In this document: piece after piece, positions 1 to 64,000 of the stretch
Layout: each line of letters starts with the position of its first letter
Position numbering within the stretch: position 1 is the stretch's first letter
Source of the DNA: Candidatus Omnitrophota bacterium
Lineage (GTDB): Bacteria; Omnitrophota; Gorgyraeia; Zapsychrales; JAHFFX01
Direction: 5' to 3'
Assembly (NCBI GenBank): GCA_023247725.1
Contig: JAHFFW010000009.1
Coordinates: 14,424-78,423 of the forward strand
Length of the DNA stretch: 64,000 bases
Program-made: the position numbers and the translations under genes
The notes under the pieces: model-generated
Told to the model about the DNA's origin: nothing
The model's database searches: none
The model's input: the letters and a program-made list of their open reading frames with translations, nothing else

Positions 1-148
1 AAAATCTGGGTTTCTTTATTATAAGAGAGCTCGATTTTCGAAGGGGGATGGGCAAAGGCAGGACTTCTTCCCAGAAGCAAAAAAACAATGGTCAATGAAC
101 TAAAAAATATTTTCCAATTCATCCTCAACATCCTTGGGTTCCTGAAAA

Positions 149-2389
149 TTACTGCGGCCGCTTTTCCAGCGTTTCCAGTTCTTTGAGATACTGATGCGTG
201 TTTCTATAATCGCTCTTTATGTCTTCGACTGCAAGAAATTTTTCTTTGGCCGCGGAATATTTTTTGTCCAAGTACAAGACCATGCCTTCTCGGTACATTT
301 TTTCGACGAGTTTTTCGCGTGGGTCATGGGTGGTCGGTGCGGAATTGGGCTCGGACAGGGACGGGGTTTCTTGTTTACTCTGCGGTGAGGATTGCCCACG
401 AGGCAGGGAAGGCTCACGGTTTGTCTCTGGCATCGGCACGGCTGATTCTTCAGATACAGAAGCGGCCGGCTGGGATTTTTTTTCAGCGGCCTTGAGCGCT
501 TGTTCCAAAGTTTGAGAACGCCCTTCCGATTGTTCGGCTTTTTGTTTGCGCCGGGCTTCCTTTTCGGCCATGGCCTTTTGTTTTTGTTCCGCTTTTTTTG
601 CCAAGGCCTGGCGCTTCCTTTGTTTTTCTTTTAAGCCTTTCTCTTTTTGAGCTTGCCTTTCTCTCTGGATGTTTTCTTGCTGAGACTGTCGTTGTGTTTG
701 AGCTTTTTGCCGTAATTCCTCTTCGTGGGCCTTTTTTCGGGCTTCGGCTTTTTCAGCCTGCGCTTTTTGTTTTGACGCCTCTTTCTCGGCTTTGGCTTTT
801 TGCTCAAGTTCGGCCTTTTCAGCCTGCGCTTTCTTTTGGGTTTCGGTCCTTTCGGCCAAAATATGCTCACGCTCTTCTTCTTTTTGCGCCTGTATCTTTT
901 GCCGATTTTCCTCTTGTTGAGCCAAGGTCTTTTGGCGTATTGCTTCTTTTTCCTTCAAAGCCCGCCGGAGAGCTTCTTCTTTTTCGGCCTTAACCTTCTG
1001 CCGTCGTTCTTCTTCCTGGGCGAGGGTCTTCTGGTGAAGCTGTTCTTTCTCAACCAAGGCCTCTTGTCGAATCTTTTCTTTTTTGGCTAATTCTTTTTTC
1101 CGCTGTTCATCTTTCTGAGTTCGGATCTTTTCCTGTCCGGCCATTTGTATCTGACGCAATTTTTCTTTCTCTTGACGGACCTGTTCGCGTTCTTTTTGTT
1201 GATGAGCCAGGAAGCGCGCGCGTTCTTTTTGCCGAGCGGCTTCTGCCTCTTCTTTAAACCGTTTATCTTCTAGTAATTTTTTCTGGCGTTCTGCTTTTTC
1301 CTTTTGCAAGGCCAGGCGCTGTTGTTCGGCTTCCTTGAGTGCAGGGCGTTTCTCCTTGCGCCTGGCTGTCTCTTCGACAAAAAGATTGGGCTGCTTGGCT
1401 CGAATCAGTCCCAGATAGCGCTGCGTCAATTTGTAATCGGGATCATCGGCGCTGACCTGTGCAAATTTCTGTTTGGCTTCGCTATATTTTTCGTGATTAA
1501 AAAGATAAATGGCATAAGCGTATTTGTCTTCCATTTCGTTGCGAATAATCTTTTTGGGAGGAACATCGAATTTCACCTGATCCAATTCTTTAAAAAGATC
1601 AGGCTGTCCCTCCTTCGGTTGCGAGGCGACCGTCGCGGGAGCAGGCTTATCCAATTCCTTGGCAATCCTCTTTAAGTAATCCTCGGTTTTCTGATAGCCC
1701 GGTTGCAATCGTTCAATATCCTCAAAAAGGGCCTGGGCTTTTTTCCAATCCTTCTCTAAAAAAAGGTCCACGGCCGCAGTGTAAAGCTTTTCTAAACCCG
1801 AAGAATAATTTTCCTGCAAATTTTCCCGTTCAGCGGCCAATTCTTGTTTGCGGGCATTGATATCGGCGAGCACAAGTTCTTCGGCTTCGGGTTTTCCCTC
1901 CTCAACCGCAGAATCTGGTTCTGGAGATGTCACGAAAGTCGGATTATCAACGGCCCGTCCTTCCGGAGGAACATTTTGCCCGGTCGTTTGCTTTTCTTCG
2001 CGAACCTGTTTGAGGAATTCCTGCGTGCGATGGTCTGCTTCGGTGGATACGGACTGGGGGGGCTGTTTTTCTTCACTGAATTTCTGCTCGATCCGGGCGA
2101 GGTATTTCCTGGTGGACTTGTATTCCGGAAGCATTTGGTCGGCCTGCAAAAATTTTTCTTTGGCCTCGGCTAAACGATTGGTTTTATAAAGGCTGACCGC
2201 TTCTTGATAAATAGCCTGAACCTCGCGAACCGTATCTTGATTCTGGCCTTTACCCGAAGCAAGGCTATCGGCCACATAGGACCAACTGAGCGGCGCAATG
2301 AACACACTCATGGTCAGAAAAATAACAGTGCTCATCATCTTCCTAAAACTGCTGCGTCGATGGAAAGGCATAAACGGCTCCGAGATCAT
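149..2389 (-). CDS. Secreted K/E/Q-rich coiled-coil protein with about four TPR-like modules (hypothetical)
   Basis: 746-aa ORF. A signal-peptide-like stretch begins at Met18 (MMSTVIFLTMSVFIAPLSWSYVA). Repeated Y..A..LY....Y.EA...F modules resemble TPR. A long KEK/RQK low-complexity coiled-coil core follows. The start could be 2338. Confidence 0.5.
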   Translation of the reverse strand: MISEPFMPFHRRSSFRKMMSTVIFLTMSVFIAPLSWSYVADSLASGKGQNQDTVREVQAIYQEAVSLYKTNRLAEAKEKFLQADQMLPEYKSTRKYLARIEQKFSEEKQPPQSVSTEADHRTQEFLKQVREEKQTTGQNVPPEGRAVDNPTFVTSPEPDSAVEEGKPEAEELVLADINARKQELAAERENLQENYSSGLEKLYTAAVDLFLEKDWKKAQALFEDIERLQPGYQKTEDYLKRIAKELDKPAPATVASQPKEGQPDLFKELDQVKFDVPPKKIIRNEMEDKYAYAIYLFNHEKYSEAKQKFAQVSADDPDYKLTQRYLGLIRAKQPNLFVEETARRKEKRPALKEAEQQRLALQKEKAERQKKLLEDKRFKEEAEAARQKERARFLAHQQKEREQVRQEKEKLRQIQMAGQEKIRTQKDEQRKKELAKKEKIRQEALVEKEQLHQKTLAQEEERRQKVKAEKEEALRRALKEKEAIRQKTLAQQEENRQKIQAQKEEEREHILAERTETQKKAQAEKAELEQKAKAEKEASKQKAQAEKAEARKKAHEEELRQKAQTQRQSQQENIQRERQAQKEKGLKEKQRKRQALAKKAEQKQKAMAEKEARRKQKAEQSEGRSQTLEQALKAAEKKSQPAASVSEESAVPMPETNREPSLPRGQSSPQSKQETPSLSEPNSAPTTHDPREKLVEKMYREGMVLYLDKKYSAAKEKFLAVEDIKSDYRNTHQYLKELETLEKRPQ

Positions 2390-2491
2390 GAAATGGTTTA
2401 AAGAAAGGAGTTTGACTTTTACTTTAAGACTTTGATCGTAACGACATTACCACAAGTATGCCATAACTAACACTTAACACACAATTTTTCT

Positions 2492-3787
2492 TTAAGGATG
2501 TGTGCCTTTGCGGAAACACGCATTCTGAACGCAAATAGGATTTATATGAAAAAGGTAACGATTTTTCGCAATCCAGGCATACACCCAAGGCCCCATCAGG
2601 CCTGTTCCCGGAAAATAAAAAAGGATGATGCAAGGGTAAAGCATGGGCAACAGCAGGGACAATCGGCGGAAGGCAAAAAATCCGCCCGAAAGCCGGCCGT
2701 CGGGTTCAATCAAATACAGCTGACTCGCAGCCTTCGCATGATTCAAATCGGGATGAAGCAAGGTCAAATCTTCCATCGTATGGAAGTCCCTCATCTGTAA
2801 ACGCCCCCAAAGATCCATGATTTCGAGATGCCGGACACTCAGACGGCAAAAATTGCATTGGCCATCAAAAACGACAATGGAGCGTTTGGCCTGGAGGTTC
2901 AATTTCCTTCTGACTTCGATCCTTTCAAGAATTTTTTCCGGATTAATGAATAACAACATCTGCGGAGGAAACAGGAAAAAGAAAATGGCCGGCACATCTA
3001 ACGTCAGCAACAACATCAAATGAAAAATAAATCCCCAGATGATCCCGGAACGCCGAGTCGCCGGAAAAAACAGCAAAAATGGCAGGAGGAATTCCGTGGA
3101 GAAAATAAAAATTCCCGTCCAGTAGCAGAGGGCTGGATGAACCGCCAGAAAATCCCGCAAAAGAAAGTTTTTGGTCGATCCTTCGTCAGGATAAAGCATC
3201 AAATAATAAAGCGGGTTATCTTTGATCCAATTGCCTTCCGGATAAATTTTGTATAAGGCCGTAAAGAAAAACGTCGCGGCCAGCTGAATCTGCAGTAACC
3301 GCTGGATAAAATAGGGTCGAGGAGCCTTATAGGCATTGGGATCACGCCTTCTTAAGGCATCGACGGAGAAATAATCTCCCGGATAAGGCGTCAGGCACAC
3401 CAGAAAGAGCGTCACCAAAAGCAGATCCCAGGCCAAAGACGAGCCAATATAAAAATCATTGAGGGCATAAAAATAAAGTAAGGATCCAAATAATATCCAG
3501 CCGCTTGGCTGGGTGTAGCACCCGAGCAAAAAAAGCAACCAGCTGCAAAAAAGCACGGCCAACATCAAGATGATCAACCAGTCCGGACTTTGATCCACGA
3601 GATTGAGAAAATCCACCGGGAAAAAATTGGCATTGTACGTTTTAAAAGCCCCGTGGAGATAATGTTCGCGAAAATGAAAAAAGGATGGACAGACATGCAA
3701 AAAGGTTGCGACCGCCACGGCAATCCGAAATAAGGATAGGCTCAGTGTCGGGCGTTCCACTAAAAATAGCCGGTGCCAAAGATTCAT
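2492..3787 (-). CDS. HTTM-domain (vitamin K-dependent gamma-carboxylase-like) membrane protein fused to a C-terminal DCC-family (DUF393) thiol-disulfide oxidoreductase domain
   Basis: The N-terminal half is polytopic membrane protein typical of HTTM. The C-terminus carries VVFDGQCNFCRLSV, which is the FDGxCxxC DCC motif. The start was moved to Met13 (MNLWHRL), which gives an ATGA overlap with the upstream gene. The track ORF extends to 3823. Confidence 0.6.
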   Translation of the reverse strand: MNLWHRLFLVERPTLSLSLFRIAVAVATFLHVCPSFFHFREHYLHGAFKTYNANFFPVDFLNLVDQSPDWLIILMLAVLFCSWLLFLLGCYTQPSGWILFGSLLYFYALNDFYIGSSLAWDLLLVTLFLVCLTPYPGDYFSVDALRRRDPNAYKAPRPYFIQRLLQIQLAATFFFTALYKIYPEGNWIKDNPLYYLMLYPDEGSTKNFLLRDFLAVHPALCYWTGIFIFSTEFLLPFLLFFPATRRSGIIWGFIFHLMLLLTLDVPAIFFFLFPPQMLLFINPEKILERIEVRRKLNLQAKRSIVVFDGQCNFCRLSVRHLEIMDLWGRLQMRDFHTMEDLTLLHPDLNHAKAASQLYLIEPDGRLSGGFFAFRRLSLLLPMLYPCIILFYFPGTGLMGPWVYAWIAKNRYLFHINPICVQNACFRKGTHP

Positions 3788-4416
3788 GGAGTCAGGCTTT
3801 CTTTGGGGAAGATTTGCCGGCAACGAAAAATTCCGGCCTCTTCATAAATATGGGGTTGGCGCGAAAGCGATCGGTATCGCCGCAAGGCAACGACAAAATC
3901 ATCAAATTCTGGAAAGCGCCGATCCATCATTCGGCAAAAACTGGGGGCGGTCTCGCGATCGGCAATGGCGCTCAAGACTCCCCGATGGGTATTATCGTAA
4001 AATAAGGTTCGGTTCTGGATGATCTTGTGGGGATTTAATTCATAGAGCTTCAAATCCTTGACCCCATAAACGACAAAGTGGGCAAAGGTGTCATCCAGGT
4101 GCAGAAACATGATAGGCCCGGCCGGCGGGAAAAGGAATTGATTGACCGGCAAATGCGCCGCGGCCCGGGGGAAATGACGCTGGATGAATGGCCGAAGCAG
4201 CATGAGCCGGGTGTTATTATAAAAATAAACGATCAGCCAGATGAGGACGAAGAGGGTGATGAAGCGGTCACGGACAGCCCGGTTGCGGGCAAGATTGACG
4301 ACAACAATGGGGGGAATGGTGAGGGTATAAACCCAGTAAACTGGCAATTTGAAAATCAAAAAAAACCAGCCGAAGAAAAATATGACCCCACCGACATATC
4401 GGGATATAGCACTCAT
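3784..4416 (-). CDS. Hypothetical membrane protein (about 3 N-terminal TM helices plus a soluble domain)
   Basis: 210-aa ORF translationally coupled on both sides by ATGA overlaps at 4413-4416 and 3784-3787. No recognisable family. Confidence 0.45.
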   Translation of the reverse strand: MSAISRYVGGVIFFFGWFFLIFKLPVYWVYTLTIPPIVVVNLARNRAVRDRFITLFVLIWLIVYFYNNTRLMLLRPFIQRHFPRAAAHLPVNQFLFPPAGPIMFLHLDDTFAHFVVYGVKDLKLYELNPHKIIQNRTLFYDNTHRGVLSAIADRETAPSFCRMMDRRFPEFDDFVVALRRYRSLSRQPHIYEEAGIFRCRQIFPKESLTP

Positions 4417-5894
4417 TGATTTTCATCATGCTCCCCAAAAACTTCGGCGGTAAAAATTTCCATGATCGTATTGGGATCCATCCAGGCCTTCGGGGGCAGA
4501 CCGGCTTTTTGCGCACATAAGACCGATAAAAAAGTGGCCTTGTCCCAGCCGGTTTCGGTTGCCACCTGCGGCAAAAATAATCCCTGATGCATCGAGCCCT
4601 GGCTGACAATCACGCCGTGTTTGCCCAATTCAATTTCATCAATCGAATGAATCCGATGCGGAACCGATAAAACCGAGACCTCCACATCGATATCGCTCAG
4701 TTCTTCCTGCTTTAACGGATCAAACCGGGGATCGCGGGTCGCTGCCGAAACCGCCATATCGCGGACCGTCAGATACAAAGGTTCCCTCCCTATCACTTGA
4801 CCGATGCAGCCGCGCAATTCTCCCTTTTTTCTAATCGTCACAAAGGCACCCTGGGTTTTCAATAAAGCATCCTCTTTGGTCTGGAACTCGGGAATTTTCT
4901 GGGAACGGACAAAGGATTCAATTGTCTCGCGGGCGATTTTCAATAACTCCTTCTTTTGTTCAGGGGTCAAGGCGCCGGCCGCCTTTTGATTATTTTCTGC
5001 GGCCGGCGTCGTGGACGGATGGAATATAACAGAACAATATCCGACGACGCGAAATTTATCTCCGGATGTATCGCCAGAATTGCCATATCGCAAAACTTCT
5101 GCTGTCCAATGTCGCCGTTCGGCTAGCGCAAGGGCGGTCGCGACACCCATAAATCCACACATCTCCATTGTCCCGGAGATGTTTCCATTCCAGAATTCTT
5201 CCACGTCTCCCTTTTCAATGGCCTTGAGTGTGCCGGCATCCATGGCGCGAGCCACCGAATCCGGATGGTAATGCGACATATCGGTGGAAATAACCATCAA
5301 GACATCCTTGCGCTCGCCAATGAGTTTATCGAGGGCCAGCGCCAACTCCTCGATCACCTCAGGATTCGGTTGTCCCATCAGAATCGGAACCAATTTAAAA
5401 TCTTTAAAGGTCTGCTGCAGAAAGGGCAATTCCACCTCGAGGGCATGCTCGCGTTCATAAACCTCCGGCTGAAAATGAAAGTTGGGGCTCTCCGCCAGAA
5501 GCCTTTGGGTGAATTCATCGTCGACTGGAACAATCCCCAGCGGGGTTTTGAATCCCCCCTCTTTCCAGACGGAGATCCCGGAAAACGGGAAAAAGTGGCT
5601 AGGCGCAATGACGATGATGGTGGAATACTGGCCAGCGCTCACCGCGCGAAAACTGTAGGCCGCGACCGGCCCGGAATACGGATAACCCGCATGCGGGGCA
5701 ATGACCATCGGTAAAGGCTGTTCCAAAGGCTTTTGACCGGATTGGTCAAAAAATGTTTGGATTTGCTTCACCAGTTCCTTCGGATTATCGTTGTAAAATT
5801 GGCCACTCACGTTTGGTTCTTTGATGAGCGGTTCAGCGTGCGAATAAGAACATGTCCCCATCATCATGGCCCCAACTAAGCAAAGGATTTTCAT
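4413..5894 (-). CDS. Memo-like (AmmeMemoRadiSam system protein B) - AMMECR1 (protein A) fusion with an N-terminal signal peptide
   Basis: Memo motifs VIAPHAGYPYSG and ISTDMSHY are in the N-terminal half. AMMECR1 motifs GAFVTIRKKGELRGCIGQ, RDPRFDP and GKHGVIVSQG..GLFLPQV are in the C-terminal half. The N-terminus MKILCLVGAMMMGTCSYSHA looks like a cleavable signal peptide. Confidence 0.7.
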   Translation of the reverse strand: MKILCLVGAMMMGTCSYSHAEPLIKEPNVSGQFYNDNPKELVKQIQTFFDQSGQKPLEQPLPMVIAPHAGYPYSGPVAAYSFRAVSAGQYSTIIVIAPSHFFPFSGISVWKEGGFKTPLGIVPVDDEFTQRLLAESPNFHFQPEVYEREHALEVELPFLQQTFKDFKLVPILMGQPNPEVIEELALALDKLIGERKDVLMVISTDMSHYHPDSVARAMDAGTLKAIEKGDVEEFWNGNISGTMEMCGFMGVATALALAERRHWTAEVLRYGNSGDTSGDKFRVVGYCSVIFHPSTTPAAENNQKAAGALTPEQKKELLKIARETIESFVRSQKIPEFQTKEDALLKTQGAFVTIRKKGELRGCIGQVIGREPLYLTVRDMAVSAATRDPRFDPLKQEELSDIDVEVSVLSVPHRIHSIDEIELGKHGVIVSQGSMHQGLFLPQVATETGWDKATFLSVLCAQKAGLPPKAWMDPNTIMEIFTAEVFGEHDENQ

Positions 5895-6334
5895 AAGGGT
5901 TGATTGGTTTTTGAAAAATAACGGTCAAGACTAAAAAAGGCCGTCCGCTCAATGCGAATCCGAAGATAAGCGGTGATTGTCCAGAGAATGATGTCCATGA
6001 GGAATGTCACCGGTAGAGGAAAAGACCAGCGGGAACCAAAACATCCGCACTCTTCTAAAGGCAGGCGGCGAATCAATGCCTGTCCGACGATCAAAAGAAA
6101 ACCCAAAATCATGATCAAGACCCCGCGCAGGGTCCATTCCAGCCACAAACCCAGGATGAGAAACACCCCTAAAATCAGTTCGATCCAAGGCATGACCCGG
6201 GCGGCCGACTCCTCCGCAAATGGCGGCAGGATCTGATAATTTTGAATCACATACAAAAAATTCTGATAAGGGAAAAGCAGTTTTTCCCCGCCGGAAGCGA
6301 CAAATAACAAACCCAGCAGGATTCTTAGGATCAC
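5891..6334 (-). CDS. MauE/DoxX-like 4-TM membrane protein with a CGCFG motif
   Basis: 147-aa hydrophobic ORF. It has the conserved EECGCFG motif seen in the MauE (methylamine utilisation) and DoxX-type thiol-redox membrane protein families. ATGA overlap with the downstream gene. Confidence 0.45.
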   Translation of the reverse strand: MILRILLGLLFVASGGEKLLFPYQNFLYVIQNYQILPPFAEESAARVMPWIELILGVFLILGLWLEWTLRGVLIMILGFLLIVGQALIRRLPLEECGCFGSRWSFPLPVTFLMDIILWTITAYLRIRIERTAFFSLDRYFSKTNQPL

Positions 6335-6996
6335 TAAGGCATTGATGGCAATTCTCCCAGACGCGTTTTCAATTCCGATTCCAATGATTTGATCCCGACA
6401 AACATTTGATCGTTAATAAAATAAGTCGGGGTGGACTGAATCCCTAAGGCCACGCCATTCTCTTTTTCGCGAAGAATCACCGATTTGACCTCATCATTGG
6501 TCAGGCATACCTCTAATTTCAGTTTATCCAGCCCGACGGCGGTGCCGATTTCCTGAAAGATGGGATCGGCATTGATGAGCCCCTTCCAATCATTCTGCCG
6601 GGCAATCAGAAGATCATGAAAAGGCCAGAATTTTCCCTGACGGGCGGCGCATTCTGCGTAACGGGCACAAAGCTGGGCGTGTTGATGCCCGTCCAATGGG
6701 AAATATTTCATTTGCAGATAAAGTTTTTTGGGGTAGGCCGCGTAATATTGATTGAGCATGGCGACCCCGCGGGCGCAGGCAGGGCATTGAAAATCGATGT
6801 ACTCGACGATTTTGACCGGGGCATTGGGATCGCCTTTGGTGCGCATCCGACTGACATCTTTGGGTCCTTGGCTTAAATATCCTTTTAAAAGATTGATGAT
6901 GACGATGAGGAGAATGCATAAAATAACGATCAAAACAGTGGTATTTTGTTTCTTTTGAATCGCATTCTTGGCTGGTGGGTTGGAAGCCTTCGGCAT
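6334..6996 (-). CDS. DsbA-like thioredoxin-fold thiol:disulfide oxidoreductase, membrane-anchored
   Basis: N-terminal TM anchor (TTVLIVILCILLIVIINLL). CPAC active site in YIDFQCPACARG. DsbA-like length of 220 aa. First gene of the coupled operon. Confidence 0.65.
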   Translation of the reverse strand: MPKASNPPAKNAIQKKQNTTVLIVILCILLIVIINLLKGYLSQGPKDVSRMRTKGDPNAPVKIVEYIDFQCPACARGVAMLNQYYAAYPKKLYLQMKYFPLDGHQHAQLCARYAECAARQGKFWPFHDLLIARQNDWKGLINADPIFQEIGTAVGLDKLKLEVCLTNDEVKSVILREKENGVALGIQSTPTYFINDQMFVGIKSLESELKTRLGELPSMP

Positions 6997-7039
6997 AAAA
7001 AAAGTCTCCCGCGGTGGGAAAACTAAAATCTCATAAGAT

Positions 7040-7110
7040 TTTTTAAGCGATTCTTGCTGATCGTGGAAGGCATTCTAGCACAAAAGAAAGGGGGAGTAAA
7101 ACGATTGATC
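7040..7110 (-). promoter_or_regulatory. Putative sigma70-type promoter of the dsbA-like operon
   Basis: On the minus strand there is a TTTACT, a 17-nt spacer, TGcTAGAAT (-10 at about 7077-7072), and about 70 nt of 5' UTR before the ATG at 6996. Confidence 0.25.
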
Positions 7111-7138
7111 AATGAAACATGCTGCGAATCAAAGCAGA

Positions 7139-7176
7139 GCGCCCCGCCCCACAGAAATTTTGCGGGGCGGGGCGCT
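7139..7176 (-). terminator. GC-rich hairpin, probable terminator downstream of the small Met-rich ORF
   Basis: Perfect inverted repeat agcgccccgcccc / ggggcggggcgct with a 12-nt loop. It lies about 35 nt after the stop at 7211. The flanking U-tract is only modest. Confidence 0.4.
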
Positions 7177-7210
7177 TCTCGTGAACTCCTTCAAAATCTT
7201 CGTGGCAATA

Positions 7211-7387
7211 TTAGCGACGATACATATTCATCTTCATCATGGTGTTACCCATCATGCCGCCTTCTTCATTCATCATATTGCCCATTTCTTCATTATTCAT
7301 GTCCCAATCCATATGGGAGGCATGCGAGATGCCTAAGAAACAAAATCCAATAAGCACGGCTGCCGCTAGCGTTAATCCATATTTCAT
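7211..7387 (-). CDS. Unannotated small secreted Met/Asn/Glu-rich peptide (58 aa)
   Basis: Hand translation gives MKYGLTLAAAVLIGFCFLGISHASHMDWDMNNEEMGNMMNEEGGMMGNTMMKMNMYRR*. AGGAGA lies 7 nt upstream of the ATG. A signal peptide and probable ...SHA cleavage site are present. The mature part has 11 Met in about 35 residues. A His-rich plus-strand ORF in the track is its antisense shadow. Confidence 0.5.
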   Translation of the reverse strand: MKYGLTLAAAVLIGFCFLGISHASHMDWDMNNEEMGNMMNEEGGMMGNTMMKMNMYRR

Positions 7388-7552
7388 TAGTTCTTCTCCT
7401 TTAAGTTAACAATAAAAAATAAGCGCGAATAAATCCAAAAATTTTTATCCTTTAGCTCTCACCTCCCCGGCCTCCTTCTCCCTTTAGGCATAAGACAAAC
7501 ACATTGTTGAAGTTTAAAGGCGTTTAAAAAGAAAATCAAGGGAAAACTTTCT

Positions 7553-9208
7553 CTAAAGTTGTGGGCCCGCGGCCACCAGGGCTTGGCCGTGCGGCGTGTC
7601 GGTGAAGACTTTGAAGTTCTCAATGAACATCCCGGCCAGCTTGCGCAGCATTTGGTCGTACGCGTTTTTATCGGTCCAGCTGTCTCTGGGATTTAAGGCT
7701 GTCTGGACTCCCGGAAGGCTTTTGGGAATCCGCAAATTGAAAATCGGGAGATTGCCATATCCATCCTTTTCCAAAGTATTATTGAATATCGCATCAATAA
7801 CGGTCCGATTGTCCTGGATTGCAATCCTTTTGCCAACCCCGTAAGACCCCCCCACCCAACCGGTATTGATCAAATAGACTTTCGTGCGGTGCTCATCCAT
7901 TTTTCGGCCAAGAATTTCGGCATAACGGGTCGGATGCAGAGTCAAAAATGCCTTTCCAAAGCAGGCGGAGAATGTGGCCTTGGGCTCGGTGACGCCGAGC
8001 TCAGTCCCCGCCACCTTTGCCGTGTAACCACTCAAAAAGTGGTACATCGCTTGCTCGCGGGTTAATTCCGCAATGGGCGGAAGAACTCCAAAGGCGTCAC
8101 AGGTTAAAAAGATGACATCCTGAGGATGGCCGCCTTTAGAAACTGGCAAGACAATATTGTCAATGTGGTCAAGAGGGTAAGAAACCCGCGTATTTTCCGT
8201 TTTCTGGCCAGAGGCAAAGTCAACTTTTCCGGATTCATCGACCACGACACTTTCCAGGAGAGAATTAACCTTGATGGCATTGTAAATCTGCGGTTCCTTC
8301 TCCCGGGATAGGTTAATGCATTTAGCGTAACAACCTCCTTCAAAATTGAAAATACCCTCATGATCCCAGCCATGCTCATCATCGCCAATCAGACGGCGTT
8401 TGGGATCGGTTGATAGGGAGGTCTTGCCCGTGCCAGAAAGGCCAAAAAAAAGCGCCGTGTCTCCTTTTTGACCCATATTGGCCGAACAGTGAAATGATCC
8501 AATCCCTTTGAGGGGCAGAAAATAGTTCATGATGGAGAAAATCCCTTTTTTGATTTCGCCTCCATACCAAGTTCCGCCAATGCAGGTCATTCGCTGGGCG
8601 AGGTGAAATGCCACAAAAACTTCCGAGCGCAGCCCATGCTGGGCATAATCAGGACAGATGGCCTTGCAGGCATTGAGGATGGTCCAGTCAGGTTTGAAAT
8701 TTTTTAATTCGCTTTCGCTGGGACGGATAAACATATTTTTAAAGAAGTGCGCCATCCATGCAACCTCGGTCACCAGACGAATCGACAACCGCGTTGCCGG
8801 ATTGGCACCGCAGAAGCCATCCATCACGTAAAGTTTTTTGCCGCTCAATTGATAGACGCAGATTTCTTGCAAATGATTCCACGTGGTTTCACTGATCGGT
8901 TGGTTGTCGGAACCTTCTTTGCGGCCGCTTGCCCACCAGACCGTATCATGACTGGAACGCTCATCGACGATATATTTATCTTTGGGCGAGCGTCCGGTGA
9001 ATTTGCCGGTATCGACCGCCACGGCCCCGAACTCCGTCACTACCCCCCGCTCATAACCGGTGAGGGCGGGATCGGTTTCATGCAGGAAGAGTTCTTCATA
9101 GGAGAGGTTATAAAATATTTCGCTCCAGCCCGTGATACCAATCCTTTTGAGCTCCCCCCCAGGGGAAATGGTCTCCACGACACGATTGCCAAAGATATTG
9201 AGTTTCAT
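7553..9208 (-). CDS. pckA: Phosphoenolpyruvate carboxykinase (ATP)
   Basis: 551 aa. Has the kinase-1a motif [13 protein letters not shown] and conserved PckA blocks (DDEHGW, GGCYAK). Confidence 0.9.
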
Positions 9209-9243
9209 CGAATACTCTCCTTTTGAGGGATAGGGCTACCTTA

Positions 9244-10938
9244 TCAGGAATAAATACTAACCCGATTACGGCCTTCTTTCTTGGATTGGTACAGCGCCCG
9301 ATCGGCCTTGAGGATGAGCTCATGCCGGTCCATCTGCTCGCTATAGGCGGCGATGCCGATGCTGAGCGTGATCGGTCTTTTTAACTGCAATTGTTCCACC
9401 GCATGAAGGAATTTTTTGGCGACGACTTCCGCCTTATGGATCCGAGTTTCCACCAGAATGACCGCAAATTCGTCTCCTCCATAACGACAGGCCACATCGA
9501 TTTCACGCAGATTTTTGCTGATGGTCCGGCTGACTTCTCTTAATAACTGATCCCCTTCGAGATGACCGTAGGTGTCGTTATAAGTTTTGAAATTGTCAAT
9601 ATCGATCATCATCAAGCACAACGGCGCCGGGTAACGCTTCAAGCGTTTGATTTCCTGGTCGAGGGTCTTGGCGAAATGCCGGTGGTTATACAAACCCGTC
9701 AATGGATCGGTAATGGACAGATATTTGAGCTCGCGGTAGAGATTGGCATTTTCAATGGCCACCGCCGCCTGGCGAATGATGGCGGACAAAACCCGCAGGT
9801 CCGTGGAGGTGAAGATTTCATTCTTGTTGCGTCCTTTATCCGCGACGTTCACCACCCCAATCACCTTTTTTTCCAGCTTGATGGGCACGCTCAAAAAGGA
9901 TTTACCATGATAGGCTGGGCGGTTCTTACGCGGTAAGGGGCTTTCCTTATCAATATCCGTCACCAGCATCGGTTCACCATACATGGCCACCAGACCCGAG
10001 ATCTGCTCCCCCAATTTGATCCGTGTATCATGGATAATATCATCACTCAAGCCCTTCGCCCCTTTGATGAGAAGCTCATTGCGTTCCTTGTCGATGAGCA
10101 TTAAGGAGCAGCGGTTAGCATCAATGATTTCCACGGACTTGTTCACTACAAAATCCACGAGCTCCTCCAGTTTCAGGATGGAACTGATCTCCTCATGCAG
10201 GCTCAGGATATGCTCGAGCTTGAGCTTCTCAATGCGCATCTGCTCCTGATGACGCTTTTTCTCCGTAATATCGCGCACGATCCCTTCCATCCCCAGAAAA
10301 TTTCCCTCTGGTCCAAGGATCGCTCGAACGGTTTCGGCCAAAGTGATGATCTTTTCATCCTTGCGCACGAATTTGATTTCATAATCGATGAGCGAACCTT
10401 TTTCTTTCAAGTCAGACACGAGATTGGCATGCTCTTGCGGATTCATCTGCAATTCCTGATGCAGATTGGTGCCGATCAATTCCTTGGGCTCTTCATAGCC
10501 AAGCATCCGGGCAAAGGCGCCGTTGGCATAGGTGATGATCCCATGGGCATCCGTCATATAAATCCCAGCGGGCATCGATTCGACGAATTGAAAGAAACGC
10601 TGTTCCGGCCCGGGGCCGGAGGTGGGTGAAGGAGGCGTCATAGAAGTCATGGATTTTGTTTTTGCGGTTAAACCGGCCGAGGGTAACGTGTCATGTTCAT
10701 GAAATGGTAATAGGCGGTTGCGCGCGCTGGAATCACCCTCCGGCGTCAGGGACACCACCAATTGATCCTTATTCGTATCAACCTGCACATATTTTTCGCG
10801 CACCAGCCATCCGATGCACACATGGATATCATCGATCGGCTCTTGCAAAATATCGGCCAGATCCTTGGCCGTTAAAGATTTTCCGTCCTGCTCCAGGACC
10901 GCCAGAATCTGTCCGGAGATAATCCCAATCTTGATCAT
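9244..10938 (-). CDS. Diguanylate cyclase (PAS-GAF-GGDEF)
   Basis: PAS-like region (PAGIYMTDAHGIITYANGAFARMLGY), a GAF-like middle region, and a C-terminal GGDEF with RYGGDEFAVIL. Confidence 0.8.
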   Translation of the reverse strand: MIKIGIISGQILAVLEQDGKSLTAKDLADILQEPIDDIHVCIGWLVREKYVQVDTNKDQLVVSLTPEGDSSARNRLLPFHEHDTLPSAGLTAKTKSMTSMTPPSPTSGPGPEQRFFQFVESMPAGIYMTDAHGIITYANGAFARMLGYEEPKELIGTNLHQELQMNPQEHANLVSDLKEKGSLIDYEIKFVRKDEKIITLAETVRAILGPEGNFLGMEGIVRDITEKKRHQEQMRIEKLKLEHILSLHEEISSILKLEELVDFVVNKSVEIIDANRCSLMLIDKERNELLIKGAKGLSDDIIHDTRIKLGEQISGLVAMYGEPMLVTDIDKESPLPRKNRPAYHGKSFLSVPIKLEKKVIGVVNVADKGRNKNEIFTSTDLRVLSAIIRQAAVAIENANLYRELKYLSITDPLTGLYNHRHFAKTLDQEIKRLKRYPAPLCLMMIDIDNFKTYNDTYGHLEGDQLLREVSRTISKNLREIDVACRYGGDEFAVILVETRIHKAEVVAKKFLHAVEQLQLKRPITLSIGIAAYSEQMDRHELILKADRALYQSKKEGRNRVSIYS

Positions 10939-11537
10939 AGGAAAGCCTTCTTTTCTTCCTTTTTTTGCCGAGGGACAGGCCCCATCGAAACTTCCATTAC
11001 CACGCGTTTCTCGTTCCTGATGAAGAAGCTGATTTCATACTTTTCCAGCAATTTGAAATAAAAGGGCACTCCCATGAGCGCGCTGTTGCGATAGCTGGAG
11101 AAGTGCGACATTTCCATTTCGCAGTAACCCATTAAGGAGAGATCCGAACGAAACTGACCGCTGATCAAATTGCAAAGAGCACCGCAGGCATCTTTGAGCT
11201 GTTCCTCGTCATCCTCATCGATTTCCGGATATTGCAGAAGCTTGATCAACCGGGCCATATATTCCTGCTCGACATACAAACAGATGACGCCGAAGGTCTG
11301 GTGATGTTCCATCTCCTTTTTATTGAGATAAAAATTCACCGAGGCGATATAGGTTGGAGTGGGGAATTTCTCCATGCCAAAAATCCGCATCCGGCGCATG
11401 AATTCAATGATCGGCTTTTTCTCCAGGATAGGTTTGGCGGTAAGCTTCAGACCCTGCTTTTCAAAAACCTTTCGAACCGCACCCGCCAGAAGGATCGCCA
11501 TAATGCGCAAATGATCTTCTTTATCCCGTCGGGCCAA
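10935..11537 (-). CDS. CheC/CheX-like domain protein (putative, degenerate)
   Basis: 200 aa, ATGA-coupled to the GGDEF gene and downstream of the CheY-like receiver. CNLISG resembles the CheC/CheX ..N(I/L)I.G motif, but the catalytic Glu is not evident. Confidence 0.3.
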   Translation of the reverse strand: MARRDKEDHLRIMAILLAGAVRKVFEKQGLKLTAKPILEKKPIIEFMRRMRIFGMEKFPTPTYIASVNFYLNKKEMEHHQTFGVICLYVEQEYMARLIKLLQYPEIDEDDEEQLKDACGALCNLISGQFRSDLSLMGYCEMEMSHFSSYRNSALMGVPFYFKLLEKYEISFFIRNEKRVVMEVSMGPVPRQKKEEKKAFL

Positions 11538-11563
11538 TGAAAACCTCTTATTTCGGTCGGGGG

Positions 11564-11944
11564 TTACTTCACATGCGGACGAATGACGCTCAACAAATCC
11601 TCGGGTTTATAGGGCTTAACGACATAACCGGCGAGGTTGGGATTGGTGTCTCGGGCCTTCTTTTTGTTTTCTTCTGAACCGGACGCCGAAACCATCACAA
11701 TGGGAATCGTGGCAACCTGGGGAACCTTGACCACCCCTTCCATAAATTCAATGCCGGACATGACCGGCATCTGCCAATCCAAAAGGATCAAACAGATATC
11801 TTTATAATTGGAGGCTAGAATCTGTAGGGCCACCTCCCCGTTCTCCGCCTGCAAAACTTCATTTTCAATCCCATTTTTCTTAATTAGACTCGAAAGCAGT
11901 TTCCGTTCAAGGTTGGAATCATCCACAATCAAAATCTTCATCAT
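11564..11944 (-). CDS. Single-domain response regulator (CheY-like receiver)
   Basis: 126 aa, starts KILIVDDS, has the phospho-acceptor region LILLDWQMP and a conserved Lys. Confidence 0.8.
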   Translation of the reverse strand: MMKILIVDDSNLERKLLSSLIKKNGIENEVLQAENGEVALQILASNYKDICLILLDWQMPVMSGIEFMEGVVKVPQVATIPIVMVSASGSEENKKKARDTNPNLAGYVVKPYKPEDLLSVIRPHVK

Positions 11945-12095
11945 ACCAATCTATTCAGCTTCGCAAAACCAATAGAACTTTCCAGTATTACGATAAGATT
12001 TCCTTGAATCGGGTCCTGACTTTCGCCAACAATAATACCATACGTTGTGACAAATTTCCCTTTTCTTTTAGGCCGTTCCCACTCAAAAAAAATCG

Positions 12096-13487
12096 TTAAA
12101 GGGCCGTACGGATGAAAAAAAATTTTTTCTCTCCGGCTTTTAAAATAACCGTTCCTAAATCAACCTGCTCAATCGTTTCTCTGTTGGAATTCAGGTTGTC
12201 CACACGGAGCTTGTACTCTCCGGGATTGAGGATCAGCCGGGCGAGGCGGATTTCGTCGGGCAATGTCTGCCAACTGCGCAGGTCTGCTTGCTCGGAAAAC
12301 AGATTGTAAAGGCTCGCGGCGCTCCGATACCAAGGAATCGATGGATCACCCCAGCTCTCTTGTGCTTTTCGTTCTAGCCCTCGTTCCGCTAAGTATTTGC
12401 CCGTCGGTCGTAAGGCCGCCTTGACGAAAACCCGGATCCGCCGATTTTCCAGATTCTTCACAGCAATGGCGCCTAAGGGCTCGGCGAGTTCTGATTCTTC
12501 CTGGCTTTCCCTACGCTGTCTGTCAACGGCGATGAACCGGCTGCTTTTGGTGTCGTAGCTTCGTTCACTATAATGGGGGAAGGCAACCTTATTCATGTAC
12601 CCGCCGGGTAAGGGAAAAGGGAAAGACGTTTGCACCTTGATGGGCGCCAAGCCGTTGTACTGGATCAAATACACCTCTGCTTTTTGAGCCTTCTCTTTTA
12701 AAGGAATGAACCCCGCCTGCGGGAACTGTTTGCGATATGGCGCAAAGTCTGCTTCCCCCATCCATTGGGCGGTCGATAAAAGATTTTCCTGTAAAAAGCG
12801 GGGAACCGCCGTCCGGTACGTAGGCTCATAATCCCCGGCATAAATTTGGGCCGCCTTCTGGTACGAGATCAATGCATTATTGATATCTTCCGCGGTTCCC
12901 GAGGCTTCATAAAGAATGCCCATGAGAAAACGGACGAACGCATCCTCGCGGTAGACATTTTTTTGCTGCGGCGGATACAGACTATTGATGACATTGAGTT
13001 TGGAATCCACATCCCGGGCTTCCACTAAGGCTTCCCCAATCTGTCCCAGGCCAACATAATTCAAGGCCTGGAACACATTGACAAGGACATGCTCGAAATC
13101 TTCGCCTTGATAAGGCGCCGTGTAATCATTGTAGATCCACGATCCCGCGATCCGGGTCAACGACTTGGTGTAAAGCGCATCGATCTTTCGCTGCGCCTGA
13201 GCCAGGGTCTCGATACTTTCGGGATAATGTTTGGCCAAATGCAAAATAAGCCCCTTATCCAAAAGGAAAAGGAGCTCATTATTGGGCCCGTATGCGTGCG
13301 GCTGGCTATTGAGAACCTTGAGGGCTTTTTCCAAACGATTCGCGACGACCAGGCCATTGACTTGCGGTTGGATACTGGGCGCGTTCAGACTGCAGGAAAT
13401 TCCCGTCAAAACGAAAACACCCATGAGAATGAAGAAAGCGACAAAGAGGGCAGATAAGGACCTTGCCAAGCAAACCGTATGCATCAT
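12096..13487 (-). CDS. Putative lipoprotein (LpoB-associated), hypothetical
   Basis: 463 aa. Signal and lipobox-like N-terminus (..LTGISC). It sits immediately upstream of the LpoB-like gene. Confidence 0.35.
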   Translation of the reverse strand: MMHTVCLARSLSALFVAFFILMGVFVLTGISCSLNAPSIQPQVNGLVVANRLEKALKVLNSQPHAYGPNNELLFLLDKGLILHLAKHYPESIETLAQAQRKIDALYTKSLTRIAGSWIYNDYTAPYQGEDFEHVLVNVFQALNYVGLGQIGEALVEARDVDSKLNVINSLYPPQQKNVYREDAFVRFLMGILYEASGTAEDINNALISYQKAAQIYAGDYEPTYRTAVPRFLQENLLSTAQWMGEADFAPYRKQFPQAGFIPLKEKAQKAEVYLIQYNGLAPIKVQTSFPFPLPGGYMNKVAFPHYSERSYDTKSSRFIAVDRQRRESQEESELAEPLGAIAVKNLENRRIRVFVKAALRPTGKYLAERGLERKAQESWGDPSIPWYRSAASLYNLFSEQADLRSWQTLPDEIRLARLILNPGEYKLRVDNLNSNRETIEQVDLGTVILKAGEKKFFFIRTAL

Positions 13488-13496
13488 TCGCCTGTC

Positions 13497-14102
13497 TTAG
13501 AGAGAATACCTGCTTTTTTCGACGACCTTCTTGATCTTTTTTTCTCCAATCCAGACTTTTTGATTGGTACTCAGATCCACCAACTCCAGATTGACCTGAT
13601 ACAGGATCACATATTTGCCTTTGATCTCATCCTTGACCGAATGGATGCTGCCCTGAAGCATAAAATCGGCGCCCAGCTCCTTGCCTTTGGCCTTGATGGT
13701 TTCTCGATCGGTAAAGCCGCCGGTATTCTGGTCCTCGCGCTCCTCGCGGATCTCGGCCCGCTCCTGGCTCGAGGCCACGAACTTCACCTTGTCCGAATTC
13801 AACAAATTCATCTCCAGATCCTTGATGAACAAAGGTGCATCGATATGTTCGTGGCTGCGGTTATTGATCGTGCCGACGATCACGATGGGATCCTTTTTGT
13901 ACTGCTCGTTAAAATGATTGACCCAGGGCCGGCCCAAACAATCCTTGATCATCTCTTCGGCGACCAGCCGTGAATCCGTATCGTTCCAGCGACCGGAAAG
14001 ATCAATGGGCTTTTCAATTTCAGTGCGGATGACTTTGGGCCCACAACTTGCGAGCGCTGTGGCCAGGATGGCGACCGCTAAAACTCTGTAAGGGATTCTC
14101 AT
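13497..14102 (-). CDS. lpoB: Penicillin-binding protein activator LpoB-like lipoprotein
   Basis: 201 aa. Lipobox ALASC. The conserved LpoB core is GTINNRSHEHIDAPLFIKDLEMNLLNS ... KVWIGEKKIKK. Confidence 0.6.
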   Translation of the reverse strand: MRIPYRVLAVAILATALASCGPKVIRTEIEKPIDLSGRWNDTDSRLVAEEMIKDCLGRPWVNHFNEQYKKDPIVIVGTINNRSHEHIDAPLFIKDLEMNLLNSDKVKFVASSQERAEIREEREDQNTGGFTDRETIKAKGKELGADFMLQGSIHSVKDEIKGKYVILYQVNLELVDLSTNQKVWIGEKKIKKVVEKSRYSL

Positions 14103-14124
14103 TGCCTTCTCCTTTTTTGTTCAC

Positions 14125-14412
14125 TTAAGAAAATTCTGATCCGGCGCGCGTCAACTCCATTTTCCGACGGATCAAAACCAAATTACGGGCATAAACAACC
14201 AACCCCGAGGCCTGGCCAATGGTGAACACAAGGTCCCGACGAATGATCGCATAAACGAGCAAGATTGTCCCACCCAGGAGACTCAGATACCAGAAAACCA
14301 GCGGAACGTAACTTTCTTTTTTTTTCTCCGAGCAGATCCATTGGACGATGAAGCGCAATGAAAAAATGAGCTGGCCCACCAAACCAAACAGCAACCAGAT
14401 GTCGCACTTCAT
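14125..14412 (-). CDS. Lipid-A-disaccharide synthase N-terminal domain (LAB_N) small membrane protein
   Basis: 95 aa. Matches the LAB_N pattern W..G..GQ.IF..RF.VQW..SEKKKES..P..FWY.SL.G..LLL.YA..R.D.VF..GQ..G...Y.RNL. Confidence 0.6.
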   Translation of the reverse strand: MKCDIWLLFGLVGQLIFSLRFIVQWICSEKKKESYVPLVFWYLSLLGGTILLVYAIIRRDLVFTIGQASGLVVYARNLVLIRRKMELTRAGSEFS

Positions 14413-15101
14413 ACGCCTTTATCCAATTCGGACAATATCTTAAAAAAATGCAGAACGACTTGCGGGATTCGGCGATGCCGATATTTGGAGGTCCCGTAAA
14501 ACCTTTTGCGGTGATTTGAAACGACCTCGGCAATCTTGTAACCCCGCCGGAACAAAATGAGCGGAATGAATCGATGCTGGCCATCCCAGGTTAAACTGAC
14601 ATCGTTGAGGCATTCCCTTTTATAGATACGCAACGTGCAAGACAGATCGTGGACGGGCACGCCGGTCATCTGGCGCTGCAGGATATTCGCCAGCTGCGAA
14701 AAAGTTCTCTTTAGGGGTTCATCCATGCGCACGCGTCTCCAGCCGCAGACGACATCATAGCCTTCTTCCATTTTCTCTAAAAGCCGAGGAATATCCGCCG
14801 GATCATTCTGCAGGTCCGCATCGAGCGTCATGGCAATCTTACCCCGAATCCGACTTAATCCTTCTTTAAGGGCAAAGGTCTGTCCCCGACGTTGAGCCAG
14901 CCGGATGACCTGGACCTCTTGGGGAAAGGAATTTTGCAGATCGGCGAGAAATTCCAACGAGCGGTCGCTGGACCCGTCATCAACGAAGATGACCTCATAG
15001 GACTGGGTGAGTTTTTCCATCTCCCTTTTAAGCTCATTCCATAATATCGGAAGCGACTCCGCTTCATTATGGACGGGAACCACAATGGAATAGTCCGCCA
15101 T
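14409..15101 (-). CDS. GT2 polyprenyl-phosphate glycosyltransferase (ArnC/DPM1-like)
   Basis: 230 aa. Starts SIVVPVHNE, has VIFVDDGSSD and DADLQNDP. Confidence 0.75.
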   Translation of the reverse strand: MADYSIVVPVHNEAESLPILWNELKREMEKLTQSYEVIFVDDGSSDRSLEFLADLQNSFPQEVQVIRLAQRRGQTFALKEGLSRIRGKIAMTLDADLQNDPADIPRLLEKMEEGYDVVCGWRRVRMDEPLKRTFSQLANILQRQMTGVPVHDLSCTLRIYKRECLNDVSLTWDGQHRFIPLILFRRGYKIAEVVSNHRKRFYGTSKYRHRRIPQVVLHFFKILSELDKGV

Positions 15102-15103
15102 GA

Positions 15104-16873
15104 TTATTCTTTTCTCAACAAGACGATCTCTTCGAGCAGATACTTTTGAACCTGGGACCGGTTAAGGGTCAGGATGGCCCAGAGCAGATCGCGATCCACG
15201 GGAATCCTTCTCCTGCAAATGAGTCCGCGTTGAATGATATCAATTTTAGCAGGCCCGAGGGATTTTTGGAAAATATCATAATCTTTACGTAGCATCAGGC
15301 AATAGACCGTTTGGTTCATTTTAAAAAGATTTTGCAAACCTGTCCGTGTGACAACGGCCTCCTGCGTGGCAACCTGACGGACCGGCTCGGAAAAATAAAC
15401 CTGCAATTCCTTTTCATGAATATCGGGATCACCAACCGCGATGATCTTCTCTGGATACGGTTCAGCCTTAATCGTCATTGCCATTGCCTGCAAAACGGAA
15501 TGGGAGGTAAGGCCTGCCTGCGAGATCATTCCCGAGTTGAAAAAAACGAAAATAAGGAAACCACCTAAAATTGACGGAGCCAACAAGGAATTGTCAGAAA
15601 CCGTGATGACGATCAAAGCGCCGATCAATAAAAAAAATGCAACAAAGAGCCATAAAGCACTTGCCCCAGTCAAAAAGATCTGTATAAAAGTCAGACCGAA
15701 TAATCCCAAACCAATAAAACTGATGCATAAAAATTTCCGCAGCGAGGCATTCATGAGATGGCGGAAAGAATGATCGTGGTACTTTTCCAATAAAAAAGCC
15801 GCGACCAGCAGGGCAAAGGGCGTCGAAAGCACGAGCACCAAATGATTGATCCGGGCAAAAATGAGCGAAAAAAATACGAACACAACGGCGAACCATACGA
15901 GTAAAAATAAAAGTCGGGCGCGATCGACCGCTTGCCCGGCGACCATCCGGATGGACCAGGGAATCGCCACGACGGCAAAAATCGACCAAGGGGCAAAATA
16001 GCCAAACATATTGCGCACATAAAACCAGCTGTTGGAGAGAAAGGTTTTCCCCAGCTTGAGGAAAAACGGCTCCGATCCCGCAGCGATCAAACGGTCGACC
16101 GTCTCGGTTTTTATCATGTAATGGGTGTAGATGTCTCCATAAAGCCACATCATGCAAAAAAACCAGGGCAGGATGAGAAGCCCCATCCAAAGAAAACCTG
16201 ACCACAATTGGATTTTCTTTAAATCATCCCATTGGCGGGTCAGCCCACAATAAATGATCAAAGTTAGAATGGGGATAATGATCGCAGCAAAACCCTTCAC
16301 CAGGAAACCTAAAGCGCAGGCTGAAAAGAACATGTACCGAATGGCCCGGCGCGGATTTTCCCAAAAACGAGTCAGTGCATCCATCGCCAGGACAATAAAA
16401 AAATTGAGGGCCATATCCGGAACCACATTCTTGGCATGACGGAAAAATAAAGGAATGGTCACTATGATGAGACAGCCCAGGAAGGCATGCCGCCGATCCA
16501 GCAGACGGCAACCGATGCGATAGGTTAGGACGACACTGCCCGCGGCAAAAAGGACAGCAACAAACCGGGCGCCAAACCAGCTGCAACCAAAAATTTTATA
16601 GGAAGCAAGGACGAACCAGTAAAAAAGAATGGGTTTTTGAAAACGGTATTCGCCAAAATAGGTCGGAAAAAAATAATTGTGACTCTGCGCCATTTCCTGC
16701 GTGCTTTGATAATAAAAGATTTCATCATCGCGGTATTCGACACCATGCTGGTTCAGATGATAGCCGAAAAATAAAATAGACAAAGCAAAAAGCAGAAAAC
16801 AAACCGTTCGTCGATGCATCTTTGCTAAAATAAAGTCAAAGGCCATCGGGATCCTAAAATCTTTTAAAACCAT
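15104..16873 (-). CDS. ArnT/PMT-like (GT39/GT83) membrane glycosyltransferase using undecaprenyl-phosphate sugar
   Basis: 589 aa, polytopic. The N-terminal region (DDEIFYYQ ... RFQKPILFYWFV ... ) is typical of 4-amino-arabinose/mannosyl transferases. It sits in a cluster with GT2 and LAB_N. Confidence 0.6.
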   Translation of the reverse strand: MVLKDFRIPMAFDFILAKMHRRTVCFLLFALSILFFGYHLNQHGVEYRDDEIFYYQSTQEMAQSHNYFFPTYFGEYRFQKPILFYWFVLASYKIFGCSWFGARFVAVLFAAGSVVLTYRIGCRLLDRRHAFLGCLIIVTIPLFFRHAKNVVPDMALNFFIVLAMDALTRFWENPRRAIRYMFFSACALGFLVKGFAAIIIPILTLIIYCGLTRQWDDLKKIQLWSGFLWMGLLILPWFFCMMWLYGDIYTHYMIKTETVDRLIAAGSEPFFLKLGKTFLSNSWFYVRNMFGYFAPWSIFAVVAIPWSIRMVAGQAVDRARLLFLLVWFAVVFVFFSLIFARINHLVLVLSTPFALLVAAFLLEKYHDHSFRHLMNASLRKFLCISFIGLGLFGLTFIQIFLTGASALWLFVAFFLLIGALIVITVSDNSLLAPSILGGFLIFVFFNSGMISQAGLTSHSVLQAMAMTIKAEPYPEKIIAVGDPDIHEKELQVYFSEPVRQVATQEAVVTRTGLQNLFKMNQTVYCLMLRKDYDIFQKSLGPAKIDIIQRGLICRRRIPVDRDLLWAILTLNRSQVQKYLLEEIVLLRKE

Positions 16874-17066
16874 GGACCTCCAATCAGAAAAAGAATTTTA
16901 TTGTCCGTTTTGCGCCAGCCGCAACACGCTGTTCCTGGATCTCACCGCGGGCCGCCGCCAGGAATTCACCGTCGATTGTGAGGTCTGCTGTCACCCGATC
17001 AAGATATCGGTATCCCTCGGCCGCCATCGTTCCATCGAACTTAGGGTTGAGCCGGAAAACGGGTAA
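16872..17066 (+). CDS. CPXCG-motif cysteine-rich small protein (zinc ribbon)
   Basis: 64 aa. CPFCASRNTLFLDLTAGRRQEFTVDCEVCCHPIKISV matches the CPxCG...vDC.vCC.P family pattern. It is the only convincing plus-strand gene. Confidence 0.7.
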   Translation: MDLQSEKEFYCPFCASRNTLFLDLTAGRRQEFTVDCEVCCHPIKISVSLGRHRSIELRVEPENG

Positions 17067-17070
17067 TTTC

Positions 17071-17262
17071 TTAACGACACTTGCCCCAAAAATAGCCGAC
17101 GCTCAAACCTAAGAAAAGAATCAATAGCTGCAGGATAATCAAAGACATGCTGAGGTTCCAAAATAAAATATGGAACGTGACCACATGGGTGTTCTGCAAC
17201 AAAATGATTAAAAAAATTCCCCCAACGACGAAAAGAATGATCTCTTTAGTTTTTTTATTCAT
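17071..17262 (-). CDS. LapA-like (DUF1049) small inner-membrane protein
   Basis: MNKKTKEIILFVVGGIFLIILLQNTHVVTFHILFWNLSMSLIILQLLILFLGLSVGYFWG matches LapA topology and motif. The track ORF's extension to 17379 reads through a long hairpin and is rejected. Confidence 0.5.
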   Translation of the reverse strand: MNKKTKEIILFVVGGIFLIILLQNTHVVTFHILFWNLSMSLIILQLLILFLGLSVGYFWGKCR

Positions 17263-17305
17263 TAAGATTAAAACCCATCTCATCAACACCATTTTTGTCG
17301 TCATT

Positions 17306-17372
17306 GCGAGCCCGAAGGCCGAAGCAATCGCAGACATCGGCGAATGCGATTGCTTCGGCTGCCTTCGGCTCC
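17306..17372. repeat. Long imperfect palindrome (about 25-bp stem, 12-nt loop), REP-like intergenic hairpin
   Basis: gagcccgaaggccgaagcaatcgca ... tgcgattgcttcggctgccttcggctc. It is downstream of the TamB-like gene. There is no U-tract on either side. Confidence 0.45.
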
Positions 17373-17408
17373 CTCCCAATGACCAAGCGCCTATTGATGA
17401 GACAAGTT

Positions 17409-18680
17409 CTAGAAATTGGTTCGAAACTTGATCAAAACTCGATCATCGGGAAGTGTTTCCCCTTGCGGTGATTGCCCGGGTTCCTGATTCAAGGCATAGG
17501 CATGCTCCACACCCAATGACACATTCCGGGTAACGACATAATCTCCTTCGAATTTTTCCGTCTGTGTTTGAACGTTGTGCAGTTCCTGCCGCGTTTGTTG
17601 GACCGAATAGCCTACCCCCAAACGTCCCTTTTGGATTCCGATTCCCCTTGTCTCTCCGGTAAATTTCAAATAAACATCTTCGATCCCAAAGGCATTGGCC
17701 ATTTTGTCGCCGGAACCGGAGAACAAAAAATAATCCACGAAATCTCTGACAATATCCATGCTCACTCGCCCCTGTGTCAGCATGCTTTCGGTTTTCGCCC
17801 ATCCTTTGCCCGTGACGAGCATGAATAACAGTTTATCCTGCTGCGCGGGTGGATTGGAGGTGAGTGTGAGTTCAGGCCGCCGCGCGGTTCCTCGCAAAGT
17901 GATGTTGATCTTTGTCTCTTCGACTTGGGAACTACCGGCCAGATCAAAGGTGGTCGAGCGCATGGGCCCGTGAAAAAGCACGCGGCTGGGATCCAGATTC
18001 ACTTTAATTCTTCGCGCCGCCAACAACCCGGCATCGACTCGAATGACTCCTTTCATGGTGAACTCTTGATTTCTGGACGCAAATTTCAAGGCCAACATTC
18101 CCGGCGCATTGTCAAAGGTCGTGCCAAAGCGCCGTAAATGCTCGACGTAAAAAGTTCCATTGATCGATGGTTCCTTGAAATATCCCACGACGTAGAGGTC
18201 CACATCATTGATGCCACCATTGACTCGCTTCAAGGCCGGCGGCACCGAGACCGAGCGCAGAATATCTTCAACCACCAGACCATGGCAAAAAATATTCAGG
18301 TCGAGGAATCGGCCATTGATATTCCCGGAGAAAACAATGGGTTCGCTCGAAGGCAGTTGCAAACGCCCGTTAAGAATATTCAAGCGGGGATTGCGATAAT
18401 CGAAAAACGGCACCTTTAAGATCAATTGGTCAATTTTTAAGGTGCTCTCGGCGGGAATTTTCTTAAAACCTTTGGCTTCGATGTTGGTAAAGACCATGCC
18501 CCGGGCCAGATTCCCATTCATTTTTTCGATCACGAGTTGGCCCGTCGAGATATAATCGCTGGCCAAATGTTCCACCAGCCACCAGGACCCCCCGGTCGTA
18601 AAAAGAATAGCGAAGCCGGCGGCAGCTATAATCCCCGCAATGACCAGGACGATCGAGAAAAAATATTTCAAAATCAGCAT
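17409..18680 (-). CDS. TamB/AsmA-like (DUF490 C-terminal domain) envelope protein
   Basis: 423 aa. N-terminal TM anchor. The C-terminal RPELTLTSNPPAQQDKLLFMLVTGKGW resembles the TamB C-terminal motif. Confidence 0.45.
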   Translation of the reverse strand: MLILKYFFSIVLVIAGIIAAAGFAILFTTGGSWWLVEHLASDYISTGQLVIEKMNGNLARGMVFTNIEAKGFKKIPAESTLKIDQLILKVPFFDYRNPRLNILNGRLQLPSSEPIVFSGNINGRFLDLNIFCHGLVVEDILRSVSVPPALKRVNGGINDVDLYVVGYFKEPSINGTFYVEHLRRFGTTFDNAPGMLALKFASRNQEFTMKGVIRVDAGLLAARRIKVNLDPSRVLFHGPMRSTTFDLAGSSQVEETKINITLRGTARRPELTLTSNPPAQQDKLLFMLVTGKGWAKTESMLTQGRVSMDIVRDFVDYFLFSGSGDKMANAFGIEDVYLKFTGETRGIGIQKGRLGVGYSVQQTRQELHNVQTQTEKFEGDYVVTRNVSLGVEHAYALNQEPGQSPQGETLPDDRVLIKFRTNF

Positions 18681-18696
18681 AAATCATCCTTGCGAC

Positions 18697-19269
18697 TCAT
18701 TTCTCAATGATAAAGCTATCCGGAACAACATTTTTTATCTCCGGTAGCGCACCCTGTGCGTCTTTGTGCGAGGCAAAATCGCCGGTCCAAATTCGGTATA
18801 AAGTTCCTTTTTCTTTCGAATCCGACTTCATCAAATAAGCCGAAATATTTTTCTTTTTCAGATTCTCCATCATTTCGCGGGCCCGACGTTCATCTTTATA
18901 GGAATACATTTGAATGGCATAACGCTTCGACAGACTTGGTGCGGGCACGCTCTTCGTCGGATGGGGGGAAGGCTTCGCCGGCGCCGGATGGGAACGGGTT
19001 AATCCCGGAGATTCGACGGGAGTGGTCGGATGCGTCGCCGTCCTTTGCGGCTCCTCTTGCTGCGCGTTGTCAACGTACTGAATTTCCGGATAAGAGCCGC
19101 CCGGCTCACCGCTGGAGGAGACCTCGGGTTCGCTCTTATGGGAATTGAGGAGATAGAGCGCGGCCAAGGCAAAGATAAGTAAGAGGATTCCCCAAAACCA
19201 GGAAGAATTGAATGCTCCCCGTTGGGATTCAGGGTTAGGCATGTTCGTACCCCCTTTCAGATCAATCAA
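18697..19269 (-). CDS. SPOR-domain cell-division/peptidoglycan-binding protein
   Basis: N-terminal TM, a Pro-rich linker, and a C-terminal SPOR domain (YAIQMYSYKDERRAREMMENLKK...LYRIWTGDFASHKDAQ). Confidence 0.6.
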   Translation of the reverse strand: MIDLKGGTNMPNPESQRGAFNSSWFWGILLLIFALAALYLLNSHKSEPEVSSSGEPGGSYPEIQYVDNAQQEEPQRTATHPTTPVESPGLTRSHPAPAKPSPHPTKSVPAPSLSKRYAIQMYSYKDERRAREMMENLKKKNISAYLMKSDSKEKGTLYRIWTGDFASHKDAQGALPEIKNVVPDSFIIEK

Positions 19270-19346
19270 TGACTTTTGTTTATTTTTAGAATACGACGAT
19301 TATACAACCAAAGAGGATTTTGGAGCGTGAAAAATTTTTGCGGATC

Positions 19347-19928
19347 TTAAAGTTTGAAGACTTGCATGATGCCTTTACGGATCATCATGACGGCAATGGC
19401 CGACAATAACAGCGCCGTCACCTTTGACATGGCCCGCGAACCGCCTTCCCCAATCAGGCGAATGAGACCATCCGAAAAAGAAAAAACCAGTCCCGTCAAA
19501 AGGATGTTGATTAAAACTGCGGCCAGCGTCGGCCCCAAACCATATTGGTCAATGAGAATCAAAGACGTGGTCAAAACCGCCGGCCCGACAATCAAAGGGG
19601 TTCCCAGGGGAACTGCGCCCATGTCTTTGGTTGAAACCAAACGTTCCTTCCGCGGATTAAGGAGGTCACTAATGGCCAAACAAAACAACAGGATTCCGCC
19701 AGCGATCATAAAATCCCCGATGGTGATGCCCAAGAGATGAAAGATACCTTTCCCTAAAAAAATAAAACCCAGCGCCAGTCCAACGGCCGTCAGCATCGAT
19801 TGGACAATGATAGAGGTTTTTTCTTTGGGATCAATTCCTTCGGTCAAAAGGACGAAGATAGGCAGAGTGCCAAGGCAATCCACAGCGACAAAAATTGGGA
19901 TAAAGGCTAAAAAAACATCATGGAGCAT
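19347..19928 (-). CDS. MarC-family (UPF0056) membrane protein
   Basis: 193 aa, 6 TM. Typical MarC N-terminus FLAFIPIFVAVDCLGTLPIFV. Confidence 0.7.
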   Translation of the reverse strand: MLHDVFLAFIPIFVAVDCLGTLPIFVLLTEGIDPKEKTSIIVQSMLTAVGLALGFIFLGKGIFHLLGITIGDFMIAGGILLFCLAISDLLNPRKERLVSTKDMGAVPLGTPLIVGPAVLTTSLILIDQYGLGPTLAAVLINILLTGLVFSFSDGLIRLIGEGGSRAMSKVTALLLSAIAVMMIRKGIMQVFKL

Positions 19929-20042
19929 GCGAGTCTCCTGAAAAGGTTGCTTTTCCTAATTATTGTAGGGGCCTGGATCCTGGTTGCAACAGTTTTTTTG
20001 GATCAATTGAGGATTTTATTTCCAAATGAGAGGAAGAATCCT

Positions 20043-21380
20043 TTAATATTGCACTGGTTCGCGATCGCTCCCCAATAATGGTTTCATCCCGATCACGCTG
20101 AAGAATAGCCGGTCACTGCGGACATGCGCAACAGAACGGACTTCTTTAAGGAGAGATGGTAGGGAAATTCCGATCACCAGCCGCAACAGTGAAGAAAAAA
20201 TAAACAAACTTAACAGGGAATAGCCTTGATAGAGCGGTAGATGCGAGCTCAAGTACCCACCGAGAATGGCTCCCAGGCTCAGGGCCAGACCATTGAGCAA
20301 ATTAAAATAAGCAATGCAGCGAGTCCTTTTGGAAGGAGAAACCGCATCATAGATAAAATTGGAGGCGCACAGATTAAATCCAGCCCAGGCAAATCCCGAA
20401 ACCAATTGCCAGATCCAAAGGATCACCGGCTCACGATTGATCACCCATAACAAAGGCAAAATGCCGATGATGGGGGCGGTGAACTTCATGACCCGAAGAT
20501 TTCCTACCTGATCAGCCACTTTTCCCCAACGCGGCATCAAAAGATAAATTGTCGTCGTCGCAGTCACGGTCAAAAATGTATAAAGGAGATAATTGAAATG
20601 CAGATCCCGCAGCATGAACACAGCAAAAAAAGGCGACGCAATATTGACCGAAAAATTCAACAGCGCCACAAAGACGACGAATCGGGCAAAATTACTTTCT
20701 CGGATCCGTCCCAAAAACATAAAAAGCGTGAATTGGTCCTCCTTTTTGAACTCCAGCGGCGGTTCATGAAGTCTGGTCAGAAAATACCAGGACACCAAAC
20801 GAAAAAGACAAGCCGATAAAAAAATGAAAAAAAATCCGGCATAAGGATGCGCATGCTGGCGGAATTGATGAAGAATAAACCCGGCTAAAAAACTCAGAGC
20901 CACCGTTATCAAGCCGAGTACTTTATTTCTCCAACCGAAATACTCCCCTCTTTTTCTCTCGGCGACCAAATCCGACATGAGGCTTCCCCAGGCCGGGGTG
21001 GCACTGGCGCCGAAAGCGGTGAAGGCCGTCACCAAAACAATGAACCAATTGGCCCCGGCCGTTAAAGAATAAGCCAGAAAGGCCATCGGTATGAGGATCA
21101 AGGCCTGGAGCAGGACAAAAAAAGTCATGATCTTCTTTCGCGAACGCAAAACGAGGGTCAAATCAGCGGTTTTTAATTGGACGAGGGCGGCGAAGAGATT
21201 GGGAAGAGAACTCAAAAAACCCACATGCCGGGCGCTTCCACCCAGAAGCAACAAGAAGGGAGTGAAATGATCCTGCGTGAAGCCAACCATACCGCTGCAA
21301 AAAATTCCGTCAAGAAAACTCAGCCGCAGACTTTTTTTATTTTTCGCAAGCTCAGGCCCCGTCCGAATTGCGCCTTCCAA
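20043..21380 (-). CDS. MFS transporter
   Basis: 445 aa, about 12 TM, with an MFS-like loop motif. Confidence 0.6.
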   Translation of the reverse strand: MEGAIRTGPELAKNKKSLRLSFLDGIFCSGMVGFTQDHFTPFLLLLGGSARHVGFLSSLPNLFAALVQLKTADLTLVLRSRKKIMTFFVLLQALILIPMAFLAYSLTAGANWFIVLVTAFTAFGASATPAWGSLMSDLVAERKRGEYFGWRNKVLGLITVALSFLAGFILHQFRQHAHPYAGFFFIFLSACLFRLVSWYFLTRLHEPPLEFKKEDQFTLFMFLGRIRESNFARFVVFVALLNFSVNIASPFFAVFMLRDLHFNYLLYTFLTVTATTTIYLLMPRWGKVADQVGNLRVMKFTAPIIGILPLLWVINREPVILWIWQLVSGFAWAGFNLCASNFIYDAVSPSKRTRCIAYFNLLNGLALSLGAILGGYLSSHLPLYQGYSLLSLFIFSSLLRLVIGISLPSLLKEVRSVAHVRSDRLFFSVIGMKPLLGSDREPVQY

Positions 21381-21544
21381 TGGCTTCCCTTTCTTAAAAG
21401 GTAACGCCCCGCCAATTTTCCTAAAGCCGATCAGGAATCTTTAGCGAGGCGTCGAGCGATGCAGAACCGCAAAGAATTAATGAGAGCAGCCGCAAAAGGA
21501 TCCGCAGGAAGAGCGTCTTCCTATTTTCCTGCCTTTAGCCATGT

Positions 21545-22018
21545 TTAATTACCCAGCTGGGTTTCGAGCGAGGAAGTCGACGAGGATGAGACATTGATGG
21601 GCGCCTCCAGATAATAATTGCGCATTTGCGCCCAGGTCTTGGGACCAACTTTTCCGTCGGGTTTAAGATTATTCTGCGCCTGGAATTGCCGGATCGCCTG
21701 TTTGGTGTGGGGGCCCATCACTCCATCAACCTTCCCTTCATACAGATTGGCATGATGCAAGGCCTGCTGGATATCCTTGATGGTGGGTTGATCGGGGATA
21801 TTCCCTAAGGCGGGAACTCCCGGGTTTGCCGCTGGCGACTCCCTATTGCCGGGTAAGGATTTTCCATTTTCGGTATTGGCCTCTACGACAACCGGGGCCT
21901 CAATCTCTTTGAAAAATTCTTCCGAGGCCATAGGTTCATTTTTGTTTTGGGCCCTTTGCCCACAACCGGAAACAAGGACAACCACCATTGCCACCCATAC
22001 CATCTGAATCGTTGACAT
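21545..22018 (-). CDS. Lipoprotein with a peptidoglycan-binding (PG_binding_1) domain
   Basis: Lipobox VSGCG. The C-terminal IKDIQQALHHANLYEGKVDGVMGPHTKQAIRQFQAQNNLKPDGKVGPKTW is a PG_binding_1 repeat. Confidence 0.55.
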   Translation of the reverse strand: MSTIQMVWVAMVVVLVSGCGQRAQNKNEPMASEEFFKEIEAPVVVEANTENGKSLPGNRESPAANPGVPALGNIPDQPTIKDIQQALHHANLYEGKVDGVMGPHTKQAIRQFQAQNNLKPDGKVGPKTWAQMRNYYLEAPINVSSSSTSSLETQLGN

Positions 22019-22346
22019 CTTGCCGATATCCTTTCTTTTAAAAAAAATGAAAATCGTCTATTCTTCTTCATGTTCACCGCGTCCATGAAAATTTTTTCCA
22101 AAGGCCTCTGCCAAAAATTTGGCCAGGAGCAAAAAAATGATCGCGTTGATCAACATCCGGAACGCCTTGATTTTTCTTATTGAAGATTGAAATCTGCTGA
22201 TCGAAATTGGACAAAATTTTATGACGAAGGACTTTTATAACTATTCATTGGAATTATAAAGGCTGGCCATTGAGTGTCAACGATATTTTGGGAAATTTGT
22301 GATTGTGGAAGTGCAGCCAGAGGATTTTCAAGAAAAGACAAACGCG

Positions 22347-22395
22347 CGGGGGCCATCCCGACGGAAAAACGTCGGGATGGCCCCCGCGCAACAAT
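22347..22395 (-). terminator. Rho-independent terminator for the OmpA/LysM gene
   Basis: Perfect 20-bp inverted repeat gcgcgggggccatcccgacg-gaaaaa-cgtcgggatggcccccgcgc. On the minus strand it is followed by GUUUGUCUUUUCUU. Confidence 0.55.
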
Positions 22396-22445
22396 GCTTC
22401 TTTTGATTTCTCGCTGAATGCGGATGAGCGAGTTTTCTTTGACTT

Positions 22446-23732
22446 TTATTTTACGGGAAGCAAAATCGTTTGTCCCGCCTTTAAGCGATTCGGATCTTTG
22501 ATCCGGTCCTGATTCAGTTGATAAATTTCCCGCCAGCGTTTGCTCGTTCCCAATTGTTGCAGGGAAATTGCTCCCAGCGTATCACCGGATTTTACCACAT
22601 ACTCGCGCGTCTCCACGGTGGCCGGGACCTCCGCAGTCGTTGGTTCGCTTGGCATGGTGGCCGAAAAACCCGCCGGAGGAGCCTTTGATTCCGGCTCTGC
22701 CAGCGACGGTGATTCTCCCGCAGGAGCTTCGCTCGTCGGAATTTCAGCTTTGATCTTATCAGCTTCAACTTCAATGGGAATAATAATCACCGTCCCTGCC
22801 TGCAGCTTCCTGGGATTGGCAATCCGCTCTTTATTCACTTCATAAAGATACTTCCAGCGGTACGCGGCGCCCAGATACTCTTTGGCGATTTTCTCGAGGG
22901 TGTCTCCGGCCTTGATCGTGTATTCCTTGGTGGAGACTTTCACTTCGCCCTCCAAGTGCTCTTCTTTTTCCACCATGTACTTGCCTTCTTCCATCGGCTT
23001 GGCATTGATCTCGGGCGGCTCCCCCGGAGAAGGGATCATCACCTCTTCCACGTCCGCAATCATGAATTGGGCATTGCGGTCTTTCTGCATCCCAACCAGA
23101 TCCGTGACCGGCGCCACCGCATCGAGTTTCCCCCGGCTGACAATCTTGATGCGCTCCTCGGGAATGCCTTTCTGCAGCATGTAGTCTTTGACCGATTCCG
23201 CCCGATGACGGGCCAATTTTTCGTTGTAAGCCTCTGATCCGCGAACATCCGCATTACCGGTAATCAATATTTCCGAATCCGGATATTTGTGGAGTGTCCC
23301 CACGGCTTTATCCAAGATGCTGATGGCGTCATCGCGTAAATCAAAACGGTCATAATCAAAATAAATTTTGACGTTTTTGATGATCTTCCTGATTAATAGA
23401 GAAGGACGCAGCTCCTTTGGTTGCGGCGGAGGAAGTTCTTCTTCTTTATAATCGAAGATAATCTTATAAACATAAATATAGCCGCGGTTGCCCCAAGGCC
23501 GAACCTCTCCGGGCTTATCCGGCCACCACCAATATCCCCCTCTTTCTAAATCCTTCACCGGGCCGGGCTTGGCATCGGTTGGCCACCATTGAAATTTTTC
23601 TTGCAGCTGCTCAATTTCCTCTTTGCGCTTTTCATCCTTGTTTTCCCTGGTCCTAGCAAAAACCGGATTGGTCCCCAAAAGCAGGGTCAATATCATGAGA
23701 AATAAAGAAAAGCTGATTACACTCTTGCGCAT
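22446..23732 (-). CDS. OmpA-family protein with two C-terminal LysM domains
   Basis: OmpA_C block (FDYDRFDLRDDAISILD...ITGNADVRGSEAYNEKLARHRAESV). Two LysM repeats (YTIKAGDTLEKIA..., YVVKSGDTLGAIS...). Pro/Glu-rich linkers. Confidence 0.75.
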   Translation of the reverse strand: MRKSVISFSLFLMILTLLLGTNPVFARTRENKDEKRKEEIEQLQEKFQWWPTDAKPGPVKDLERGGYWWWPDKPGEVRPWGNRGYIYVYKIIFDYKEEELPPPQPKELRPSLLIRKIIKNVKIYFDYDRFDLRDDAISILDKAVGTLHKYPDSEILITGNADVRGSEAYNEKLARHRAESVKDYMLQKGIPEERIKIVSRGKLDAVAPVTDLVGMQKDRNAQFMIADVEEVMIPSPGEPPEINAKPMEEGKYMVEKEEHLEGEVKVSTKEYTIKAGDTLEKIAKEYLGAAYRWKYLYEVNKERIANPRKLQAGTVIIIPIEVEADKIKAEIPTSEAPAGESPSLAEPESKAPPAGFSATMPSEPTTAEVPATVETREYVVKSGDTLGAISLQQLGTSKRWREIYQLNQDRIKDPNRLKAGQTILLPVK

Positions 23733-23787
23733 TTTTTCACCGTCGGCCTTTTCTGATTGTTGATGAGAAGATCTTTAAATTTTACGT

Positions 23788-24381
23788 TCAAAGAAGGTTT
23801 GTTTTCAATTTGCTCCAGGTCTTTTCTCCCACAACACCGTCGGCATTAAGACCGTTGGCCTGTTGAAAGGCCTTGATGGCAGTCTTTGTCTTTTCTCCCA
23901 GCTTACCATCGATAGGGCCCTTGTAATAACCGGCATTTTTGAGGGCCTTTTGAATGTCTTTGCCGGAGGCCGCCACCCTAATCAATTCCTCGGAAGTCCT
24001 GGTAGAAACATTTTGGGGCCCCGAAGAAGTTTGTGGCGAAGGCGCTAAAGGAACGCGTTTGATTTCCTGTCCGAGTTGCCGGAGATCCGTTTTTAAAGCT
24101 TCGATGTCTTCCCCTTCCTCCGCAACGCGTTTTTCCATATCATCAACCCGTGAGTGCAGTTCTTGGAAGGGCGTTGTTGTGCGGGTCGTGGCACAACCGG
24201 CCGTCCATAGGACGAGCGGCAGGCACACAACGATCAACCCGTCCAGGCGGCGCGATCGCTCGCATTGCTCACGCAATGGCGTTGAGGGCAAGACCAGGTT
24301 TGCTTTGTCACTGATCAGTTTTTGTGAGCAGGGCTCGGCAAAAGGCGGGCGCGCTCGAAGTGTCAACCGATGGAAATCCAT
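23788..24381 (-). CDS. Lipoprotein with coiled-coil and PG_binding_1 domain
   Basis: TAGC lipobox-like segment, a coiled-coil, and C-terminal IQKALKNAGYYKGPIDGKLGEKTKTAIKAFQQANGLNADGVVGEKTW. The true start may be a non-ATG codon downstream of the annotated Met. Confidence 0.5.
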   Translation of the reverse strand: MDFHRLTLRARPPFAEPCSQKLISDKANLVLPSTPLREQCERSRRLDGLIVVCLPLVLWTAGCATTRTTTPFQELHSRVDDMEKRVAEEGEDIEALKTDLRQLGQEIKRVPLAPSPQTSSGPQNVSTRTSEELIRVAASGKDIQKALKNAGYYKGPIDGKLGEKTKTAIKAFQQANGLNADGVVGEKTWSKLKTNLL

Positions 24382-24569
24382 TGTGCCTCCAAGTCAGGTT
24401 AGATTGAAATAAATCTTTTATTTGAAAGGGTTTTGGGGAAGTGACCGATGTTCATCGTCATTCAAAAATGTGACCTATTATATTATTTCATTTTCAATAA
24501 ATCAAATATTAAAATCGGCCTTGTCAATCCGTAAACGGTGGTTTTTTCCGTCGGATAGGATTTTATCAT

Positions 24570-25868
24570 TCAGGTTCGTGGTGGAAAAGGCCGTACGATC
24601 AAGCGAATTCCCTTATCATAACTCAAATAACTAAAAACCCAATTCACAAAGGTCACGACCCGGTTGCGAAATCCCACCAGTGTCATCAAATGAACAAACA
24701 CCCAAATAAACCAGCCCAGGATTCCTTGAAATTTCACAAAAGGCAAATCCACGACGGCCTGATTGCGCCCAACGGTGGCCATGACCCCCAAATAGTGAAA
24801 ATGAAAAGGGTTCAAGGATTCGTTATTCAACAAATGCTGGAGATTGCGAGCGAGGTTAGTTCCCTGCTGGATAGCCACCGGGGCTAACATGGGAAATCCG
24901 TGGGGATGGTCTTTGGTTTGCATGGCGGCCACATCGCCGATGGCAAAAATATCTTCATATCCTTGCACCCGACTGTATTCGTCGACGTGAATCCGGTTAT
25001 TCTTGTCCAAAACCTCGGGATTTAAACCCGCGATAGCGGCTCCCATGACTCCCGCCGCCCAAATCACCGAGCGGGTGGGAATTTGTTTGCCACCATCCAG
25101 GGTGAGGGTGAATCCGTCATAAAGAGCGACCTTGGTGTTGAGCCAGATATTGACATCAAACTTCTGTAAAAAATTCATGGCGCCTTTGGATGCCTCTTGC
25201 GACATGGTCGGCAATAAACGCTGGGCCGCATCGATGATATGGATCTGCATCTTGTCGAGATCCAATTCCGGATAATCCGCAGGAAGGATATGATTTTTTA
25301 ATTCCCCCAAGGCTCCGGCCATCTCCACGCCGGTTGGCCCCCCTCCGACGACCACAAAAGTCATGAGACTTTGGCGCTCTTTAAGATCCGTCGCCAGGAT
25401 CGCCGCCTCAAAATTTTGCAGCATCAGGCTGCGCAAATCCAACGCCTCCGTCAACGATTTCATTGACATCGCGTATTTCTTTACATCCTCCATTCCCAGA
25501 TAATTAGTTTTCGAGCCCATGGCCAAGACCAAATAATCATAAGGAATCTTGCCGATGGAGGTTTCCACGGTCTTTTGCGCAGGATCAATTTTGATCACCT
25601 CGGCCATGCGAAAAAACAGATTTTTTTGATGCTTGAAGATTTTGCGCAAAGGAAACGCAATCGAATCAGGCTCTAATCCAGCGGTCGCGACCTGGTACAA
25701 CAAGGGTTGAAAGGTATGGTAATTATTCTTATCAATCAAAACGATCTGCAGTTCGGCCTGCTTGAGCGATTTGATGAGGTGCATGCCGGCGAAACCTCCG
25801 CCGATGACAACCAGGCGGGGTTTATTCGTGGTGGGGATGTTAACGGATAAGGATAATGGAATCATCAT
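24570..25868 (-). CDS. ndh: Type II NADH:quinone oxidoreductase (NDH-2)
   Basis: RLVVIGGGFAG Rossmann motif, QPLLYQVA, and a second GGGPTGVE dinucleotide motif. The start was moved to Met25 (MMIPLS) to remove the overlap with TerC. Confidence 0.75.
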   Translation of the reverse strand: MMIPLSLSVNIPTTNKPRLVVIGGGFAGMHLIKSLKQAELQIVLIDKNNYHTFQPLLYQVATAGLEPDSIAFPLRKIFKHQKNLFFRMAEVIKIDPAQKTVETSIGKIPYDYLVLAMGSKTNYLGMEDVKKYAMSMKSLTEALDLRSLMLQNFEAAILATDLKERQSLMTFVVVGGGPTGVEMAGALGELKNHILPADYPELDLDKMQIHIIDAAQRLLPTMSQEASKGAMNFLQKFDVNIWLNTKVALYDGFTLTLDGGKQIPTRSVIWAAGVMGAAIAGLNPEVLDKNNRIHVDEYSRVQGYEDIFAIGDVAAMQTKDHPHGFPMLAPVAIQQGTNLARNLQHLLNNESLNPFHFHYLGVMATVGRNQAVVDLPFVKFQGILGWFIWVFVHLMTLVGFRNRVVTFVNWVFSYLSYDKGIRLIVRPFPPRT

Positions 25869-25893
25869 TTTGAAAACTGAATTTTTTCGATTT

Positions 25894-26826
25894 TCAATCT
25901 TGGGAAGCTTTTTTAAGCGGAAACCAAAAAGAGGCCGCAATGGATAAGGCCAGGATCGCTGACACGGTTATCAAGGTAACAACGGCGGGAACGTGAACGA
26001 CCCGATCCAACAGCATCTTGCCACCAATCAAAACTAAGATCAAAGACAAACCATAATTGAGATAATGAAATTTATCCATGATCGCCGCCAAGACGAAATA
26101 CAGCGCCCGCAGTCCCAAAATGGCAAAGCAGTTGGAACTGTAAACAATGAAGGGATCGCGCGTGACCGCGAGGATGGCCGGTATCGAATCCACGGCGAAG
26201 ACCACATCCACCACATCGAGGACAAAAAGCGCAACAAATAAAGGCGTCACCCACCAATGGCCATGCCGGAACACAAAATACCGTCCGCCCTCGTAATCGG
26301 CGCTGATGGGAACAAACTTGCGGAACAATTTGAGAACTGGATTTCGCTCTGGTTCAAACTGCTTCTCTTTTTCAAGCAACATTTTGATGCCGGTCACCAA
26401 TAAAAATAAGCCGAAAACATAGATCATCCAGTGGAATTTGGCGATAAGGGCGATCCCCATGACAATGAACAGCCCGCGGACTAAAAAGGCCCCAAAAATT
26501 CCCCAGAAAAGGACGCTGTGCTGCTGTTCGGCCGGCACTTTGAAATAATTGATGACCAAAAGAAAGACAAACAAATTGTCCATGCTCAAAGAACGTTCGA
26601 TGAGATACCCGGTAAAAAAATTGAAGGCCCTCTCCGGTCCGCTGAAGACATAAATTCCCGCATTGAAAACCAGGGCCACGACCGTCCAAATGACACTCCA
26701 GATGATTGATTCCTTTAAGCCAATCTTGTGCGCCTTGCGGTTGAATACGCATAAATCCAGATACAGCATGACCAGGATGGATGCGATAAAGATGCCCCAC
26801 AAAAACGCCGGGCTTATGGGATTCAT
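25894..26826 (-). CDS. TerC-family integral membrane protein
   Basis: 310 aa. Has the SLSMDNLFVFLLV and DSIPAI TerC signatures. Confidence 0.75.
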   Translation of the reverse strand: MNPISPAFLWGIFIASILVMLYLDLCVFNRKAHKIGLKESIIWSVIWTVVALVFNAGIYVFSGPERAFNFFTGYLIERSLSMDNLFVFLLVINYFKVPAEQQHSVLFWGIFGAFLVRGLFIVMGIALIAKFHWMIYVFGLFLLVTGIKMLLEKEKQFEPERNPVLKLFRKFVPISADYEGGRYFVFRHGHWWVTPLFVALFVLDVVDVVFAVDSIPAILAVTRDPFIVYSSNCFAILGLRALYFVLAAIMDKFHYLNYGLSLILVLIGGKMLLDRVVHVPAVVTLITVSAILALSIAASFWFPLKKASQD

Positions 26827-26950
26827 TTTGCTCCATGGCGTGAAGCGTCGTTCGGCAAGAGTGAAGCATCAACACGAAATACGCTTCACGAGCGACGAAC
26901 GAAAAAAGTCATGATTAAAATCTATAGTCTTTCACTGTGACAATAGCCCG
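26827..26950 (-). promoter_or_regulatory. TerC 5' leader with three mutually exclusive complementary repeats (candidate riboswitch/attenuator)
   Basis: On the mRNA strand: CGUGAAGCGU ... GAUGCUUCAC ... ACGCUUCACG, then GGAG and the ATG. Copy 1 can pair with either copy 2 or copy 3. Confidence 0.3.
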
Positions 26951-27550
26951 CTAGCGCTTATTAATCGACTCTCCCTCAATGATCCCACCGGAGATGACGA
27001 CTTTTAACGCCTCCTCGACACTCCAGCCCGTATCACGGACTAATTTTTCCTCAACCAAAATAATAAATCCCGACATGGGAGAAGGGGTTGTGGGGATGAG
27101 GACCTTGAGCCACTTCTTATTGAGAGTATGATCAACGGTCTCGCCGGTGATGAATCCAATAAGCCAAATATCATTTTTAAAGCACTCAATCATCACCACT
27201 TTTTTGAAAGGCTGACGGTCTTGCACGGAAAATGTTTCGGAAAGCTGTTTCCCAACCTGGTAGGTTGTTTTGACCAACGGAATAATTTTGGCGATATTTT
27301 CTAAGAGGTTAAAGAATTGCCGCCCGATATAGTTGCTGGCCAAAAAGCCAATGAGGCACAAAACGACCAGAACCAGCAGAAGACCCAAGCCCGGAATGCG
27401 GTAGCCGATATATTCACTCAAAAAATCTGCGATGCGTTTATCAATATAGACGTAGATAAACCGCACGGCAAAAAAGGAAAGGGCCAAGGGAATAATGGCC
27501 AAAAGACCGCGGAAGATGTAGGTCCGAAGGATGTTAAAAAATTCTTTCAT
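26951..27550 (-). CDS. DUF502-family membrane protein
   Basis: 199 aa. Two N-terminal TM helices and a conserved ..PTTPSPMSGFIILV.. segment. Confidence 0.5.
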   Translation of the reverse strand: MKEFFNILRTYIFRGLLAIIPLALSFFAVRFIYVYIDKRIADFLSEYIGYRIPGLGLLLVLVVLCLIGFLASNYIGRQFFNLLENIAKIIPLVKTTYQVGKQLSETFSVQDRQPFKKVVMIECFKNDIWLIGFITGETVDHTLNKKWLKVLIPTTPSPMSGFIILVEEKLVRDTGWSVEEALKVVISGGIIEGESINKR

Positions 27551-27639
27551 GGGATTGTCCTTTTCGCAGATTTTTTAAGGTCGCTATGTGGGATTAGGAT
27601 ATCATTAAATGCCCTATCGCGGAAGAAACTTTGAAAGAG

Positions 27640-27680
27640 AAAAAGCGAGGGCCGCCCCGCCAAAGGCGAGGCGGCCCGTC
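27640..27680 (-). terminator. Rho-independent terminator after yceI-like gene
   Basis: Stem gggccgcc / ggcggccc. On the minus strand it is followed by CGCUUUUUCUCU. Confidence 0.4.
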
Positions 27681-27710
27681 CCTTTTCGCCGTCGCTTAAT
27701 ATTTCGAAAA

Positions 27711-28313
27711 CTATTTTTTATCCGCCTCAATACTGACTTGGATTAAAACCACGTCGTCAACAAGCAAACCTCCATTGTCCATCTGTTTATTAAAAGAGAC
27801 TCCAAAATCCTGACGATTGATGGCCCCATCAGCTTCAATCCCAATGACGGTTCCCCCCATCGGGCTCTTCACCGGGCCCGAAACCTGACCAAAAAGAGTC
27901 GTGGTCTTCGTCACATTCTTGATCGTTAAATCACCGGTCATTGCAATGCCATCGCCCTGTTTGACAAATTTAACGTTCTTAAAAGTGATCTCGGGGAATT
28001 TTTCGACCTCCAAAAAATCCGCACTTTTTAAGTGTTCATCCCTTTTTTCGTTGCGCGTGTTGATACTGGGGGTTTTCACAACAATATCCGCCGTGGATGC
28101 CTTTAAATCATCCGGGTCATACGTGATCGTTCCCTGGTAATCGGTGAATTCCCCTTTGGTGGTACTCACCATCATGTGTTTGACCGCAAAACCAATCCTT
28201 GAATGCACCGCATCAATCTGATAGGTTTCGGCACAAAACGCCAGCGGGCTACCTAAGACAAAAGATCCCGCCAATACGAACAACGCCCAAAATCCTTTAA
28301 GCTGTTTCTGCAT
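27711..28313 (-). CDS. YceI-family periplasmic polyisoprenoid-binding protein
   Basis: Signal peptide. YQIDAVHSRIGFAVKHMMVSTTKGEF and the C-terminal block are YceI-like. AAGGAGG RBS. Confidence 0.75.
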   Translation of the reverse strand: MQKQLKGFWALFVLAGSFVLGSPLAFCAETYQIDAVHSRIGFAVKHMMVSTTKGEFTDYQGTITYDPDDLKASTADIVVKTPSINTRNEKRDEHLKSADFLEVEKFPEITFKNVKFVKQGDGIAMTGDLTIKNVTKTTTLFGQVSGPVKSPMGGTVIGIEADGAINRQDFGVSFNKQMDNGGLLVDDVVLIQVSIEADKK

Positions 28314-28329
28314 CAGTTCCTCCTTTTGG

Positions 28330-28494
28330 TTATGATTTTACAAAAACTCTGATGACCCAAACAATCCCCACCATGATGACCAATGATAGACCCATGATCT
28401 TCGTCCAAAGGAAAATCCGTCCCGATGTCGCCGAAAATTCCGGACCACTCCCGACGATTGAATTGAATCTTCCCGGAAAAGAACTGGCGCCCAT
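28330..28494 (-). CDS. Unannotated 54-aa small protein with a C-terminal TM helix, upstream of yceI
   Basis: MGASSFPGRFNSIVGSGPEFSATSGRIFLWTKIMGLSLVIMVGIVWVIRVFVKS*. GGAGG lies 6 nt upstream of the ATG. The stop is 16 nt before the yceI ATG, and that gap is yceI's own SD (AAGGAGG). Confidence 0.4.
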   Translation of the reverse strand: MGASSFPGRFNSIVGSGPEFSATSGRIFLWTKIMGLSLVIMVGIVWVIRVFVKS

Positions 28495-28554
28495 AGAATT
28501 CCTCCAATTGATGCGGCAGCCCCGATCCTCTAAAACGAAAATTGATTCATTCTC

Positions 28555-30114
28555 TTACTTCAATAAAGCAAAGAGGATCAAACCATAAGCAAAATACAAA
28601 AGGAAAACTCCTCTTTCGTTTGCGCCACTCCGGGCAATGTAGCAAAAATTCAAACCCGCGAACAAAAAGGCAAACCAGGTCAAGGCCAGATGAGCATAAT
28701 GCGGGACAAGAAAAACCGCCGTCAGAACATAGCCTAAGGCCACGAGGCCGCCAATCAGATTCCTGGCATCTTTTTCTCCCAGAAGCACCGGCAAGGTGAC
28801 AACTCCGGTCGCAGCATCTCCCTCGATGTCTTTAAGATCTTTGATGCTTTCCCCCAGACAGATAATGATAAAAATAAGCAAGGCCACGGTAGCGTTAATC
28901 GTCAAAACCGATCCTGGAGGCGAGAAGGCCACCTGCCCCAGAACAAAGACTAACATGGCTTCCAGACCCAGAATGAGCATGGAAGAAAACAAATTTTTCT
29001 TGAGCCGCAAGGGCGGCGCGGAATAAATAAAGGCCAAGGCGACCAAAAAGACAATCACCATAAAACATGCGTCCGAGACCCAAAGAGCAAAGGCTAAGGC
29101 CAAAGCCAAGAATATAGATCCGATCAAAAAATATTCTTGCCTTTCCATCGCCGCGGACACCAGCGGTCGACGGGTATTCGTCATTTTATCGCCGGCCACA
29201 TCAAACAGATCATTGACCACGACCGCATGTTGGAAGGCAAAAAAAATGGCGGTGAGCATCGCGCCTATTTTAAAAAGAATAAAAAGATCCTGAAAGCTTA
29301 CCGCCGGAACCGCGAGCCTTAAACCCAACAGCGCCATGAGCACGTAATGGACCGAGCGCTCCCAGCGCAAATTCCCGACGATCGCGCGAAACTTATGCGA
29401 ATCGTATCGCCAATACCACATGGCGCAAAGCCCAGTCAGGCTAAAAAGCTGGGTGATCACAATGACCGATTCATCCATCGTCGCTCCCACGGGCCCTTTG
29501 AGGAAGAGCTTCAATACTGGATAAACCAGGCCATTAAAGGCATTGATGATGAATGCAGGCAGGGCTCCGTAAGCAAAGATGAGGAGAAAGATACACAAGG
29601 CCCCTAATACCGCGCGAACCAAACGACCGGTTTTCACGACGATATAAATGAAAGAAAGAATGGTAATGATGGCGACTTCCAACCGCTGACTGATCGGAAT
29701 ATCGGGGGCGGAATAAAACGGATTAAAAAAATTTAAAAATTTTACCCCCGGATTTTCAAAGACATAATTGTAATTGGTCGGTGTTCCGCGCAACGCTGGG
29801 ATCAAATCCACCAGAATCGGCACGAGGATGACCAGAAAGCCAATGAGGCAGGTTCGCGACAGCGCCGCCACTCCGGTCGCAGAGAAGAAATGCAAAATCA
29901 GGATCACTCCCAAAAGGACCGACAGAAAAAGAACGGGGACATGCACAAGATCAAAGGCCGTGATATCCGGAAACTTTCCGTAATCAATGAGGCTTTCGAG
30001 GCTATTGCGGATAAAAATAATCGAAAGAGCCGTGGCCATCCAAAGGCCGAAACCAATGGGCAGTTTTTCGGTGGACAGAATGAATGTGGCAAACTTTTGG
30101 TGCATAGGGCTCAC
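28555..30114 (-). CDS. UbiA-family prenyltransferase with about 250-aa N-terminal membrane extension
   Basis: The C-terminal half has the UbiA Asp-rich motif (NDLFDVAGDKMTNTRRPL). The N-terminal half is an extra polytopic domain. Confidence 0.6.
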   Translation of the reverse strand: MSPMHQKFATFILSTEKLPIGFGLWMATALSIIFIRNSLESLIDYGKFPDITAFDLVHVPVLFLSVLLGVILILHFFSATGVAALSRTCLIGFLVILVPILVDLIPALRGTPTNYNYVFENPGVKFLNFFNPFYSAPDIPISQRLEVAIITILSFIYIVVKTGRLVRAVLGALCIFLLIFAYGALPAFIINAFNGLVYPVLKLFLKGPVGATMDESVIVITQLFSLTGLCAMWYWRYDSHKFRAIVGNLRWERSVHYVLMALLGLRLAVPAVSFQDLFILFKIGAMLTAIFFAFQHAVVVNDLFDVAGDKMTNTRRPLVSAAMERQEYFLIGSIFLALALAFALWVSDACFMVIVFLVALAFIYSAPPLRLKKNLFSSMLILGLEAMLVFVLGQVAFSPPGSVLTINATVALLIFIIICLGESIKDLKDIEGDAATGVVTLPVLLGEKDARNLIGGLVALGYVLTAVFLVPHYAHLALTWFAFLFAGLNFCYIARSGANERGVFLLYFAYGLILFALLK

Positions 30115-30189
30115 GTATCAGAGATAGGATAAAGTATTGGCTTATAATTGCAACAAATATTCATTACGTATATTCCCATTGGTTCAAAA

Positions 30190-30534
30190 CTACCAATGGA
30201 ATTGTACGGCTGCGGTCGATTCATATTTCAATTCCTGATGCACACCGCCTAGGTCCTGATAAACCGGATAAAAAAATCCCAGTTCAAAAGAAAGAGATTC
30301 CCGGGAACCGATTTTGAAGGTAGGACCAGCCAGGATGGTCGTCCCACCGCTGTCAGCAATTTTGATATCGTCCTGGCGTTGTTTTTCTTCCCAACGATAA
30401 TCGATATCGGTTCCGACGGAAAAAGGCACCCGTTCATTTTCTGGATTGAGACGATACTCCATGAAGATGGCACTGGAAAAGTAATCGCCAAATTGAAATC
30501 CCTGCGCCCCTTTCGTGGTTTTAGCCGAATTTTA
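30190..30534 (-). pseudogene. Outer-membrane beta-barrel C-terminal fragment (possible gene remnant)
   Basis: The open frame ...GAQGFQFGDYFSSAIFMEYRLNPENER...AAVQFHW* ends in a typical OMP beta-signal with a terminal aromatic. There is no signal peptide or N-terminal part. An in-frame stop lies at about 30532. Confidence 0.3.
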
Positions 30535-30625
30535 ATGAACCACCCCGCAGCAAGCTGACGGGGTATCCACAGCAAACTGCCAAAAGGAAGCGCAGCAAGC
30601 TGCGGGGAATTATACCCAAAGAGAA

Positions 30626-31633
30626 TTAAATACTATACCCAATCCCTCTCTTTTCAATGATGATTTCCCATTGGGTAGAAGAAATTTGTCTCACTTCCAA
30701 GACCTTATGACCCTGACCTTGCTCTAAATCTAAAATTTGCCGAAGAAGACCTTCGTTATCAACCAGTGTTTTGAAGATCTGTCCTTCGGTAAGGCCTCTG
30801 AGGCTTTCTTCAAACCGAAACGGAAAATCCTGCTTGGCCCCGCCGCAAAGATCCAATTCGGCCGCGATGGGAAATTCCTCAATGAACCTCCCCTCCAAAT
30901 AAGCCTGAGTTTTGACAAATCGTGGAGAGCTTAAAACTTTTTCCGCCGGACCATGCTCAATCAAATTTCCTAGATAAAGAAAAATTACATAATCCGCCAG
31001 CCGTTTGGCCTGCCGGAGGATGTGCGTGACCAAAACAATCGTGTACTGATTTTTTAAGGCTAAAAAACGCTGCTCAATTTGCTCGGCGGAAACTGGATCC
31101 AAGGCCGAGGTCGGTTCATCGCCGAGGATAATTTCGGGTTCAACCGCCAAGCCACGAGCCAGGCACAGACGTTGTTGTTGGCCTATCGATAACCGGCTCG
31201 CCGAGTCATGCAAACGATCCTTGACTTCATTCCATAAATTCGCTTCCCGCAAATATTTTTCGACGGCCTGGTCTAGCTTGCTCTTGTTCTTCTCCCCGTG
31301 AATCCGCAAACCATAAACCACATTCTCATAAATCGACATGGGTAATACGGTTGGCTTTTGGGAAAGTAATCCCATGCGTCGCCGCAAATGAGTCATTTCG
31401 GTTCCGGGATCATAGATATCTTCTCCATCAACGAGGACCTGGCCGGAGACCTTCGCTCCTTCCTGAAGATCGAGCAGGCGATTGAATGATTTCAAAAGCG
31501 TCGTTTTCCCGCAACCGGAAGGCCCGATGATCGCGGTAATTTTCTTATCGGGGATATCAATCGAAATATGGTTCAGGATGGTTAAAGCTCCGTATTGAAC
31601 GCTCAAATCTTTGACACTGATATGGGGTCTCAA
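30626..31633 (-). CDS. pstB: Phosphate ABC transporter ATP-binding protein PstB with about 85-aa C-terminal extension
   Basis: Walker A GPSGCGKTT, signature LSIGQQQRL, Walker B ILGDEPTSALD. PstB-type ends near ..YLEGRF. Extra C-terminal residues follow. Confidence 0.85.
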   Translation of the reverse strand: MRPHISVKDLSVQYGALTILNHISIDIPDKKITAIIGPSGCGKTTLLKSFNRLLDLQEGAKVSGQVLVDGEDIYDPGTEMTHLRRRMGLLSQKPTVLPMSIYENVVYGLRIHGEKNKSKLDQAVEKYLREANLWNEVKDRLHDSASRLSIGQQQRLCLARGLAVEPEIILGDEPTSALDPVSAEQIEQRFLALKNQYTIVLVTHILRQAKRLADYVIFLYLGNLIEHGPAEKVLSSPRFVKTQAYLEGRFIEEFPIAAELDLCGGAKQDFPFRFEESLRGLTEGQIFKTLVDNEGLLRQILDLEQGQGHKVLEVRQISSTQWEIIIEKRGIGYSI

Positions 31634-31642
31634 AATTTTCTC

Positions 31643-32494
31643 CTATTTGATAATGTGGCGGCTAAACCGACTCCCGATGATTCTGGCCAAAATATTCAAT
31701 AACAAAACCATGGCGGTGAGAATGAGGGCCGCGGCATAGCCGCGAGCCTGGACTTCTGCAAACGGGGTTCCCAATTGGAAAAATACCGCCAAAGGCAGCG
31801 TGGCGACCGGCTTCCATAAAGAGTGCGGCAGGGAATCGGTAAACCCGGCGGTGAAAAGAACCGCGGCCGCATCACTGATTCCGCGACCAAATGCCAAGAG
31901 GACGGCGGTGATAATTCCCGGCAAGGCCTGACGGAAAATAACTTTCGTGGCGGTTTCCCAGCGGGTGGAGCCCAAGGCTAAAGTCGCTTCCTTTAATTCG
32001 GATGAAATCATCTTCAAGACTTCATCAATGCCTCGGGTCATAATGGGGAAAATCAAAAGCGCGATCGTGATCATTCCCGCGAGTAAAGATGCCGGGATCT
32101 TTAACCAGAGCATCAAAGTAAATCCAAAGGCTCCGTAAACAATCGACGGTATTCCCCAAAGGACATCCAAGGCAAAACGGATTGCCAGTGCCAGGCGGGA
32201 TTTCTTTTGCAGATAAAGATTCAAATAAAACGCAATCGGCAGGCTTAAGACAATAGCGAGAAGCGTTGATCCGATCCCCAGGATCAGCGAGCCCAAAATC
32301 GCGTTGAGAACGCCGCCTGCCTTCCCTATATAATATCCTCCTTTAGGCGATTGAGTAACCATTTCCCAGCTCAACGCTGGAATTCCCTTCCACAATATCG
32401 TCAGCAAAATAAAAGCCAAGCTGCCCAAAACTGTTAACGTTGAAAAAATCATGAGCAATTTAAAAAAATTTTCTTCGATTTTGCGCTTGTCCAT
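31643..32494 (-). CDS. pstA: Phosphate ABC transporter permease PstA
   Basis: 283 aa, 6 TM, with an EAA-like loop and a PstA-like C-terminus. Confidence 0.85.
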   Translation of the reverse strand: MDKRKIEENFFKLLMIFSTLTVLGSLAFILLTILWKGIPALSWEMVTQSPKGGYYIGKAGGVLNAILGSLILGIGSTLLAIVLSLPIAFYLNLYLQKKSRLALAIRFALDVLWGIPSIVYGAFGFTLMLWLKIPASLLAGMITIALLIFPIMTRGIDEVLKMISSELKEATLALGSTRWETATKVIFRQALPGIITAVLLAFGRGISDAAAVLFTAGFTDSLPHSLWKPVATLPLAVFFQLGTPFAEVQARGYAAALILTAMVLLLNILARIIGSRFSRHIIK

Positions 32495-32496
32495 GG

Positions 32497-33429
32497 TTAA
32501 GCTTCCCTATTTTCCAAATACAACAAAATTCCCCAGGCGATCATGTTGAAGGCGACTGTCAAAATAAACAAAACCAGGGCGGCGAGCAAAATCGCCGCAT
32601 CATATAAGGGCACTGACATCATCTCTCCATAAGTGTTCGCAATCAAGGCGGGTAATGGATAGGCCGTATCGAATAAGGAATGGGGAAAGATTCCCATGGC
32701 ACAGCCGGCCACCATCAGCACCGCCATGGTCTCTCCCATCGCCCGGGAAAAACCCAAAATGATCGCCGCCACCATGCCCGGACTGACTTTCCGCAGAACC
32801 ACGGTTTTAACCATCTGCCACTTCGTTGCTCCGAGGGCGAGAGCGACCTCCCGCATCCCAAAGGACACGCTGTGCATGATCTCTTCCAGAAGGGAAATGA
32901 TCAATGGTGAAACCATGACGGCGAGCACTATTCCCGCGGTCAATGCACTAAAGCCGGTATAATTTTCCGAAACAAAAGGAAAAAAAGGAAAATGCTCACT
33001 AAAAAATGGCATCAGATAATCGCGTACTAAAGGAACAATGACGAGCATTCCCCAGACTCCGTAAACCACCGGCGATATTCCAGCAAGAAGTTCAATCCCG
33101 GGTTTCAGCCACAGCCGTACTGGGGAAGGACAATATTCCGAAAGGAACATGGCCGTCAAGACACTTAATGGAACGGCGATCAAGATGGCAACGAATGTCA
33201 CCCAAAGCGTTCCGGCAATGAAGGCGCCCAGACCAAACTGGCCTTGGGTGGGGTGCCATTGAGAGGAAAAAAGCAGTTGATCCCAATGATGGTGTTGCAA
33301 GACCGGCAGTGCCCGGGCCAACAAACCGCCGCCAATAAAAAAACCGAGGAAAAGAACCATGAGGCCCATGAGTATCATGAGCCGATGGCTCACCTGGTCT
33401 TTCCATAATCGGAGGGTCAATTCGGCCAT
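32497..33429 (-). CDS. pstC: Phosphate ABC transporter permease PstC
   Basis: 310 aa. PstC-like, with conserved ALGATKWQ. Confidence 0.85.
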   Translation of the reverse strand: MAELTLRLWKDQVSHRLMILMGLMVLFLGFFIGGGLLARALPVLQHHHWDQLLFSSQWHPTQGQFGLGAFIAGTLWVTFVAILIAVPLSVLTAMFLSEYCPSPVRLWLKPGIELLAGISPVVYGVWGMLVIVPLVRDYLMPFFSEHFPFFPFVSENYTGFSALTAGIVLAVMVSPLIISLLEEIMHSVSFGMREVALALGATKWQMVKTVVLRKVSPGMVAAIILGFSRAMGETMAVLMVAGCAMGIFPHSLFDTAYPLPALIANTYGEMMSVPLYDAAILLAALVLFILTVAFNMIAWGILLYLENREA

Positions 33430-33451
33430 TTTGGTTTACCTATTCTCCTTC

Positions 33452-33469
33452 GCCCCGCCGTGGCGGGGC
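33452..33469 (-). promoter_or_regulatory. Intergenic stem-loop between pstS and pstC
   Basis: gccccgc-cgtg-gcggggc. A second longer imperfect hairpin (cttcggagcaataattct...agaatattgctgcgaag) follows. Confidence 0.3.
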
Positions 33470-33524
33470 TTCGGAGCAATAATTCTACCCGAGAATATTG
33501 CTGCGAAGCAAAAACGAAAATCTA

Positions 33525-34481
33525 TTAGTTTTGCGAAGCAGAATACCGCAGCGATTCCAGAGTTTTCTGCCGTTCTTCAGGCTTGAGGGTTAAACTAGCC
33601 CCGGTCTCATCGGCGATTTTAGTTCCTTCTTCTGACAGGGCAAAGCTGATAAATTCTTTGATCAGGGGATTCCGATTCTTCGTATTAACGAAAAAAAGGT
33701 TTTTGCGGATTGCAGGATACCGGCCGGATTCAATGGCCGCAATGGCCTGTGTTTTATTTGTAAAGATTTCATCCGAGTCAGCCCGCCCATTCTCGTTGGA
33801 ATCAATAGGCACTAAACGAATTCCCGGATTCAATTGGCCTTCCCGGCTAAAAACAAAACTGAAATTATTGTAGCCGATCCCCACCGGATCGCGTTTGGCC
33901 GATTCCAGCAAACCTGGATCTCCGTAAACTCCCACACCCTTGAGGTCTTCCTGCTTTTTTCCTAAATAAGCAGCCCAACTTGCGGCGGCTCCGGAAGAAT
34001 CTGATCGTGTGTAAACGTGAATCGGTTTCGAATTTTTTGTTCCGGTCAGCTGGCCCCACGTTGTTCGTGTTCCATGAATGTACAGATCAACAAGCATTTT
34101 CCGGCTAACCCCTTTTTGCAGCAATTCTTTTAAGGCCACATTTTTATCGCTGACGACGGGAAAGATCGCATCTTTGAGGATGTACAAAGCCTGAACGCCT
34201 CTGGCGAGCTCAGCAGGATCAGGATCGCGGGACACCATTCCAATATCGACTAACCCCGCGATGGCATCCGCCGCGCCTTTGCCCGCACCTCCAGCCGAGA
34301 TGTCAATCTTCACTTTAAGATTGGATTTCTTGAAGGCATCGGCCCAAGCGACTGCCGTCGGATAAATAGCCCACGCGCCCGACAAGGTCAAGGTCCCTTC
34401 CAATTCGGCAAAACTCAAAGAAGGTTTCAACATGAAAAGTGAAATGAGGGAAGCGAATATGAGGGAAGAAACTTTTTTCAT
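33525..34481 (-). CDS. pstS: Phosphate-binding periplasmic protein PstS
   Basis: Signal peptide. PBP superfamily. Conserved TRSDSSG... phosphate-binding residues. Confidence 0.85.
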   Translation of the reverse strand: MKKVSSLIFASLISLFMLKPSLSFAELEGTLTLSGAWAIYPTAVAWADAFKKSNLKVKIDISAGGAGKGAADAIAGLVDIGMVSRDPDPAELARGVQALYILKDAIFPVVSDKNVALKELLQKGVSRKMLVDLYIHGTRTTWGQLTGTKNSKPIHVYTRSDSSGAAASWAAYLGKKQEDLKGVGVYGDPGLLESAKRDPVGIGYNNFSFVFSREGQLNPGIRLVPIDSNENGRADSDEIFTNKTQAIAAIESGRYPAIRKNLFFVNTKNRNPLIKEFISFALSEEGTKIADETGASLTLKPEERQKTLESLRYSASQN

Positions 34482-34513
34482 TGGTTCTCCTGAAAATTAT
34501 TGATCAATGTGAG

Positions 34514-34969
34514 TCATATGGAATAAGTGATATGGCTGTTCTCTGACCTTGAACCATATTTTCTTACCACATCGGCCAAACTCATTTTATCCATGACGTT
34601 GGCGATGGCATCGCGGACTTCTTTCAGCAAAGGCCGGATGCAACAGGTCTCCTCATCGCGGCAGTCATCACAACGGCGGTACGCAGTTTGGCTGACGCAG
34701 GAAACCGGCGCGAGAGGACCTTCGAGGGCACGGACGATTTGACCAACGGTGATTTGATCAGGCGGTTTCCCTAATATATAACCCCCGCCCTTGCCTTTCT
34801 TGCTATGCAGCAGTCCTTTATTCTTGAGTTCAAGAAGAATGGCCTCAAGAAATTTCTGGGGGATTTGCTCGGTTTTGGCTAAATCCGAAATTGAAACCGA
34901 ACCGCGGTTATAGTGTCTGACTAAATAAATGAGGGCCTTCAATCCATATTTTGTTTTTCTAGAAATCAT
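34514..34969 (-). CDS. Rrf2-family transcriptional regulator with Cys cluster (IscR/NsrR-like)
   Basis: KTKYGLKALIYL HTH. C-terminal cysteines in VSCVSQTAYRRCDDCRDEETCC. Confidence 0.75.
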   Translation of the reverse strand: MISRKTKYGLKALIYLVRHYNRGSVSISDLAKTEQIPQKFLEAILLELKNKGLLHSKKGKGGGYILGKPPDQITVGQIVRALEGPLAPVSCVSQTAYRRCDDCRDEETCCIRPLLKEVRDAIANVMDKMSLADVVRKYGSRSENSHITYSI

Positions 34970-35040
34970 AATCTATATTTCCTATAGGCTTAGTAGAGTA
35001 TAAATCCATCCTCTTGAATGTCAAGGAGGTTTTTAAAAAT

Positions 35041-35095
35041 AAAAAAGGCGGCTTCCGGTCCCACCGTTGACGGAGCCGGAAGCCGCCTTAACTTC
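35041..35095 (-). terminator. Strong bidirectional rho-independent terminator
   Basis: aaaaaa-GGCGGCTTCCGG...CCGGAAGCCGCC-ttaactt. On the minus strand the hairpin is followed by UUUUUUAUUUUU. Confidence 0.6.
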
Positions 35096-35103
35096 AGCTT
35101 AAG

Positions 35104-35772
35104 TTATCTCGTAAAGAATCTTGTTACATGGTCCTTGATTCCTAATCCAACACCGAGGGCTACGCCAGCCAACAAGATGTGAAACGGCGTCCCTACGAAT
35201 AAGGAACCATAACCCAATTGTTCCGCAGTCAAGGTGATGGCATAAATCAAAATCGCCCAGCGGCTGACCTGCTCAAGCAATTTTGGTTTGGGAAGATCCA
35301 TCATCCCCGCCACCATATGCACCAGCGTCGAAACGAATTTGGCCAATACATGCCCCAAGGTTAAAATCAATACGGCAATCAAAACACTGGGGATATAGGC
35401 GAGAATTCGATCGATCGCGTCGGTAATGCCCGTCAACCCGACGGCCTTGACCATGACCAGCACAAAGATGATCGTGAAGACCGCATAGATCAGCGACCCA
35501 ATTAAGTCGCTGAACGAAGCTTTAATCCCGCCCTTTTTCAGTACGCCCGACAACCCTGTGTTATCGGCGATCTTATCGATCTTCAATTCTTTAAACAAAC
35601 GAATCACCAAGTAATGAACGAGCTTTGTGATGAGTAAACCGATAACCAGAATGACGAAGGCACTGATCAAGGTAGGGATAAACGCGATCACCTGATCCAA
35701 CATTCCACGGAATGGATCAACGACGAGTGTTTGGAAGGTCATCATATTTCTCCCCTCCTTTCTTCTCAACAT
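35104..35772 (-). CDS. Conserved-TM-helix-repeat membrane protein (MscS-related small channel-like)
   Basis: 222 aa with repeated TM-helix repeat segments. Confidence 0.4.
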   Translation of the reverse strand: MLRRKEGRNMMTFQTLVVDPFRGMLDQVIAFIPTLISAFVILVIGLLITKLVHYLVIRLFKELKIDKIADNTGLSGVLKKGGIKASFSDLIGSLIYAVFTIIFVLVMVKAVGLTGITDAIDRILAYIPSVLIAVLILTLGHVLAKFVSTLVHMVAGMMDLPKPKLLEQVSRWAILIYAITLTAEQLGYGSLFVGTPFHILLAGVALGVGLGIKDHVTRFFTR

Positions 35773-35915
35773 TTGCTTCTTTGAGAAATCACGAAGGAAT
35801 CATATGACGAAACCTACGATGAGACCCAACTTTCTAAAGAGCACTGCTGCCAATGGAACTATAGCACATGCGGAGGGGAAGACAAGGTCACTGTTCCGAG
35901 ACTCTGGTATCGTTT

Positions 35916-37538
35916 TCAGTCAAACAAACCGATCTGGGTCTGCTTTTTCTTTGGGCGGGATTTCTGATTGGAAACATGATAGGCCTTCAGGTCTTCCTCG
36001 ATATCATTAATAAATGGGGAAGGAGTTTGCTGGCGGAATTGCCCATAGAGTTGACGCCTCCCGGCATGGGTTAAATACAATTTCGTTTTAGCGCGGGTCA
36101 TGCCGACGTAAAAAAGTCGGCGTTCTTCCTGCGGGTCGGCCATCATCTGATCCATCTGCAAAGGCAGCAAATTGGATTCGCATCCGATGATGAAAACGAC
36201 GCGAAATTCCAAACCTTTGGCCGCGTGCAGTGTCAATAAGGAAACCTTTTGAGTTTCGAAGTTATTTGACTCGGCCTTCTGTGAGTTTTGTTCCGGCTTT
36301 TTCCAGTCCTGCCATTCCTCCCGTGATTGATCGGCACTCGTAAAAAAAGGAATGCCGCTGCGAGAAAAGGCTTCTTCTAAAACAAATCGCTGGCTATTGA
36401 GCCGGTATAATACGGCGATGTCGGCAAAACCAACCTCAGCCTCGCCTGCAGAATCGACGCGTTTCGAATCCAGAGAAAAAAGACTCGTCCCGCCGACCAA
36501 TTTCTCAATTTCATGAACGACGAATTCCGCCTCGGCCTTGTCCGTCGCAGCGGCGTGAATGATCAAGTGGCCCTCTGCCTGCATTTTTGCAACCACGGAA
36601 GGCACGCCAAAACGCTGATCCTTCGCCATCACTTGAGTGCTGGCCTTTAACAGGGATTGGGCCGATCGATAATTTTCCGAAAGTTCCAGGATTTGGGCGC
36701 CGGCAAAATCGCTGGCAAAATTTTCAAAATAAATCACCCGGCTGCCGCGGAAACCGTAGATGGCCTGATTCGGGTCGCCGATGGCGGTTAGAAAAATTTT
36801 TTCTTCCGCGCTCGTTAGTTGTTTCAACAATTCATGCTGCCGTGCATTGATATCCTGAAATTCGTCTACACAGATATGACGCAAGCCCCTCTGTAATTCA
36901 ATCCGGGCCGAGGAATGGTGCTTCATCAATTCGACCGTCAAAGCAATCAAATCGTCAAAATCCAAACAGCCTCGCCGCTTTAAATGTTGGTTGTAATGAT
37001 CCAGCCATTGGGGGTGTGAGAAAACTTCCGCATCGGACTTGCAGCGAGAGATTTCCTCAAGGCGGTGATTGCGCTCAGCCGACGATAATTTTGGCCAAAG
37101 TTCTTTGGCCAAATTTTGAGTTTCTTCCGGCAAAAGGATGCGAAAATCATCGGGCAATTGGGCTAATTCACGGAAATGCCGCAAAACCTTTAGGCAAAAA
37201 GAGTGAAAGGTGCCAACGTAAATCCGATCAAGATCATCATGCAATAGTGTCTTTAAGCGCTCCTGCATTTCCCGAGCCGCCTTGTGGGTGAAGGTGATGG
37301 CTAAGACCTGCTGACCCTTTTCCAGTTCTTGGCAAAGCCCTTCGATGCGGCGGGTCAGAGTGTGGGTTTTACCAGTCCCGGGACCGGCCATAATCAAAAG
37401 ATGGCGATCACGGTGAATCACCGCTTGCCATTGCAGGGAATTCAAATCGGAATTTTTTTCAGGAAGCGGCAAAGGTTTTGCCTGTGGGTGTGATCGTGGC
37501 TTCGACCTTGGCGAAATCGTAATCGACGAGCTTTTCAT
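35916..37538 (-). CDS. UvrD/PcrA/Rep-family ATP-dependent DNA helicase (short form)
   Basis: Motif I AGPGTGKTHTL. Motifs Ia to VI are present (FTHKAAREMQERL, DEFQD, YRS.., VTRAK). The true start is probably a non-ATG codon near LNSLQWQAV. Confidence 0.75.
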   Translation of the reverse strand: MKSSSITISPRSKPRSHPQAKPLPLPEKNSDLNSLQWQAVIHRDRHLLIMAGPGTGKTHTLTRRIEGLCQELEKGQQVLAITFTHKAAREMQERLKTLLHDDLDRIYVGTFHSFCLKVLRHFRELAQLPDDFRILLPEETQNLAKELWPKLSSAERNHRLEEISRCKSDAEVFSHPQWLDHYNQHLKRRGCLDFDDLIALTVELMKHHSSARIELQRGLRHICVDEFQDINARQHELLKQLTSAEEKIFLTAIGDPNQAIYGFRGSRVIYFENFASDFAGAQILELSENYRSAQSLLKASTQVMAKDQRFGVPSVVAKMQAEGHLIIHAAATDKAEAEFVVHEIEKLVGGTSLFSLDSKRVDSAGEAEVGFADIAVLYRLNSQRFVLEEAFSRSGIPFFTSADQSREEWQDWKKPEQNSQKAESNNFETQKVSLLTLHAAKGLEFRVVFIIGCESNLLPLQMDQMMADPQEERRLFYVGMTRAKTKLYLTHAGRRQLYGQFRQQTPSPFINDIEEDLKAYHVSNQKSRPKKKQTQIGLFD

Positions 37539-37725
37539 CGACGAGGGTTTCCATCAGCCGCGAAAAAGCCTGATGTTGAACAAAGTAGCGATTAAGGCTG
37601 TAATCGTGCAGGTCAGCCAGAGGCAGGGTCCCGCCTTTTTCATTCAAAAATTTCAGCAACGCCTTGCGGGCCTTTTCGAAATGAGCCTGTTGCTTGGCTT
37701 GTACGTCTTGTGGATTCGGATCCAT
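37459..37725 (-). CDS. Small hypothetical protein (88 aa)
   Basis: The ORF overlaps 80 nt of the annotated helicase N-terminus, which is low-complexity and probably not real. It is non-repetitive and helical. Confidence 0.35.
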   Translation of the reverse strand: MDPNPQDVQAKQQAHFEKARKALLKFLNEKGGTLPLADLHDYSLNRYFVQHQAFSRLMETLVDEKLVDYDFAKVEATITPTGKTFAAS

Positions 37726-37734
37726 TGCGGCGAC

Positions 37735-38955
37735 TTAAAGATAAACCAGGTCTTCGGCATAATCGAGCGACAAAAACAGCAGCATGTAATCGCGCAAATG
37801 CCGGGTCAACAAAAAGTTGTTGCGGATGTGCTCCCGGCCATTTTCGCCCAAGCGTTTGGCAAAGGCCGGACTATTGAGAATTTGTTTTAAGGCAAAGGCC
37901 GCGCCTTCGACGGAATTGCACAACATTCCGGAATATTTATGCTTGATTTGCAAAGGAATGCCGCCGACATTGCCGGCCACGACCGGCTTCACTTTCCAAA
38001 GCGCCTCGGAAACCGTCAATCCAAATCCTTCCTTTAAAGATTTCTGCATGATGACGTCCGATCCCCGCTGCAAGGCGTTCACCTCAAAATCATTCTGCGG
38101 CAATAAAAGGATGTGAATGTCCGGATTGTCCGCAGCCTTCTCCTTGACCTCGGCCAGGACCTGTAATCCTTCCGGGTCATCGGTCGCCGTGCCGCCGGCC
38201 AGAATGAGCTGACAATCAATATATTTTCGCACCATCAAAAAGGCCTCAATGACGCCAACCGGATCCTTGAGACGGTCGAAACGCGAAATCTGCGTGATGA
38301 TGGGTTTGTCGCGAGAGATTTGGTATTTGGCCAAAACCCTGTCCACGTCTTCGGGACTAAGCTCCCGGTTCTTTTCACTCAATGGATCGATCGACGGGGA
38401 AATAAGCGCCTGGCGAATTGGAAGCTGTTGGGAAAAACTCGGCGCAGAAAAGACCGAGGCGTCATAACGGACAATGAATTCCTTAAGAAACGCCCAGACG
38501 ATCGGATGCGGTTTGGAGACATCAATGTGACAGCGCCAGATCCATTTGTTCTGTCCTTTTTTCTGAATCAAGGCAATGGGCTGCGGATCATGAATAAAGA
38601 CAATGTCATAATCCGTGTTCATCTCCGCAATATTTTTACGGCTGGTTTCCATAAAAATCTCAAAATCCGCCGGAGTTACTTCATCCGGCCGGCCGTGCAA
38701 AACATTATGGAATTTCTTGGTCACTTGGTAAAACTGGTCTCCCCCTTTGATGACCTCCCACTTCGTGTTGATCCCCATTTCGCCCAAAAGCGGCACCATA
38801 CGGCTGAGGATTTCCGCCACTCCACCTCCGACGGCGGTCGAATTGACATGAAGGACATGCTTTTGGGCCAGTCGTTCAGCCAAGAGCTTTAAATCGTCGA
38901 TGATGGCTTGCCCCACGACCGGAATATATTCATCTAATTTGGCGGTCGCATTCAT
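37735..38955 (-). CDS. treT: Trehalose glycosyltransferring synthase TreT (GT4)
   Basis: Blocks characteristic of archaeal/bacterial TreT: VNSTAVGGGVAEIL, WRCHIDVSKP, SPSIDPLSEKN, IITQISRFDRLKDP, EGFGLTVSEALWKVKPVVAGNVGGIPLQI. Confidence 0.75.
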   Translation of the reverse strand: MNATAKLDEYIPVVGQAIIDDLKLLAERLAQKHVLHVNSTAVGGGVAEILSRMVPLLGEMGINTKWEVIKGGDQFYQVTKKFHNVLHGRPDEVTPADFEIFMETSRKNIAEMNTDYDIVFIHDPQPIALIQKKGQNKWIWRCHIDVSKPHPIVWAFLKEFIVRYDASVFSAPSFSQQLPIRQALISPSIDPLSEKNRELSPEDVDRVLAKYQISRDKPIITQISRFDRLKDPVGVIEAFLMVRKYIDCQLILAGGTATDDPEGLQVLAEVKEKAADNPDIHILLLPQNDFEVNALQRGSDVIMQKSLKEGFGLTVSEALWKVKPVVAGNVGGIPLQIKHKYSGMLCNSVEGAAFALKQILNSPAFAKRLGENGREHIRNNFLLTRHLRDYMLLFLSLDYAEDLVYL

Positions 38956-39683
38956 TTTCGCCTCAATCTTTTCTCAACGATCGAGATGATGATTCGCCGC
39001 AAATCTTCCAACGTGTGAGTATAAGGATCCAGATTGGAAAGTTTCCGGGCAAGATCGGTTTCGCCAAACTCCTGTTCGATCCAGGCGGAAAAATCATTCG
39101 TCTTTTTTTCCAAACGCAGACGAGCTTCGAAAACATGGAAGTAAATGGAATCAACCGTAATTTTCTTGAGGATTTCAATAAATTCCGCCAAGTCCGTGGC
39201 AAAATCATGGGTTGGTAAGATGAAACTCAGCGATTTCATGAAATAAAACTCTTCGCCATCATTGACAAACTTTTTTTGCGAGAGAGGATTCTGTTGTACA
39301 TAGTTGGAAATGACCTCGATCAAACGGTTGCGCAGGTCGCGAATCGTAGAAAATTGGACGACATCAATGCTGGAGATGCCCTCGCCCAATTTCTTCTCGC
39401 CCAAAACCTCGGTCGTCCAGTAGGCAAAATCATTGGGCGGCTCAGGATTCAGGTATTGGTGTTGTTGCAGGAACCGGTGCGTATGATGATAAATAGAAGA
39501 ACCCGGAACCTCTTTAAGATGTTCCAGAAGTTCCGTCAGATTGGCGGCCTTAAGCCCAGTCAACACGGTCAAATGCAGCCGAGTATAAAAATGAAAAGGC
39601 AATTTGGCCTTCTTCAATCCGCTTTCTTTCTCGTCGGTTTTATTTAATAGGGATGCGTCGGAAGCCATGGAGGGATCTCCCAT
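38952..39683 (-). CDS. Hypothetical protein translationally coupled to treT
   Basis: 243 aa. ATGA overlap with treT. No recognisable family. Confidence 0.45.
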   Translation of the reverse strand: MGDPSMASDASLLNKTDEKESGLKKAKLPFHFYTRLHLTVLTGLKAANLTELLEHLKEVPGSSIYHHTHRFLQQHQYLNPEPPNDFAYWTTEVLGEKKLGEGISSIDVVQFSTIRDLRNRLIEVISNYVQQNPLSQKKFVNDGEEFYFMKSLSFILPTHDFATDLAEFIEILKKITVDSIYFHVFEARLRLEKKTNDFSAWIEQEFGETDLARKLSNLDPYTHTLEDLRRIIISIVEKRLRRK

Positions 39684-39816
39684 TGCAGATCGTTTTAAGG
39701 TGAGTTTTTGATGGGCACCCGATCAAAATGACAACCATCGTGGGCCGCTGAGAACGCAAGGCCCATTTTAATCCAACTGCGGCGAGGAATCAATGGAATT
39801 TTTAAAGGGCTTTTTA

Positions 39817-39930
39817 AAATCACCAAATTTCAAGAAGCAATGACCAAAAAATAACCAATTCCTCAATAACCAAATTTGATAATTGGTGATTTATGAAAAT
39901 TTTTTGATGATTGTCTCTTGGTTATTGGTC
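39817..39930. promoter_or_regulatory. Array of CCAATAACCAA / TTGGTTATTGG-type motifs in an AT-rich intergenic region
   Basis: Hits: aatcaccaaattt, ataaccaatt, aataaccaaattt, ataattggtgatt, ttggttattgg. This is a candidate operator/promoter for the treT operon. Confidence 0.3.
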
Positions 39931-39937
39931 TATTAAC

Positions 39938-40711
39938 CTAGGTTCTTAAACCAACACCCTTATTCATCAAATAAATATTCACGACACTGAGAATCAGCGC
40001 AAACAAAAAGAGGATGACTAAACTGAAGAAGACATTCACATCGCTGATGCCGAAAAAGCCGTAGCGAAATCCGTTGATCATATAAAGGATCGGGTTCGCA
40101 TACGAAACCTTCTGCCAGAAATCCGGCAAATCGTGAATCGAATAAAACACTCCCCCCAGATAGGTCAAAGGGGTCAAGACAAACGTGGGGAAGATCGATA
40201 CGTCATCAAATCTTTTGGCAAAAACCGCATTCATGAACCCCCCTAACGAAAAGACAATCGATGTAAGAATGACGAATAGCGCCACCAAAAAAAAATTATG
40301 CACGACCGGATGCTGGAAAAAGATAGAGACAAGAAAAACCAGAATACCGACCACCATGCCTCGCAGCGTCCCTCCCACAACGTAGCCTGCGATGATGATC
40401 CAAGAAGGCGCTGGTGAGACCAAAAGCTCTTCGATGCTGCGCTGAAATTTTGAGCTGAAAAAAGAGCTGACCACATTCGCAAACGAATTGTTGATGACCG
40501 CCATCATGACTAGGCCCGGAATAATAAAAGCCATATAATTGACTCCCTGGATCTGGCCAACCTGAGAACCGATGAATTTACCGAAGATCACGAAGTACAA
40601 AGTTTGGGTGATGATCGGCGGCAACAGCGTCTGACTCCAGATCCGCAAAAACCGCACCACTTCTTTGCGGACGATGGTGGAGAAGACGATGTATTTTTCG
40701 GCGTGGGTCAT
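39938..40711 (-). CDS. ABC-2 type transporter permease (Wzm/KpsM-like), no adjacent ATPase
   Basis: 257 aa, 6 TM. Has the ABC-2 signature region. Confidence 0.6.
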   Translation of the reverse strand: MTHAEKYIVFSTIVRKEVVRFLRIWSQTLLPPIITQTLYFVIFGKFIGSQVGQIQGVNYMAFIIPGLVMMAVINNSFANVVSSFFSSKFQRSIEELLVSPAPSWIIIAGYVVGGTLRGMVVGILVFLVSIFFQHPVVHNFFLVALFVILTSIVFSLGGFMNAVFAKRFDDVSIFPTFVLTPLTYLGGVFYSIHDLPDFWQKVSYANPILYMINGFRYGFFGISDVNVFFSLVILFLFALILSVVNIYLMNKGVGLRT

Positions 40712-40717
40712 GTTCGG

Positions 40718-41833
40718 TCAATGCATTTGGTGATGGGTTATTTTTTCCTCATACAACTTTAGGGTCCTGTTCACCATCTCCTCGGCAGAAAATTTTTCGG
40801 TCACCACCGCTCGACCCTCCTGAGCCAATTCCTTGGCCTTCTGCGGATTCTTCAATAGAAGGATGAGCGCTTGCGCCAGAATGGCAGGTTGTTCGACCGG
40901 AACTAACAGGCCGGTTTTCCCGTCATCGATGAGATTGATGAGTCCCCCCACTTTTGAAGCAATGACGGGGATTGCGCAGGCCTGAGCTTCCATGACGGAA
41001 ATGCCCAGCCCTTCCTGACGGGAAGGCATGACAAAAATATCCAGGGCTCCCAGAATTTCCCGAGATCGTCCGATGAGCGGGAAAAAAAGCACCTGTTTTT
41101 CCAGGTTTAAATCGTTGGTCAATCGTTTTAAGAATGGCAACTGGACTCCTTGCCCAACGACCAAAAGTTTCGCCGAAGGAAATTGCGCGATAACCTTGGG
41201 CATGGCTTTGATGAGAATATCAATCCCTTTGACCGGGGACAAGCGCGCAATGGTGCCCATGACCGGTCCTTCCTTGATCCGCAAAATTTGGCGAATCCGA
41301 CAACGGTCATCGGGGCTCGCTGGCGCAAATTCCTCAAGGTCAATCCCGTTCGCAATGACGTGCACACGCTGAGGCGCCACTCCCAAATCGTTCTGCAGAT
41401 GCTCACCCACCGCCGGACTTATCGCGATCGCCGCATCACCCCAAGCGGGAAATAAACGACGGCTCCATCGCGGTCGAAAAAAGCCATGACAGGTGGAAAC
41501 ATAGGGGCGTTTCGTCAGGCGTCCCAGGAATGTTCCCATGACCTGGGTCACGCGGGTTTGAGCATGGATGCAGTCGATGCGCTCATGGCGGATCAAATTT
41601 GTCAAAGGAGGCAGCGCAGTATAAATCTTGGGACTCAATTCTGATTTTGTCCGAATATTCATGCACCGGTGCACCGCGGCAGGCTTGAACTTTTCCAAAT
41701 CGACCAATCGATCTCCGCCGCTGGAAACGATCACCACCTCGTGCCCTTTCTTGATGAAGCCCTTCGTCAAGGTCAAAACATACTGCGTTATACCGCCGCT
41801 ATTAAAATGTGTGGTCAGAAAAAGGATCTTCAT
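40718..41833 (-). CDS. GT4 (group 1) glycosyltransferase, LPS core
   Basis: Starts at MKILFLTTHF.SGG. C-terminal EGLGISVMEAQACAIPVIASKVGG. ATGA overlap with the upstream gene. Confidence 0.7.
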   Translation of the reverse strand: MKILFLTTHFNSGGITQYVLTLTKGFIKKGHEVVIVSSGGDRLVDLEKFKPAAVHRCMNIRTKSELSPKIYTALPPLTNLIRHERIDCIHAQTRVTQVMGTFLGRLTKRPYVSTCHGFFRPRWSRRLFPAWGDAAIAISPAVGEHLQNDLGVAPQRVHVIANGIDLEEFAPASPDDRCRIRQILRIKEGPVMGTIARLSPVKGIDILIKAMPKVIAQFPSAKLLVVGQGVQLPFLKRLTNDLNLEKQVLFFPLIGRSREILGALDIFVMPSRQEGLGISVMEAQACAIPVIASKVGGLINLIDDGKTGLLVPVEQPAILAQALILLLKNPQKAKELAQEGRAVVTEKFSAEEMVNRTLKLYEEKITHHQMH

Positions 41834-43926
41834 CGCCGTTTCTCCGCCAACTGCACAACCGCCTTGAACACTTGCTCCGGCGAGATCTGCTGCATGCAAT
41901 CGTGAGTCTTCACCCGGCAAGTGGAACTGTAACAAGGAGCGCAAGGCAAATCCATTTTCAGCACGGAAAAATGTTTCGCCGGAGGCAAATGCCGCAGCGC
42001 TTGCGTCGGGCCAAACAGGGCAATGAAGGGCGTTCCCATCGCCGCCGCAACATGCATCGGCGCCGAATCCGGAGTGATATAAACTTTGCAGCGCTTGATT
42101 AAGGCGGCGAGCTGGAGAAGATCTGTCCGGCCCACCACAATCGTGGGCTTGGCCTTCGTCATTTTTGCCAGCTTGCGGGCCGATGCCTTATCTTTCTGCG
42201 TACCGGTAATGACCACGCGATAATTTTTGGCGGTCAATAAATCACAGAGTTTGGCCAGATGCAGCAGAGGCCAATTCTTCGTTGGCCAGCGGCCAGAGGC
42301 GCTGATATTGATTCCAATGACCTGGTCCTGTTGGCCAATCCACTCCGCTTCCCAAAGATCCTGGATATAGTGCTCGTCATTCCTCGACGGCCATAATTCG
42401 AGCGCCGGATGATTGAAATGAATCCCCAACATCTTCAAAATCTGGAATTGATGTTCCACCGGCCCCATGGGAGGATGACGATTTTTTAATCGATGGGTCA
42501 AAAGCCATCCGAATTTACCCGCATAGCCGTAACTCTGTGGGGGAAAGCTTAAAAAACTCAGCAGGTGGCTGGTGCGGTTATTCTGAAAATCAATGACCTT
42601 GTCGAATTTGTGCAGACGGAGTTTCTGGGCCATCCTCCAGATCCCGGCTAAACCCCGATCTTTTTCTTTCGGATCAAAAACAATCAATCCGTCAAGGTAA
42701 GGGCAACGCGCGAGGACTTCGCGGGATTCCTTGCCGACCAGACAATAGATGCTCGCGTTGGGAAATTTTTCCCGCAGGGCTTTTAAGGAAGCCGTGACCA
42801 AAACGACGTCGCCAACGGCGCTTATTTTGATGACAAGGATATTCTGCGAACGCAACAACTCTTCGTAGACCCCGATGGTTTTATGCGCCATCATATCGAG
42901 CGTGAAGCGTTCCTCCAATTTTTTTCTCGCCGCCTTGACAATCGTTTCGGCCAACTTGCGGTCGCGTAAAAGGCGCACGACCTCCTGGGCCATGGCGTCG
43001 GGATCCTTGGGGGGAACCAAAATCCCGGTGCGATCATCGTCAATGATTTCAATGACGCCCCCCACGCGCGTGGCAACGACCGGCACTCCCGCCGCCTGAG
43101 CCTCCAGGATGACCCGGCCAAAGGCCTCTTGGGTCGTCGTTGAAAGAACGAGCACATCCGTCTGAGCCAGCAATTGGGGAACATCCTGCCGATTGCCTAA
43201 AAATTCCACCTGTTCACTTAGGCCTAGCTGACGAACCAAAACTTCCAGTTCCTGTTTATAAGAGGCTTTTTTCTCAGGGACACCGCCAATCACCCAGATT
43301 TTGACATAGGGCAGGCTGCGGATAACCGTGGCCATCGCTCTTAAAAAATACGTGTGTCCTTTTAAAGGCGTAATCCGGCCGACGATGGAAATCACAGAGT
43401 GAGACTTTCCCGGAACATCCGCCCGAGGGACGCCAAACTTTTTGAGATCCACGCTCCGGGCAATGAGACGCAGGTTTTCTTTGGGCACGCCAAAGGCTTC
43501 GACCATATGCTGTCCAATCACGGTGCTGGGAACAATGACAAGCTTGGCCCAGCCCATGACATGGCTGAACCAATGCCGGCGATAATAGCCGTGGCAAGTC
43601 GTAAGGAAGGCCGCCTGAGTGTGACGACAGGCAAAATAGGCAATCCACGCCGGTACGCGCGAACGCGCGTGCACGATCTGAATGTTTTCCTGAATGATAA
43701 TTTTTCGCACTTTCGTAATACATCGAACCATCGTCCATAAATTTTTCTTATGAACGGGAAGAGTGTAGTGAGGAATTCCGGCTTTTTGCAATTCGGCAAC
43801 CAGCGCCCCGCCGCTGGAAATAACGATCGACCCATGGCCGCGACCGACGAGGTATTTTGCCAAATCCACGGTTCCGGTCTCGACACCGCCCACATTCAAT
43901 TCCGGCACGACCTGCAAAACGTTCAT
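41830..43926 (-). CDS. Fusion of GT4 glycosyltransferase (N) and GT9 heptosyltransferase-like domain (C)
   Basis: The N-terminal about 370 aa are GT4 (VVPELNVGGVETG...EAFGRVILEAQAAGVPVVATRVGG). The C-terminal about 320 aa are GT9 (ILVIKISAVGDVVL...ITPDSAPMHVAAAMGTPFIALFGPT). Confidence 0.65.
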   Translation of the reverse strand: MNVLQVVPELNVGGVETGTVDLAKYLVGRGHGSIVISSGGALVAELQKAGIPHYTLPVHKKNLWTMVRCITKVRKIIIQENIQIVHARSRVPAWIAYFACRHTQAAFLTTCHGYYRRHWFSHVMGWAKLVIVPSTVIGQHMVEAFGVPKENLRLIARSVDLKKFGVPRADVPGKSHSVISIVGRITPLKGHTYFLRAMATVIRSLPYVKIWVIGGVPEKKASYKQELEVLVRQLGLSEQVEFLGNRQDVPQLLAQTDVLVLSTTTQEAFGRVILEAQAAGVPVVATRVGGVIEIIDDDRTGILVPPKDPDAMAQEVVRLLRDRKLAETIVKAARKKLEERFTLDMMAHKTIGVYEELLRSQNILVIKISAVGDVVLVTASLKALREKFPNASIYCLVGKESREVLARCPYLDGLIVFDPKEKDRGLAGIWRMAQKLRLHKFDKVIDFQNNRTSHLLSFLSFPPQSYGYAGKFGWLLTHRLKNRHPPMGPVEHQFQILKMLGIHFNHPALELWPSRNDEHYIQDLWEAEWIGQQDQVIGINISASGRWPTKNWPLLHLAKLCDLLTAKNYRVVITGTQKDKASARKLAKMTKAKPTIVVGRTDLLQLAALIKRCKVYITPDSAPMHVAAAMGTPFIALFGPTQALRHLPPAKHFSVLKMDLPCAPCYSSTCRVKTHDCMQQISPEQVFKAVVQLAEKRR

Positions 43927-45902
43927 ATGATCTTTCGAACCTCGTTCAAAAGGAGTTCTTCTTCATTGATGGTCTTCATTCGGATCTTATTGCGGGCGAT
44001 ATCGCGAATGAAGCGCGCGACCTCACTCGTCGGCACGCTCAGGGCATAACCTTCATCGTTGAGAATTCCGGCGAATCTGGCGTATTTGTCTTTGGCCGAC
44101 AGACCCCCATTACGATTCTGCAAAGGAAAGATGATCGGATTCTTGCGGGCGCTCACCGCCTCGGAAATCATGGAAATGCTGTCTCCCGAAACAACGAGGA
44201 CATCCGTCAAGGCCAGGATGCCTCCCACCGCTTCGGGGATATTGTTGCGATTGGCGATGATGAGAACCTGGCAGCGAGGAAAACGTTTCAATTCCCGGAT
44301 GACCAGATTTTCAATCCGGCTGGAGGTCCGACGGGAGGTGGTGGCCAGGATATCGGCGTTGAGTTCTTGTGCCGCTTCCTTGATCTGATTGATCACCATT
44401 TTAACCACGGCTTCACTCAAGGCCAGCTCGCGGGTGTCTCCACCCAAAAGAAAACCAATCTTCAGGCGAGAACGTTGCTTCAAATGCGAATAGCGCTTTA
44501 AAAGCAAATCGGATTGTTCGTTGAGATAATCGGGATTCATCAGATTGGGCGCGATCCGAGTATAAATCACCCGACCAGGAAATTTCTGCGCTCGCCACAG
44601 ATCGTGTTTCGGTAAAACCACCAAATCAAACTTGCGAAAATCCAGGATTCCCGGCGTGAGGATCGCGATGTTTTTGGCCTTGTGATCCATGGTCAACAGG
44701 TAATTCAAACTGGCTAATGATGAACCGCAAGAAATAATGAACTCCGCCTTAAAGGCCATAAGCTCGTTGTAACAATGTTCAGAGAGAAACCCCTTTAAGA
44801 AATCCAAACGCCCTTGGCACAAAAAACGGTTGGCCAATACTCCGATACCTGAGACCAAGCGCGCCGACAAAACATTTTTAAAATTGACCGATACAGTTTT
44901 GATTTCGGAGGCAATGCCTCTCTCACCTAAGGCCTTAGCCACGGCCTGGGCGAGCGCCTGCGACTGGCGTAGATGACCGGTCCGGCCATCGTCCAAAATG
45001 AGCGTGGTGGATTCGGTAGAATATTTCCAGATTTTATAAAACCACATGTATTCCGCCGGGTATTGTTCGATAAAGTATTCCATCTTGGTGACGATCTGAT
45101 TCAGGTTAGCCACTACATCCTCATCGATGTCGCCGGTGTTGATCAATTCCAGGGGAGGATAGATTTTCATTTTATGGTGGGGCCCTTTTTGCCGAAAGAT
45201 AACACAAAAGCATAAGGGCACGCCCATTTTGAGCCCAAGCTTGATCGCGCCGACCGACATCGAGGCCTTGCGGCCAAAAAAAGGAACCAAGACGCCTTCT
45301 TTACCGCCCTGATCGACGACGATTCCAATCATTTCATTCTGATGCAAAGAACGGATGATATCCCGGGTGCCCATCCCGCGCGCGAGTGTTTCGGATCCGG
45401 CCCGGGCCCGATAGGAATTGAGCAGTTCATCCAATTTGGCCATCCGGATCTGGGGCTTGGCAACAAGTTTATATCTTCCCAAGGCGCAACAGGCAAGACT
45501 CGCCAATTCCCAGCTGCCAAAATGCATGGCTACCAACATCAATCCCTTGCCTTGTTGCAAGGCTTCGTGGAGGTGCTCTTTGCCTTCGATCTCGACAATT
45601 TCCTGGCAAGTCTCGGCGCGCAATAAGGGAAGACGCAAAAGCTCAATGAGATTCTGACCATAATTTTTGAAAATTTGCCTCGTGATCCGGCGGATTTCCG
45701 CCGGAGATTTCTTATTGGCAAAAGCGATCTTCAAATTGGCATAGGCCATCGCTCGGTGGCGCAAATCAAAATAATAAGCGATCGTGCCAATGGCGCGTCC
45801 AATCCGTAACGCCACATTCACCGGCAAGAGCCGAATAAAGCCGGCAAAAGATTTAACGCACCAATAAATGAGTAATTCGTTTAAGGAGGTCGTCTTTTCC
45901 AT
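43923..45902 (-). CDS. Fusion of lipid A late acyltransferase (LpxL/HtrB family) and ELM1/DUF1022-like domain
   Basis: The N-terminal about 300 aa are the LPLAT LpxL family (MHFGSWE, VDQGGK..). The C-terminal about 350 aa are ELM1-like (KIGFLLGGDTREL...LIIANRNNIPE...LVVSGDSISMISEA). Confidence 0.55.
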   Translation of the reverse strand: MEKTTSLNELLIYWCVKSFAGFIRLLPVNVALRIGRAIGTIAYYFDLRHRAMAYANLKIAFANKKSPAEIRRITRQIFKNYGQNLIELLRLPLLRAETCQEIVEIEGKEHLHEALQQGKGLMLVAMHFGSWELASLACCALGRYKLVAKPQIRMAKLDELLNSYRARAGSETLARGMGTRDIIRSLHQNEMIGIVVDQGGKEGVLVPFFGRKASMSVGAIKLGLKMGVPLCFCVIFRQKGPHHKMKIYPPLELINTGDIDEDVVANLNQIVTKMEYFIEQYPAEYMWFYKIWKYSTESTTLILDDGRTGHLRQSQALAQAVAKALGERGIASEIKTVSVNFKNVLSARLVSGIGVLANRFLCQGRLDFLKGFLSEHCYNELMAFKAEFIISCGSSLASLNYLLTMDHKAKNIAILTPGILDFRKFDLVVLPKHDLWRAQKFPGRVIYTRIAPNLMNPDYLNEQSDLLLKRYSHLKQRSRLKIGFLLGGDTRELALSEAVVKMVINQIKEAAQELNADILATTSRRTSSRIENLVIRELKRFPRCQVLIIANRNNIPEAVGGILALTDVLVVSGDSISMISEAVSARKNPIIFPLQNRNGGLSAKDKYARFAGILNDEGYALSVPTSEVARFIRDIARNKIRMKTINEEELLLNEVRKII

Positions 45903-46911
45903 GGGTAAACCGAATCTCGATCACCAGACTAAACCAGGCGTGTTCCCTCCATTGCGATTGAAATTTTTTTAACTTGATTGCGTCTTTCTGTGTTGTGACA
46001 AAGATGCCGTCGTGTTTTTGTCCATCTTCGCTGAGCGTCCCAATGTCCTCGGCAGAATACCGGTGATGATCCGGAAAAATTCGAAAATTTTCCAGCTGAA
46101 TATTGAATTGCTTCAAGATCCGCTCAAATGATTTGGGATCGCCGATCCCACAAAAGGCCGTGATCCTTTTTCCCTTCAGGAATGACAAAGAAAGCCGTTT
46201 TTCCGTCTTTAAGTCAATCAGCTCGACCGGCGCATGGATGGATTCCGCAATGGGAGCTTGCGGATTTAAGCGAGACAATTTTTCCCGAAGGATCGGAAGA
46301 TGGCTTTGCCCCCCATCGGTCTTGGTCAAAACAAAAATGTCCGCTCGTTCTAACGCCTCAATCCTTTCCCGCAAGATTCCGCGAGGAATCAAATGACCAT
46401 TGCCAAAGGGATTCGTCGAATCAACGACGACAATGTCCAGATCGCGAAAAAGCCGCCAGTGCTGAAATCCATCGTCGAGTAAAAGCACATCCGGCGAATA
46501 ATCCCGGATCGCCTGCGCCGCGCTGCGAATCCGGTTGCGGCCAACCATAACCGGGATGCTGCCTAAGGCCGCTTCCAATTGGCCGGCTTCGTCACTTTTG
46601 GATTCCGGGCGGCCATGTCCCATATATCCCCGGGTCAGAATGACGGGCCGAGATTTTTCTTGCGCCAAATACCGGGCGATCCATTCGACCAAGGGTGTCT
46701 TGCCCGTACCGCCCCAGGTGATGTTGCCAACGCTGATGACAGGACAGGAGAAACGATGCGTCTTCAAAATATGCCAGTCGTAACCCCGTCTGGCCAAGGA
46801 TACTCCCAGCCCATAGGCTCCCGACAGAATGCAGGCCATCGGTTCTAAAAAAATCCGGCCGTTGGGACCTTGATCGGTCGCCAGCGCATACAAATCTTCT
46901 TTCAACGTCAT
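45853..46911 (-). CDS. lpxK: Tetraacyldisaccharide 4'-kinase
   Basis: P-loop ISVGNITWGGTGKTP. LpxK length. Confidence 0.8.
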   Translation of the reverse strand: MTLKEDLYALATDQGPNGRIFLEPMACILSGAYGLGVSLARRGYDWHILKTHRFSCPVISVGNITWGGTGKTPLVEWIARYLAQEKSRPVILTRGYMGHGRPESKSDEAGQLEAALGSIPVMVGRNRIRSAAQAIRDYSPDVLLLDDGFQHWRLFRDLDIVVVDSTNPFGNGHLIPRGILRERIEALERADIFVLTKTDGGQSHLPILREKLSRLNPQAPIAESIHAPVELIDLKTEKRLSLSFLKGKRITAFCGIGDPKSFERILKQFNIQLENFRIFPDHHRYSAEDIGTLSEDGQKHDGIFVTTQKDAIKLKKFQSQWREHAWFSLVIEIRFTHGKDDLLKRITHLLVR

Positions 46912-48167
46912 GCCAAAAACCTCGATAAGACATCGACCGTCTTTTGGGTTGCTCCTTGAGAATTTTTGACCACGGCCCGGGCTCGGTCTCCTAAGGCCGC
47001 CGCCGCCGCAGGGTCGGAAAGCAACTGGCGCAAAGACACAAGCAATTCATTCTCATCCTTCACCTGAATGACGGCCTGGTTCCTTAAAAATGTTTCAAGG
47101 ATCTCGCGGAAATTTTCCATCATTGGTCCGACGAGGATTGGCTTGCCAAAAAAGGCTGGTTCGATGATATTATGCCCGCCGCCAACCCTAAAACTTTTGC
47201 CGACAAAAACCACCTGCGCCAGACTATACAACCAGTGCAGATTCCCAATTGTATCGACGACAAGGACACGGTTGGCTGCCAAAGATCCATTCTTGGTTTC
47301 CGAAAATTTTACGGGCTGCAGATTTTCTTTGGACACAAGCTCGCAGACCTGTGCCGACCTCTGCGGATGGCGCGGGGCCAAAACCAATTGCAACGAAGGA
47401 AACTGGGGATGAAGTGCTTTAAACATTTCTAAAAGAATTTCCTCCTCGCCGGGATGAGTGCTGCCGGCGACCAACAATGAACTTCCGTGATTAAACCTTA
47501 AATCCTCAGGGAACTTTGCAGCTTGCAGAAGAACATCAAATTTCAAATTTCCGACGACGCAAACCTTTTCCGGATCGGCACCCAGCTTGATGAACCGCTC
47601 TTTGTCCGTTTCGCTCTGAGCGCAGATTTGGTTGATTGGCCGCACGACCGGACGCAAAAAAAATCGAACCCAGTGATACCTTCGGTAGGCCTTGGGAGAT
47701 ATTCGTCCATTAATGAGGACAACCGGAATCTTTCGGCGAAAAAGCGCCAAAAGCAAATTTGGCCAAATCTCGGTTTCTGCCAGGACATAAAGCACCGGCT
47801 GAATCTGGCGGATATATTTACGAACAACCCAGCTCAAATCAAAAGGCGCATAAATGATGTGGCATTGATGGCCAAATTTTTCCGTAGCGAGCGTATACCC
47901 CATCGATGTGACTGTAGAGATAATATATTGATAGCTGGAATAACTCTTTTTTAGTTCCTCCAGGAGTGTTCCCACCGCCATCACTTCGCCGACGCTGACC
48001 GCATGCAGCCAAATATTTTTTGAGCTCCGCAATGCTTCGGTCAGCTCTGGGGAAAAATTCCCCCAGCGCTGCCAAAGCCCCGCATGCCATTTGCCCTTGA
48101 GCAAGAGATAAGGCAGGTAGATTAAGGTATAAAGAAAGAAAATGAAATCGAAAAGAAATCGCATCAT
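46908..48167 (-). CDS. waaA: 3-deoxy-D-manno-octulosonic acid (Kdo) transferase
   Basis: WaaA/KdtA N-terminal domain (IWLHAVSVGE) and a GT-B C-terminal domain. ATGA overlap with lpxK. Confidence 0.8.
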   Translation of the reverse strand: MMRFLFDFIFFLYTLIYLPYLLLKGKWHAGLWQRWGNFSPELTEALRSSKNIWLHAVSVGEVMAVGTLLEELKKSYSSYQYIISTVTSMGYTLATEKFGHQCHIIYAPFDLSWVVRKYIRQIQPVLYVLAETEIWPNLLLALFRRKIPVVLINGRISPKAYRRYHWVRFFLRPVVRPINQICAQSETDKERFIKLGADPEKVCVVGNLKFDVLLQAAKFPEDLRFNHGSSLLVAGSTHPGEEEILLEMFKALHPQFPSLQLVLAPRHPQRSAQVCELVSKENLQPVKFSETKNGSLAANRVLVVDTIGNLHWLYSLAQVVFVGKSFRVGGGHNIIEPAFFGKPILVGPMMENFREILETFLRNQAVIQVKDENELLVSLRQLLSDPAAAAALGDRARAVVKNSQGATQKTVDVLSRFLA

Positions 48168-48171
48168 TGTT

Positions 48172-48243
48172 CCGGTGCCCCAGCGACCCGGGATCCCGGT
48201 GACCCAGTCGATTCTCTGGGACGCTGGATCTCTGGGGCACCGG
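48172..48243. repeat. Palindromic element with 12-bp perfect arms (ccggtgccccag / ctggggcaccgg) and internal GTGACC-type motifs
   Basis: It lies between the xerC/D stop and the waaA start. It contains cccgggatcccggtgaccc. Confidence 0.35.
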
Positions 48244-48266
48244 GCTCCCCATGAATTTACTTGGTA

Positions 48267-49127
48267 CTATGCCCGCGGATGCGCCTTGTCGTAAACGCTT
48301 TTCAGCCGCTCGGTAGTTACGTGAGTATAAATCTGAGTCGTGGATAAATTCACATGGCCTAAAAGTTCCTGGACACAACGCAGATCCGCCCCCCGATTGA
48401 GCAGATGCGTGGCAAAGGAATGGCGCAGGACGTGCGGCGAAACATGATTGGCCAGGCTGGCGGCTTGCAGGTATTTCTGAGTGATATTGAGGATACTGCG
48501 GGTGGTGAGCCTCCCTCCCTGCTTATTTAAAAAAAGAGCGGTCGTGGACGACTGGCGCTGTTCGAGATATTCTTGAATGGCTTGCAGGGCCTGGTTGCCG
48601 ATGGGAAGCAACCGTTCTTTTTTTCCCTTGCCTCTCACTTTAACGATATTGCCAATCGCATCGAGGTCTTCCACATTCAAACCCACAAGCTCGCTCACCC
48701 GCATACCCGTCGAATACAACGTTTCAAAGATGGCCCGGTCCCTTTTTCCGGAGAGCTTGTCGGCAGGCGGACTTTCGATGAGTTGAACCATCTCGCCTTC
48801 GCTCAAAAATTTAGGAAGCTTCTTGTCCAACTTCGGGGTTTGCAACAATAACGCTGGATTTTCTTTCATATGATTTTCCCGCATCAAAAATTTGAAAAAA
48901 CTGCGCAGGCTGGACAATTTCCGGGCGAGGCTCCGGGGCTTTAATTCCTTTGTCCGCAAGTGCGCCAGGTATTTTCTTAATGCCAGGTAATCAATATGGT
49001 CAAGGGCTGGATCTTGATGAAAGGCAAAAAACTCCTCAAGATCAAGCCGATAATTGAGCAAGGTATGCTCCGAATAATTTTTTTCGATTTCGAGATAGGA
49101 AATGAATTTATCGACGTAGCGGTTCAT
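48267..49127 (-). CDS. Tyrosine recombinase XerC/XerD family
   Basis: Catalytic R..H.R.Y region: HVLRHSFATHLL...LLGHVNLSTTQIYTHV. N-terminal core-binding domain. Confidence 0.8.
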   Translation of the reverse strand: MNRYVDKFISYLEIEKNYSEHTLLNYRLDLEEFFAFHQDPALDHIDYLALRKYLAHLRTKELKPRSLARKLSSLRSFFKFLMRENHMKENPALLLQTPKLDKKLPKFLSEGEMVQLIESPPADKLSGKRDRAIFETLYSTGMRVSELVGLNVEDLDAIGNIVKVRGKGKKERLLPIGNQALQAIQEYLEQRQSSTTALFLNKQGGRLTTRSILNITQKYLQAASLANHVSPHVLRHSFATHLLNRGADLRCVQELLGHVNLSTTQIYTHVTTERLKSVYDKAHPRA

Positions 49128-49130
49128 TGT

Positions 49131-49193
49131 CCGTGACTCGTGACCGGTGGCCTGTGACTCGACGGGTCACGAGTCACGGATCACGGGTCACAA
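49131..49193. repeat. GTGAC/GTCAC heptad-repeat palindromic element (15-bp perfect arms) abutting the xerC/D start codon
   Basis: ccgtgactcgtgacc-ggtggcctgtgactcgac-gggtcacgagtcacgg-atcacgggtcacaa. There are 4 x GTGACNN heptads, then 4 x GTCACNN. It ends 3 nt before the xer ATG. Confidence 0.5.
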
Positions 49194-49195
49194 TT

Positions 49196-51172
49196 TCAAT
49201 TTTCTTCCAAGCCCCCACCCGGCTCTGGCAGTTTGTTTTCGATATGAGTGCACTGCGGATAATTGCTGCAGCCAAAAAAGATCGAGCCTCGCTTGGATCG
49301 GCGTTCCGCCAATTCTCCCGTGCAGCCAGGTTCCGGACACTTGACCCCCGTCAAGAAGGCTTGTGCGAACTTGCATTCGGGGAAACCCGAACAACTCATA
49401 AATTTGCCTTTGCGGCCCCATTTGATCGTCATCGGCCGGCCACACTGCGGGCATTGACGGTCAATGAATTGCTGGGTTTTGACGATGTTGGCCATGGCAT
49501 AATCCAATTCTTCTTTAAACGGCTGGTAAAATTCGCCCAGAAGTTTGTTATAGGCAAGTTTCCCCTCTTCAATGAGATCAAGACTTTCTTCCATCGTCGC
49601 GGTAAACCCAATATCCATGATTTTAGGGAAATACTCGACGAGCAAGTCACAGATGAGCATTCCCAACTCGGTCGCCATGAAATAACCGCGATCCCGCAAA
49701 ACATAATTGCGGGCTGCGAGCGTCTGGATGATGGCCGCATAAGTGCTCGGACGGCCAATCCCATCTTCCTCGAGAGCCTTGACCAGGCTCGCTTCCGAAT
49801 AACGAGGCGGCGGTTTGGTGAAGTGTTGACTGGGCCTCAGTTCGAGAAGTTTCAGCCCATCGCCTTTTTGAAAATGGGTTAAATCGAGTTTCTCTTCTTC
49901 CTGGCGGGATTCGGCGTCCAAAATTAAAAAGCCATCAAACAAAAGCGTAGAACCGGAGGCGCCAAACAGGAATCGGCCGGCAGAGATTTCAATTTTTTTG
50001 TATTGATAAACCGCCGGTACCATTTGGCAACAGATAAATCGTTTCCAGATGAGTTCATACAATTTGTACTGATCCGCATCTAAATATGCCTTAAGATCGG
50101 CGGGTGTTCGGCCCACATCCGATGGGCGAATCGCTTCGTGCGCTTCCTGAGCGGATTTTTTTGATTTAAAACGATTCGGGGTTTCGGGCAAATATTGTTG
50201 ACCATAATTATGGGGGATCCATTGCCGGGCGCCTTCAATGGCTTCTTTAGAAATATTCACCGAATCCGTACGCATGTAAGTGATCAAACCCACCGGCTCT
50301 CCATTGCCGATTTCGATCCCTTCGTAAAGTTGCTGGGCGATCATCATGGTTTTCTGGGCATTAAAACCCAGTTTGTTGAAAGCTTCCTGCTGCAGGGTGC
50401 TGGTAATAAAGGGAGGCAGAGGATTGCGTTTGACTTCCCTTTGGGTGATCTGCGAAACCACAAACTCTTGCTGTTTGATTTCGCTCGTCAGCTTTTGCGC
50501 TTCTTGGCCCGTGGTCAATTCAAATTTTTGTCCGTCGACTTTCTCGAGCAAGGCCACCAGCAAATCCTCAAATCCCGCTTTCTTTAATCTGGCTTCGATT
50601 TGCCAATACTCCTGAGGAACAAAACTTTTGATGGCCCTTTCTCGCTCCACAATCAAACGCAATGCAACCGATTGAACGCGTCCAGCGCTTAAGCGGGATC
50701 CCACCTTCTTCCACAATAAAGGGCTAATCTGGTAACCGACAATCCGGTCCAATACTCGTCGGGCAATCTGGGCGTCGATCTTTTTTTGATCGAAATCCCT
50801 GGGCTTGGCAAAGGCCCGCAGGACCGCATCGCGAGTGATCTCATGGAAGGTCACTCGATAAAATTTTTTTCCATTGCCAAGCTGATTCACAATATTCCAG
50901 CCGATCGCCTCGCCTTCGCGGTCGGGATCAGTGGCGATATAAATTTCCTTTTTATTTTTGGCTTCCTTCTTAAGCGAGGAAAGGACTTTTTGCTTGGCCC
51001 GCACGACGACAAATTTTGGCTCAAAATTGCGTTCCAGATCCACCCCCAAGGTCGATTTTGGCAAATCAATCAAATGCCCCATGGAGGGAAGGACTTTGTA
51101 TTTATGACCCAAGATCTTATTAATCGTCTTGACCTTGGCCGGGGATTCAACAATAACCAGCGATTGCGCCAT
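49196..51172 (-). CDS. topA: DNA topoisomerase I
   Basis: Toprim N-terminus (LVIVESPAKVKTI), active-site Tyr region, C-terminal Zn-ribbon repeats (CPQCGRPM.., CSGFPECK.., CPEPGC..). Confidence 0.85.
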   Translation of the reverse strand: MAQSLVIVESPAKVKTINKILGHKYKVLPSMGHLIDLPKSTLGVDLERNFEPKFVVVRAKQKVLSSLKKEAKNKKEIYIATDPDREGEAIGWNIVNQLGNGKKFYRVTFHEITRDAVLRAFAKPRDFDQKKIDAQIARRVLDRIVGYQISPLLWKKVGSRLSAGRVQSVALRLIVERERAIKSFVPQEYWQIEARLKKAGFEDLLVALLEKVDGQKFELTTGQEAQKLTSEIKQQEFVVSQITQREVKRNPLPPFITSTLQQEAFNKLGFNAQKTMMIAQQLYEGIEIGNGEPVGLITYMRTDSVNISKEAIEGARQWIPHNYGQQYLPETPNRFKSKKSAQEAHEAIRPSDVGRTPADLKAYLDADQYKLYELIWKRFICCQMVPAVYQYKKIEISAGRFLFGASGSTLLFDGFLILDAESRQEEEKLDLTHFQKGDGLKLLELRPSQHFTKPPPRYSEASLVKALEEDGIGRPSTYAAIIQTLAARNYVLRDRGYFMATELGMLICDLLVEYFPKIMDIGFTATMEESLDLIEEGKLAYNKLLGEFYQPFKEELDYAMANIVKTQQFIDRQCPQCGRPMTIKWGRKGKFMSCSGFPECKFAQAFLTGVKCPEPGCTGELAERRSKRGSIFFGCSNYPQCTHIENKLPEPGGGLEEN

Positions 51173-51204
51173 GAGTCGATTCCTTCATTTAGTGGATTGA
51201 TGAT

Positions 51205-52329
51205 TCAATTCCAATGACTGGATTTAACGTAAAACTTCCCTGGCAACTGCTTAATCAGCTGTTTCAATTCGAGGGAAAGGATGGTGGTCGACAATCGGGT
51301 TCGATCCAAGGGGCTCAGCTGCGCGATTCCGTCGATATGAAGCGGTGTTGAACTCAACACTCCCAAGACGGCTTCTTCTTCGGGCAAAAGCCCAGGTTCA
51401 GGTTTCCGACCAGACGGGGCCAAATGTTTTTTGACCCGAGGAACAACCTTGGAAATTTTCGCCAGCGGCAATTCTTCCAAAATATCCTCCACGCAGGTCA
51501 CAAGCTTGGCACCTTGTTGGATGAGCCGGTGCACACCTTTGGTCGTCGGACTTTCCACTGGTCCGGGAAGCGCGAAGACCTCTCGACCTTGCTCCAGCGC
51601 AAAATCCGCCGTGATGAGCGCTCCACTTTTTTCCGAAGCTTCAATGACGAGGACACCCAAGGAAAGGCCGCTGATGATCCGATTTCTCCTCGGGAAATTC
51701 TGCGACAATGGCGGTGTATTCATGGGGAATTCCGAGATGACGCCTCCATTTTGAGAAATCTTTTCCGACAGATCTTTATTTTCAGACGGATAAATTTGGC
51801 CCAGCCCCGATCCCAGCACGCCCAGGGTCGCGGCCCGGGACAGGAGCGCGCCTTCGTGAGCACACGTATCAATTCCACGGGCCAAACCAGAAACGATGGT
51901 AAAACCCTTTTCTCCCAATTCTCTGGCAAAGTTGGTGGCCATGGTCATGCCGTAGCACGAAGCCCGACGGGAACCAACGATGGCCAAAGAACGTAGAAAT
52001 TCCGGAAAAATTCCTTTCACCATCAAAACAATGGGTGCGTCGGGAATTTCTTTAAGGATGTCAGGATATTCAGGGTCCTCATCCGTGATGAGGCTCACAT
52101 GATTTCTTTCGATCAGGCGCCTTTCGGATTCCAAAAATTGTGTCTGGGGAAAATGCATGATGCGGTTAGCGATTTTGGCAGTGACACTTCCAGTCGCCGA
52201 CAAATCCTCGGGGCTTCGCAAAGAAAGGATGGCTCTAGCCGAGCCAAAATATTCTCTCAACCCACGGATTTTAGCATTACCAAGGCCAGGAATTCCATTC
52301 AGGATCAAAAGGGCATCATCTTCATTCAT
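51205..52329 (-). CDS. dprA: DNA processing protein DprA (Smf)
   Basis: Rossmann-like DprA core: IVGSRRASCYG, SGLARGIDTCAHEGAL. Confidence 0.8.
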   Translation of the reverse strand: MNEDDALLILNGIPGLGNAKIRGLREYFGSARAILSLRSPEDLSATGSVTAKIANRIMHFPQTQFLESERRLIERNHVSLITDEDPEYPDILKEIPDAPIVLMVKGIFPEFLRSLAIVGSRRASCYGMTMATNFARELGEKGFTIVSGLARGIDTCAHEGALLSRAATLGVLGSGLGQIYPSENKDLSEKISQNGGVISEFPMNTPPLSQNFPRRNRIISGLSLGVLVIEASEKSGALITADFALEQGREVFALPGPVESPTTKGVHRLIQQGAKLVTCVEDILEELPLAKISKVVPRVKKHLAPSGRKPEPGLLPEEEAVLGVLSSTPLHIDGIAQLSPLDRTRLSTTILSLELKQLIKQLPGKFYVKSSHWN

Positions 52330-52831
52330 TTGGCAAGATTTTTAAAACCTCCGTAACGGTGTCTTGGACCGTCAACTGATCCGTATCAATAATAAAATCG
52401 GCCTTCTCATAAAATCTTTTTCTAGACTTGACCAATTCCTCAATCTTGTCTAAAGGGAATTGGACCTTGAGCAAAGGCCGATGGCTCTGGTTCTTGATCC
52501 TTTGGTAGGCCACCTCCGGTGATGTCTTTAAATAAACAAGGATTCCGTTTTTTCTAAGATTCGCAATATTTTTGGGATTGATGACAACTCCGCCGCCGCA
52601 ATCAACCACCCAACCCTGCAATTGGCTAACCTCCCGGACCACCTGTTCTTCCAATTGGCGAAAATAAGGCTCTCCCGACTCCTGAAAGATGGCCGCAATC
52701 GTTCGGCCTTCTTTTTTTTCCACCATTTCGTCGGTCGAGATTCGCTCGCAGTGTAAATGATTTGCTAAGCTATTGGATACCATTGTCTTGCCAGCTCCCA
52801 TAATTCCGACGAGAACAACGCTTTTTTGCAT
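52322..52831 (-). CDS. aroK: Shikimate kinase
   Basis: P-loop GIMGAGKT. 169 aa. Confidence 0.8.
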   Translation of the reverse strand: MQKSVVLVGIMGAGKTMVSNSLANHLHCERISTDEMVEKKEGRTIAAIFQESGEPYFRQLEEQVVREVSQLQGWVVDCGGGVVINPKNIANLRKNGILVYLKTSPEVAYQRIKNQSHRPLLKVQFPLDKIEELVKSRKRFYEKADFIIDTDQLTVQDTVTEVLKILPNE

Positions 52832-53018
52832 GCGCAGATTTTAACATATTCCCGCAGGCGTGTCAAAAAAAAGGCAGATATTCTAAATGGGAGAAGGCCA
52901 GAGACTTAAAAACGAAAAAGAAAAAACTAGAACACCGGAGGCAGATTCAAGTGATAAAAACCGTGGGATACAGCCAGGTATAATATTAGAGAAGGCTCCC
53001 TCTCATAATCCTTTCCAT

Positions 53019-54053
53019 TTAAAAGAATCCATAGCCGCGAAGGATAAAATCAATAATCTGGTTACCCCAAAACAGACTCACCAAGGCCCCCAAAGCCAAA
53101 AATGGTCCGTAGGCGATGACACTTTCTTTCGTGCGGATTTTTACCACGATACCCGCCAGTGCCCCAAATAACGGCGCGATAAAAAAGGCTAAGATCGTCA
53201 ATTTCCATCCCAAAAATGCCCCCACCATCGCCAGCATTTTTACATCCCCGCCACCCATCGATTCCTTCCGAAAGATGAGATCACCCACCATCCCCATCGC
53301 GTAGATGCTACTGCCACCCGCCAAAAATCCAATTAAGGAAGCTTCCAACGAAAGTGTATGCGGCAGGATGTTCTCCCAGCCCGGTTTCTCCAGCAGCGGC
53401 CATAACGAATGAATAAGAAAGACCAATCCGCAAGCAATGAGAATCATGGTATAAAACATGCCGTCGGATTCTGCAGTATCCGGCTCGATCGAAGTCGTTT
53501 CCTGATCTTTTTGAAGAAAATGCCCCACCAACAATAACACAAAACAAAAAGCAACCAGAATCACCATGAACCAACGCCCTGCCAAGAGAGTCATATCGGA
53601 TGTGTCGTGCATCTGGGGAACCAAAAGGCTCAAAGCCAGGCCGGCCACAAGCCCTCCTACGGAAATCTCATCGGGAATGATTCGGTGTTCCAGATCTACA
53701 AAGGTGGCCACGATGAATCCACTCAGCAAAAAAAGATACGGAACAAGAATCAGCTGGAGCCCAAAGTGTTCATAAAACAATACAAATGCCAAGGCCGTCA
53801 GCAGTTCCACCAGAAAATAACGAAAAGAAATTTTTTTGCGGCAAAAACGGCAATGCGCCCTCAAAACTAAAAAACTGATCAAAGGGATATTATCATACCA
53901 GGGAATGGGGGTCGCACAATGAATACAGCGAGAGGCCGGCGCGACGATGGATTGCATTTTTGGCAGACGGACAATACACACATTGAGAAAGCTGCCGACA
54001 ATCGCTCCTAAAATAAAAAATGCGAACAGAAAAAATCCGTCCAGATTCGTCAT
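53019..54053 (-). CDS. pilD: Prepilin peptidase / N-methyltransferase (A24 family)
   Basis: N-terminal Cys cluster (CIHCATPIPWYDNIPLISF..HCRFC) and a DiS_P_DiS/peptidase A24 membrane core. Confidence 0.75.
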   Translation of the reverse strand: MTNLDGFFLFAFFILGAIVGSFLNVCIVRLPKMQSIVAPASRCIHCATPIPWYDNIPLISFLVLRAHCRFCRKKISFRYFLVELLTALAFVLFYEHFGLQLILVPYLFLLSGFIVATFVDLEHRIIPDEISVGGLVAGLALSLLVPQMHDTSDMTLLAGRWFMVILVAFCFVLLLVGHFLQKDQETTSIEPDTAESDGMFYTMILIACGLVFLIHSLWPLLEKPGWENILPHTLSLEASLIGFLAGGSSIYAMGMVGDLIFRKESMGGGDVKMLAMVGAFLGWKLTILAFFIAPLFGALAGIVVKIRTKESVIAYGPFLALGALVSLFWGNQIIDFILRGYGFF

Positions 54054-54931
54054 CGGCCTTTCTTAGCTAAGGTCAGAGTTTCTCTCATTTTAGATTTGAT
54101 TTTAGCGTCCAATTCGAGACCGGCCCAATGTTGAAAGGAAAGAACCCCTTGGTAATAAAGCAGTCCGAGTCCATCGGCTACCTTGGCGCCTTTGGCCTGA
54201 GCCATTTTGAGCAATTTGGTCGGCGAAGGCGAATAGACCACATCATAAACAAGCATGTTTTGGTGAAGGAGTTCCTCGTCGATTAAAAGGGGATCATCGG
54301 GTTTCATCCCTAGCGGAGTCGTATTGATGAGAAGATCGGCGAGTTCTAGATGAAGGTCATCCACCGTTTCCACGGATTGGACAAAATCCAACTCGAATCG
54401 CTGGCCCAGATCGCGGAGGAGTTCATCGGTTTTTTCCTGATGGCGATTATAAATATGAATGGAATAAGGACGCTCTGGGATTAGGCAAAGGGCGCTAAGA
54501 ATTGCGCGCGTCGTTCCCCCGGCCCCTATCATGGAAATCCTTTTATTTTTGGTATTGAATCCCAATTCCGCCAGATGCGTTAAAAACCCCGGGCCGTCGG
54601 TATTGATGCCGGTCAAGGCCTTTTGGGGGGAGATGACCACGGTGTTGACGGCCATGGCTTTTTGGGCGAATGGATTCAAAGAATCCATGAAGGGAACAAC
54701 TGTTTCTTTATAGGGAATCGTGACGTTCAAACCGAAAATGTCCGAATCTTTCTGCCGCAGCTCAGAAAAAAAATCCGCCAGGTTCTCCGGCGGCACAGAA
54801 AAAAGTTTGTAGACGGCATCCACTCCCAATTCCCGAAAAGCCGTGTTATGCATCTGGGGAGACAAACTGTGCGTCACCGGATAACCGATGATTCCATAAA
54901 CCGATGTGTGTCCATGCACGGGATTGCTCAA
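54050..54931 (-). CDS. aroE: Shikimate dehydrogenase
   Basis: YGIIGYPVTHSLSP, GAGGTTRA NADP-binding motif. Confidence 0.8.
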   Translation of the reverse strand: MSNPVHGHTSVYGIIGYPVTHSLSPQMHNTAFRELGVDAVYKLFSVPPENLADFFSELRQKDSDIFGLNVTIPYKETVVPFMDSLNPFAQKAMAVNTVVISPQKALTGINTDGPGFLTHLAELGFNTKNKRISMIGAGGTTRAILSALCLIPERPYSIHIYNRHQEKTDELLRDLGQRFELDFVQSVETVDDLHLELADLLINTTPLGMKPDDPLLIDEELLHQNMLVYDVVYSPSPTKLLKMAQAKGAKVADGLGLLYYQGVLSFQHWAGLELDAKIKSKMRETLTLAKKGR

Positions 54932-54936
54932 TGGGA

Positions 54937-56457
54937 TTATGGCTGGGAAAGCACTTTATTGATGGCGTTTAAGTAGGCCTTGGCCGAGGCTTCCAGAATA
55001 TCCGTGCTGGCGCCGTGGGCGATCACTTTTTTCCCGCCGATCTTGACCTTGGCGGTGACTTCTCCAATCGCGTCCTTTCCCCGGGTCACCGATTGAATGG
55101 AATATTCCAAAAGCTCGCCTTTCATCTGGGTCACCGCATCGATCGCCTTGTAGAGGGCATCCACCGGCCCGTCCCCGGTCGAACGGGTTTTGTAAATTTT
55201 TCCTTTGGATTTGAGTGACAGCTCGACCCTGGGTTTTAGATTCGTGCCGCTGGTCGTCTTCAAACTGACGAGACTCCAGGTGTCTTTGACGGTTTTCACC
55301 TCATCTTCCGCAATCGTCAACAAATCCTCGTCGAATATCTGTTTTTTCTTGTCGGCCAGACGCTTGAATATCTCGAAGGCCTTATCCAATTGCGCGGGTT
55401 TTAATTCCACGCCCAGATGTTTTAAACGCTCCAGGAAGGCGTGCCGTCCCGAATGTTTCCCCAAGACCAATCCGGTCCCCACAAATCCCACATCTTCGGG
55501 ACGCATGATTTCATAGGTGGAACGCTCTTTCAACATTCCGTCTTGATGAATGCCGGCCTCGTGCCGAAACGCATTGGCGCCCACAATCGCTTTATTCGGC
55601 GGGACGACAAAACCCGTGGCCTTGCTGACCAGACGCGAGACGCGGCAGATTTCTTTCGTCTGAATGCCGGTGCAGCATCCGTAATAATCCCGGCGGGTCG
55701 CAAGGGCCATCACGATTTCTTCCATCGAGGCGTTGCCGGCGCGTTCGCCAATGCCATTGATCGTGCATTCAACCTGCCGGGCCCCATTTTTAATAGCGGC
55801 CAGGCTGTTGGCGACCCCCATCCCCAAATCGTCATGGCAATGGACGGAAATGATCGCTTGATGAATATTGGGCACATGCTCTTTAATATCCGCAATCAAT
55901 TGCCCATAAAGAGCCGGAATTGTGTACCCGACGGTATCGGGAATATTGACCGTCCTTGCTCCGGCCTTAATGACCGCTTCAAGGATGCGATAAAGAAAAT
56001 TCTTATCGGAGCGGGTGGCATCCTCGGGAGAGAACTCGATATCATCCATTTTATCTCTGGCATATTTGACCGCATCGACGGCCATCTGTAAAATCTGCTC
56101 GGGAGTTTTTTTGAATTTATGCTCAAGATGGATCTTGGAGGTGGCCAAAAAAACATGGATGCGGCCATGCCTGGCCGTTTTGACGGCCTCGGCGGCTGCG
56201 TCAATATCCTGTTTGATGGACCGGGCCAGTCCGCAGACAATGGAATTCCTGATCGTCTTGGCCACTTTTCTAACGGATTGGAAATCTCCCGGAGAGCTGA
56301 CGGGAAATCCTGCCTCAATCACATCGACCCCCAGGCGCTCGAGGGCTAAAGCGATCTCCAGCTTTTCTTTTTCATTCATGCTGGCGCCGGGCGCCTGCTC
56401 GCCGTCGCGCAGGGTGGTGTCGAAAATCAAGACTCTTTGTCCTGGATCTGACATCAT
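54937..56457 (-). CDS. leuA: 2-isopropylmalate synthase
   Basis: [14 protein letters not shown]; HxH TIM-barrel metal site; C-terminal LeuA dimerisation domain. Confidence 0.85.
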
Positions 56458-56463
56458 TCTTCT

Positions 56464-56655
56464 TTAAAATCCTTTCTCTTTCAATCTCTGCCATATCTTT
56501 TTATTTTTGGGTGGCATCAGGCGATCAAGAAAATGATTCATGTTCTCCAGCCATTGCAATTTTTGCCGTAAAGGCAAAGCGATATAGCTTTTTAAATCTT
56601 CTGTACAATATCCTTCATTTTTATTTTTCTTTCTGATCACGACCCAACTCCTCAA
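56464..56655 (-). CDS. Small hypothetical ORF (63 aa) upstream of leuA
   Basis: Track ORF with no recognisable features. It overlaps the end of the nucleotidyltransferase gene by 35 nt. Confidence 0.2.
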   Translation of the reverse strand: MRSWVVIRKKNKNEGYCTEDLKSYIALPLRQKLQWLENMNHFLDRLMPPKNKKIWQRLKEKGF

Positions 56656-57124
56656 TTTGCTTTAATCCGATGATGTCCAGTTGATCTCTCGCTCGGCCAG
56701 CGCTTTTTTTCATTTTAATCAAATTGGCAATGTCCATGACTGGCACCACTAGGCCTCGGTCTCGAAAAATCTTTCTTCGCCTGAAAGCCTTCGAGAAATT
56801 AATCGGATGATCAATGACCACATCCAAATATTTGCTTTGAAAACCTGGATCATAAAACGTAAACGCCTTCATATTTTTGTCTTTGATCCAAACTCTCCTT
56901 AACGCGGCAATCGCAAAATCCTCGATCTTCACCGGAATTCTTGGCACTAATCTTAATCTCTTAACGGCCTTGACAAAATTTCTGATGTTTCCATCTTGCA
57001 AAAGGAGGATGATATCCAAATCCGCGGTTAAACGATAGAAACCATGCAAGTTAACAGCCAACCCTCCTACGACTAAATATTTTACCTTGCGGCGATTGAG
57101 TTCCTGTAGAATTTCCTCAAACAT
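56621..57124 (-). CDS. Pol-beta-superfamily nucleotidyltransferase (Lnu/ANT(2'')-like fold), function unknown
   Basis: KYLVVGGLAVNLHGFYRLTADLDIIL matches the hGG.A...G..R.T.DlDi minimal-NTase motif. The start was moved to MFEEILQ (57124), 4 nt after the methyltransferase stop. Confidence 0.5.
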   Translation of the reverse strand: MFEEILQELNRRKVKYLVVGGLAVNLHGFYRLTADLDIILLLQDGNIRNFVKAVKRLRLVPRIPVKIEDFAIAALRRVWIKDKNMKAFTFYDPGFQSKYLDVVIDHPINFSKAFRRRKIFRDRGLVVPVMDIANLIKMKKSAGRARDQLDIIGLKQIEELGRDQKEK

Positions 57125-57746
57125 GGAATTGATCCTGGAAATCCCGAATTCTTTCTCGAACCAGCCCAACCGCCAGCCTTGGGGCTCCGATGCCGGTGGC
57201 ATTGGCATGGGAATAAATTTCGATGCGATCGATATCCTCGTCGATAACATGGCGCTTCTTCTCCCCCACCAGCCGGAGGTTGAGGCCTTTATGCTCCAAC
57301 AACATTGTTTCAATGCCGAAACTTGCAACAAATCGTTTCAAACTTTCTTCCGAGTACCCCCATTTGTGATTGCCAAAATGACCGATATAAACTGTCGAAC
57401 GCCACATATTCTCACCGAATATGAAATCCACAAAGTTATCAAATCCAAACTTAAAGTAGCGAAAAAGTATCTTCTTGAAATTAGGAACCTGCAAGGTGAT
57501 CGTTCCGCCAATCTTCAACACCCTGGCCCACTGGGCAAAAACAACATACCGCACGTACTTATCGAAGTGCTCCAACAAATCCTCGGCGAGGATGGCATCC
57601 ACGCTCTGATCTTCGTATGGTAAGGGCTGCGTCAGATCGAGAACAAGGTCCGGCTGGCAACGGGCGACCGAATCGATGTTCACCCAGCCGGGCAATTTGT
57701 TGGTCCCGCAGCCGAGGTGGAGCTTGAGGGGTTGTTCGTTAGACAT
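57117..57746 (-). CDS. Class I SAM-dependent methyltransferase
   Basis: LHLGCGTNKLPGWVNID motif I, LAEDLLEH, LKIGG. The start was moved to MSNEQPL because the track's N-terminal extension runs through a structured repeat region. Confidence 0.65.
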   Translation of the reverse strand: MSNEQPLKLHLGCGTNKLPGWVNIDSVARCQPDLVLDLTQPLPYEDQSVDAILAEDLLEHFDKYVRYVVFAQWARVLKIGGTITLQVPNFKKILFRYFKFGFDNFVDFIFGENMWRSTVYIGHFGNHKWGYSEESLKRFVASFGIETMLLEHKGLNLRLVGEKKRHVIDEDIDRIEIYSHANATGIGAPRLAVGLVRERIRDFQDQFHV

Positions 57747-57937
57747 ACTTAGTGTACGTAGGACGATGGACGTCCGTTCACCCGCCTTCGGCGGGTTCAC
57801 TTGGACGTGGGACGTTCGCTCGTCCCCGCCATTGTGGCGGGGGCTCGCTCGGACGAAGGACGTAAAATTGAATGTGGCACCATTCAAAGGCCACGTCCCA
57901 CGTCCAACGAATCTCACTGGCGCTACCTCTGGCCATT
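57747..57937. repeat. Highly structured GC-rich intergenic element with nested inverted repeats
   Basis: ttggacgtgggacgt ... acgtcccacgtccaa (15-bp arms about 80 bp apart). Hairpins acccgcc-ttcg-ggcgggt, ccccgcc-attgt-ggcgggg and ttgaatg..cattcaa. Repeated GGACG(T/A) units. Confidence 0.45.
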
Positions 57938-58366
57938 CTATGAATCCTGATCCTGTAAGAAGCGCATAATCTCCTGCGAGAACTGTTGAAAATCGGCGAG
58001 GTCATTTTGTAGGTGTTTATAAACCAATTCCCAATTAATCCGACTGTATTCATGGACGATAAGATTTCTGAATTTAACGGCCTGTGAAAATCTTTCGGCA
58101 ATGGATAAGGAAATAATATTATGCTTGGCGAGCCCGGCGAAGATATCTTTCCCTTCCTGTGGTTTGGGAAGTTTCTTTTCACTGATAATCAATTCTCCGA
58201 TATCCATCGTGCTCTCCACCGCGACTTGAAAATATCTCAATATAGCTCCTTGAACCGTATGATCTTTGAGGATCTCTGGCAGTGAGAGTTTTTGATAGCC
58301 TTGCAAATACCTCGAGCACTCTTGCAAATGCTCCATCTTGGTCACTATGGAAATTTTAGCAATCAT
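57938..58366 (-). CDS. hepT: HepT-like HEPN toxin (DUF86)
   Basis: RNLIVHEY matches the Rx4HxY HEPN motif. 142 aa. ATGA overlap with the upstream MntA gene. Confidence 0.7.
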   Translation of the reverse strand: MIAKISIVTKMEHLQECSRYLQGYQKLSLPEILKDHTVQGAILRYFQVAVESTMDIGELIISEKKLPKPQEGKDIFAGLAKHNIISLSIAERFSQAVKFRNLIVHEYSRINWELVYKHLQNDLADFQQFSQEIMRFLQDQDS

Positions 58367-58812
58367 AAGATCCCCTCCCTGGCAATCCTGGCAATGGCAA
58401 GGTCGGCGTGGCGGCCGAAATAATACTGCTCATCATAAAACTGACTCATCACTCTCGCCTCAAAATGGATCCTCGTCCATTCGTTCTGACAAACCAGGAT
58501 TTCCCCTTCTCGGATCACATTGAACTTTAAAAATAATGGCGCATCATTGAGCACCACCAGATCCACAAAAGGAGAGCTGCGCCAGGGCCCTTGCAGTTGC
58601 CCGATCAAATCCAATCGCTTTTGCAAGCGTTGATCATTATCCAACGAGGGTGCCAGATACACCGCCAGATCCATATCGCTTCGTTGACTAACTTCCCGGC
58701 GTGCCACCGAACCGAACACATAGGCCACGATCACGGTGGGATCTTTCGAAAAGCCCTGCTTCGCCTTTTCTTTCAGTTGCTCTAGCCTTTGCTCGTAATC
58801 GTCCTCAGACAT
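58363..58812 (-). CDS. mntA: MntA-like nucleotidyltransferase antitoxin
   Basis: FGSVARREVSQRSDMDLAV matches the GSxAR...SDxDL minimal NTase motif. It is paired with HepT. Confidence 0.7.
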   Translation of the reverse strand: MSEDDYEQRLEQLKEKAKQGFSKDPTVIVAYVFGSVARREVSQRSDMDLAVYLAPSLDNDQRLQKRLDLIGQLQGPWRSSPFVDLVVLNDAPLFLKFNVIREGEILVCQNEWTRIHFEARVMSQFYDEQYYFGRHADLAIARIAREGIL

Positions 58813-59392
58813 GAGAGGAAGCCCTTAAAGGAATTTGTTTGGATTTCTTAAACACTCTCACCCTATCAGCACATCCCTTGGAAAGCTGAGGTTCTGGGCC
58901 AAGTCCTTCGCTAAAGCGGCGCAACTCATAAAACAATCGGATCAAGGGATGCTCATCTTCTTTTAGTTTAATCCTAACGAGGCGACGTTTTCCTAACCGG
59001 CGATCAATCATTCCTAAGGCTCGGATCAATATTTTTTCAGAAGCCATCGCTTCATCAATGGAATACGACAAATAGTCTTGTAAAATGCGTTGCGAATTCT
59101 CATGGCCACTCATGGCTAATTTATCCATTCTTCGACCCGCCTCGAGATATCGATTCTTTTTTTCTACGGTTTGATCCATTTTTACTTGCTGGCATACTGC
59201 ATTCCAGAAGATTTCGGCTTCATGACTATTGGACCGGAAAACGATAAGGCGGTCCACAAGAATTCTCATCTCACCTAAAGCTATATGCGGGGTCTTCCTC
59301 GTCCGATATAAAACCACATGTAATGCAATCCTTTTTCTCAAGGGCTCGCAAAAGTTGCTTTCAATTTTCTTTTTTAATTGGCTCCAGTACAT
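58805..59392 (-). CDS. Hypothetical protein (195 aa), first gene of the island
   Basis: No recognisable family. It overlaps the mntA start by 8 nt. Confidence 0.4.
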   Translation of the reverse strand: MYWSQLKKKIESNFCEPLRKRIALHVVLYRTRKTPHIALGEMRILVDRLIVFRSNSHEAEIFWNAVCQQVKMDQTVEKKNRYLEAGRRMDKLAMSGHENSQRILQDYLSYSIDEAMASEKILIRALGMIDRRLGKRRLVRIKLKEDEHPLIRLFYELRRFSEGLGPEPQLSKGCADRVRVFKKSKQIPLRASSHV

Positions 59393-59414
59393 CCCATTTC
59401 CTAGGGTTTCACAA

Positions 59415-60407
59415 TCACTTCCGCATCCACGGCATCATGTCGCGCAATTTCCGTCCCACCTGCTCCACCGGATGATTCTCGTCGCGCTGTCGGTACTCGT
59501 TGAACTTTGGGCGGCCTTTTCTATTTTCCCGGATCCATTCGCGCGCGAATTTGCCCGATTGAACTTCTTTGAGAATCTTGCGCATTTCTTTGCGAGTGCG
59601 TTCACCGATGACGCGCGGGCCCCGGGAGTAATCGCCGTACTCGGCGGTGTCCGACACCCGTTTGCGCATTCCGGTCAATCCGCCTTCGTAAATCAAATCC
59701 ACAATAAGTTTGAGTTCATGACAGCATTCAAAATAAGCGATTTCCGGTTGATAGCCAGCCTCGACGAGGGTTTCGAAACCGGCCTTGATCAATTCACTCG
59801 TTCCCCCGCAAAGAACCGTTTGTTCCCCAAATAAATCCGTTTCGGTTTCTTCTTTAAAGGTGGTCTCGATGACGCCCGCCCGCGTGCCGCCGATGCCTTT
59901 GGCATACGCCAGCGCGATTTGCAAAGCCTGGCCCGTCGCATCCTGATGAATCGCCACCAAACAGGGAACGCCTTTTCCTTCCTCATATTGCCGGCGCACC
60001 AGTGAACCCGGTCCTTTGGGCGCAATCATGAACACATCCAGATCACTGGCCGGGATGATTTGCCGGAAATGAATATTGAATCCATGGGAAAAAAGCAGGG
60101 CCTTGCCTTTTTTCATGTGTTTCTTGATGGACTTTTTATAAAGGTCGCCTTGAAGATGATCCTGCACTAAAAGTTGGATAATCTCGGCACGATTGGCCGC
60201 TTCCCCGGCCTCGACGGGCTCAAATCCATCTTGTCTGGCTTGCTCATAATTGGGCCCACCCGCACGCTGGCCGATCACGACCTTTAAACCGCTGTCGCGC
60301 AAATTGAGCGCCTGCCCTCGTCCCTGAATGCCATAACCGATGATGGCGATCGTCTTGTCTTTGATCAAATCCAGATCTGCGTCTTTGTCGTAATAGATTT
60401 TCGGCAT
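59415..60407 (-). CDS. ilvC: Ketol-acid reductoisomerase
   Basis: [21 protein letters not shown]. 330-aa class I KARI. Confidence 0.9.
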
Positions 60408-60479
60408 GAGGGTGTCCTTTTTTGTCCAGAAACTTTTATGAGAAAAATGAATAACAGCTATTTTAGGTTGATTTACCTT

Positions 60480-61445
60480 TTAAGTCAAAATTTTTAAAAG
60501 CTTGTAGTTTTCTTTGTAGTTGAGATTTTCCCGACGCCGCGCCTTCGCCAGATCGATGATGTGGATTTTATTCTGCAGAACGCCGACCGCCTTGCCGAAC
60601 TTGCCCTTTCGAATCAATTGAACGGCCTCGGCTCCCAGGCGGGTCGCAAGGATGCGGTCCGAGGCAACCGGAGTTCCGCCGCGCTGGACATGCCCGAGAA
60701 CGACATAGCGGGTTTCCAAACCGGTTGCCTGCGTAATTCTTTTGGCCACGTCCTGCGCCTTGGCCGCGCCTTCGGCCGCAATCACCATCCAGCTGAGTTT
60801 CCCCTTTTTATTTCCCTCCACCATATCCTGGTAAAGTTTAGCGTAATTAAATTTCTGTTCGGGGATGATGACATCCTCCGCTCCGGAGGCGAGCGCCACT
60901 TGCATGGCAATGAATCCGGATTTATTTCCCATGACCTCAATGACAAAGATCCGTTCCATGCTATGCGCCGTGTCGCGGATTTTGTCGATGGATTCGATGG
61001 CGGTATTGATCGCAGTATTGGAACTGACGGTTTGATCAGTTCCCACCAGATCATTATCAATCGTTCCGGGCAGGCCGACGATCGGAATATGAAACCTGGT
61101 AAAAAGCTCGTTGGCCGCGCGGTATGTTCCGTCGCCGCCGATCGCAATCAAGGCATCCAACTCATGCTGACGAATGGTCGCGACGGCCTTTTTTAAGCCA
61201 GCCGGCGTGCGAATCTCTTTCGATCGTGCGGTCTTAAGGATGGTCCCGCCGCGGTTAATGATATTGGCAACGGAACGATGATCAAGGTTGACCACCTCGC
61301 CCTTAATCAAACCGTCATAACCGCGTAGAACTCCCTTGACCTTAAAACCCTGGGCCAAGGCGCACCGCACCACGCTGCGGATGGCGGCATTCATGCCCGG
61401 GCCATCTCCCCCGGCCGTCAGTAAACCAATTTGCTTGACCTGCAT
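60480..61445 (-). CDS. pfkA: ATP-dependent 6-phosphofructokinase
   Basis: GGDGPGMNA, GGDGT, PGTIDNDL, MGNKSG. Confidence 0.85.
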   Translation of the reverse strand: MQVKQIGLLTAGGDGPGMNAAIRSVVRCALAQGFKVKGVLRGYDGLIKGEVVNLDHRSVANIINRGGTILKTARSKEIRTPAGLKKAVATIRQHELDALIAIGGDGTYRAANELFTRFHIPIVGLPGTIDNDLVGTDQTVSSNTAINTAIESIDKIRDTAHSMERIFVIEVMGNKSGFIAMQVALASGAEDVIIPEQKFNYAKLYQDMVEGNKKGKLSWMVIAAEGAAKAQDVAKRITQATGLETRYVVLGHVQRGGTPVASDRILATRLGAEAVQLIRKGKFGKAVGVLQNKIHIIDLAKARRRENLNYKENYKLLKILT

Positions 61446-63122
61446 TTATAATCCTTGAATTTGCAAATCCCGGGAATGCTCAACGAAGAAATCCAGGAAG
61501 ATTTCTTTTTTGGCCCGTGGCTCCAGAGGAAATTCCCAGCGCCAGATGCCGCTGCGTTTTTCCCAGTCCTTTTCTTTGGGCTCGGGATTAACGCTGGTCA
61601 CCTTCACCTTGATGCGGTCGTTGTCGGAAAAAGGGATGGCGTCGAAGAGGATCAGTTGGATTGGTTTATTTTTATAATTCTCGACGCTAATCCTGTACTT
61701 CAGACTTGTTTTACGGTTCGGCGAAGGAATCCCGCCGATGAGGACATCATCGATCTTGCGCTCCAGCTCGTCGCGCTTGACCTTCACATTTTCATCGATT
61801 CCCAGATAAAGAAGAAATTCCTCTCCCGGACCAATGGCATCAATCGAGGACGCCCCCACAAAATCCCCTTCCAGAAACACATTCACCCGGCCCGCCAACA
61901 ATTGTTCTTCACCTCCATTACGCACCTTTGTTCCCAGATACGCATAAGGGCTCACACGAGGATAGGCGGAATATTCAAATTTCGCGGTTAAGGATTGGGT
62001 CGAGATGGGCAGCTTTTGTTCCGTGCCGTCGGCAGTGATGCTGGCTTTTTTGGGGATCCGATACAAAACCGCAACGCCTTTGGATTCCACTTGAGTGAAC
62101 GCCATCTGCGCGGGCGTCGGGGTTGAGGCCGTCGCTCCTTCCATCGGCGGTGATGCAAGGTAATAGGGCTCATATTGATTCTGCGCCATATCGGCTGCAT
62201 TTTGCATCTTGGCCGCTCTGACCGGCTGGGGTTGATAGACCGAAAGAATCCACGGCGCCACATCCGGCATTCGGCCCTTCACCGATGGCTTGGCCGTCGA
62301 GAGCGTCAAATCCACATCGTTCCAATCTTCGCCGGTCGCTTGCTGCACAACGCCGAAGGTCGTTAGTTCCACCTTGCCAGAATCCAACGCAGCGCGCGCG
62401 TCGTACACCGGATGCCAGGCGGCCCCTTGCACCAGATAACTGACCTGAAGGCTAAGGTCGCCTGCCTTCTCGCAATCCACGTCGACGACAATATGACGCT
62501 GCAGCTGTGTTCCTTCCTGGCTGACTTGTCCTAATTCTTTCTCAAGGACTTCCTTTTCGCGGTTCAAATTCCTTAATTGAATATTGGCCTCTTGCTGCGA
62601 TTGATTGATCTTGGCGAGACTTTGCCCGATGAATTCCCGGACTTGTTCCAGCTCATTGACCGTCGGCATTTTCGTCACCAAATCCCGCGGAATCTGTTGT
62701 CCGGCGTACAATTTGACGGAGTCAATATATTCGCGCTGTTTCTGCAGGGACGCCAGGGAATTGGTGGTTTCCGTCATTTGATCCTCAAGGTCCTCGATCT
62801 TTTTGCGCAGGGATTTTTCGCGCTCATTGGCTGCCTGCTGGAGATATTCCCGTTTTAACAACGCGCCCAGAATTTTCACCTGCGCATGGCCCTCGCCGCT
62901 GACATTCAAAGAATTCTCATCAAATTCCGGAATGATGGGACCAAACGATAGGCTCTGTGGTCCGGCCTTTAATTCCACGTTTGCCCGACGGGTGACGAGC
63001 GCCGCTCCGGGATAAACCACGACCGAGGTAATCTGCGAATGGACCGGCAGCAAATCCGCAAAGCTTCGCTGATTCACACTGGCAAGACAGAATCCGATGA
63101 AGATCACTCTGAACCAACGCAT
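61446..63122 (-). CDS. DUF4139/DUF4140 (mucoidy-inhibitor MuiA-like) secreted coiled-coil protein
   Basis: The start was moved to MRWFRVIFIGFCLASV (signal peptide), with GGAAGGAG 6 nt upstream. It has a central coiled-coil and a beta-rich C-terminal domain. Confidence 0.55.
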   Translation of the reverse strand: MRWFRVIFIGFCLASVNQRSFADLLPVHSQITSVVVYPGAALVTRRANVELKAGPQSLSFGPIIPEFDENSLNVSGEGHAQVKILGALLKREYLQQAANEREKSLRKKIEDLEDQMTETTNSLASLQKQREYIDSVKLYAGQQIPRDLVTKMPTVNELEQVREFIGQSLAKINQSQQEANIQLRNLNREKEVLEKELGQVSQEGTQLQRHIVVDVDCEKAGDLSLQVSYLVQGAAWHPVYDARAALDSGKVELTTFGVVQQATGEDWNDVDLTLSTAKPSVKGRMPDVAPWILSVYQPQPVRAAKMQNAADMAQNQYEPYYLASPPMEGATASTPTPAQMAFTQVESKGVAVLYRIPKKASITADGTEQKLPISTQSLTAKFEYSAYPRVSPYAYLGTKVRNGGEEQLLAGRVNVFLEGDFVGASSIDAIGPGEEFLLYLGIDENVKVKRDELERKIDDVLIGGIPSPNRKTSLKYRISVENYKNKPIQLILFDAIPFSDNDRIKVKVTSVNPEPKEKDWEKRSGIWRWEFPLEPRAKKEIFLDFFVEHSRDLQIQGL

Positions 63123-63175
63123 GGTTGTCTCCTTCCATTGAGAATCTTTAAAAACAGGACGAAAAAATTCCAGGC

Positions 63176-63212
63176 CACGGGTCACAGGTACCAGTGACCC
63201 GTCACCGGTCAC
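63176..63212. repeat. GTGAC/GTCAC heptad-repeat palindrome downstream of ahcY
   Basis: cacgggtcacaggtaccagtgacccgtcaccggtcac. It shares the cacgggtcac core with the xer-proximal element. On the minus strand it is followed by AAUUUUUUCG. Confidence 0.4.
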
Positions 63213-63215
63213 TTC

Positions 63216-64000
<785 letters not shown>

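Follow-up and report, generated by a model that had tools for sequence, protein, structure and literature searches.

In the 64,000-nucleotide stretch of Omnitrophota DNA analysed here (the window), topA, xerC and kdtA follow one another on the minus strand, and the spacers on either side of xerC hold palindromic elements; a third, related element lies at ahcY (Table 1). An earlier note on this sequence had described all three palindromes, and they are present in the window, with perfect arms of 15 bp upstream of xer and of 12 bp after its stop codon. Its remark that the upstream stem lies close to the ATG with no Shine-Dalgarno sequence also holds, as 2-3 nt separate the end of the stem from the xerC ATG and no GGAGG-type Shine-Dalgarno sequence, of the kind present at other window genes, precedes xerC. 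The N-terminal sequence MNRY(V/L)DKF is kept in the XerC proteins of relatives, which identifies the ATG at 49127 as the real start.

Table 1. Genes and palindromic elements, with coordinates in the window.
Feature	Coordinates	Strand	Description
kdtA/waaA (Kdo transferase)	46908..48167	-	start region predicted to be sequestered by the 3' arm of element 2
xerC-kdtA spacer	48168..48266	-	holds element 2
Element 2	48172-48243	-	palindrome built of 7-8-nt units of the CCCAG/CTGGG type; 4 nt separate its end from the kdtA ATG
xerC (tyrosine recombinase, 286 aa)	48267..49127	-	Phage_integrase and SAM-like N-terminal domains
Element 1 (entire topA-xerC spacer, 68 bp)	49128..49195	-	GTGAC/GTCAC heptad hairpin, 4+4 units
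topA (DNA topoisomerase I)	49196..51172	-	
Element 3	63176..63212	-	GTSAC (GTGAC/GTCAC) heptad element, 3 nt past the ahcY stop

Read along the coding strand, element 1 has its first heptad 4 nt past the topA stop codon (TGA, aatt), and the series GTGACCC GTGATCC GTGACTC GTGACCC is followed by a spacer (GTCGA) and by the series GTCACAG GCCACCG GTCACGA GTCACGG, which is separated by aca from the xerC ATG; the flanks of the element are TGAAATT and ACAATG. The perfect arms (49131-49145 and 49165-49179) extend to 19-nt arms with 95% complementarity and a gap of 13 nt (49130-49148 and 49162-49180), an alternative slipped register is possible at 82% (49140-49161 and 49170-49191), and Tandem Repeats Finder reports 4.3 copies of period 7 at 49162-49191. 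This arrangement is far from what chance would give: GTGACNNGTGAC occurs three times in the 64-kb window against 0.02 expected, and a three-heptad pattern allowing up to 3 mismatches matches ten times against 0.38 expected, with every match inside elements 1 and 3. The RNA fold energy of element 1 is -38.6 kcal/mol (z = -5.7).

The perfect outer arms of element 2 (48172-48183 and 48232-48243) sit in 31-nt arms of 77% complementarity, with a fold energy of -48.5 kcal/mol (z = -3.0) and with GGGGAGC and AACAATG as flanks. Element 3 has 9-bp arms (63177-63185 and 63194-63202), a fold energy of -36.2 kcal/mol (z = -4.6) and, on the coding strand, a T6 run 9 nt downstream of the stem. A 5-mer core is all that the three copies have in common. 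Neither the CCGGTGMC motif nor the 3' tail GGA(A)CAATGA that elements 1 and 2 share is significant against shuffles, and we therefore take this sharing as weak resemblance. The sequence of element 1 is the same in an independent ENA contig (locus L001) and that of element 3 in a Logan assembly of another sequencing run (locus L148), so these are not assembly artefacts.

The three genes point the same way, and a scan of 47900-49600 revealed nothing resembling a promoter or terminator, so topA, xerC and kdtA are likely transcribed together. On such a co-transcript, elements 1 and 2 would fold into hairpins of great stability, with only 2-4 nt between each 3' arm and the start codon of xerC or kdtA. 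Indeed, the start region of xerC has the lowest unpaired probability of 49 window genes (0.14 versus 0.47 +/- 0.11), that of kdtA has the third lowest, and the predicted cost of opening positions -15 to +5 is 17.4 kcal/mol for xerC and 15.4 kcal/mol for kdtA. Like xerC, kdtA has no Shine-Dalgarno sequence. Stable hairpins abutting starts of this kind lead us to predict that independent ribosome loading on both genes is strongly depressed. The suggestion in the earlier note that an array occludes xer translation is thus upheld at the level of prediction as regards the xerC initiation region and is revised as regards the agent, which is predicted to be an RNA hairpin and not a protein-binding array. 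For the upstream message, the hairpins may also act as barriers at the 3' end or as sites of processing. Coupling through a ribosome that terminates on the topA stop codon was considered as well; in that situation the main stem is still predicted to be closed (-35 kcal/mol), and simple translational coupling is therefore unsupported.

These predictions are what would be expected if the elements were selected post-transcriptional regulators of xerC (and kdtA), in which an RNA stem sequesters the start site and either keeps the recombinase scarce or ties its synthesis to processing (e.g. by RNase III) or to upstream translation, the heptads being merely the easiest evolutionary route to a long stem. 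The least accessible start in the window, its high opening cost and a 3' arm abutting an ATG that has no Shine-Dalgarno sequence all speak for such a role; the failure of a ribosome at the topA stop to open the main stem in our predictions speaks against it. With the comparisons described below also taken into account, we regard selected regulation as possible but somewhat doubtful.

G+C-rich stems directly past stop codons would also be expected of ordinary intrinsic transcription terminators, and the T6 run of element 3, together with a T6 directly past the last unit of its counterpart in a relative (see below), is in keeping with this reading. Element 3 is nevertheless a borderline case, its T6 being 9 nt away, and elements 1 and 2 are not of this type: they have no T run, they lead straight into the next start codon (ACAATG and AACAATG), and the scan found nothing at either of them, whereas canonical stem-plus-T-tract terminators occur elsewhere in the window (35045-35089, 27639-27687, 22344-22389 and 7138-7176). 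We thus consider it improbable that the elements are simply terminators.

The size of the local family was assessed from the 64-kb window, which holds three copies, and from 42 kb of close relatives, which hold four. As the earlier note had anticipated, further copies do exist beyond the window: loci L002 and L003 (TopA 78% identical) carry heptad or octad hairpins at ahcY, xerC and leuA junctions, where the same junction as in the window is occupied by different units. The L002 xerC-kdtA spacer has CCCAGCGT four times and then inverted CTGGGnnn four times, and the L002 ahcY junction, the same as that of element 3, holds a GTSAC hairpin with T6 directly after the last unit. As relatives carry such hairpins at other genes, the bracketing of xerC first looked coincidental.

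The topA-xerC junction itself is variable. It is free of a hairpin in L003 and L146 and has a different insert in L002, which argues against a selected regulator of xerC. On the other hand, strong unrelated hairpins are found at this junction in L144 and L145, so that a hairpin there could be selected for itself. The topA-xerC spacer of L146 is 8 nt long and the xerC-kdtA spacers of L146 and L003 measure 11-13 nt, indicating that these junctions can be minimal and that the hairpins were added to them. In 86 kb from four loci of more distantly related Omnitrophota, neither the periodic-run nor the inverted-pair detector gave a match. In the L144 topA-xerC spacer a degenerate heptad hairpin can be made out by eye.

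To place the elements in a wider setting, we searched contigs of one genome per species for the pattern GTGACNNGTGAC-N3-33-GTCACNNGTCAC, which has at least 120 matches against an estimate of about 35 chance matches for the full 596 Gb. The record titles of the matches listed span Acidobacteriota (Pyrinomonadaceae dominant), Bacteroidetes/Bacteroidales, Dialister, Planctomycetota, Verrucomicrobiae, Nitrospirae, Chloroflexota, Gemmatimonadaceae, Beta- and Gammaproteobacteria and Desulfuromonadales. Among these listed matches the number of units per arm peaks at four (70/130 and 69/130 arms) and falls sharply above four, and 4+4 is the commonest form (48 of 130 elements). The period is equally constrained, with 190 inverted periodic pairs of period 7 in the listed loci against 6, 3 and 2 pairs of periods 6, 8 and 9. 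The sequence of the unit is free: many of these pairs are built from unrelated units, among them GGATTGC, GTCCCAA, AGAGGTC and GTGAATC, and single 8-kb loci hold hairpins of many unrelated unit sequences. The free positions co-vary between arms, being complementary at a rate of 0.68 compared with 0.45 +/- 0.03 when partners are shuffled.

Only 5 of about 100 elements among the matches listed lie inside ORFs, and those between co-directional genes start at a median of 5 nt past the stop codon and end at a median of 27 nt before the next start. The heptad hairpins are thus DNA palindromes in intercistronic spacers, typically located a few nucleotides past the upstream stop. No strand asymmetry is seen: the sense fold has the greater stability 28 times and the antisense fold 29 times, with 102 and 109 G-U pairs, respectively. 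We accordingly reject class-wide selection on the sense-strand RNA, and selection on one RNA strand is unlikely as the origin of the hairpins. The lack of a sense-strand bias in the class also counts against selected regulation of xerC, as does the fact that the class adjoins all kinds of genes, with no XerC-like gene in 1 Mb of hairpin-selected loci. Comparison of the window and six loci with Rfam gave no match at gathering thresholds and, in E-value mode, sub-threshold matches to generic miRNA-precursor hairpins only; a literature search on the repeat strings returned just unrelated primer or sequence matches.

These observations lead us to the reading that we favour, with a probability of roughly 0.7: the Omnitrophota elements are copies of a heptad-hairpin class of DNA-level origin, which are predicted to bury the xerC and kdtA starts. 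The unit plan of the class would comprise about four tandem 7-nt units, each with five conserved core positions and two free ones, and, after 5-30 nt of spacer, about four inverted units. In kind, the class probably belongs with the convergent heptameric repeat pairs known from Xanthomonas and with the heptamers arrayed in tandem in heterocystous cyanobacteria. We infer that the symmetry arises and is kept at the DNA level, presumably through replication slippage in 7-nt steps and copying of one arm from the other, with whole elements now and then copied to new sites. Slippage and arm-copying account for neither the four-unit limit of the arms nor the recurrence of GTSAC across phyla. The class is a widespread, little-studied kind of bacterial repeat, and the Omnitrophota copies are local cases of it.

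The closest described parallel is provided by the GGGAATC / GGGANTN heptamers of Xanthomonas, which mostly occur four to an array. Each genome has 70-75 inverted pairs of them in convergent orientation, 89-93% of the repeats are intergenic, and the mean distance is 28 nt to the ORF on the 5' side and 160 nt to the downstream ORF; the corresponding Nostoc repeats read GGGGA(C/T)T (Rehm et al., 2015, PMC4692102). Element 1 shares with both groups exact 7-nt units composed of a conserved core and variable positions, and with the Xanthomonas pairs about four units per array (here 4+4) and convergent, closely spaced arrays able to form a stem-loop. The intergenic location near the 3' end of the upstream ORF (4 nt for element 1, 3 nt for element 3) and the variation in length and sequence at the same junction between related species are further similarities to Xanthomonas. 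Unlike the Xanthomonas and Nostoc repeats, the GTSAC-NN and CCCAG units are not G-rich, so no G-quadruplex is possible, and the present hairpins also differ from those of Xanthomonas in phylum (Omnitrophota) and in filling the whole spacer and abutting the next start codon.

The cyanobacterial STRR (short tandemly repeated repetitive) heptamers CCCCAGT, TTGGTCA and CAACAGT, reportedly described by Mazel and colleagues in 1990, resemble the class in being intergenic tandem 7-nt units with several unit types per genome and lineage-specific abundance, and the CCCAG-type units of element 2 resemble STRR1. Descriptions of STRR deal for the most part with direct tandem arrays, which have found use in fingerprinting strains; a fixed inverted geometry of 4+4 units and a position between stop and start codons appear to set the present hairpins apart from that description. 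Three Calothrix heptanucleotides are cited, without sequences, in PMC4692102, and heptameric repeats were reported by Mrazek et al. (2007) to be in excess in the intergenic DNA of bacteria, as cited in PMC4692102 and PMC4679880. Another patchily distributed family, the direct TAACTGA heptamers, occurs in marine Beggiatoaceae, some Cyanobacteria and Bacteroidetes; its repeats immediately precede start codons, and a role in translation has been suggested for them (MacGregor, 2015, PMC4679880). It is likewise an intergenic heptamer family with cross-phylum spread and stop codons in its unit, like the TGA within GTGAC, but its sets are almost all direct, with one inverted in 170, and form no long hairpins, unlike those in the window (PMC4679880).

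The excess of heptameric repeats reported in 2007 remains unexplained. The present case adds that the inverted 4+4 form extends far beyond Xanthomonas and cyanobacteria, that its geometry is fixed and its sequence free, that it occupies precisely the interval separating a stop codon from the start codon that follows, and that, according to the fold predictions, the translation start of an essential housekeeping recombinase can be buried in it.

REP/REPIN elements and their RAYT (REP-associated) transposases, a subject reportedly treated by Bertels and Rainey in 2011, offer a different model, in which the hairpins would be REP/REPIN- or MITE-like non-autonomous mobile elements, recognised in their folded form by an enzyme encoded elsewhere in the genome that would copy them into gene junctions. 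Like REPs, which often occur as inverted pairs forming long hairpins, the elements are short, dispersed intergenic palindromes of lineage-specific abundance, plentiful in some lineages and undetected in the four distant Omnitrophota loci, and they resemble insertions into minimal spacers. In one locus (L196) the homology between two copies includes the loop and the 3' tail, Pyrinomonadaceae copies have loop-proximal GTTAAA..CAAG motifs in common, and 18 matches fall in viral contigs, a count that says little about phage spread. REPs are defined by an unpaired GTAG or CGTC tag, a stem of 5-13 bp and a family-conserved sequence, GTAG REPs are associated with a RAYT gene, which typically has the repeats on both sides, and roles in mRNA stabilisation and termination have been proposed for them (Di Nocera et al., 2013, PMC3733652). 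In contrast, the flanks of elements 1 and 2 carry no GTAG/CGTC tag, the arms (15-31 nt) are far longer than REP stems, the shared sequence is limited to the 5-mer core, no target-site duplication is visible, and a Pfam scan of the approximately 48 window ORFs found no transposase or RAYT (IS200/IS605-type Y1 transposase) gene. Unit types moreover differ at orthologous junctions, and the many unrelated units within single 8-kb loci would not be mobilised by a sequence-specific enzyme. A sequence-specific REP transposase is thus unlikely as the origin, and the mobile-element model as a whole appears unlikely to us. The earlier note had proposed a genome-specific REP-like or iteron-like family; a dispersed family of related intergenic palindromes is what we find, whereas the restriction to one genome does not stand, as the same hairpin occurs in many phyla, and the family is neither strictly REP nor iteron-like.

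Iterons are direct repeats of about 17-22 bp, helix-phased and located beside a replication initiator gene or origin. The elements described here differ in their period of 7 bp, in having topA, xerC and kdtA as neighbours with no rep gene in the window, and in a unit that changes between copies and between orthologous sites. The broader idea of a double-stranded DNA array of protein-binding sites, whether iteron-like or bound at its GTSAC pentamers by XerC/D or another factor, draws on the eight direct and inverted GTSAC sites beside a DNA recombinase gene. It is opposed by the 7-bp period, which puts successive sites on different faces of the helix, by the different cores (CCCAG versus GTSAC) at the downstream partner and at orthologous sites, by the many unrelated units in the class and by the lack of a replication gene or origin context in the window. 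A dif site is 28 bp long, with two 11-bp arms around a 6-bp centre; no dif-like sequence was found in the window with a degenerate consensus allowing up to 3 mismatches, a consensus that may not be that of Omnitrophota. A binding array is, in our view, very improbable.

A more specific link to xerC emerges from a control set of 80 xerC loci of unrelated bacteria, obtained by a metagenome scan with XerC; the best match is just 57% identical, and the set is therefore uninformative on strain-level gain or loss of the element. Of the eight periodic hairpins in these loci, five are located no more than 55 nt upstream of where the xerC match starts, an enrichment (binomial P = 0.0014, Poisson-binomial P = 0.0026) that comes from small numbers and an unplanned control. 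Hairpins thus seem to favour the position 5' of xerC in unrelated bacteria. The enrichment is a point in favour of selected regulation, tempered by the small numbers behind it. Under the DNA-level origin that we prefer, periodic hairpins may build up 5' of xerC because few copies of the recombinase suffice, so that repression would be tolerated or beneficial; the enrichment hints at a link more specific than tolerance alone.

One such link, which we rate as a long shot, is that Xer-type tyrosine recombinases make, move or use the hairpins by acting on the folded DNA. The hairpins would then be a single cross-phylum class of free sequence but fixed geometry, with 7-nt units, about four to an arm, and some 20 nt of spacer, and the 5' side of xerC would be the preferred site of seeding. 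Precedents exist in the integron integrases, which act on attC sites, and in XerCD, for which folded DNA of CTX phage is a substrate. Were this true, a hairpin-bracketed xerC would be the counterpart of a RAYT gene bracketed by REPs. Any true link to xerC would provide a concrete handle on the origin or regulatory target of heptad repeats and would be relevant to gene calling and expression prediction in uncultured phyla. In most of the hairpins found upstream of xerC in the control set, the 3' arm lies about 15 nt or less from the start, a further point in favour of selected regulation.

All larger gene-like ORFs of the window lie on the minus strand, and the gene order around the elements (dprA, topA, xerC, kdtA/waaA, lpxK and a lipid-A acyltransferase gene) is kept in relatives with 73-78% TopA identity. 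The TopA of the window has a 100% identical counterpart recorded in NCBI/ENA assemblies only, and the nearest named relatives by TopA are Omnitrophota metagenome-assembled genomes. Element 1 fills the 68-nt spacer between topA and xerC, where the coding strand reads TGA, aatt, GTGACCC GTGATCC GTGACTC GTGACCC, GTCGA, followed by GTCACAG GCCACCG GTCACGA GTCACGG, aca and ATG. The perfect 15-bp arms claimed for it in the earlier note are present and reach 19 nt at 95% complementarity, and an alternative pairing register, slipped by one heptad, is possible. Tandem Repeats Finder assigns element 1 a period of 7 and 4.3 copies, and GTGACNNGTGAC occurs three times in the 64 kb against 0.02 expected. 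Matches to a three-heptad pattern (≤3 mismatches) are confined, in the window, to elements 1 and 3, which bears out the proposed third related element. The palindrome described after the xerC stop (element 2) is likewise present; it is longer and imperfect, with 31-nt arms, 12 perfect outer pairs and CCCAG/CTGGG-type units. Fold energies of elements 1, 2 and 3 are -38.6, -48.5 and -36.2 kcal/mol (z-scores -5.7, -3.0 and -4.6). Independent assemblies contain two of the elements in identical form, so they are not artefacts of assembly.

Textbook terminators, with a stem and a T tract, occur elsewhere in the window. Elements 1 and 2 carry no T run and directly abut the next start codon, and a terminator and promoter scan returned nothing at either. 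Rfam gave no match at gathering thresholds and, in E-value mode, weak matches only, to generic miRNA-precursor hairpins. The defining features of REPs are an unpaired GTAG or CGTC tag, 5-13 bp stems and, for GTAG REPs, a RAYT transposase (PMC3733652). None of these features applies to the elements, and no transposase is found among the Pfam-scanned window ORFs. Of the suggested genome-specific REP-like or iteron-like family, the dispersed related palindromes thus stand, but REP identity does not, and the occurrence in many phyla removes the genome specificity.

This wider occurrence emerged from a scan of bacterial and archaeal genomes, one for each species. The pattern sought, a pair of GTGACNN units separated by 3-33 nt from a pair of NNGTCAC units, gave at least 120 matches, with about 35 chance matches estimated for the full 596 Gb. 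Record titles among the matches listed name Acidobacteriota, Pyrinomonadaceae above all, along with Bacteroidetes/Bacteroidales, Dialister, Planctomycetota, Verrucomicrobiae, Nitrospirae, Chloroflexota, Gemmatimonadaceae, Beta- and Gammaproteobacteria and Desulfuromonadales. Copies among these listed matches typically take the form (GTGACNN)x4, 15-30 nt, (NNGTCAC)x4: the number of units in an arm has a sharp maximum at four (70/130 and 69/130 arms), 48 elements have the 4+4 layout, and counts above four fall off. Free positions co-vary between arms in the same matches (0.68 complementary versus 0.45 ± 0.03 with shuffled partners). Crude gene calls on the matches listed place 5 of about 100 elements within ORFs, and between co-directional genes the median element starts 5 nt past the upstream stop and ends 27 nt short of the next start. 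For 20 of 58 listed cases that stop is a TGA within a GTGAC unit. With a TGA in every GTGAC and a period of 7, three units put a stop codon in all three frames, and an ORF entering a (GTGACNN)n array therefore ends within 21 nt; the inverted arm likewise holds stops in all frames of the other strand.

A sequence-blind detector that looks for inverted periodic runs alone found 190 inverted pairs of period 7 in the listed loci, versus 6, 3 and 2 of periods 6, 8 and 9. Many unrelated units in these loci (such as GGATTGC, GTCCCAA, AGAGGTC, GAGGGAT, GTGAATC and CAGTAGT) share the identical 4+4 layout. It is thus geometry rather than sequence that defines the class, with GTGAC/GTCAC as one frequent unit. 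Heptad hairpins are extremely dense in L100, an 8-kb locus from the GTGAC hairpin scan, and in other Pyrinomonadaceae loci (L079, L114, L110), with up to nine per 8 kb and several unrelated unit types in one locus. GTGAC-type Pyrinomonadaceae copies have a common loop-proximal GTTAAA..CAAG motif. In the window, past the stop of an ABC-2 permease gene (39684-39937, minus strand), overlapping inverted repeats with ACCAAT/ATTGGT-like units form an A+T-rich cluster (31-nt arms at 39822-39852 and 39899-39929, plus others), perhaps an A+T-rich equivalent of the heptad hairpins.

A comparable class is known from Xanthomonas, where heptamer repeats (GGGAATC/GGGANTN) most commonly have four units per array, form 70-75 convergent, stem-loop capable inverted pairs per genome, are about 90% intergenic, have a mean distance of 28 nt to the upstream ORF and differ between related species (Rehm et al., PMC4692102). 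The same authors mention three tandem heptanucleotides in the cyanobacterium Calothrix, TAACTGA repeats have been described by MacGregor (PMC4679880), and heptameric repeats have been reported to be generally, and so far inexplicably, over-represented in the intergenic DNA of bacteria (Mrazek 2007, as cited in PMC4692102 and PMC4679880). A literature search for GTGAC-type repeat strings found no paper containing them. The window elements, with copies known from 64 kb, share every structural criterion of the Xanthomonas-type class. They are real and explained in kind as heptamer-repeat inverted pairs; the unit and the phylum are new.

The absence of a Shine-Dalgarno sequence before xerC, remarked on earlier, holds and extends to kdtA, and the 3' arms of the elements end 2-4 nt short of both ATGs. 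Accessibility was taken as the mean unpaired probability of positions -18 to +4 in 111-nt windows over 49 gene starts. In these predicted folds xerC is the lowest of the 49 (0.14; mean 0.47, SD 0.11) and kdtA the third-lowest, with predicted costs of 17.4 and 15.4 kcal/mol for opening positions -15 to +5. A ribosome halted at the topA stop is predicted to leave a stem of -35 kcal/mol in place. Together, the missing Shine-Dalgarno sequences, abutting arms, low accessibility and high opening costs predict that elements 1 and 2 sit where they occlude the start sites of xerC and kdtA and that independent initiation there is strongly repressed. Of the proposal that a protein-binding array occludes xer translation, the occlusion is retained as a folding prediction, exerted by the RNA hairpin itself. 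Processing or 3'-end stabilisation would be possible extra roles.

A metagenome scan with XerC returned distant homologues only (best 57% identity), and its 80 loci (774 kb) were therefore reused as a control set, with an unplanned result. The unbiased detector found eight periodic hairpins in them, five of which, differing in unit sequence, end ≤55 nt upstream of the xerC match start (with gene junctions counted, P = 0.0014, binomial, and 0.0026, Poisson-binomial). The topA-xerC spacer also holds strong hairpins in two further loci, L144 (resembling degenerate heptads by eye) and L145. The converse search, over 1 Mb of loci selected for hairpins, found no XerC-like gene. Read most simply, repression of a recombinase needed in few copies would be tolerated or mildly beneficial; less probably, heptad hairpins and Xer recombinases may be linked mechanistically.

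Coordinates of the window genes and elements and of heptad/octad hairpins upstream of xerC in metagenomic loci
Feature	Position	Strand or setting
topA	49196-51172	minus
xerC	48267-49127	minus
kdtA/waaA	46908-48167	minus
Element 1	49128-49195	topA-xerC spacer
Element 2	48172-48243	xerC-kdtA spacer
Element 3	63176-63212	after ahcY stop
Hairpin directly upstream of xerC start	L158 3378-3444	unrelated metagenomic bacterium
Hairpin directly upstream of xerC start	L164 1736-1816	unrelated metagenomic bacterium
Hairpin directly upstream of xerC start	L177 299-375	unrelated metagenomic bacterium
Hairpin upstream of xerC	L195 9855-9946	between two tandem xer-like genes
Hairpin directly upstream of xerC start	L196 8563-8624	unrelated metagenomic bacterium
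Hairpin upstream of xerC	L221 4698-4812	between two tandem xer-like genes

Of the relatives available, L002 and L003 (TopA 78% identical) are the closest, and they have hairpins of this kind at junctions that partly coincide with those of the window. A GTGAC/GTCAC-type hairpin follows ahcY in both the window and L002, and a CCCAG-type one follows xerC in both, with a period of 8 in L002. Before leuA, L003 has a (GTCACAA)-type 4+4 hairpin, whereas L002 has a GCGCCAA/GTGCCCA-type 4+4 hairpin at the same place. The topA-xerC junction measures 8 nt in L146, another relative, and the xerC-kdtA junction 11-13 nt in L146 and L003. From these short spacers it follows that the hairpins have been added to minimal junctions. 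Periodic detectors gave no match in four more distant Omnitrophota loci (86 kb). Among the matches listed, the more stable fold is sense in 28 cases and antisense in 29, a balance that speaks against selection acting on a single RNA strand and favours an origin at the DNA level. Such elements would have arisen by slippage in 7-nt steps together with copying of one arm from the other, with occasional dispersal of whole elements. The metagenomic locus L196 holds two copies of one heptad hairpin 2.3 kb apart (6254-6342 and 8563-8624), homologous through loop and 3' tail, including the downstream gene's ATGGA start; whole elements can thus also be copied, and the shared sequence suggests copying as a whole stop-to-start module.

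Upstream of leuA, the window has 659 nt (56458-57116) with small ORFs only, which the matching ENA contig annotates as DUF6036, nucleotidyltransferase and HepT-like genes; this toxin-antitoxin-like insert is absent from L002 and L003. The ahcY-ilvC spacer of these two relatives shares a conserved non-heptad hairpin upstream of ilvC, aaggctacaggtggc.gacg.ctgcttgt.gcctt (L002 2538-2580, L003 2560-2596), which may be a leader or attenuator; the gene order of the window differs there. In L002, a 116-aa ORF with a signal-peptide-like N-terminus (11982-12332) is inserted between topA and xerC, its stop overlapping the xerC start (ATGA).

Follow-up and report, generated by a model that had tools for sequence, protein, structure and literature searches.

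The ilvC–leuA interval

Do the six genes that separate ilvC from leuA in this stretch of Omnitrophota DNA (the window, 64,000 nucleotides in all) form a single acquired island? A sequence-only reading of the locus, which rightly expected the two anchors to sit together (they are near neighbours throughout the lineage), had proposed just that: one 2.9-kb block, in which a nucleotidyltransferase (NTase) and a methyltransferase (MTase), next to a toxin–antitoxin (TA) module, looked like a cassette for defence or antibiotic modification. We think it likely that the interval is instead a mosaic, with two small foreign TA-type cassettes occupying adjacent junctions of a backbone gene array. Its content would then be largely ordinary, two separately acquired and unrelated small TA-type cassettes flanking a native MTase, and correcting an "island" that was drawn from adjacency keeps a defence or resistance role from being wrongly annotated.

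All six ORFs lie on the minus strand exactly where the earlier reading had placed them, and their family assignments hold (Table 1). Three independent assemblies (L081, L082 and L083) match the window at 99.99–100% DNA identity, so the gene arrangement is not an assembly artefact. From ilvC to leuA, the successive gaps are +22, −8, −4, +191, −8, −20 and +6 nt: the SF0329-family gene starts 22 nt past the ilvC stop codon and shares its last 8 nt with mntA; mntA, the upstream gene of its pair, shares 4 nt with hepT; and, beyond a structured spacer, the MTase and NTase genes have 8 nt in common, the small ORF takes in the last 20 nt of the NTase gene, and the leuA ATG follows 6 nt beyond the end of the small ORF. 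Because the packing is so tight, the cassettes probably share transcripts with the housekeeping genes.

Table 1 Features of the ilvC–leuA interval, in order of transcription.
Feature	Coordinates	Strand	Basis and role
ilvC (ketol-acid reductoisomerase)	59415..60407	-	TIGR00465, 455 bits; KARI_N and KARI_C; upstream anchor, backbone
Cassette A, whole	57938-59392		
SF0329-family protein, 195 aa	58805..59392	-	PF25753, NF049912; cassette A gene 1
MntA, 149 aa, predicted type VII antitoxin	58363..58812	-	NF047752, Polbeta PF18765; cassette A gene 2
HepT, 142 aa, predicted HEPN RNase toxin	57938..58366	-	NF047751, PF01934; cassette A gene 3
GC-rich structured spacer, 191 nt	57747..57937	-	Inverted repeat, RNA fold
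Class I SAM-dependent methyltransferase (MTase), 209 aa	57117..57746	-	Methyltransf_11, synteny; backbone
Cassette B, whole	56464-57124		
DUF6036 short nucleotidyltransferase (NTase), 167 aa	56621..57124	-	PF19502; cassette B gene 1
Small ORF, 58 aa	56464..56640	-	Homologous ORFs beside NTase homologues; cassette B gene 2
leuA (2-isopropylmalate synthase)	54937..56457	-	TIGR00973, 741 bits; downstream anchor, backbone

A native methyltransferase

The MTase matches the Rossmann-type class I model Methyltransf_11 (31.2 bits, cutoff 21.2), as do 26/26 members of its family. Its glycine-rich motif I reads L-H-L-G-C-G at residues 9–14; H10, G12 and G14 show no variation, and conservation reaches at least 90% at L9, L11 and C13. 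At least 407 homologues were found, the top 120 at 64–79% identity and with 60 invariant columns in the alignment, and every homologue that carries a source name is labelled Omnitrophota or Omnitrophica. In some gene calls the protein runs on through the structured spacer and reaches 266 aa; the homologues show 209 aa to be right.

Synteny was scored over 46 related metagenome loci, counting only testable loci in each denominator. ilvC lies upstream of the MTase in 34/35 of them, at a gap of at most 175 nt in 29/34, and leuA follows within 186 nt in 32/33; the order ilvC-MTase-leuA-aroE-pilD recurs among relatives, in which ilvC, MTase and leuA are either tightly packed or hold other cargo in the same junctions. 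In one relative (L002) the MTase alone separates the anchors, and in the two closest genomes (L001, L003), and likewise in four loci of Omnitrophota type at greater distance (L004, L006, L008 and L010, of which three bear the Omnitrophota label), ilvC adjoins leuA. Given this synteny, a family conserved across the lineage and a native composition (GC 0.492, GC3 0.60, GC z-score +0.15), the MTase is a conserved Omnitrophota backbone gene and not island cargo, just the kind of conserved gene that the earlier reading had said would tell against accessory status. The backbone itself, in which ilvC and leuA are likewise syntenic in relatives, is a conserved co-oriented Omnitrophota array of DUF4139 - pfkA - ilvC - methyltransferase - leuA - aroE - pilD - aroK. 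As a smaller lead, the MTase is a very conserved gene, so far mainly of Omnitrophota, with a fixed position between ilvC and leuA.

The other five genes (SF0329, mntA, hepT, NTase and small ORF) are missing between ilvC and leuA in most relatives, which supports their being accessory; the accessory block of the earlier reading holds for these five and fails for the MTase, which stays in place. Compositionally, the block is AT-richer on average, as had been judged by eye (GC 0.453, against 0.486 for the window and about 0.52 for flanking genes), and it is the only low-GC gene cluster in the 64 kb, but the signal is patchy. The SF0329 gene (0.423), hepT (0.410), the NTase gene (0.407) and the small ORF (0.333) each fall below every one of the 53 other window genes, whereas mntA (0.504) is typical and neither the MTase gene nor the spacer is low in GC. 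Four of the five accessory genes are thus foreign by composition, and the compositional argument is not uniform.

A single island gained as a block would account well for contiguous, co-oriented and tightly packed genes, down to the 8 nt shared by MTase and NTase, and for the lowered mean GC. It accords poorly with an MTase that keeps its place in related loci without the NTase and is native in composition, and with NTase homologues that elsewhere never lie beside this MTase; taken together, we regard the single island, with its NTase and MTase acting as one modification cassette, as extremely improbable.

Cassette A, a predicted type VII toxin–antitoxin pair with an upstream gene

At the ilvC–MTase junction, the first proposed cassette would consist of an SF0329 gene joined by its 8-nt overlap to an MntA/HepT pair. 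The 195-aa SF0329 protein, for which HMM classification had been suggested, matches PF25753 (E=1e-32, 114 bits, cutoff 27) and NCBIfam NF049912 (115 bits, cutoff 60) and is a divergent member of that family, 39% identical to the best of 576 HMMER hits. Its AF2 model (pLDDT 89) found no fold match in the PDB or among viral structures, and genes of this family are solitary in other genomes.

HepT-family proteins are HEPN RNases that cleave mRNA, and MntA counteracts HepT by oligo-AMPylation of the tyrosine in the RX4HXY motif. The assignment of the pair in the earlier reading held: both proteins pass equivalog HMM cutoffs (MntA, NF047752, 81.7 bits, cutoff 60, with a Polbeta PF18765 match; HepT, NF047751, 123.4 bits, cutoff 60, with PF01934 at E=2e-29), and both of the motifs that define type VII systems, RX4HXY in the toxin and GSX10DXD in the antitoxin (PMC7641770), are intact, as RNLIVHEY at HepT residues 100–107 and as GSVARREVSQRSDMD at MntA residue 34. 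From these features, the two genes are predicted to be a canonical type VII TA pair, in which MntA would oligo-AMPylate HepT Tyr107 through its GSX10DXD centre. As in the Shewanella oneidensis system (SO_3166/SO_3165, PMC7641770), mntA lies upstream of hepT and overlaps it. The window pair differs from that system in its 149-aa MntA with a C-terminal extension (common to the pair of L090 and missing in the 102-aa MntA of L167), in the translationally coupled SF0329 gene upstream, and in its position within a housekeeping gene array.

Cassette B, a MenT-like nucleotidyltransferase with a small partner

The second proposed cassette, at the MTase–leuA junction, would pair a DUF6036 NTase of the AbiEii/MenT superfamily with an overlapping 58-aa protein. 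DUF6036 (PF19502) is the sole Pfam match of the 167-aa NTase (28.9 bits, cutoff 23.6), an outcome of the HMM classification that had been suggested. Motifs I and II of Pol-beta NTases (GG...DxD) are present as G20, G21, D35 and D37, and C-terminal motifs III/IV (K, then R..D..D) and a phospho-acceptor threonine as K139, R144, D147, D150 and T33; across 51 homologues, G20, G21, R31, T33, D35, D37, K139 and R144 never vary, and conservation at D147 and D150 is 90% or higher. The family profile recovered MenT1 (PDB 8an4) over its full length at E=3.6e-8, and MenT1 entries 8an5 and 8an4 were also the top Foldseek matches of the AF2 model (pLDDT 92.6; TM 0.68–0.69, E=4e-6). The key MenT1 residues T39, D41, K137, D149 and D152 (PMC11375011) align to T33, D35, K139, D147 and D150.

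The earlier reading had likened this protein to Lnu/ANT enzymes, so that it could be a lincosamide or aminoglycoside nucleotidyltransferase, a resistance gene and not a toxin. LnuA and ANT(2'')-Ia do share its minimal Pol-beta-type fold and similar size (Foldseek TM 0.58 for LnuA and about 0.5–0.57 for ANT(2'')-Ia), and Pfam Aminoglyc_resit touches 11/51 of its relatives, with no match to the window protein itself. MenT1, however, is the better match both in sequence (LnuA reaches only E=0.17) and in structure, the C-terminal K...R..D..D and phospho-acceptor threonine typical of MenT/AbiEii are conserved, and an obligatory, overlapping small partner suits a TA module; we therefore consider a resistance role very unlikely. 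By sequence and model, MenT1 is the closest solved relative, ahead of the Lnu/ANT enzymes, and the protein sits nearer to AbiEii/MenT-type toxins than to resistance enzymes.

With AbiE (AbiEi/AbiEii; type IV TA and abortive infection) the NTase appears to share a superfamily and not a family, since Pfam AbiEii (PF08843) is matched by 27/51 relatives at E≤0.01 and not by the window NTase; some sources label its homologues 'AbiEii/AbiGii toxin'. Unlike AbiE, cassette B carries no COG5340/AbiEi-type wHTH antitoxin, its NTase is much shorter, and PADLOC missed it. The nearer comparison is MenAT1 of M. tuberculosis (Rv0078A/Rv0078B), whose toxin is a short tRNA nucleotidyltransferase of the DUF1814 superfamily (PMC10435456, PMC11375011): besides the sequence and fold match and the five key residues, both are short single-domain NTases with a very small partner, although identity is only about 20% and the Pfam family is DUF6036 instead of AbiEii/DUF1814.

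The partner is more likely to start at the GTG at 56640, which makes it 58 aa long; from a TTG at 56655 it would be 63 aa. Homologous ORFs of 54–57 aa overlap the 3′ ends of NTase homologues in L167, L168, L169-171 and L173-177, and the combination thus occurs in five genomic contexts including the window, spanning at least two phyla, with the small ORFs of the other four at 27–63% identity. Since the two travel together in other genomes, where the small ORF is always adjacent to the NTase gene, the sequence comparisons mark the small ORF, and not the MTase, as the probable partner of the NTase; NTase and MTase would be neighbours by accident of insertion. The small ORF itself had no match in Pfam, NCBIfam, PADLOC, PHROG or the PDB, and no similarity to MenA1, MenA3 or AbiEi was detected.

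From the sequence and model comparisons, we infer that cassette B is a MenAT1-like pair, with the NTase as predicted toxin and the small ORF as predicted antitoxin. The NTase would add nucleotides at tRNA 3′ acceptor ends and so block translation, and the 58-aa protein would neutralise it through binding, possibly by triggering auto-phosphorylation of Thr33. Several TA families have a reversed gene order, which weakens one argument for other roles in this cassette, namely that the NTase is an antitoxin or modifier beside a basic 58-aa toxin, or that the small protein is a regulatory subunit of a non-toxic enzyme. That argument starts from gene order: NTase followed by small ORF is antitoxin-first as in MntA/HepT and the reverse of menA1-menT1, where menA1 is usually upstream and encodes a 68-aa helical antitoxin (PMC10435456), while the small ORF is unrelated to MenA1 in sequence, lies downstream overlapping the NTase gene, and resembles no known antitoxin. 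Against it, among characterised proteins the nearest to the NTase is a toxin, and its catalytic residues are all conserved; we hold such roles possible though rather unlikely. There is about an even chance that DUF6036 and its 58-aa partner represent a MenT-like TA family that has yet to be described, with a novel kind of antitoxin. As a widespread module of the MenT/AbiEii superfamily, a DUF6036 NTase with an overlapping 54–58-aa partner is a candidate new toxin–antitoxin pairing.

Junctions, cargo and the structured spacer

Evolutionarily, the cassettes may have been lost by relatives instead of gained here. Three loci (L090, L091 and L093) have, at the identical ilvC–MTase junction, an MntA/HepT pair that also belongs to the long-MntA subtype, and mntA is native-like in GC, as would be expected if the TA pair, and possibly other cargo, were ancestral and repeatedly lost. 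These TA proteins, however, are 42–49% identical to those of the window, against 70–81% for the flanking genes; many TA-less lineages fall between the two TA-bearing ones in a leuA neighbour-joining tree (single-gene and weakly resolved); and in composition hepT, the SF0329 gene, the NTase gene and the small ORF stand apart. The junctions also hold unrelated cargo in other lineages, such as another minimal NTase (L112), crcB with DUF190 (L084) or an SPFH protein (L103), with at least six unrelated sets at the ilvC–MTase junction alone and further sets at leuA–aroE. On balance, differential loss is unlikely, and the cassettes appear to have been acquired.

The interval recalls a classical genomic island or integron cassette in the variable presence of its genes at one fixed chromosomal site, in its atypical GC and in its TA cargo. 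It differs in having two points of insertion, one on either side of a native gene, and no attC-like sites. No integrase, transposase or recombinase was found among the six genes (Pfam, NCBIfam), no tRNA gene in the window, no direct repeats flanking the block, and no conserved ends of the cassettes or of the NTase module; given that such mobility signatures are absent, we infer how the cassettes were inserted, and in which direction the change went (gain or loss), from distribution and composition only.

The spacer between hepT and the MTase gene folds strongly (RNA fold z = −5.0 to −6.6; GC 0.592) and had no match in Rfam. Its outer stem is built of GGACGT/ACGTCC repeats, with 57801-57815 pairing with 57893-57907 as a perfect 15-nt inverted repeat, and encloses three small hairpins, followed by a second hairpin. 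Both the window and relatives free of cargo have hairpins of GACG/CGTC-type repeats at the ilvC–MTase junction; the idea that junctions of the array capture promoterless cassettes without a recombinase, such hairpins being the target, is a long shot. Similar repeat-built hairpins lie directly 5′ of the MTase gene in the TA-less loci L106, L149 and L105, and the element probably belongs to the native spacer between ilvC and the MTase gene, where it would serve as a terminator, insulator or REP-like sequence.

Gene organization and composition of the ilvC–leuA interval

Every ORF listed in the sequence-only reading was found on the minus strand where it had been placed, and its family calls were confirmed by Pfam and NCBIfam, with the nucleotidyltransferase (NTase) classified by HMM as DUF6036 and the 195-aa protein as a member of the SF0329 family. 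From ilvC to leuA, the successive junction distances are +22, −8, −4, +191, −8, −20, and +6 nt. Three independent assemblies carry the same stretch at 99.99–100% DNA identity, and it is therefore not a chimera.

Features of the ilvC–leuA interval, ilvC first and leuA last in the direction of transcription, with one further SF0329-family locus
Feature	Coordinates	Strand	Assignment or position
ilvC	59415-60407	-	flank; equivalog-level score (Pfam, NCBIfam)
SF0329-family protein	58805-59392	-	Pfam and NCBIfam
MntA	58363-58812	-	equivalog-level score
HepT	57938-58366	-	equivalog-level score
Spacer, 191 nt	57747-57937		between hepT and the methyltransferase gene
Methyltransferase (MTase)	57117-57746	-	family call confirmed by HMM
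DUF6036 nucleotidyltransferase (NTase)	56621-57124	-	family call confirmed by HMM
Small ORF	56464-56640 (or -56655)	-	
leuA	54937-56457	-	flank; equivalog-level score
SF0329-family locus in L178	4001-4552		

Compositionally, the block had been described as looking more AT-rich than its surroundings, and comparison of per-gene GC with the 53 other genes of the window (0.488 ± 0.025) upheld this for only part of it: SF0329 (0.423), HepT (0.410), the NTase (0.407), and the small ORF (0.333) lie under every one of the 53 background genes, whereas the MTase, at 0.492, and MntA, at 0.504, do not stand out. No other cluster of low-GC genes occurs within the 64 kb. The pattern is that of foreign DNA inserted at two points flanking a native gene, with cassette A (SF0329, MntA, and HepT) at the ilvC/MTase junction and cassette B (NTase plus small ORF) at the MTase/leuA junction, and not that of the single ~2.9-kb island originally proposed.

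A conserved methyltransferase between ilvC and leuA

A LeuA scan of one genome per species returned three close relatives (70–77% LeuA identity) and several Omnitrophota at ~59%, onto whose loci the window proteins were mapped by tblastn. An exact look-up with the leuA product itself gave no record. In six of these loci (L001, L003, L004, L006, L008, and L010) leuA directly adjoins ilvC, and in L002 an MTase homologue (63% identity) is the sole gene between them, its stop overlapping the leuA start. The protein search returned at least 407 MTase homologues, of which the best 120 are 64–79% identical (E < 1e-90) and, where source names are present, come from Omnitrophota or Omnitrophica. A metagenome scan with the MTase family alignment gave 80 loci, 46 of them with the MTase at ≥61% identity; among these 46, ilvC is upstream of the MTase in 34 of the 35 loci with enough upstream sequence, and leuA starts ≤186 nt from the MTase in 32 of the 33 with enough downstream sequence. 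Given this synteny, the MTase is a fixed resident of the ilvC–leuA interval across a large clade; it is native, not cargo. The order on long contigs is pfkA-(fba)-ilvC-(cargo)-MTase-leuA-aroE-pilD.

Overall, the observation made in the sequence-only reading is borne out, and its interpretation is supported in part. Five of the six genes qualify as accessory (SF0329, MntA, HepT, the NTase, and the small ORF); the MTase does not, as for it we found the conserved placement that the reading itself had named as evidence against accessory status. Likewise, its combination of NTase and MTase into a modification cassette has to be given up, since the MTase is native and the NTase probably has the small ORF as its partner (see below).

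At the protein level, an alignment of 26 MTase homologues has 60 invariant columns, the family's match to Methyltransf_11 is partial only, and a PDB profile search with the family found no sequence relative. The family motif is LHLGCG...AEDLLEHFDKY...GNHKWGY, and the family has so far been seen mainly in Omnitrophota (the window; L002, L084–L125). A subgroup at 54–60% identity sits in other contexts, sometimes before a pfk-like gene. A 266-aa version of the MTase called in Logan/ENA (GTG start at 57917), which reads through the structured spacer, was rejected as spurious; NCBI and all homologues support 209 aa.

The spacer upstream of the MTase has a GC content of 0.59 and forms a compound hairpin (fold z = −5 to −6.6) whose outer stem consists of GGACGT/ACGTCC repeats. 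Rfam scans, by gathering thresholds over the full window and by E-value over 56300-59500, found no known RNA, and a promoter and terminator scan was uninformative, its counts not exceeding those of shuffled sequence. An attC-like reading of the hairpin was rejected by eye, since the GTTRRRY-like heptamer occupies the wrong arm and an integron integrase is missing from the window region. Hairpins with repeats of the outer-stem type stand directly 5′ of the MTase in L106 (6874-7010), L149 (1123-1195), and L105 (843-930), none with a toxin–antitoxin (TA) pair, and other relatives have ordinary intrinsic terminators at that site. The spacer is most simply read as a terminator, an insulator, or a REP-like element that is native to the locus, not as cargo. 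Other strong intergenic hairpins occur in the window at 49130-49191, 48172-48243, 22344-22389, and 27639-27687, some of them likewise made of short repeats in periodic array (at 49.1 kb, for example, of GTGAC units), and such hairpins may represent a REP-like or terminator style used across the genome of this organism.

Cassette A: MntA/HepT and SF0329

The HepT/MntA assignment was borne out by both motifs, GSX10DXD in MntA (GSVARREVSQRSDMD, residue 34) and RX4HXY in HepT (RNLIVHEY, residue 100), which are the signatures defining the polyadenylylation-neutralised HepT/MntA system (PMC7641770). The pair plainly belongs to a known family, and TA cassettes inserted among housekeeping genes are nothing unusual. 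PADLOC gave only weak generic MNT matches, all of them to MntA, and did not recognise the remaining five proteins, and PHROGs gave nothing beyond generic MTase matches.

The SF0329 family counts 576 representatives, from which the window protein is divergent (best match 39% identical). Homologues stand alone beside WYL/DUF1828/DUF6978 genes in L172, on two short JGI metagenome contigs, and on Priestia megaterium plasmids, where small orphan genes such as DUF3885 and DUF5412 follow one another in series. A third TA component was considered and rejected, given three such solitary contexts and the TA pairs of the L090 type that lack SF0329, and we regard SF0329 as an accessory gene that hitch-hikes and perhaps encodes a nucleic acid-binding protein. 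Its confident AF2 model (pLDDT 89) had no significant match in the PDB or among viral folds (BFVD); on the N-terminal alpha-beta3-alpha part there were only weak dsRBD-like matches. One family member lies in a human-gut phage contig. Literature searches for "SF0329" and "DUF6036" returned no relevant papers.

Cassette B: a candidate MenAT1-like module

The NTase has 123 homologues, far fewer than the MTase, and identity drops off fast. At 66%, 65%, 46%, and 41% identity, homologues were found in four settings unrelated to one another: the gene follows moaA and a short MntA/HepT pair (on a contig of the MAG that includes L001), follows DUF4139, is flanked by EVE and putA, or belongs to an integrase-proximal region of Leptospiraceae. 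In all four, an ORF of 54–57 aa overlaps the NTase 3′ end and aligns to that of the window at 27–63% identity, with conserved positions, a recurrence that argues for the tiny ORF being a real gene and partner of the NTase. No conserved module ends were found across the five contexts.

The earlier reading had likened the NTase to Lnu/ANT enzymes, a likeness now displaced by both profile and fold. A profile built from 51 homologues matched the Mycobacterium tuberculosis toxin MenT1 in the PDB (8an4, 8an5, 8rr5) over its full length (E = 3.6e-8, versus 0.17 for LnuA), and MenT1 was also the first structural match of the AF2 model (pLDDT 92.6; TM 0.69), followed by LnuA (0.58), TM1012, and ANT(2''). 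Functionally tested MenT1 residues T39, D41, K137, D149, and D152 (PMC11375011) align to T33, D35, K139, D147, and D150, which are invariant or ≥90% conserved across the NTase family. The NTase is not placed with Lnu/ANT proteins but predicted to be toxin-like. The MenT1 antitoxin is a 68-aa helical protein (PMC10435456), and the window module shares with MenAT1 a short NTase and a very small partner, but in reversed gene order. With modest confidence, we favor cassette B as a TA module of the MenAT1 kind in which the partner family is new and the gene order reversed; the caveats are that the NTase falls short of Pfam AbiEii, that the small ORF showed no similarity to known antitoxins, and that the two roles could be reversed. 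This module and the conserved MTase are the modestly new elements of the locus.

Junctions as recurrent insertion points

At the ilvC/MTase junction, L090 (2076-2959), L091, and L093 carry an MntA/HepT pair 42–49% identical to that of the window and without SF0329, L112 a different 180-aa minimal NTase (1625-2167), L084 (4271-4997) and L095 crcB with DUF190, L103 an SPFH protein (787-1653), and L157 a secreted protein. ORF6N-type and other genes occupy the leuA/aroE junction in L085 (7326-7892), L094, and L115 (9268-11855), and the MTase/leuA junction is occupied in the window's lineage only. Insertion has recurred at the junctions of this backbone array. In a neighbour-joining tree of LeuA, many TA-less lineages separate the window from the L090 clade, so the TA at the ilvC/MTase junction goes back either to two captures or to a single ancient capture followed by many losses. 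No integrase was found at the locus, flanking direct or inverted repeats did not exceed chance-level short matches, and a tRNA integration target was ruled out, as the window has no tRNA gene.

In the MAG of L001, the closest relative without cassettes at ilvC–leuA, both cassette types adjoin at another locus (L167, 3198-4676), where short forms of MntA (102 aa) and HepT (106 aa) lie beside the 66%-identical NTase and its small ORF, after moaA.

In the non-overlapping gene set of the window (1-64000), every long ORF is on the minus strand, an unusually strict co-orientation. Among them, the pilD (prepilin peptidase) ORF at 53019-54053 encodes 344 aa, versus 264–267 aa in L084 and L085, and the tblastn match of its product is broken in two in most relatives, suggesting that the protein encoded here has an additional internal segment.

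Follow-up and report, generated by a model that had tools for sequence, protein, structure and literature searches.

A dispersed modular palindromic repeat, probably present as an asymmetric copy between hepT and a methyltransferase gene of an Omnitrophota genome

The REP, BIME and REPIN elements of proteobacteria are short extragenic palindromes set as inverted doublets, which give rise to long hairpins in single-stranded DNA or RNA; they are found as clustered or nested copies in the gaps of operons, cause no target-site duplication and form mosaics with linkers (PMC3116915). The MITEs BOX (pneumococcal), ERIC, Correia and RUP are non-coding elements of ∼90–190 bp with terminal inverted repeats, lying next to or inside one another and having strong predicted RNA structure (PMC10969869). 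BOX contains a variable number of ∼45-nt internal units (boxB); Correia has the duplication TA, and most MITEs have target-site duplications. In the Rickettsia palindromic elements (RPE), a palindrome inserted in frame in a housekeeping gene adds a peptide loop to the product (PMC10969869). Heptanucleotide repeats (cyanobacterial, and of the GGGAATC type in Xanthomonas and Nostoc) are reported to be over-represented in bacteria; they are intergenic, sometimes inverted, and kept between the same genes in relatives while their length and sequence vary (PMC4692102). Integron attC sites are imperfect palindromes of ∼60–150 nt that follow small cassette-like genes.

We have analysed a spacer of 191 bp (57747–57937), lying between the hepT stop codon and the start codon (ATG) of a methyltransferase gene, in a 64-kb stretch of Omnitrophota DNA (the window). 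The spacer probably belongs, as an asymmetric member, to a family of modular palindromic repeats dispersed in Omnitrophota and neighbouring lineages, with a layout like that of MITEs and REPs and a behaviour like that of RPEs. As in REPs and REPINs, inverted doublets of a repeated unit form a hairpin, copies are clustered or nested in operon gaps without target-site duplications, and linkers make the element a mosaic; unlike them, the units are tandem GGACGTN heptads instead of a single imperfect palindrome of 20–40 nt, the host phylum is different and one copy is intragenic. The family shares with MITEs the small non-coding format, the terminal inverted repeats, the filled and empty sites, the strong predicted structure and the clustering, but it has no sequence similarity to BOX, ERIC, Correia or RUP and no target-site duplications; its units of 42–48 nt (heptads plus linker or hairpin) recall the boxB units. 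The likeness to RPEs rests on the hisF gene of locus L180, which gains ∼32 residues in frame; this is one secure intragenic case among ∼24 copies, most of which are intergenic, and sequence and host are unrelated. The heptanucleotide repeats are simple tandem arrays, whereas the element described here is a composite that embeds its heptads among conserved modules of non-repeat sequence and has defined ends. The family has no match in sequence searches, in Rfam or in the literature and is thus an undescribed one of a well-known kind; the literature was searched with the exact sequence and for ‘Omnitrophota + REP’, and nothing relevant was returned.

Both genes that bound the spacer lie on the minus strand and were named by Pfam and NCBIfam. 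Upstream of the element is hepT (57938–58366), encoding a type VII toxin, the last gene of a SF0329-mntA-hepT island of 1.5 kb (57938–59392) inserted between ilvC and the element. Downstream is a class I SAM-methyltransferase-like gene (57117–57746; 209 aa, start MSNEQPLKLHLGCG), a conserved Omnitrophota gene whose ATG is preceded by no evident Shine-Dalgarno sequence and which is separated from leuA in the window by a DUF6036 gene and a 58-aa ORF. In three assemblies the methyltransferase is called as a 266-aa protein from a GTG at 57915–57917, through the element, so that 57 codons (57747–57917, minus strand) are added to its N-terminus. The original prediction took this extension to be spurious, and rightly so: the 396 homologues are mostly 203–215 aa long and start with ‘M x3-20 KLHLGCG’, none of them has the 57-aa extension, and an identical protein is called at 209 aa (P0001). 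The spacer is non-coding.

The repeat element proper occupies ∼57756–57909. Its basic component is a 13-nt module, GGACGNNGGACGT, found at 57761, 57803 and 57851 on the plus strand and at 57893–57905 on the minus strand, with spacings of 42 and 48 nt between the direct modules. All four modules (three direct, one inverted) are in the spacer and the rest of the 64 kb has none; four or more matches were obtained in 0 of 100 shuffles (mean 0.46). Reiterated GGACG units had been noted in the original prediction; the reiteration is real and the actual repeat is the heptad GGACGTN. Pairs of heptads are each followed by a linker plus hairpin, which makes units of 42 and 48 nt. A0 (57756–57773, plus strand), lying farthest out towards the methyltransferase gene, reads ACGTAGG-ACGATGG-ACGT in heptads, includes GGACGATGGACGT at 57761–57773 and, on the gene strand, stops 14 nt short of the ATG. 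It is followed by GC hairpin 3 (57780–57796; ACCCGCC-TTC-GGCGGGT), placed inside a linker ccgttc...tcactt, and by module A1 (57801–57815, plus strand). The next linker (57816–57850; tcgctcg / gctcgctc) encloses GC hairpin 2 (57824–57842; CCCCGCCA-TTG-TGGCGGGG), and linker and hairpin together are homologous to counterparts in four related loci (L237, L024, L006 and L091). Module A2 (57851–57863, plus strand; GGACGAAGGACGT) precedes the apical hairpin (57868–57887; TTGAATG-N6-CATTCAA), which is the family-specific centre of the copies that we call ‘type 1’ and whose sequence is confined to such elements (the window, L001, L002 and L237).

The sole inverted module, A2′ (57893–57907, minus strand), pairs perfectly with A1 and imperfectly (82–85%) with A0 and A2. 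A1, TTGGACGTGGGACGT, and the plus-strand reading of A2′, ACGTCCCACGTCCAA, make up the expected 15-nt inverted repeat; the arms are 100% complementary and 77 nt apart. Beyond A2′, the stretch 57908–57924 (cgaatctcactggcgct, compare cagcgaacgcagtgagcga in L006) is possibly a decayed remnant of a hepT-side linker. The copy is asymmetric: towards the methyltransferase gene it has three modules, all with a linker behind them (GC hairpins are present in two of these linkers), but towards hepT it has a single module, and A1′, which would be the outer one there, is absent. The side that lacks the outer arm faces the SF0329-mntA-hepT island. The junction sequence is identical in three assemblies; two metagenome contigs encoding an identical HepT (L001 and L002) match the window at 100% over the spacer; they confirm the assembly but, for this reason, are uninformative on covariation or evolution.

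To find related copies we ran two scans, one for paired direct modules in 185,579 genomes (>117 loci), the other for an inverted module pair in metagenomes (117 loci). Most loci from the first scan are plain (GGACGNN)n tandem arrays; they come from many phyla and frequently lie at the ends of contigs. The architecture seen in the window is shared by some of the loci: three contigs (L006, L024 and L091) of the Omnitrophota MAG nzgw301, three copies (one in L036, two in L042) in MAG C20_metabat.bin.9, and copies in two MAGs labelled Planctomycetales (L107 and L111). In the second scan the family members (L121/L175, L122/L138, L173, L174, L180, L201, L207 and three copies in L225) sit among many other heptad hairpins. 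L107 and L180 carry two copies each, and L237 is also a member. Altogether, BLAST with eleven members and an end-motif search gave ∼24 non-redundant copies in Omnitrophota and related MAGs or metagenomes, with modules, linkers and termini in common. There are at least three contigs with copies in nzgw301 and at least three copies in C20_metabat.bin.9, both numbers being lower bounds; local clusters are seen as well, with three copies in 5.5 kb in L225 and two each in L180, L107 and L175. The core of the window copy (A1, GC hairpin, A2, apical hairpin and A2′) is 78–84% identical to L237, L024, L006 and L091 over 107–113 nt. The family to which the spacer belongs is thus present at many loci.

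Within the 64-kb window self-BLAST and mismatch-tolerant motif searches detected no second copy; end-motif matches at 27521 and 35700 fall within coding regions and seem fortuitous. A single-copy element with no transcript and absent from all related sequences would have been read as just a complex terminator by the original prediction, which proposed BLASTN as a check; with one copy in the window and ∼24 related copies elsewhere, the element is multi-copy across relatives. Blastn against plasmid and phage collections gave no match to the element, and the heptad pattern has one match on viral contigs versus 0 and 2 for permuted-heptad controls. L121/L175 had been considered as carrying an orthologue of the methyltransferase (starting with ‘ATGTCTAACGAA’) and was rejected as such, the context being glnA, a GAF/ANTAR regulator and then the element.

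A complete copy has the form of a nested palindrome. From one end it runs through [GGACGTN heptads], a linker that may contain a GC stem-loop, further [heptads] and the apical hairpin, and then through [NACGTCC heptads], a linker and [heptads]. Copies are 90–190 bp long and non-coding. The termini of a complete copy, ∼GTTCCGTRGGACGT and ACGTCCYACGGAAC, are paired at distances of 77–190 nt in >15 copies; the hepT-side outer arm is the one missing in the window. Complete type 1 copies (L237, L024 and L006) begin as ACGTNGGACGTNGGACGT-ccgctcg(CCCCGCC-N3-GGCGGGG)tctcgctc-GGACGTNGGACGT-TTGAATG-N6-CATTCAA, after which come ACGTCCNACGTCC-cagcgaac, an optional GC hairpin and gtgagcga-ACGTCCNACGTCC-NACGT. 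In ‘type 2’ copies the arrangement is GTTCCGTR(GGACGTN)3-4-aaattcaaaa-(ACGTCCN)2-3-tagcgaacgaagtgagc-GGACGTCCCACGGAAC. Unrelated loci and genomes have in common a gagcga..gtgagcg linker, an apical TTGAATG..CATTCAA and GTTCCGTR termini, and an idiosyncratic variant heptad, GGATGT, comes back at an identical position in L225, L201 and L042. Because these non-repeat modules and the GGATGT heptad are shared, we conclude that the copies descend from common sources and not from independent slippage.

The same observations bear on a model in which the palindrome was made in situ, by heptamer slippage and hairpin-templated copying, with no mobility. In its favour, heptameric repeats are reported to be over-represented in bacteria, intergenic, at times inverted and of differing length among relatives (PMC4692102); (GGACGNN)n arrays and heptad hairpins exist in many unrelated phyla, and repeats of other short periods make up palindromes in the window too. 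Yet local generation does not account for non-repetitive modules that are 78–84% identical across unrelated loci and genomes, for the fixed position of the GGATGT heptad or for the insertion in hisF described below, and we consider it highly improbable. Nor do the heptads seem to make up an operator. Ribbon-helix-helix proteins bind direct and inverted heptads, and an array bound by a protein of this style, regulating the adjacent toxin–antitoxin or methyltransferase genes, would fit the invariant GGACGT core with a free seventh base and the presence of modules in both direct and inverted order. There is, however, no consistently linked DNA-binding gene, no promoter-like site is present, and copies lie inside operons between unrelated genes rather than at promoters, which leaves this explanation with very little credence.

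Nearly all copies with readable flanks are located between co-directional genes and fill short gaps, starting 0–30 nt past a stop codon and ending 10–25 nt ahead of the next start codon. The neighbours are housekeeping genes and include those for AmmeMemoRadiSam B, a DUF1844-like protein and a Trm112-like protein (L225), oxidoreductase and NuoH-like genes (L042), lemA (L024), an E2 acyltransferase gene (L006), glnA and the GAF/ANTAR regulator gene (L121), and hisA, hisF and hisI (L180). Orientation is not fixed: with respect to transcription, 10 copies have their linker on the 3′ arm, four have it on the 5′ arm and three on both.

At the RNA level, the spacer has a predicted minimum free energy (MFE) of −87.4 kcal/mol on the minus strand, a value equalled in 0 of 200 shuffles (z −4.9). 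On the plus strand the MFE is −84.3 kcal/mol (z −3.7). The GC content of the spacer is 59% against 49% for the window. The three nested hairpins of the original prediction, two GC hairpins and TTGAATG/CATTCAA, are where it placed them and are beyond chance. The UUCG tetraloop that it also reported is out of register: GC hairpin 3 is 17 nt long (7 bp, TTC, 7 bp), has no in-register C(UUCG)G and carries the loop GAA on the transcribed minus strand. Searches of Rfam gave no match for the window (at gathering thresholds), for the region (at E≤10) or for seven family loci, the best sub-threshold score being 12.3 bits (E=9.1), and neither strand of 57747–57937 contains a sigma-70-like promoter or an intrinsic terminator. 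Among 17 copies, oriented according to their genes, the sense strand folds more stably in eight, and the difference sense minus antisense MFE averages +0.16 kcal/mol. RNAalifold on five type 1 cores yields 35 nearly invariant pairs with a covariation term of −1.12, so that the proposed covariation check finds essentially none; near-invariant pairs of this sort have the look of a young or sequence-constrained DNA repeat and are no support for an ancient structured RNA. Strand-specific RNA selection was considered and rejected, there being no signal of it in the sense and antisense MFE or in the alifold result.

The prediction of ‘a structured ncRNA or MITE’ is thus to be divided. Its MITE or dispersed-repeat part is borne out by the many loci and genomes, the filled versus empty sites and the insert in hisF; its dedicated-ncRNA part is not supported, in view of the lack of an Rfam match and of a promoter or terminator, the varying orientation, the absence of strand bias and the near absence of covariation.

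A regulatory reading restricted to the methyltransferase would treat the element as a cis-acting leader, like a riboswitch or attenuator, in which GGACGUGGGACGU chooses among three ACGUCC partners. The element is 14 nt upstream of the ATG, alternative pairings exist, and L237 too has a family copy directly upstream of the methyltransferase gene. That copy is oppositely oriented, though, and the family also precedes lemA, the Trm112-like gene, the NuoH-like gene and genes of the his operon, while most methyltransferase orthologues are without a leader; the negative Rfam and covariation results count against it as well. The flipped orientation, the unrelated downstream genes elsewhere and the many spacer-less orthologues exclude a methyltransferase-specific leader, and we regard this kind of regulation as most improbable.

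A more general role could be that of operon punctuation. Some REP and BIME elements have been shown to terminate or attenuate transcription or to protect mRNA from 3′ exonucleases. An intercistronic hairpin selected by the host for such effects (termination or attenuation, or shielding of the upstream mRNA), its repeat nature being secondary, would agree with the near-exclusive location of copies between co-directional genes, where they fill the whole gap, and with the very stable folding. Palindromes are present at the same ilvC–methyltransferase junction in several lineages, and unrelated palindromes of short-period repeats lie in the topA–xerC and xerC–waaA gaps of the window. Against selection of this kind stand the lack of a U-tract or canonical terminator, the many orthologous junctions (most of them) without any spacer, the copy within the coding sequence of hisF and the lack of strand bias in folding. 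In addition, the seventh heptad base is usually mismatched between the arms; the six-base core is kept, perfect pairing is not, and pairing is therefore not maximised. We find host selection as the primary explanation unlikely; punctuation is compatible with the dispersed repeat as a secondary, exapted effect.

The dispersed-repeat interpretation is supported by filled and empty sites, seen at two places. In L180 a copy (L180a) lies in frame within hisF, whose product is 281 aa long. PDB chains of HisF (∼253 aa) align to residues 1–134 and 167–281 of this protein; the extra ∼32 residues (EMTRPVGREDVGRGTCKPTYNVLRPTSYVPRN) are encoded by the element, and the Pfam domain extends over 259 residues for 227 profile positions. 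Relative to all PDB HisF chains, the copy is an insertion. A possible second intragenic copy was noted in a CHASE2 protein of L131.

The second place is the gap between ilvC and the methyltransferase gene. Synteny in Omnitrophota around the latter gene is pfkA-(fba)-ilvC-methyltransferase-leuA. In P0002, L243, L244 and L239 the ilvC–methyltransferase gap is ≤11 nt or the genes overlap; since most relatives have ≤11 nt there, the site is usually empty. In L237, the closest relative (methyltransferase 79% identical), it is filled by a complete symmetric type 1 copy. An 84-nt palindrome made of different ACGT-rich repeats is found in L238, and L241 has a relic of a type 2 3′ arm fused to the end of ilvC. 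The copies of the window and L237 align best as inverted sequences (84% over 107 nt, compared with 79% over 63 nt in direct orientation), and their opposite orientation reflects either independent insertion or inversion. Presence of copies or relics in the same gap of three lineages (the window, L237 and L241) could also mean long-term retention for a host function instead of insertion on several occasions. Element identity of 80–84%, set beside a methyltransferase protein identity of ∼79%, hints at some constraint or at recent spread.

Adjacency of the element to the inserted toxin–antitoxin (TA) island raises the question of a recombination site, attC-like or an island att, that captures cassettes such as SF0329-mntA-hepT. 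In the Auribacterota locus L061, two direct arrays of ACGTCC heptads plus a gcgag..acgagcg linker flank an AbiE + MntA/HepT island. The window element, like attC, is an imperfect palindrome after a small cassette-like gene, and heptamers fitting GTTRRRY (57738–57744) and RYYYAAC (57902–57908) can be found. In a folded attC site the R″ motif (RYYYAAC) is located 5′ and the R′ motif (GTTRRRY) 3′, with an integron integrase encoded nearby. Here the order of the core-like motifs is wrong for attC on both strands, and the start codon of the methyltransferase gene falls partly within one of them. No integron integrase is present; the only tyrosine recombinase of the window is 9 kb away, in a topA-xerC-waaA operon, and scores as a housekeeping XerC/XerD (362.7 bits, versus 133.9 for the integron-integrase model with its cut-off of 265). 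We rejected an attC identity because the motifs are in the wrong order and IntI is absent; unlike attC sites, the family is conserved in sequence and lies mostly between housekeeping genes, most copies having only such genes as flanks. We likewise rejected the idea that one TA cassette moves together with the repeat: between the window and L061 the HepT/MntA pairs share only 16–29% identity, and no other hepT is near the motif among the 248 loci. A role in cassette capture is, on this evidence, very unlikely.

How a dispersed repeat of this type would have come to the site can be sketched as follows. Copies land mostly in short co-directional gaps of housekeeping operons, in either orientation, and at least once one landed in frame in a gene. 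Spread would depend on a putative enzyme acting in trans. No transposase or autonomous element with the same termini was found in the fetched DNA of 248 loci, where the end-motif pairs are all 77–190 nt apart; nor did the fetched flanks show a RAYT (Y1 transposase) gene, which in REPs and REPINs is a single-copy gene with the repeats on both sides. Flanking direct repeats were absent from ∼17 inspected copies; because no target-site duplications were seen, mobilisation probably relied on recognition of hairpins or single-stranded DNA. Such ends, rich in hairpins and without duplications, resemble those handled by the single-stranded DNA mechanisms of REP/REPIN-RAYT or IS200/IS605 type (PMC3116915). 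It is a speculative and rather unlikely extension that the GGACGT core is the site for a dedicated hairpin-recognising transposase or recombinase of Omnitrophota and the PVC group, moving units into operon gaps and genes without duplication, and that the units may serve as landing pads for TA islands (as in the window and L061). The window copy occupies the ilvC–methyltransferase junction that is empty in most relatives, and its hepT-side outer arm probably disappeared during the arrival of the SF0329-mntA-hepT island beside it or at some later time.

The start of the methyltransferase gene abuts or overlaps the ilvC stop codon in relatives, which suggests translational coupling, broken by the insertions; in the window the element may thus have replaced an ancestral tight coupling of ilvC and the methyltransferase gene. 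Locally its effect would be limited to that of a hairpin of very high stability (−82 to −87 kcal/mol) within the hepT–methyltransferase transcript. By analogy with other REP and MITE elements, it is plausible that this hairpin could act as a barrier to 3′ exonucleases, a processing site or a partial block or attenuator of transcription (PMC10969869). The best reading is that the element is at most a passive intercistronic hairpin.

No long-standing question is opened by this family, which is of a well-known kind. Its practical consequences are for annotation: in addition to the methyltransferase over-extended by 57 codons through the repeat in three assemblies, spurious ORFs cross other copies (for example L024, 2771–3538), and peptides encoded by the element, such as ‘RPTSYV’, turn up in predicted proteins. 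A profile of the family would clean annotations of Omnitrophota and explain some contig breaks. For the phylum, little studied and mostly uncultured, a repeat family is recorded whose copies flag operon junctions prone to insertion and can give essential enzymes additional loops.

The genomic setting of the window departs from the conserved Omnitrophota gene order pfkA-(fba)-ilvC-methyltransferase-leuA, which we took as the reference, by two insertions (57938-59392 and 56445-57124), both oriented as the operon. The first, between ilvC and the methyltransferase gene, is an SF0329-mntA-hepT (type VII TA) island; the second, between the methyltransferase gene and leuA, consists of a DUF6036 nucleotidyltransferase-like gene and a 58-aa ORF. 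Relatives carry other small inserts at the ilvC-methyltransferase-leuA junctions, such as crcB with DUF190 (locus L245) and an ORF6N gene after leuA (L239).

Two further intergenic palindromes of short tandem repeats (49128-49195 and 48168-48246) flank a xerC/xerD-like gene of the housekeeping type, situated in the topA-xerC-waaA operon of the window. The palindrome in the topA/xerC gap is built of inverted CGTGACN heptads, and the one in the xerC/waaA gap of inverted CCCRGNGA-type octamers. Placing hairpins made from short-period repeats in operon gaps seems to be a tendency of this genome as a whole.

The MAG labelled ‘uncultured Planctomycetales’ (contig CAZTCI010000002.1, locus L111) appears to combine a copy of the palindromic GGACGTN family with the Omnitrophota-type ilvC-methyltransferase-leuA synteny; the synteny was read on other contigs (L239 and L240) with the same methyltransferase homologue, P0012. 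Possible reasons are an imprecise Planctomycetales label or a reach of the family past Omnitrophota.

Plain heptad repeats have a very diverse distribution. Among the genome-scan loci L003-L119 we found long pure tandem (GGACGNN)n arrays of 6-27 units, many of them at contig ends (for example, L011, L043, L055, L066 and L110). Their hosts span very diverse phyla and include Marinobacteraceae S3BR75-40.1 (7 loci), Bacteroidales AM-2014_bin-2482 (6 loci), Victivallales, Verrucomicrobia, Gemmatimonadales and Glaesserella. Hairpins of the form (GGACGTT)k - loop - (AACGTCC)k, located directly past stop codons, were numerous in soil and groundwater metagenomes. In viral contigs, the real heptad pattern had 1 match, and the two permuted control patterns had 0 and 2.

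In an Auribacterota MAG (L061), two direct arrays of ACGTCCCACGTCC aagcgagtgaaacgagcg.tcgtcc units (147-290 and 3040-3215) bracket an island of 2.8 kb, which carries gene pairs of the AbiEii/AbiEi-like and MntA/HepT-like types. More iteron-like repeats (TGGTGAC and TTGCAACT) separate hepT from the second array. Locus L157 carries two copies of a 66-nt GGACGGAGGACGT...ACGTCCTCCGTCC hairpin (3038-3103 and 6654-6719), inverted to each other and enclosing a 3.6-kb segment, which looks like a composite-transposon arrangement of an unrelated family.

At least one family copy lies within a coding sequence. At L180, a copy (812-910) is located in frame within hisF (469-1314, − strand); the insert of ∼32 residues falls between the equivalents of residues 134 and 137 in solved HisF structures. 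A possible second in-frame case (L131, 774-844) lies in the gene for a CHASE2-domain protein. Other family copies, or similar palindromes, are read through by spurious ORFs or N-terminal extensions: L024 (2771-3538, − strand), L174 (8259-8801) and the methyltransferase homologue P0082 at L238 (858-930), with tell-tale peptides including RPTSYV, DVGRGT and TSYV. This annotation artefact, ORFs spanning repeats, is recurrent in these genomes. At L241 (3915-3945), a relative with a relic of the element, the C-terminus of ilvC is longer by four codons (SERK), which stem from what is left of the element's 3′ arm (agcgaacgcaagtgagcggagtcccc), a case of repeat debris taken into a coding end.
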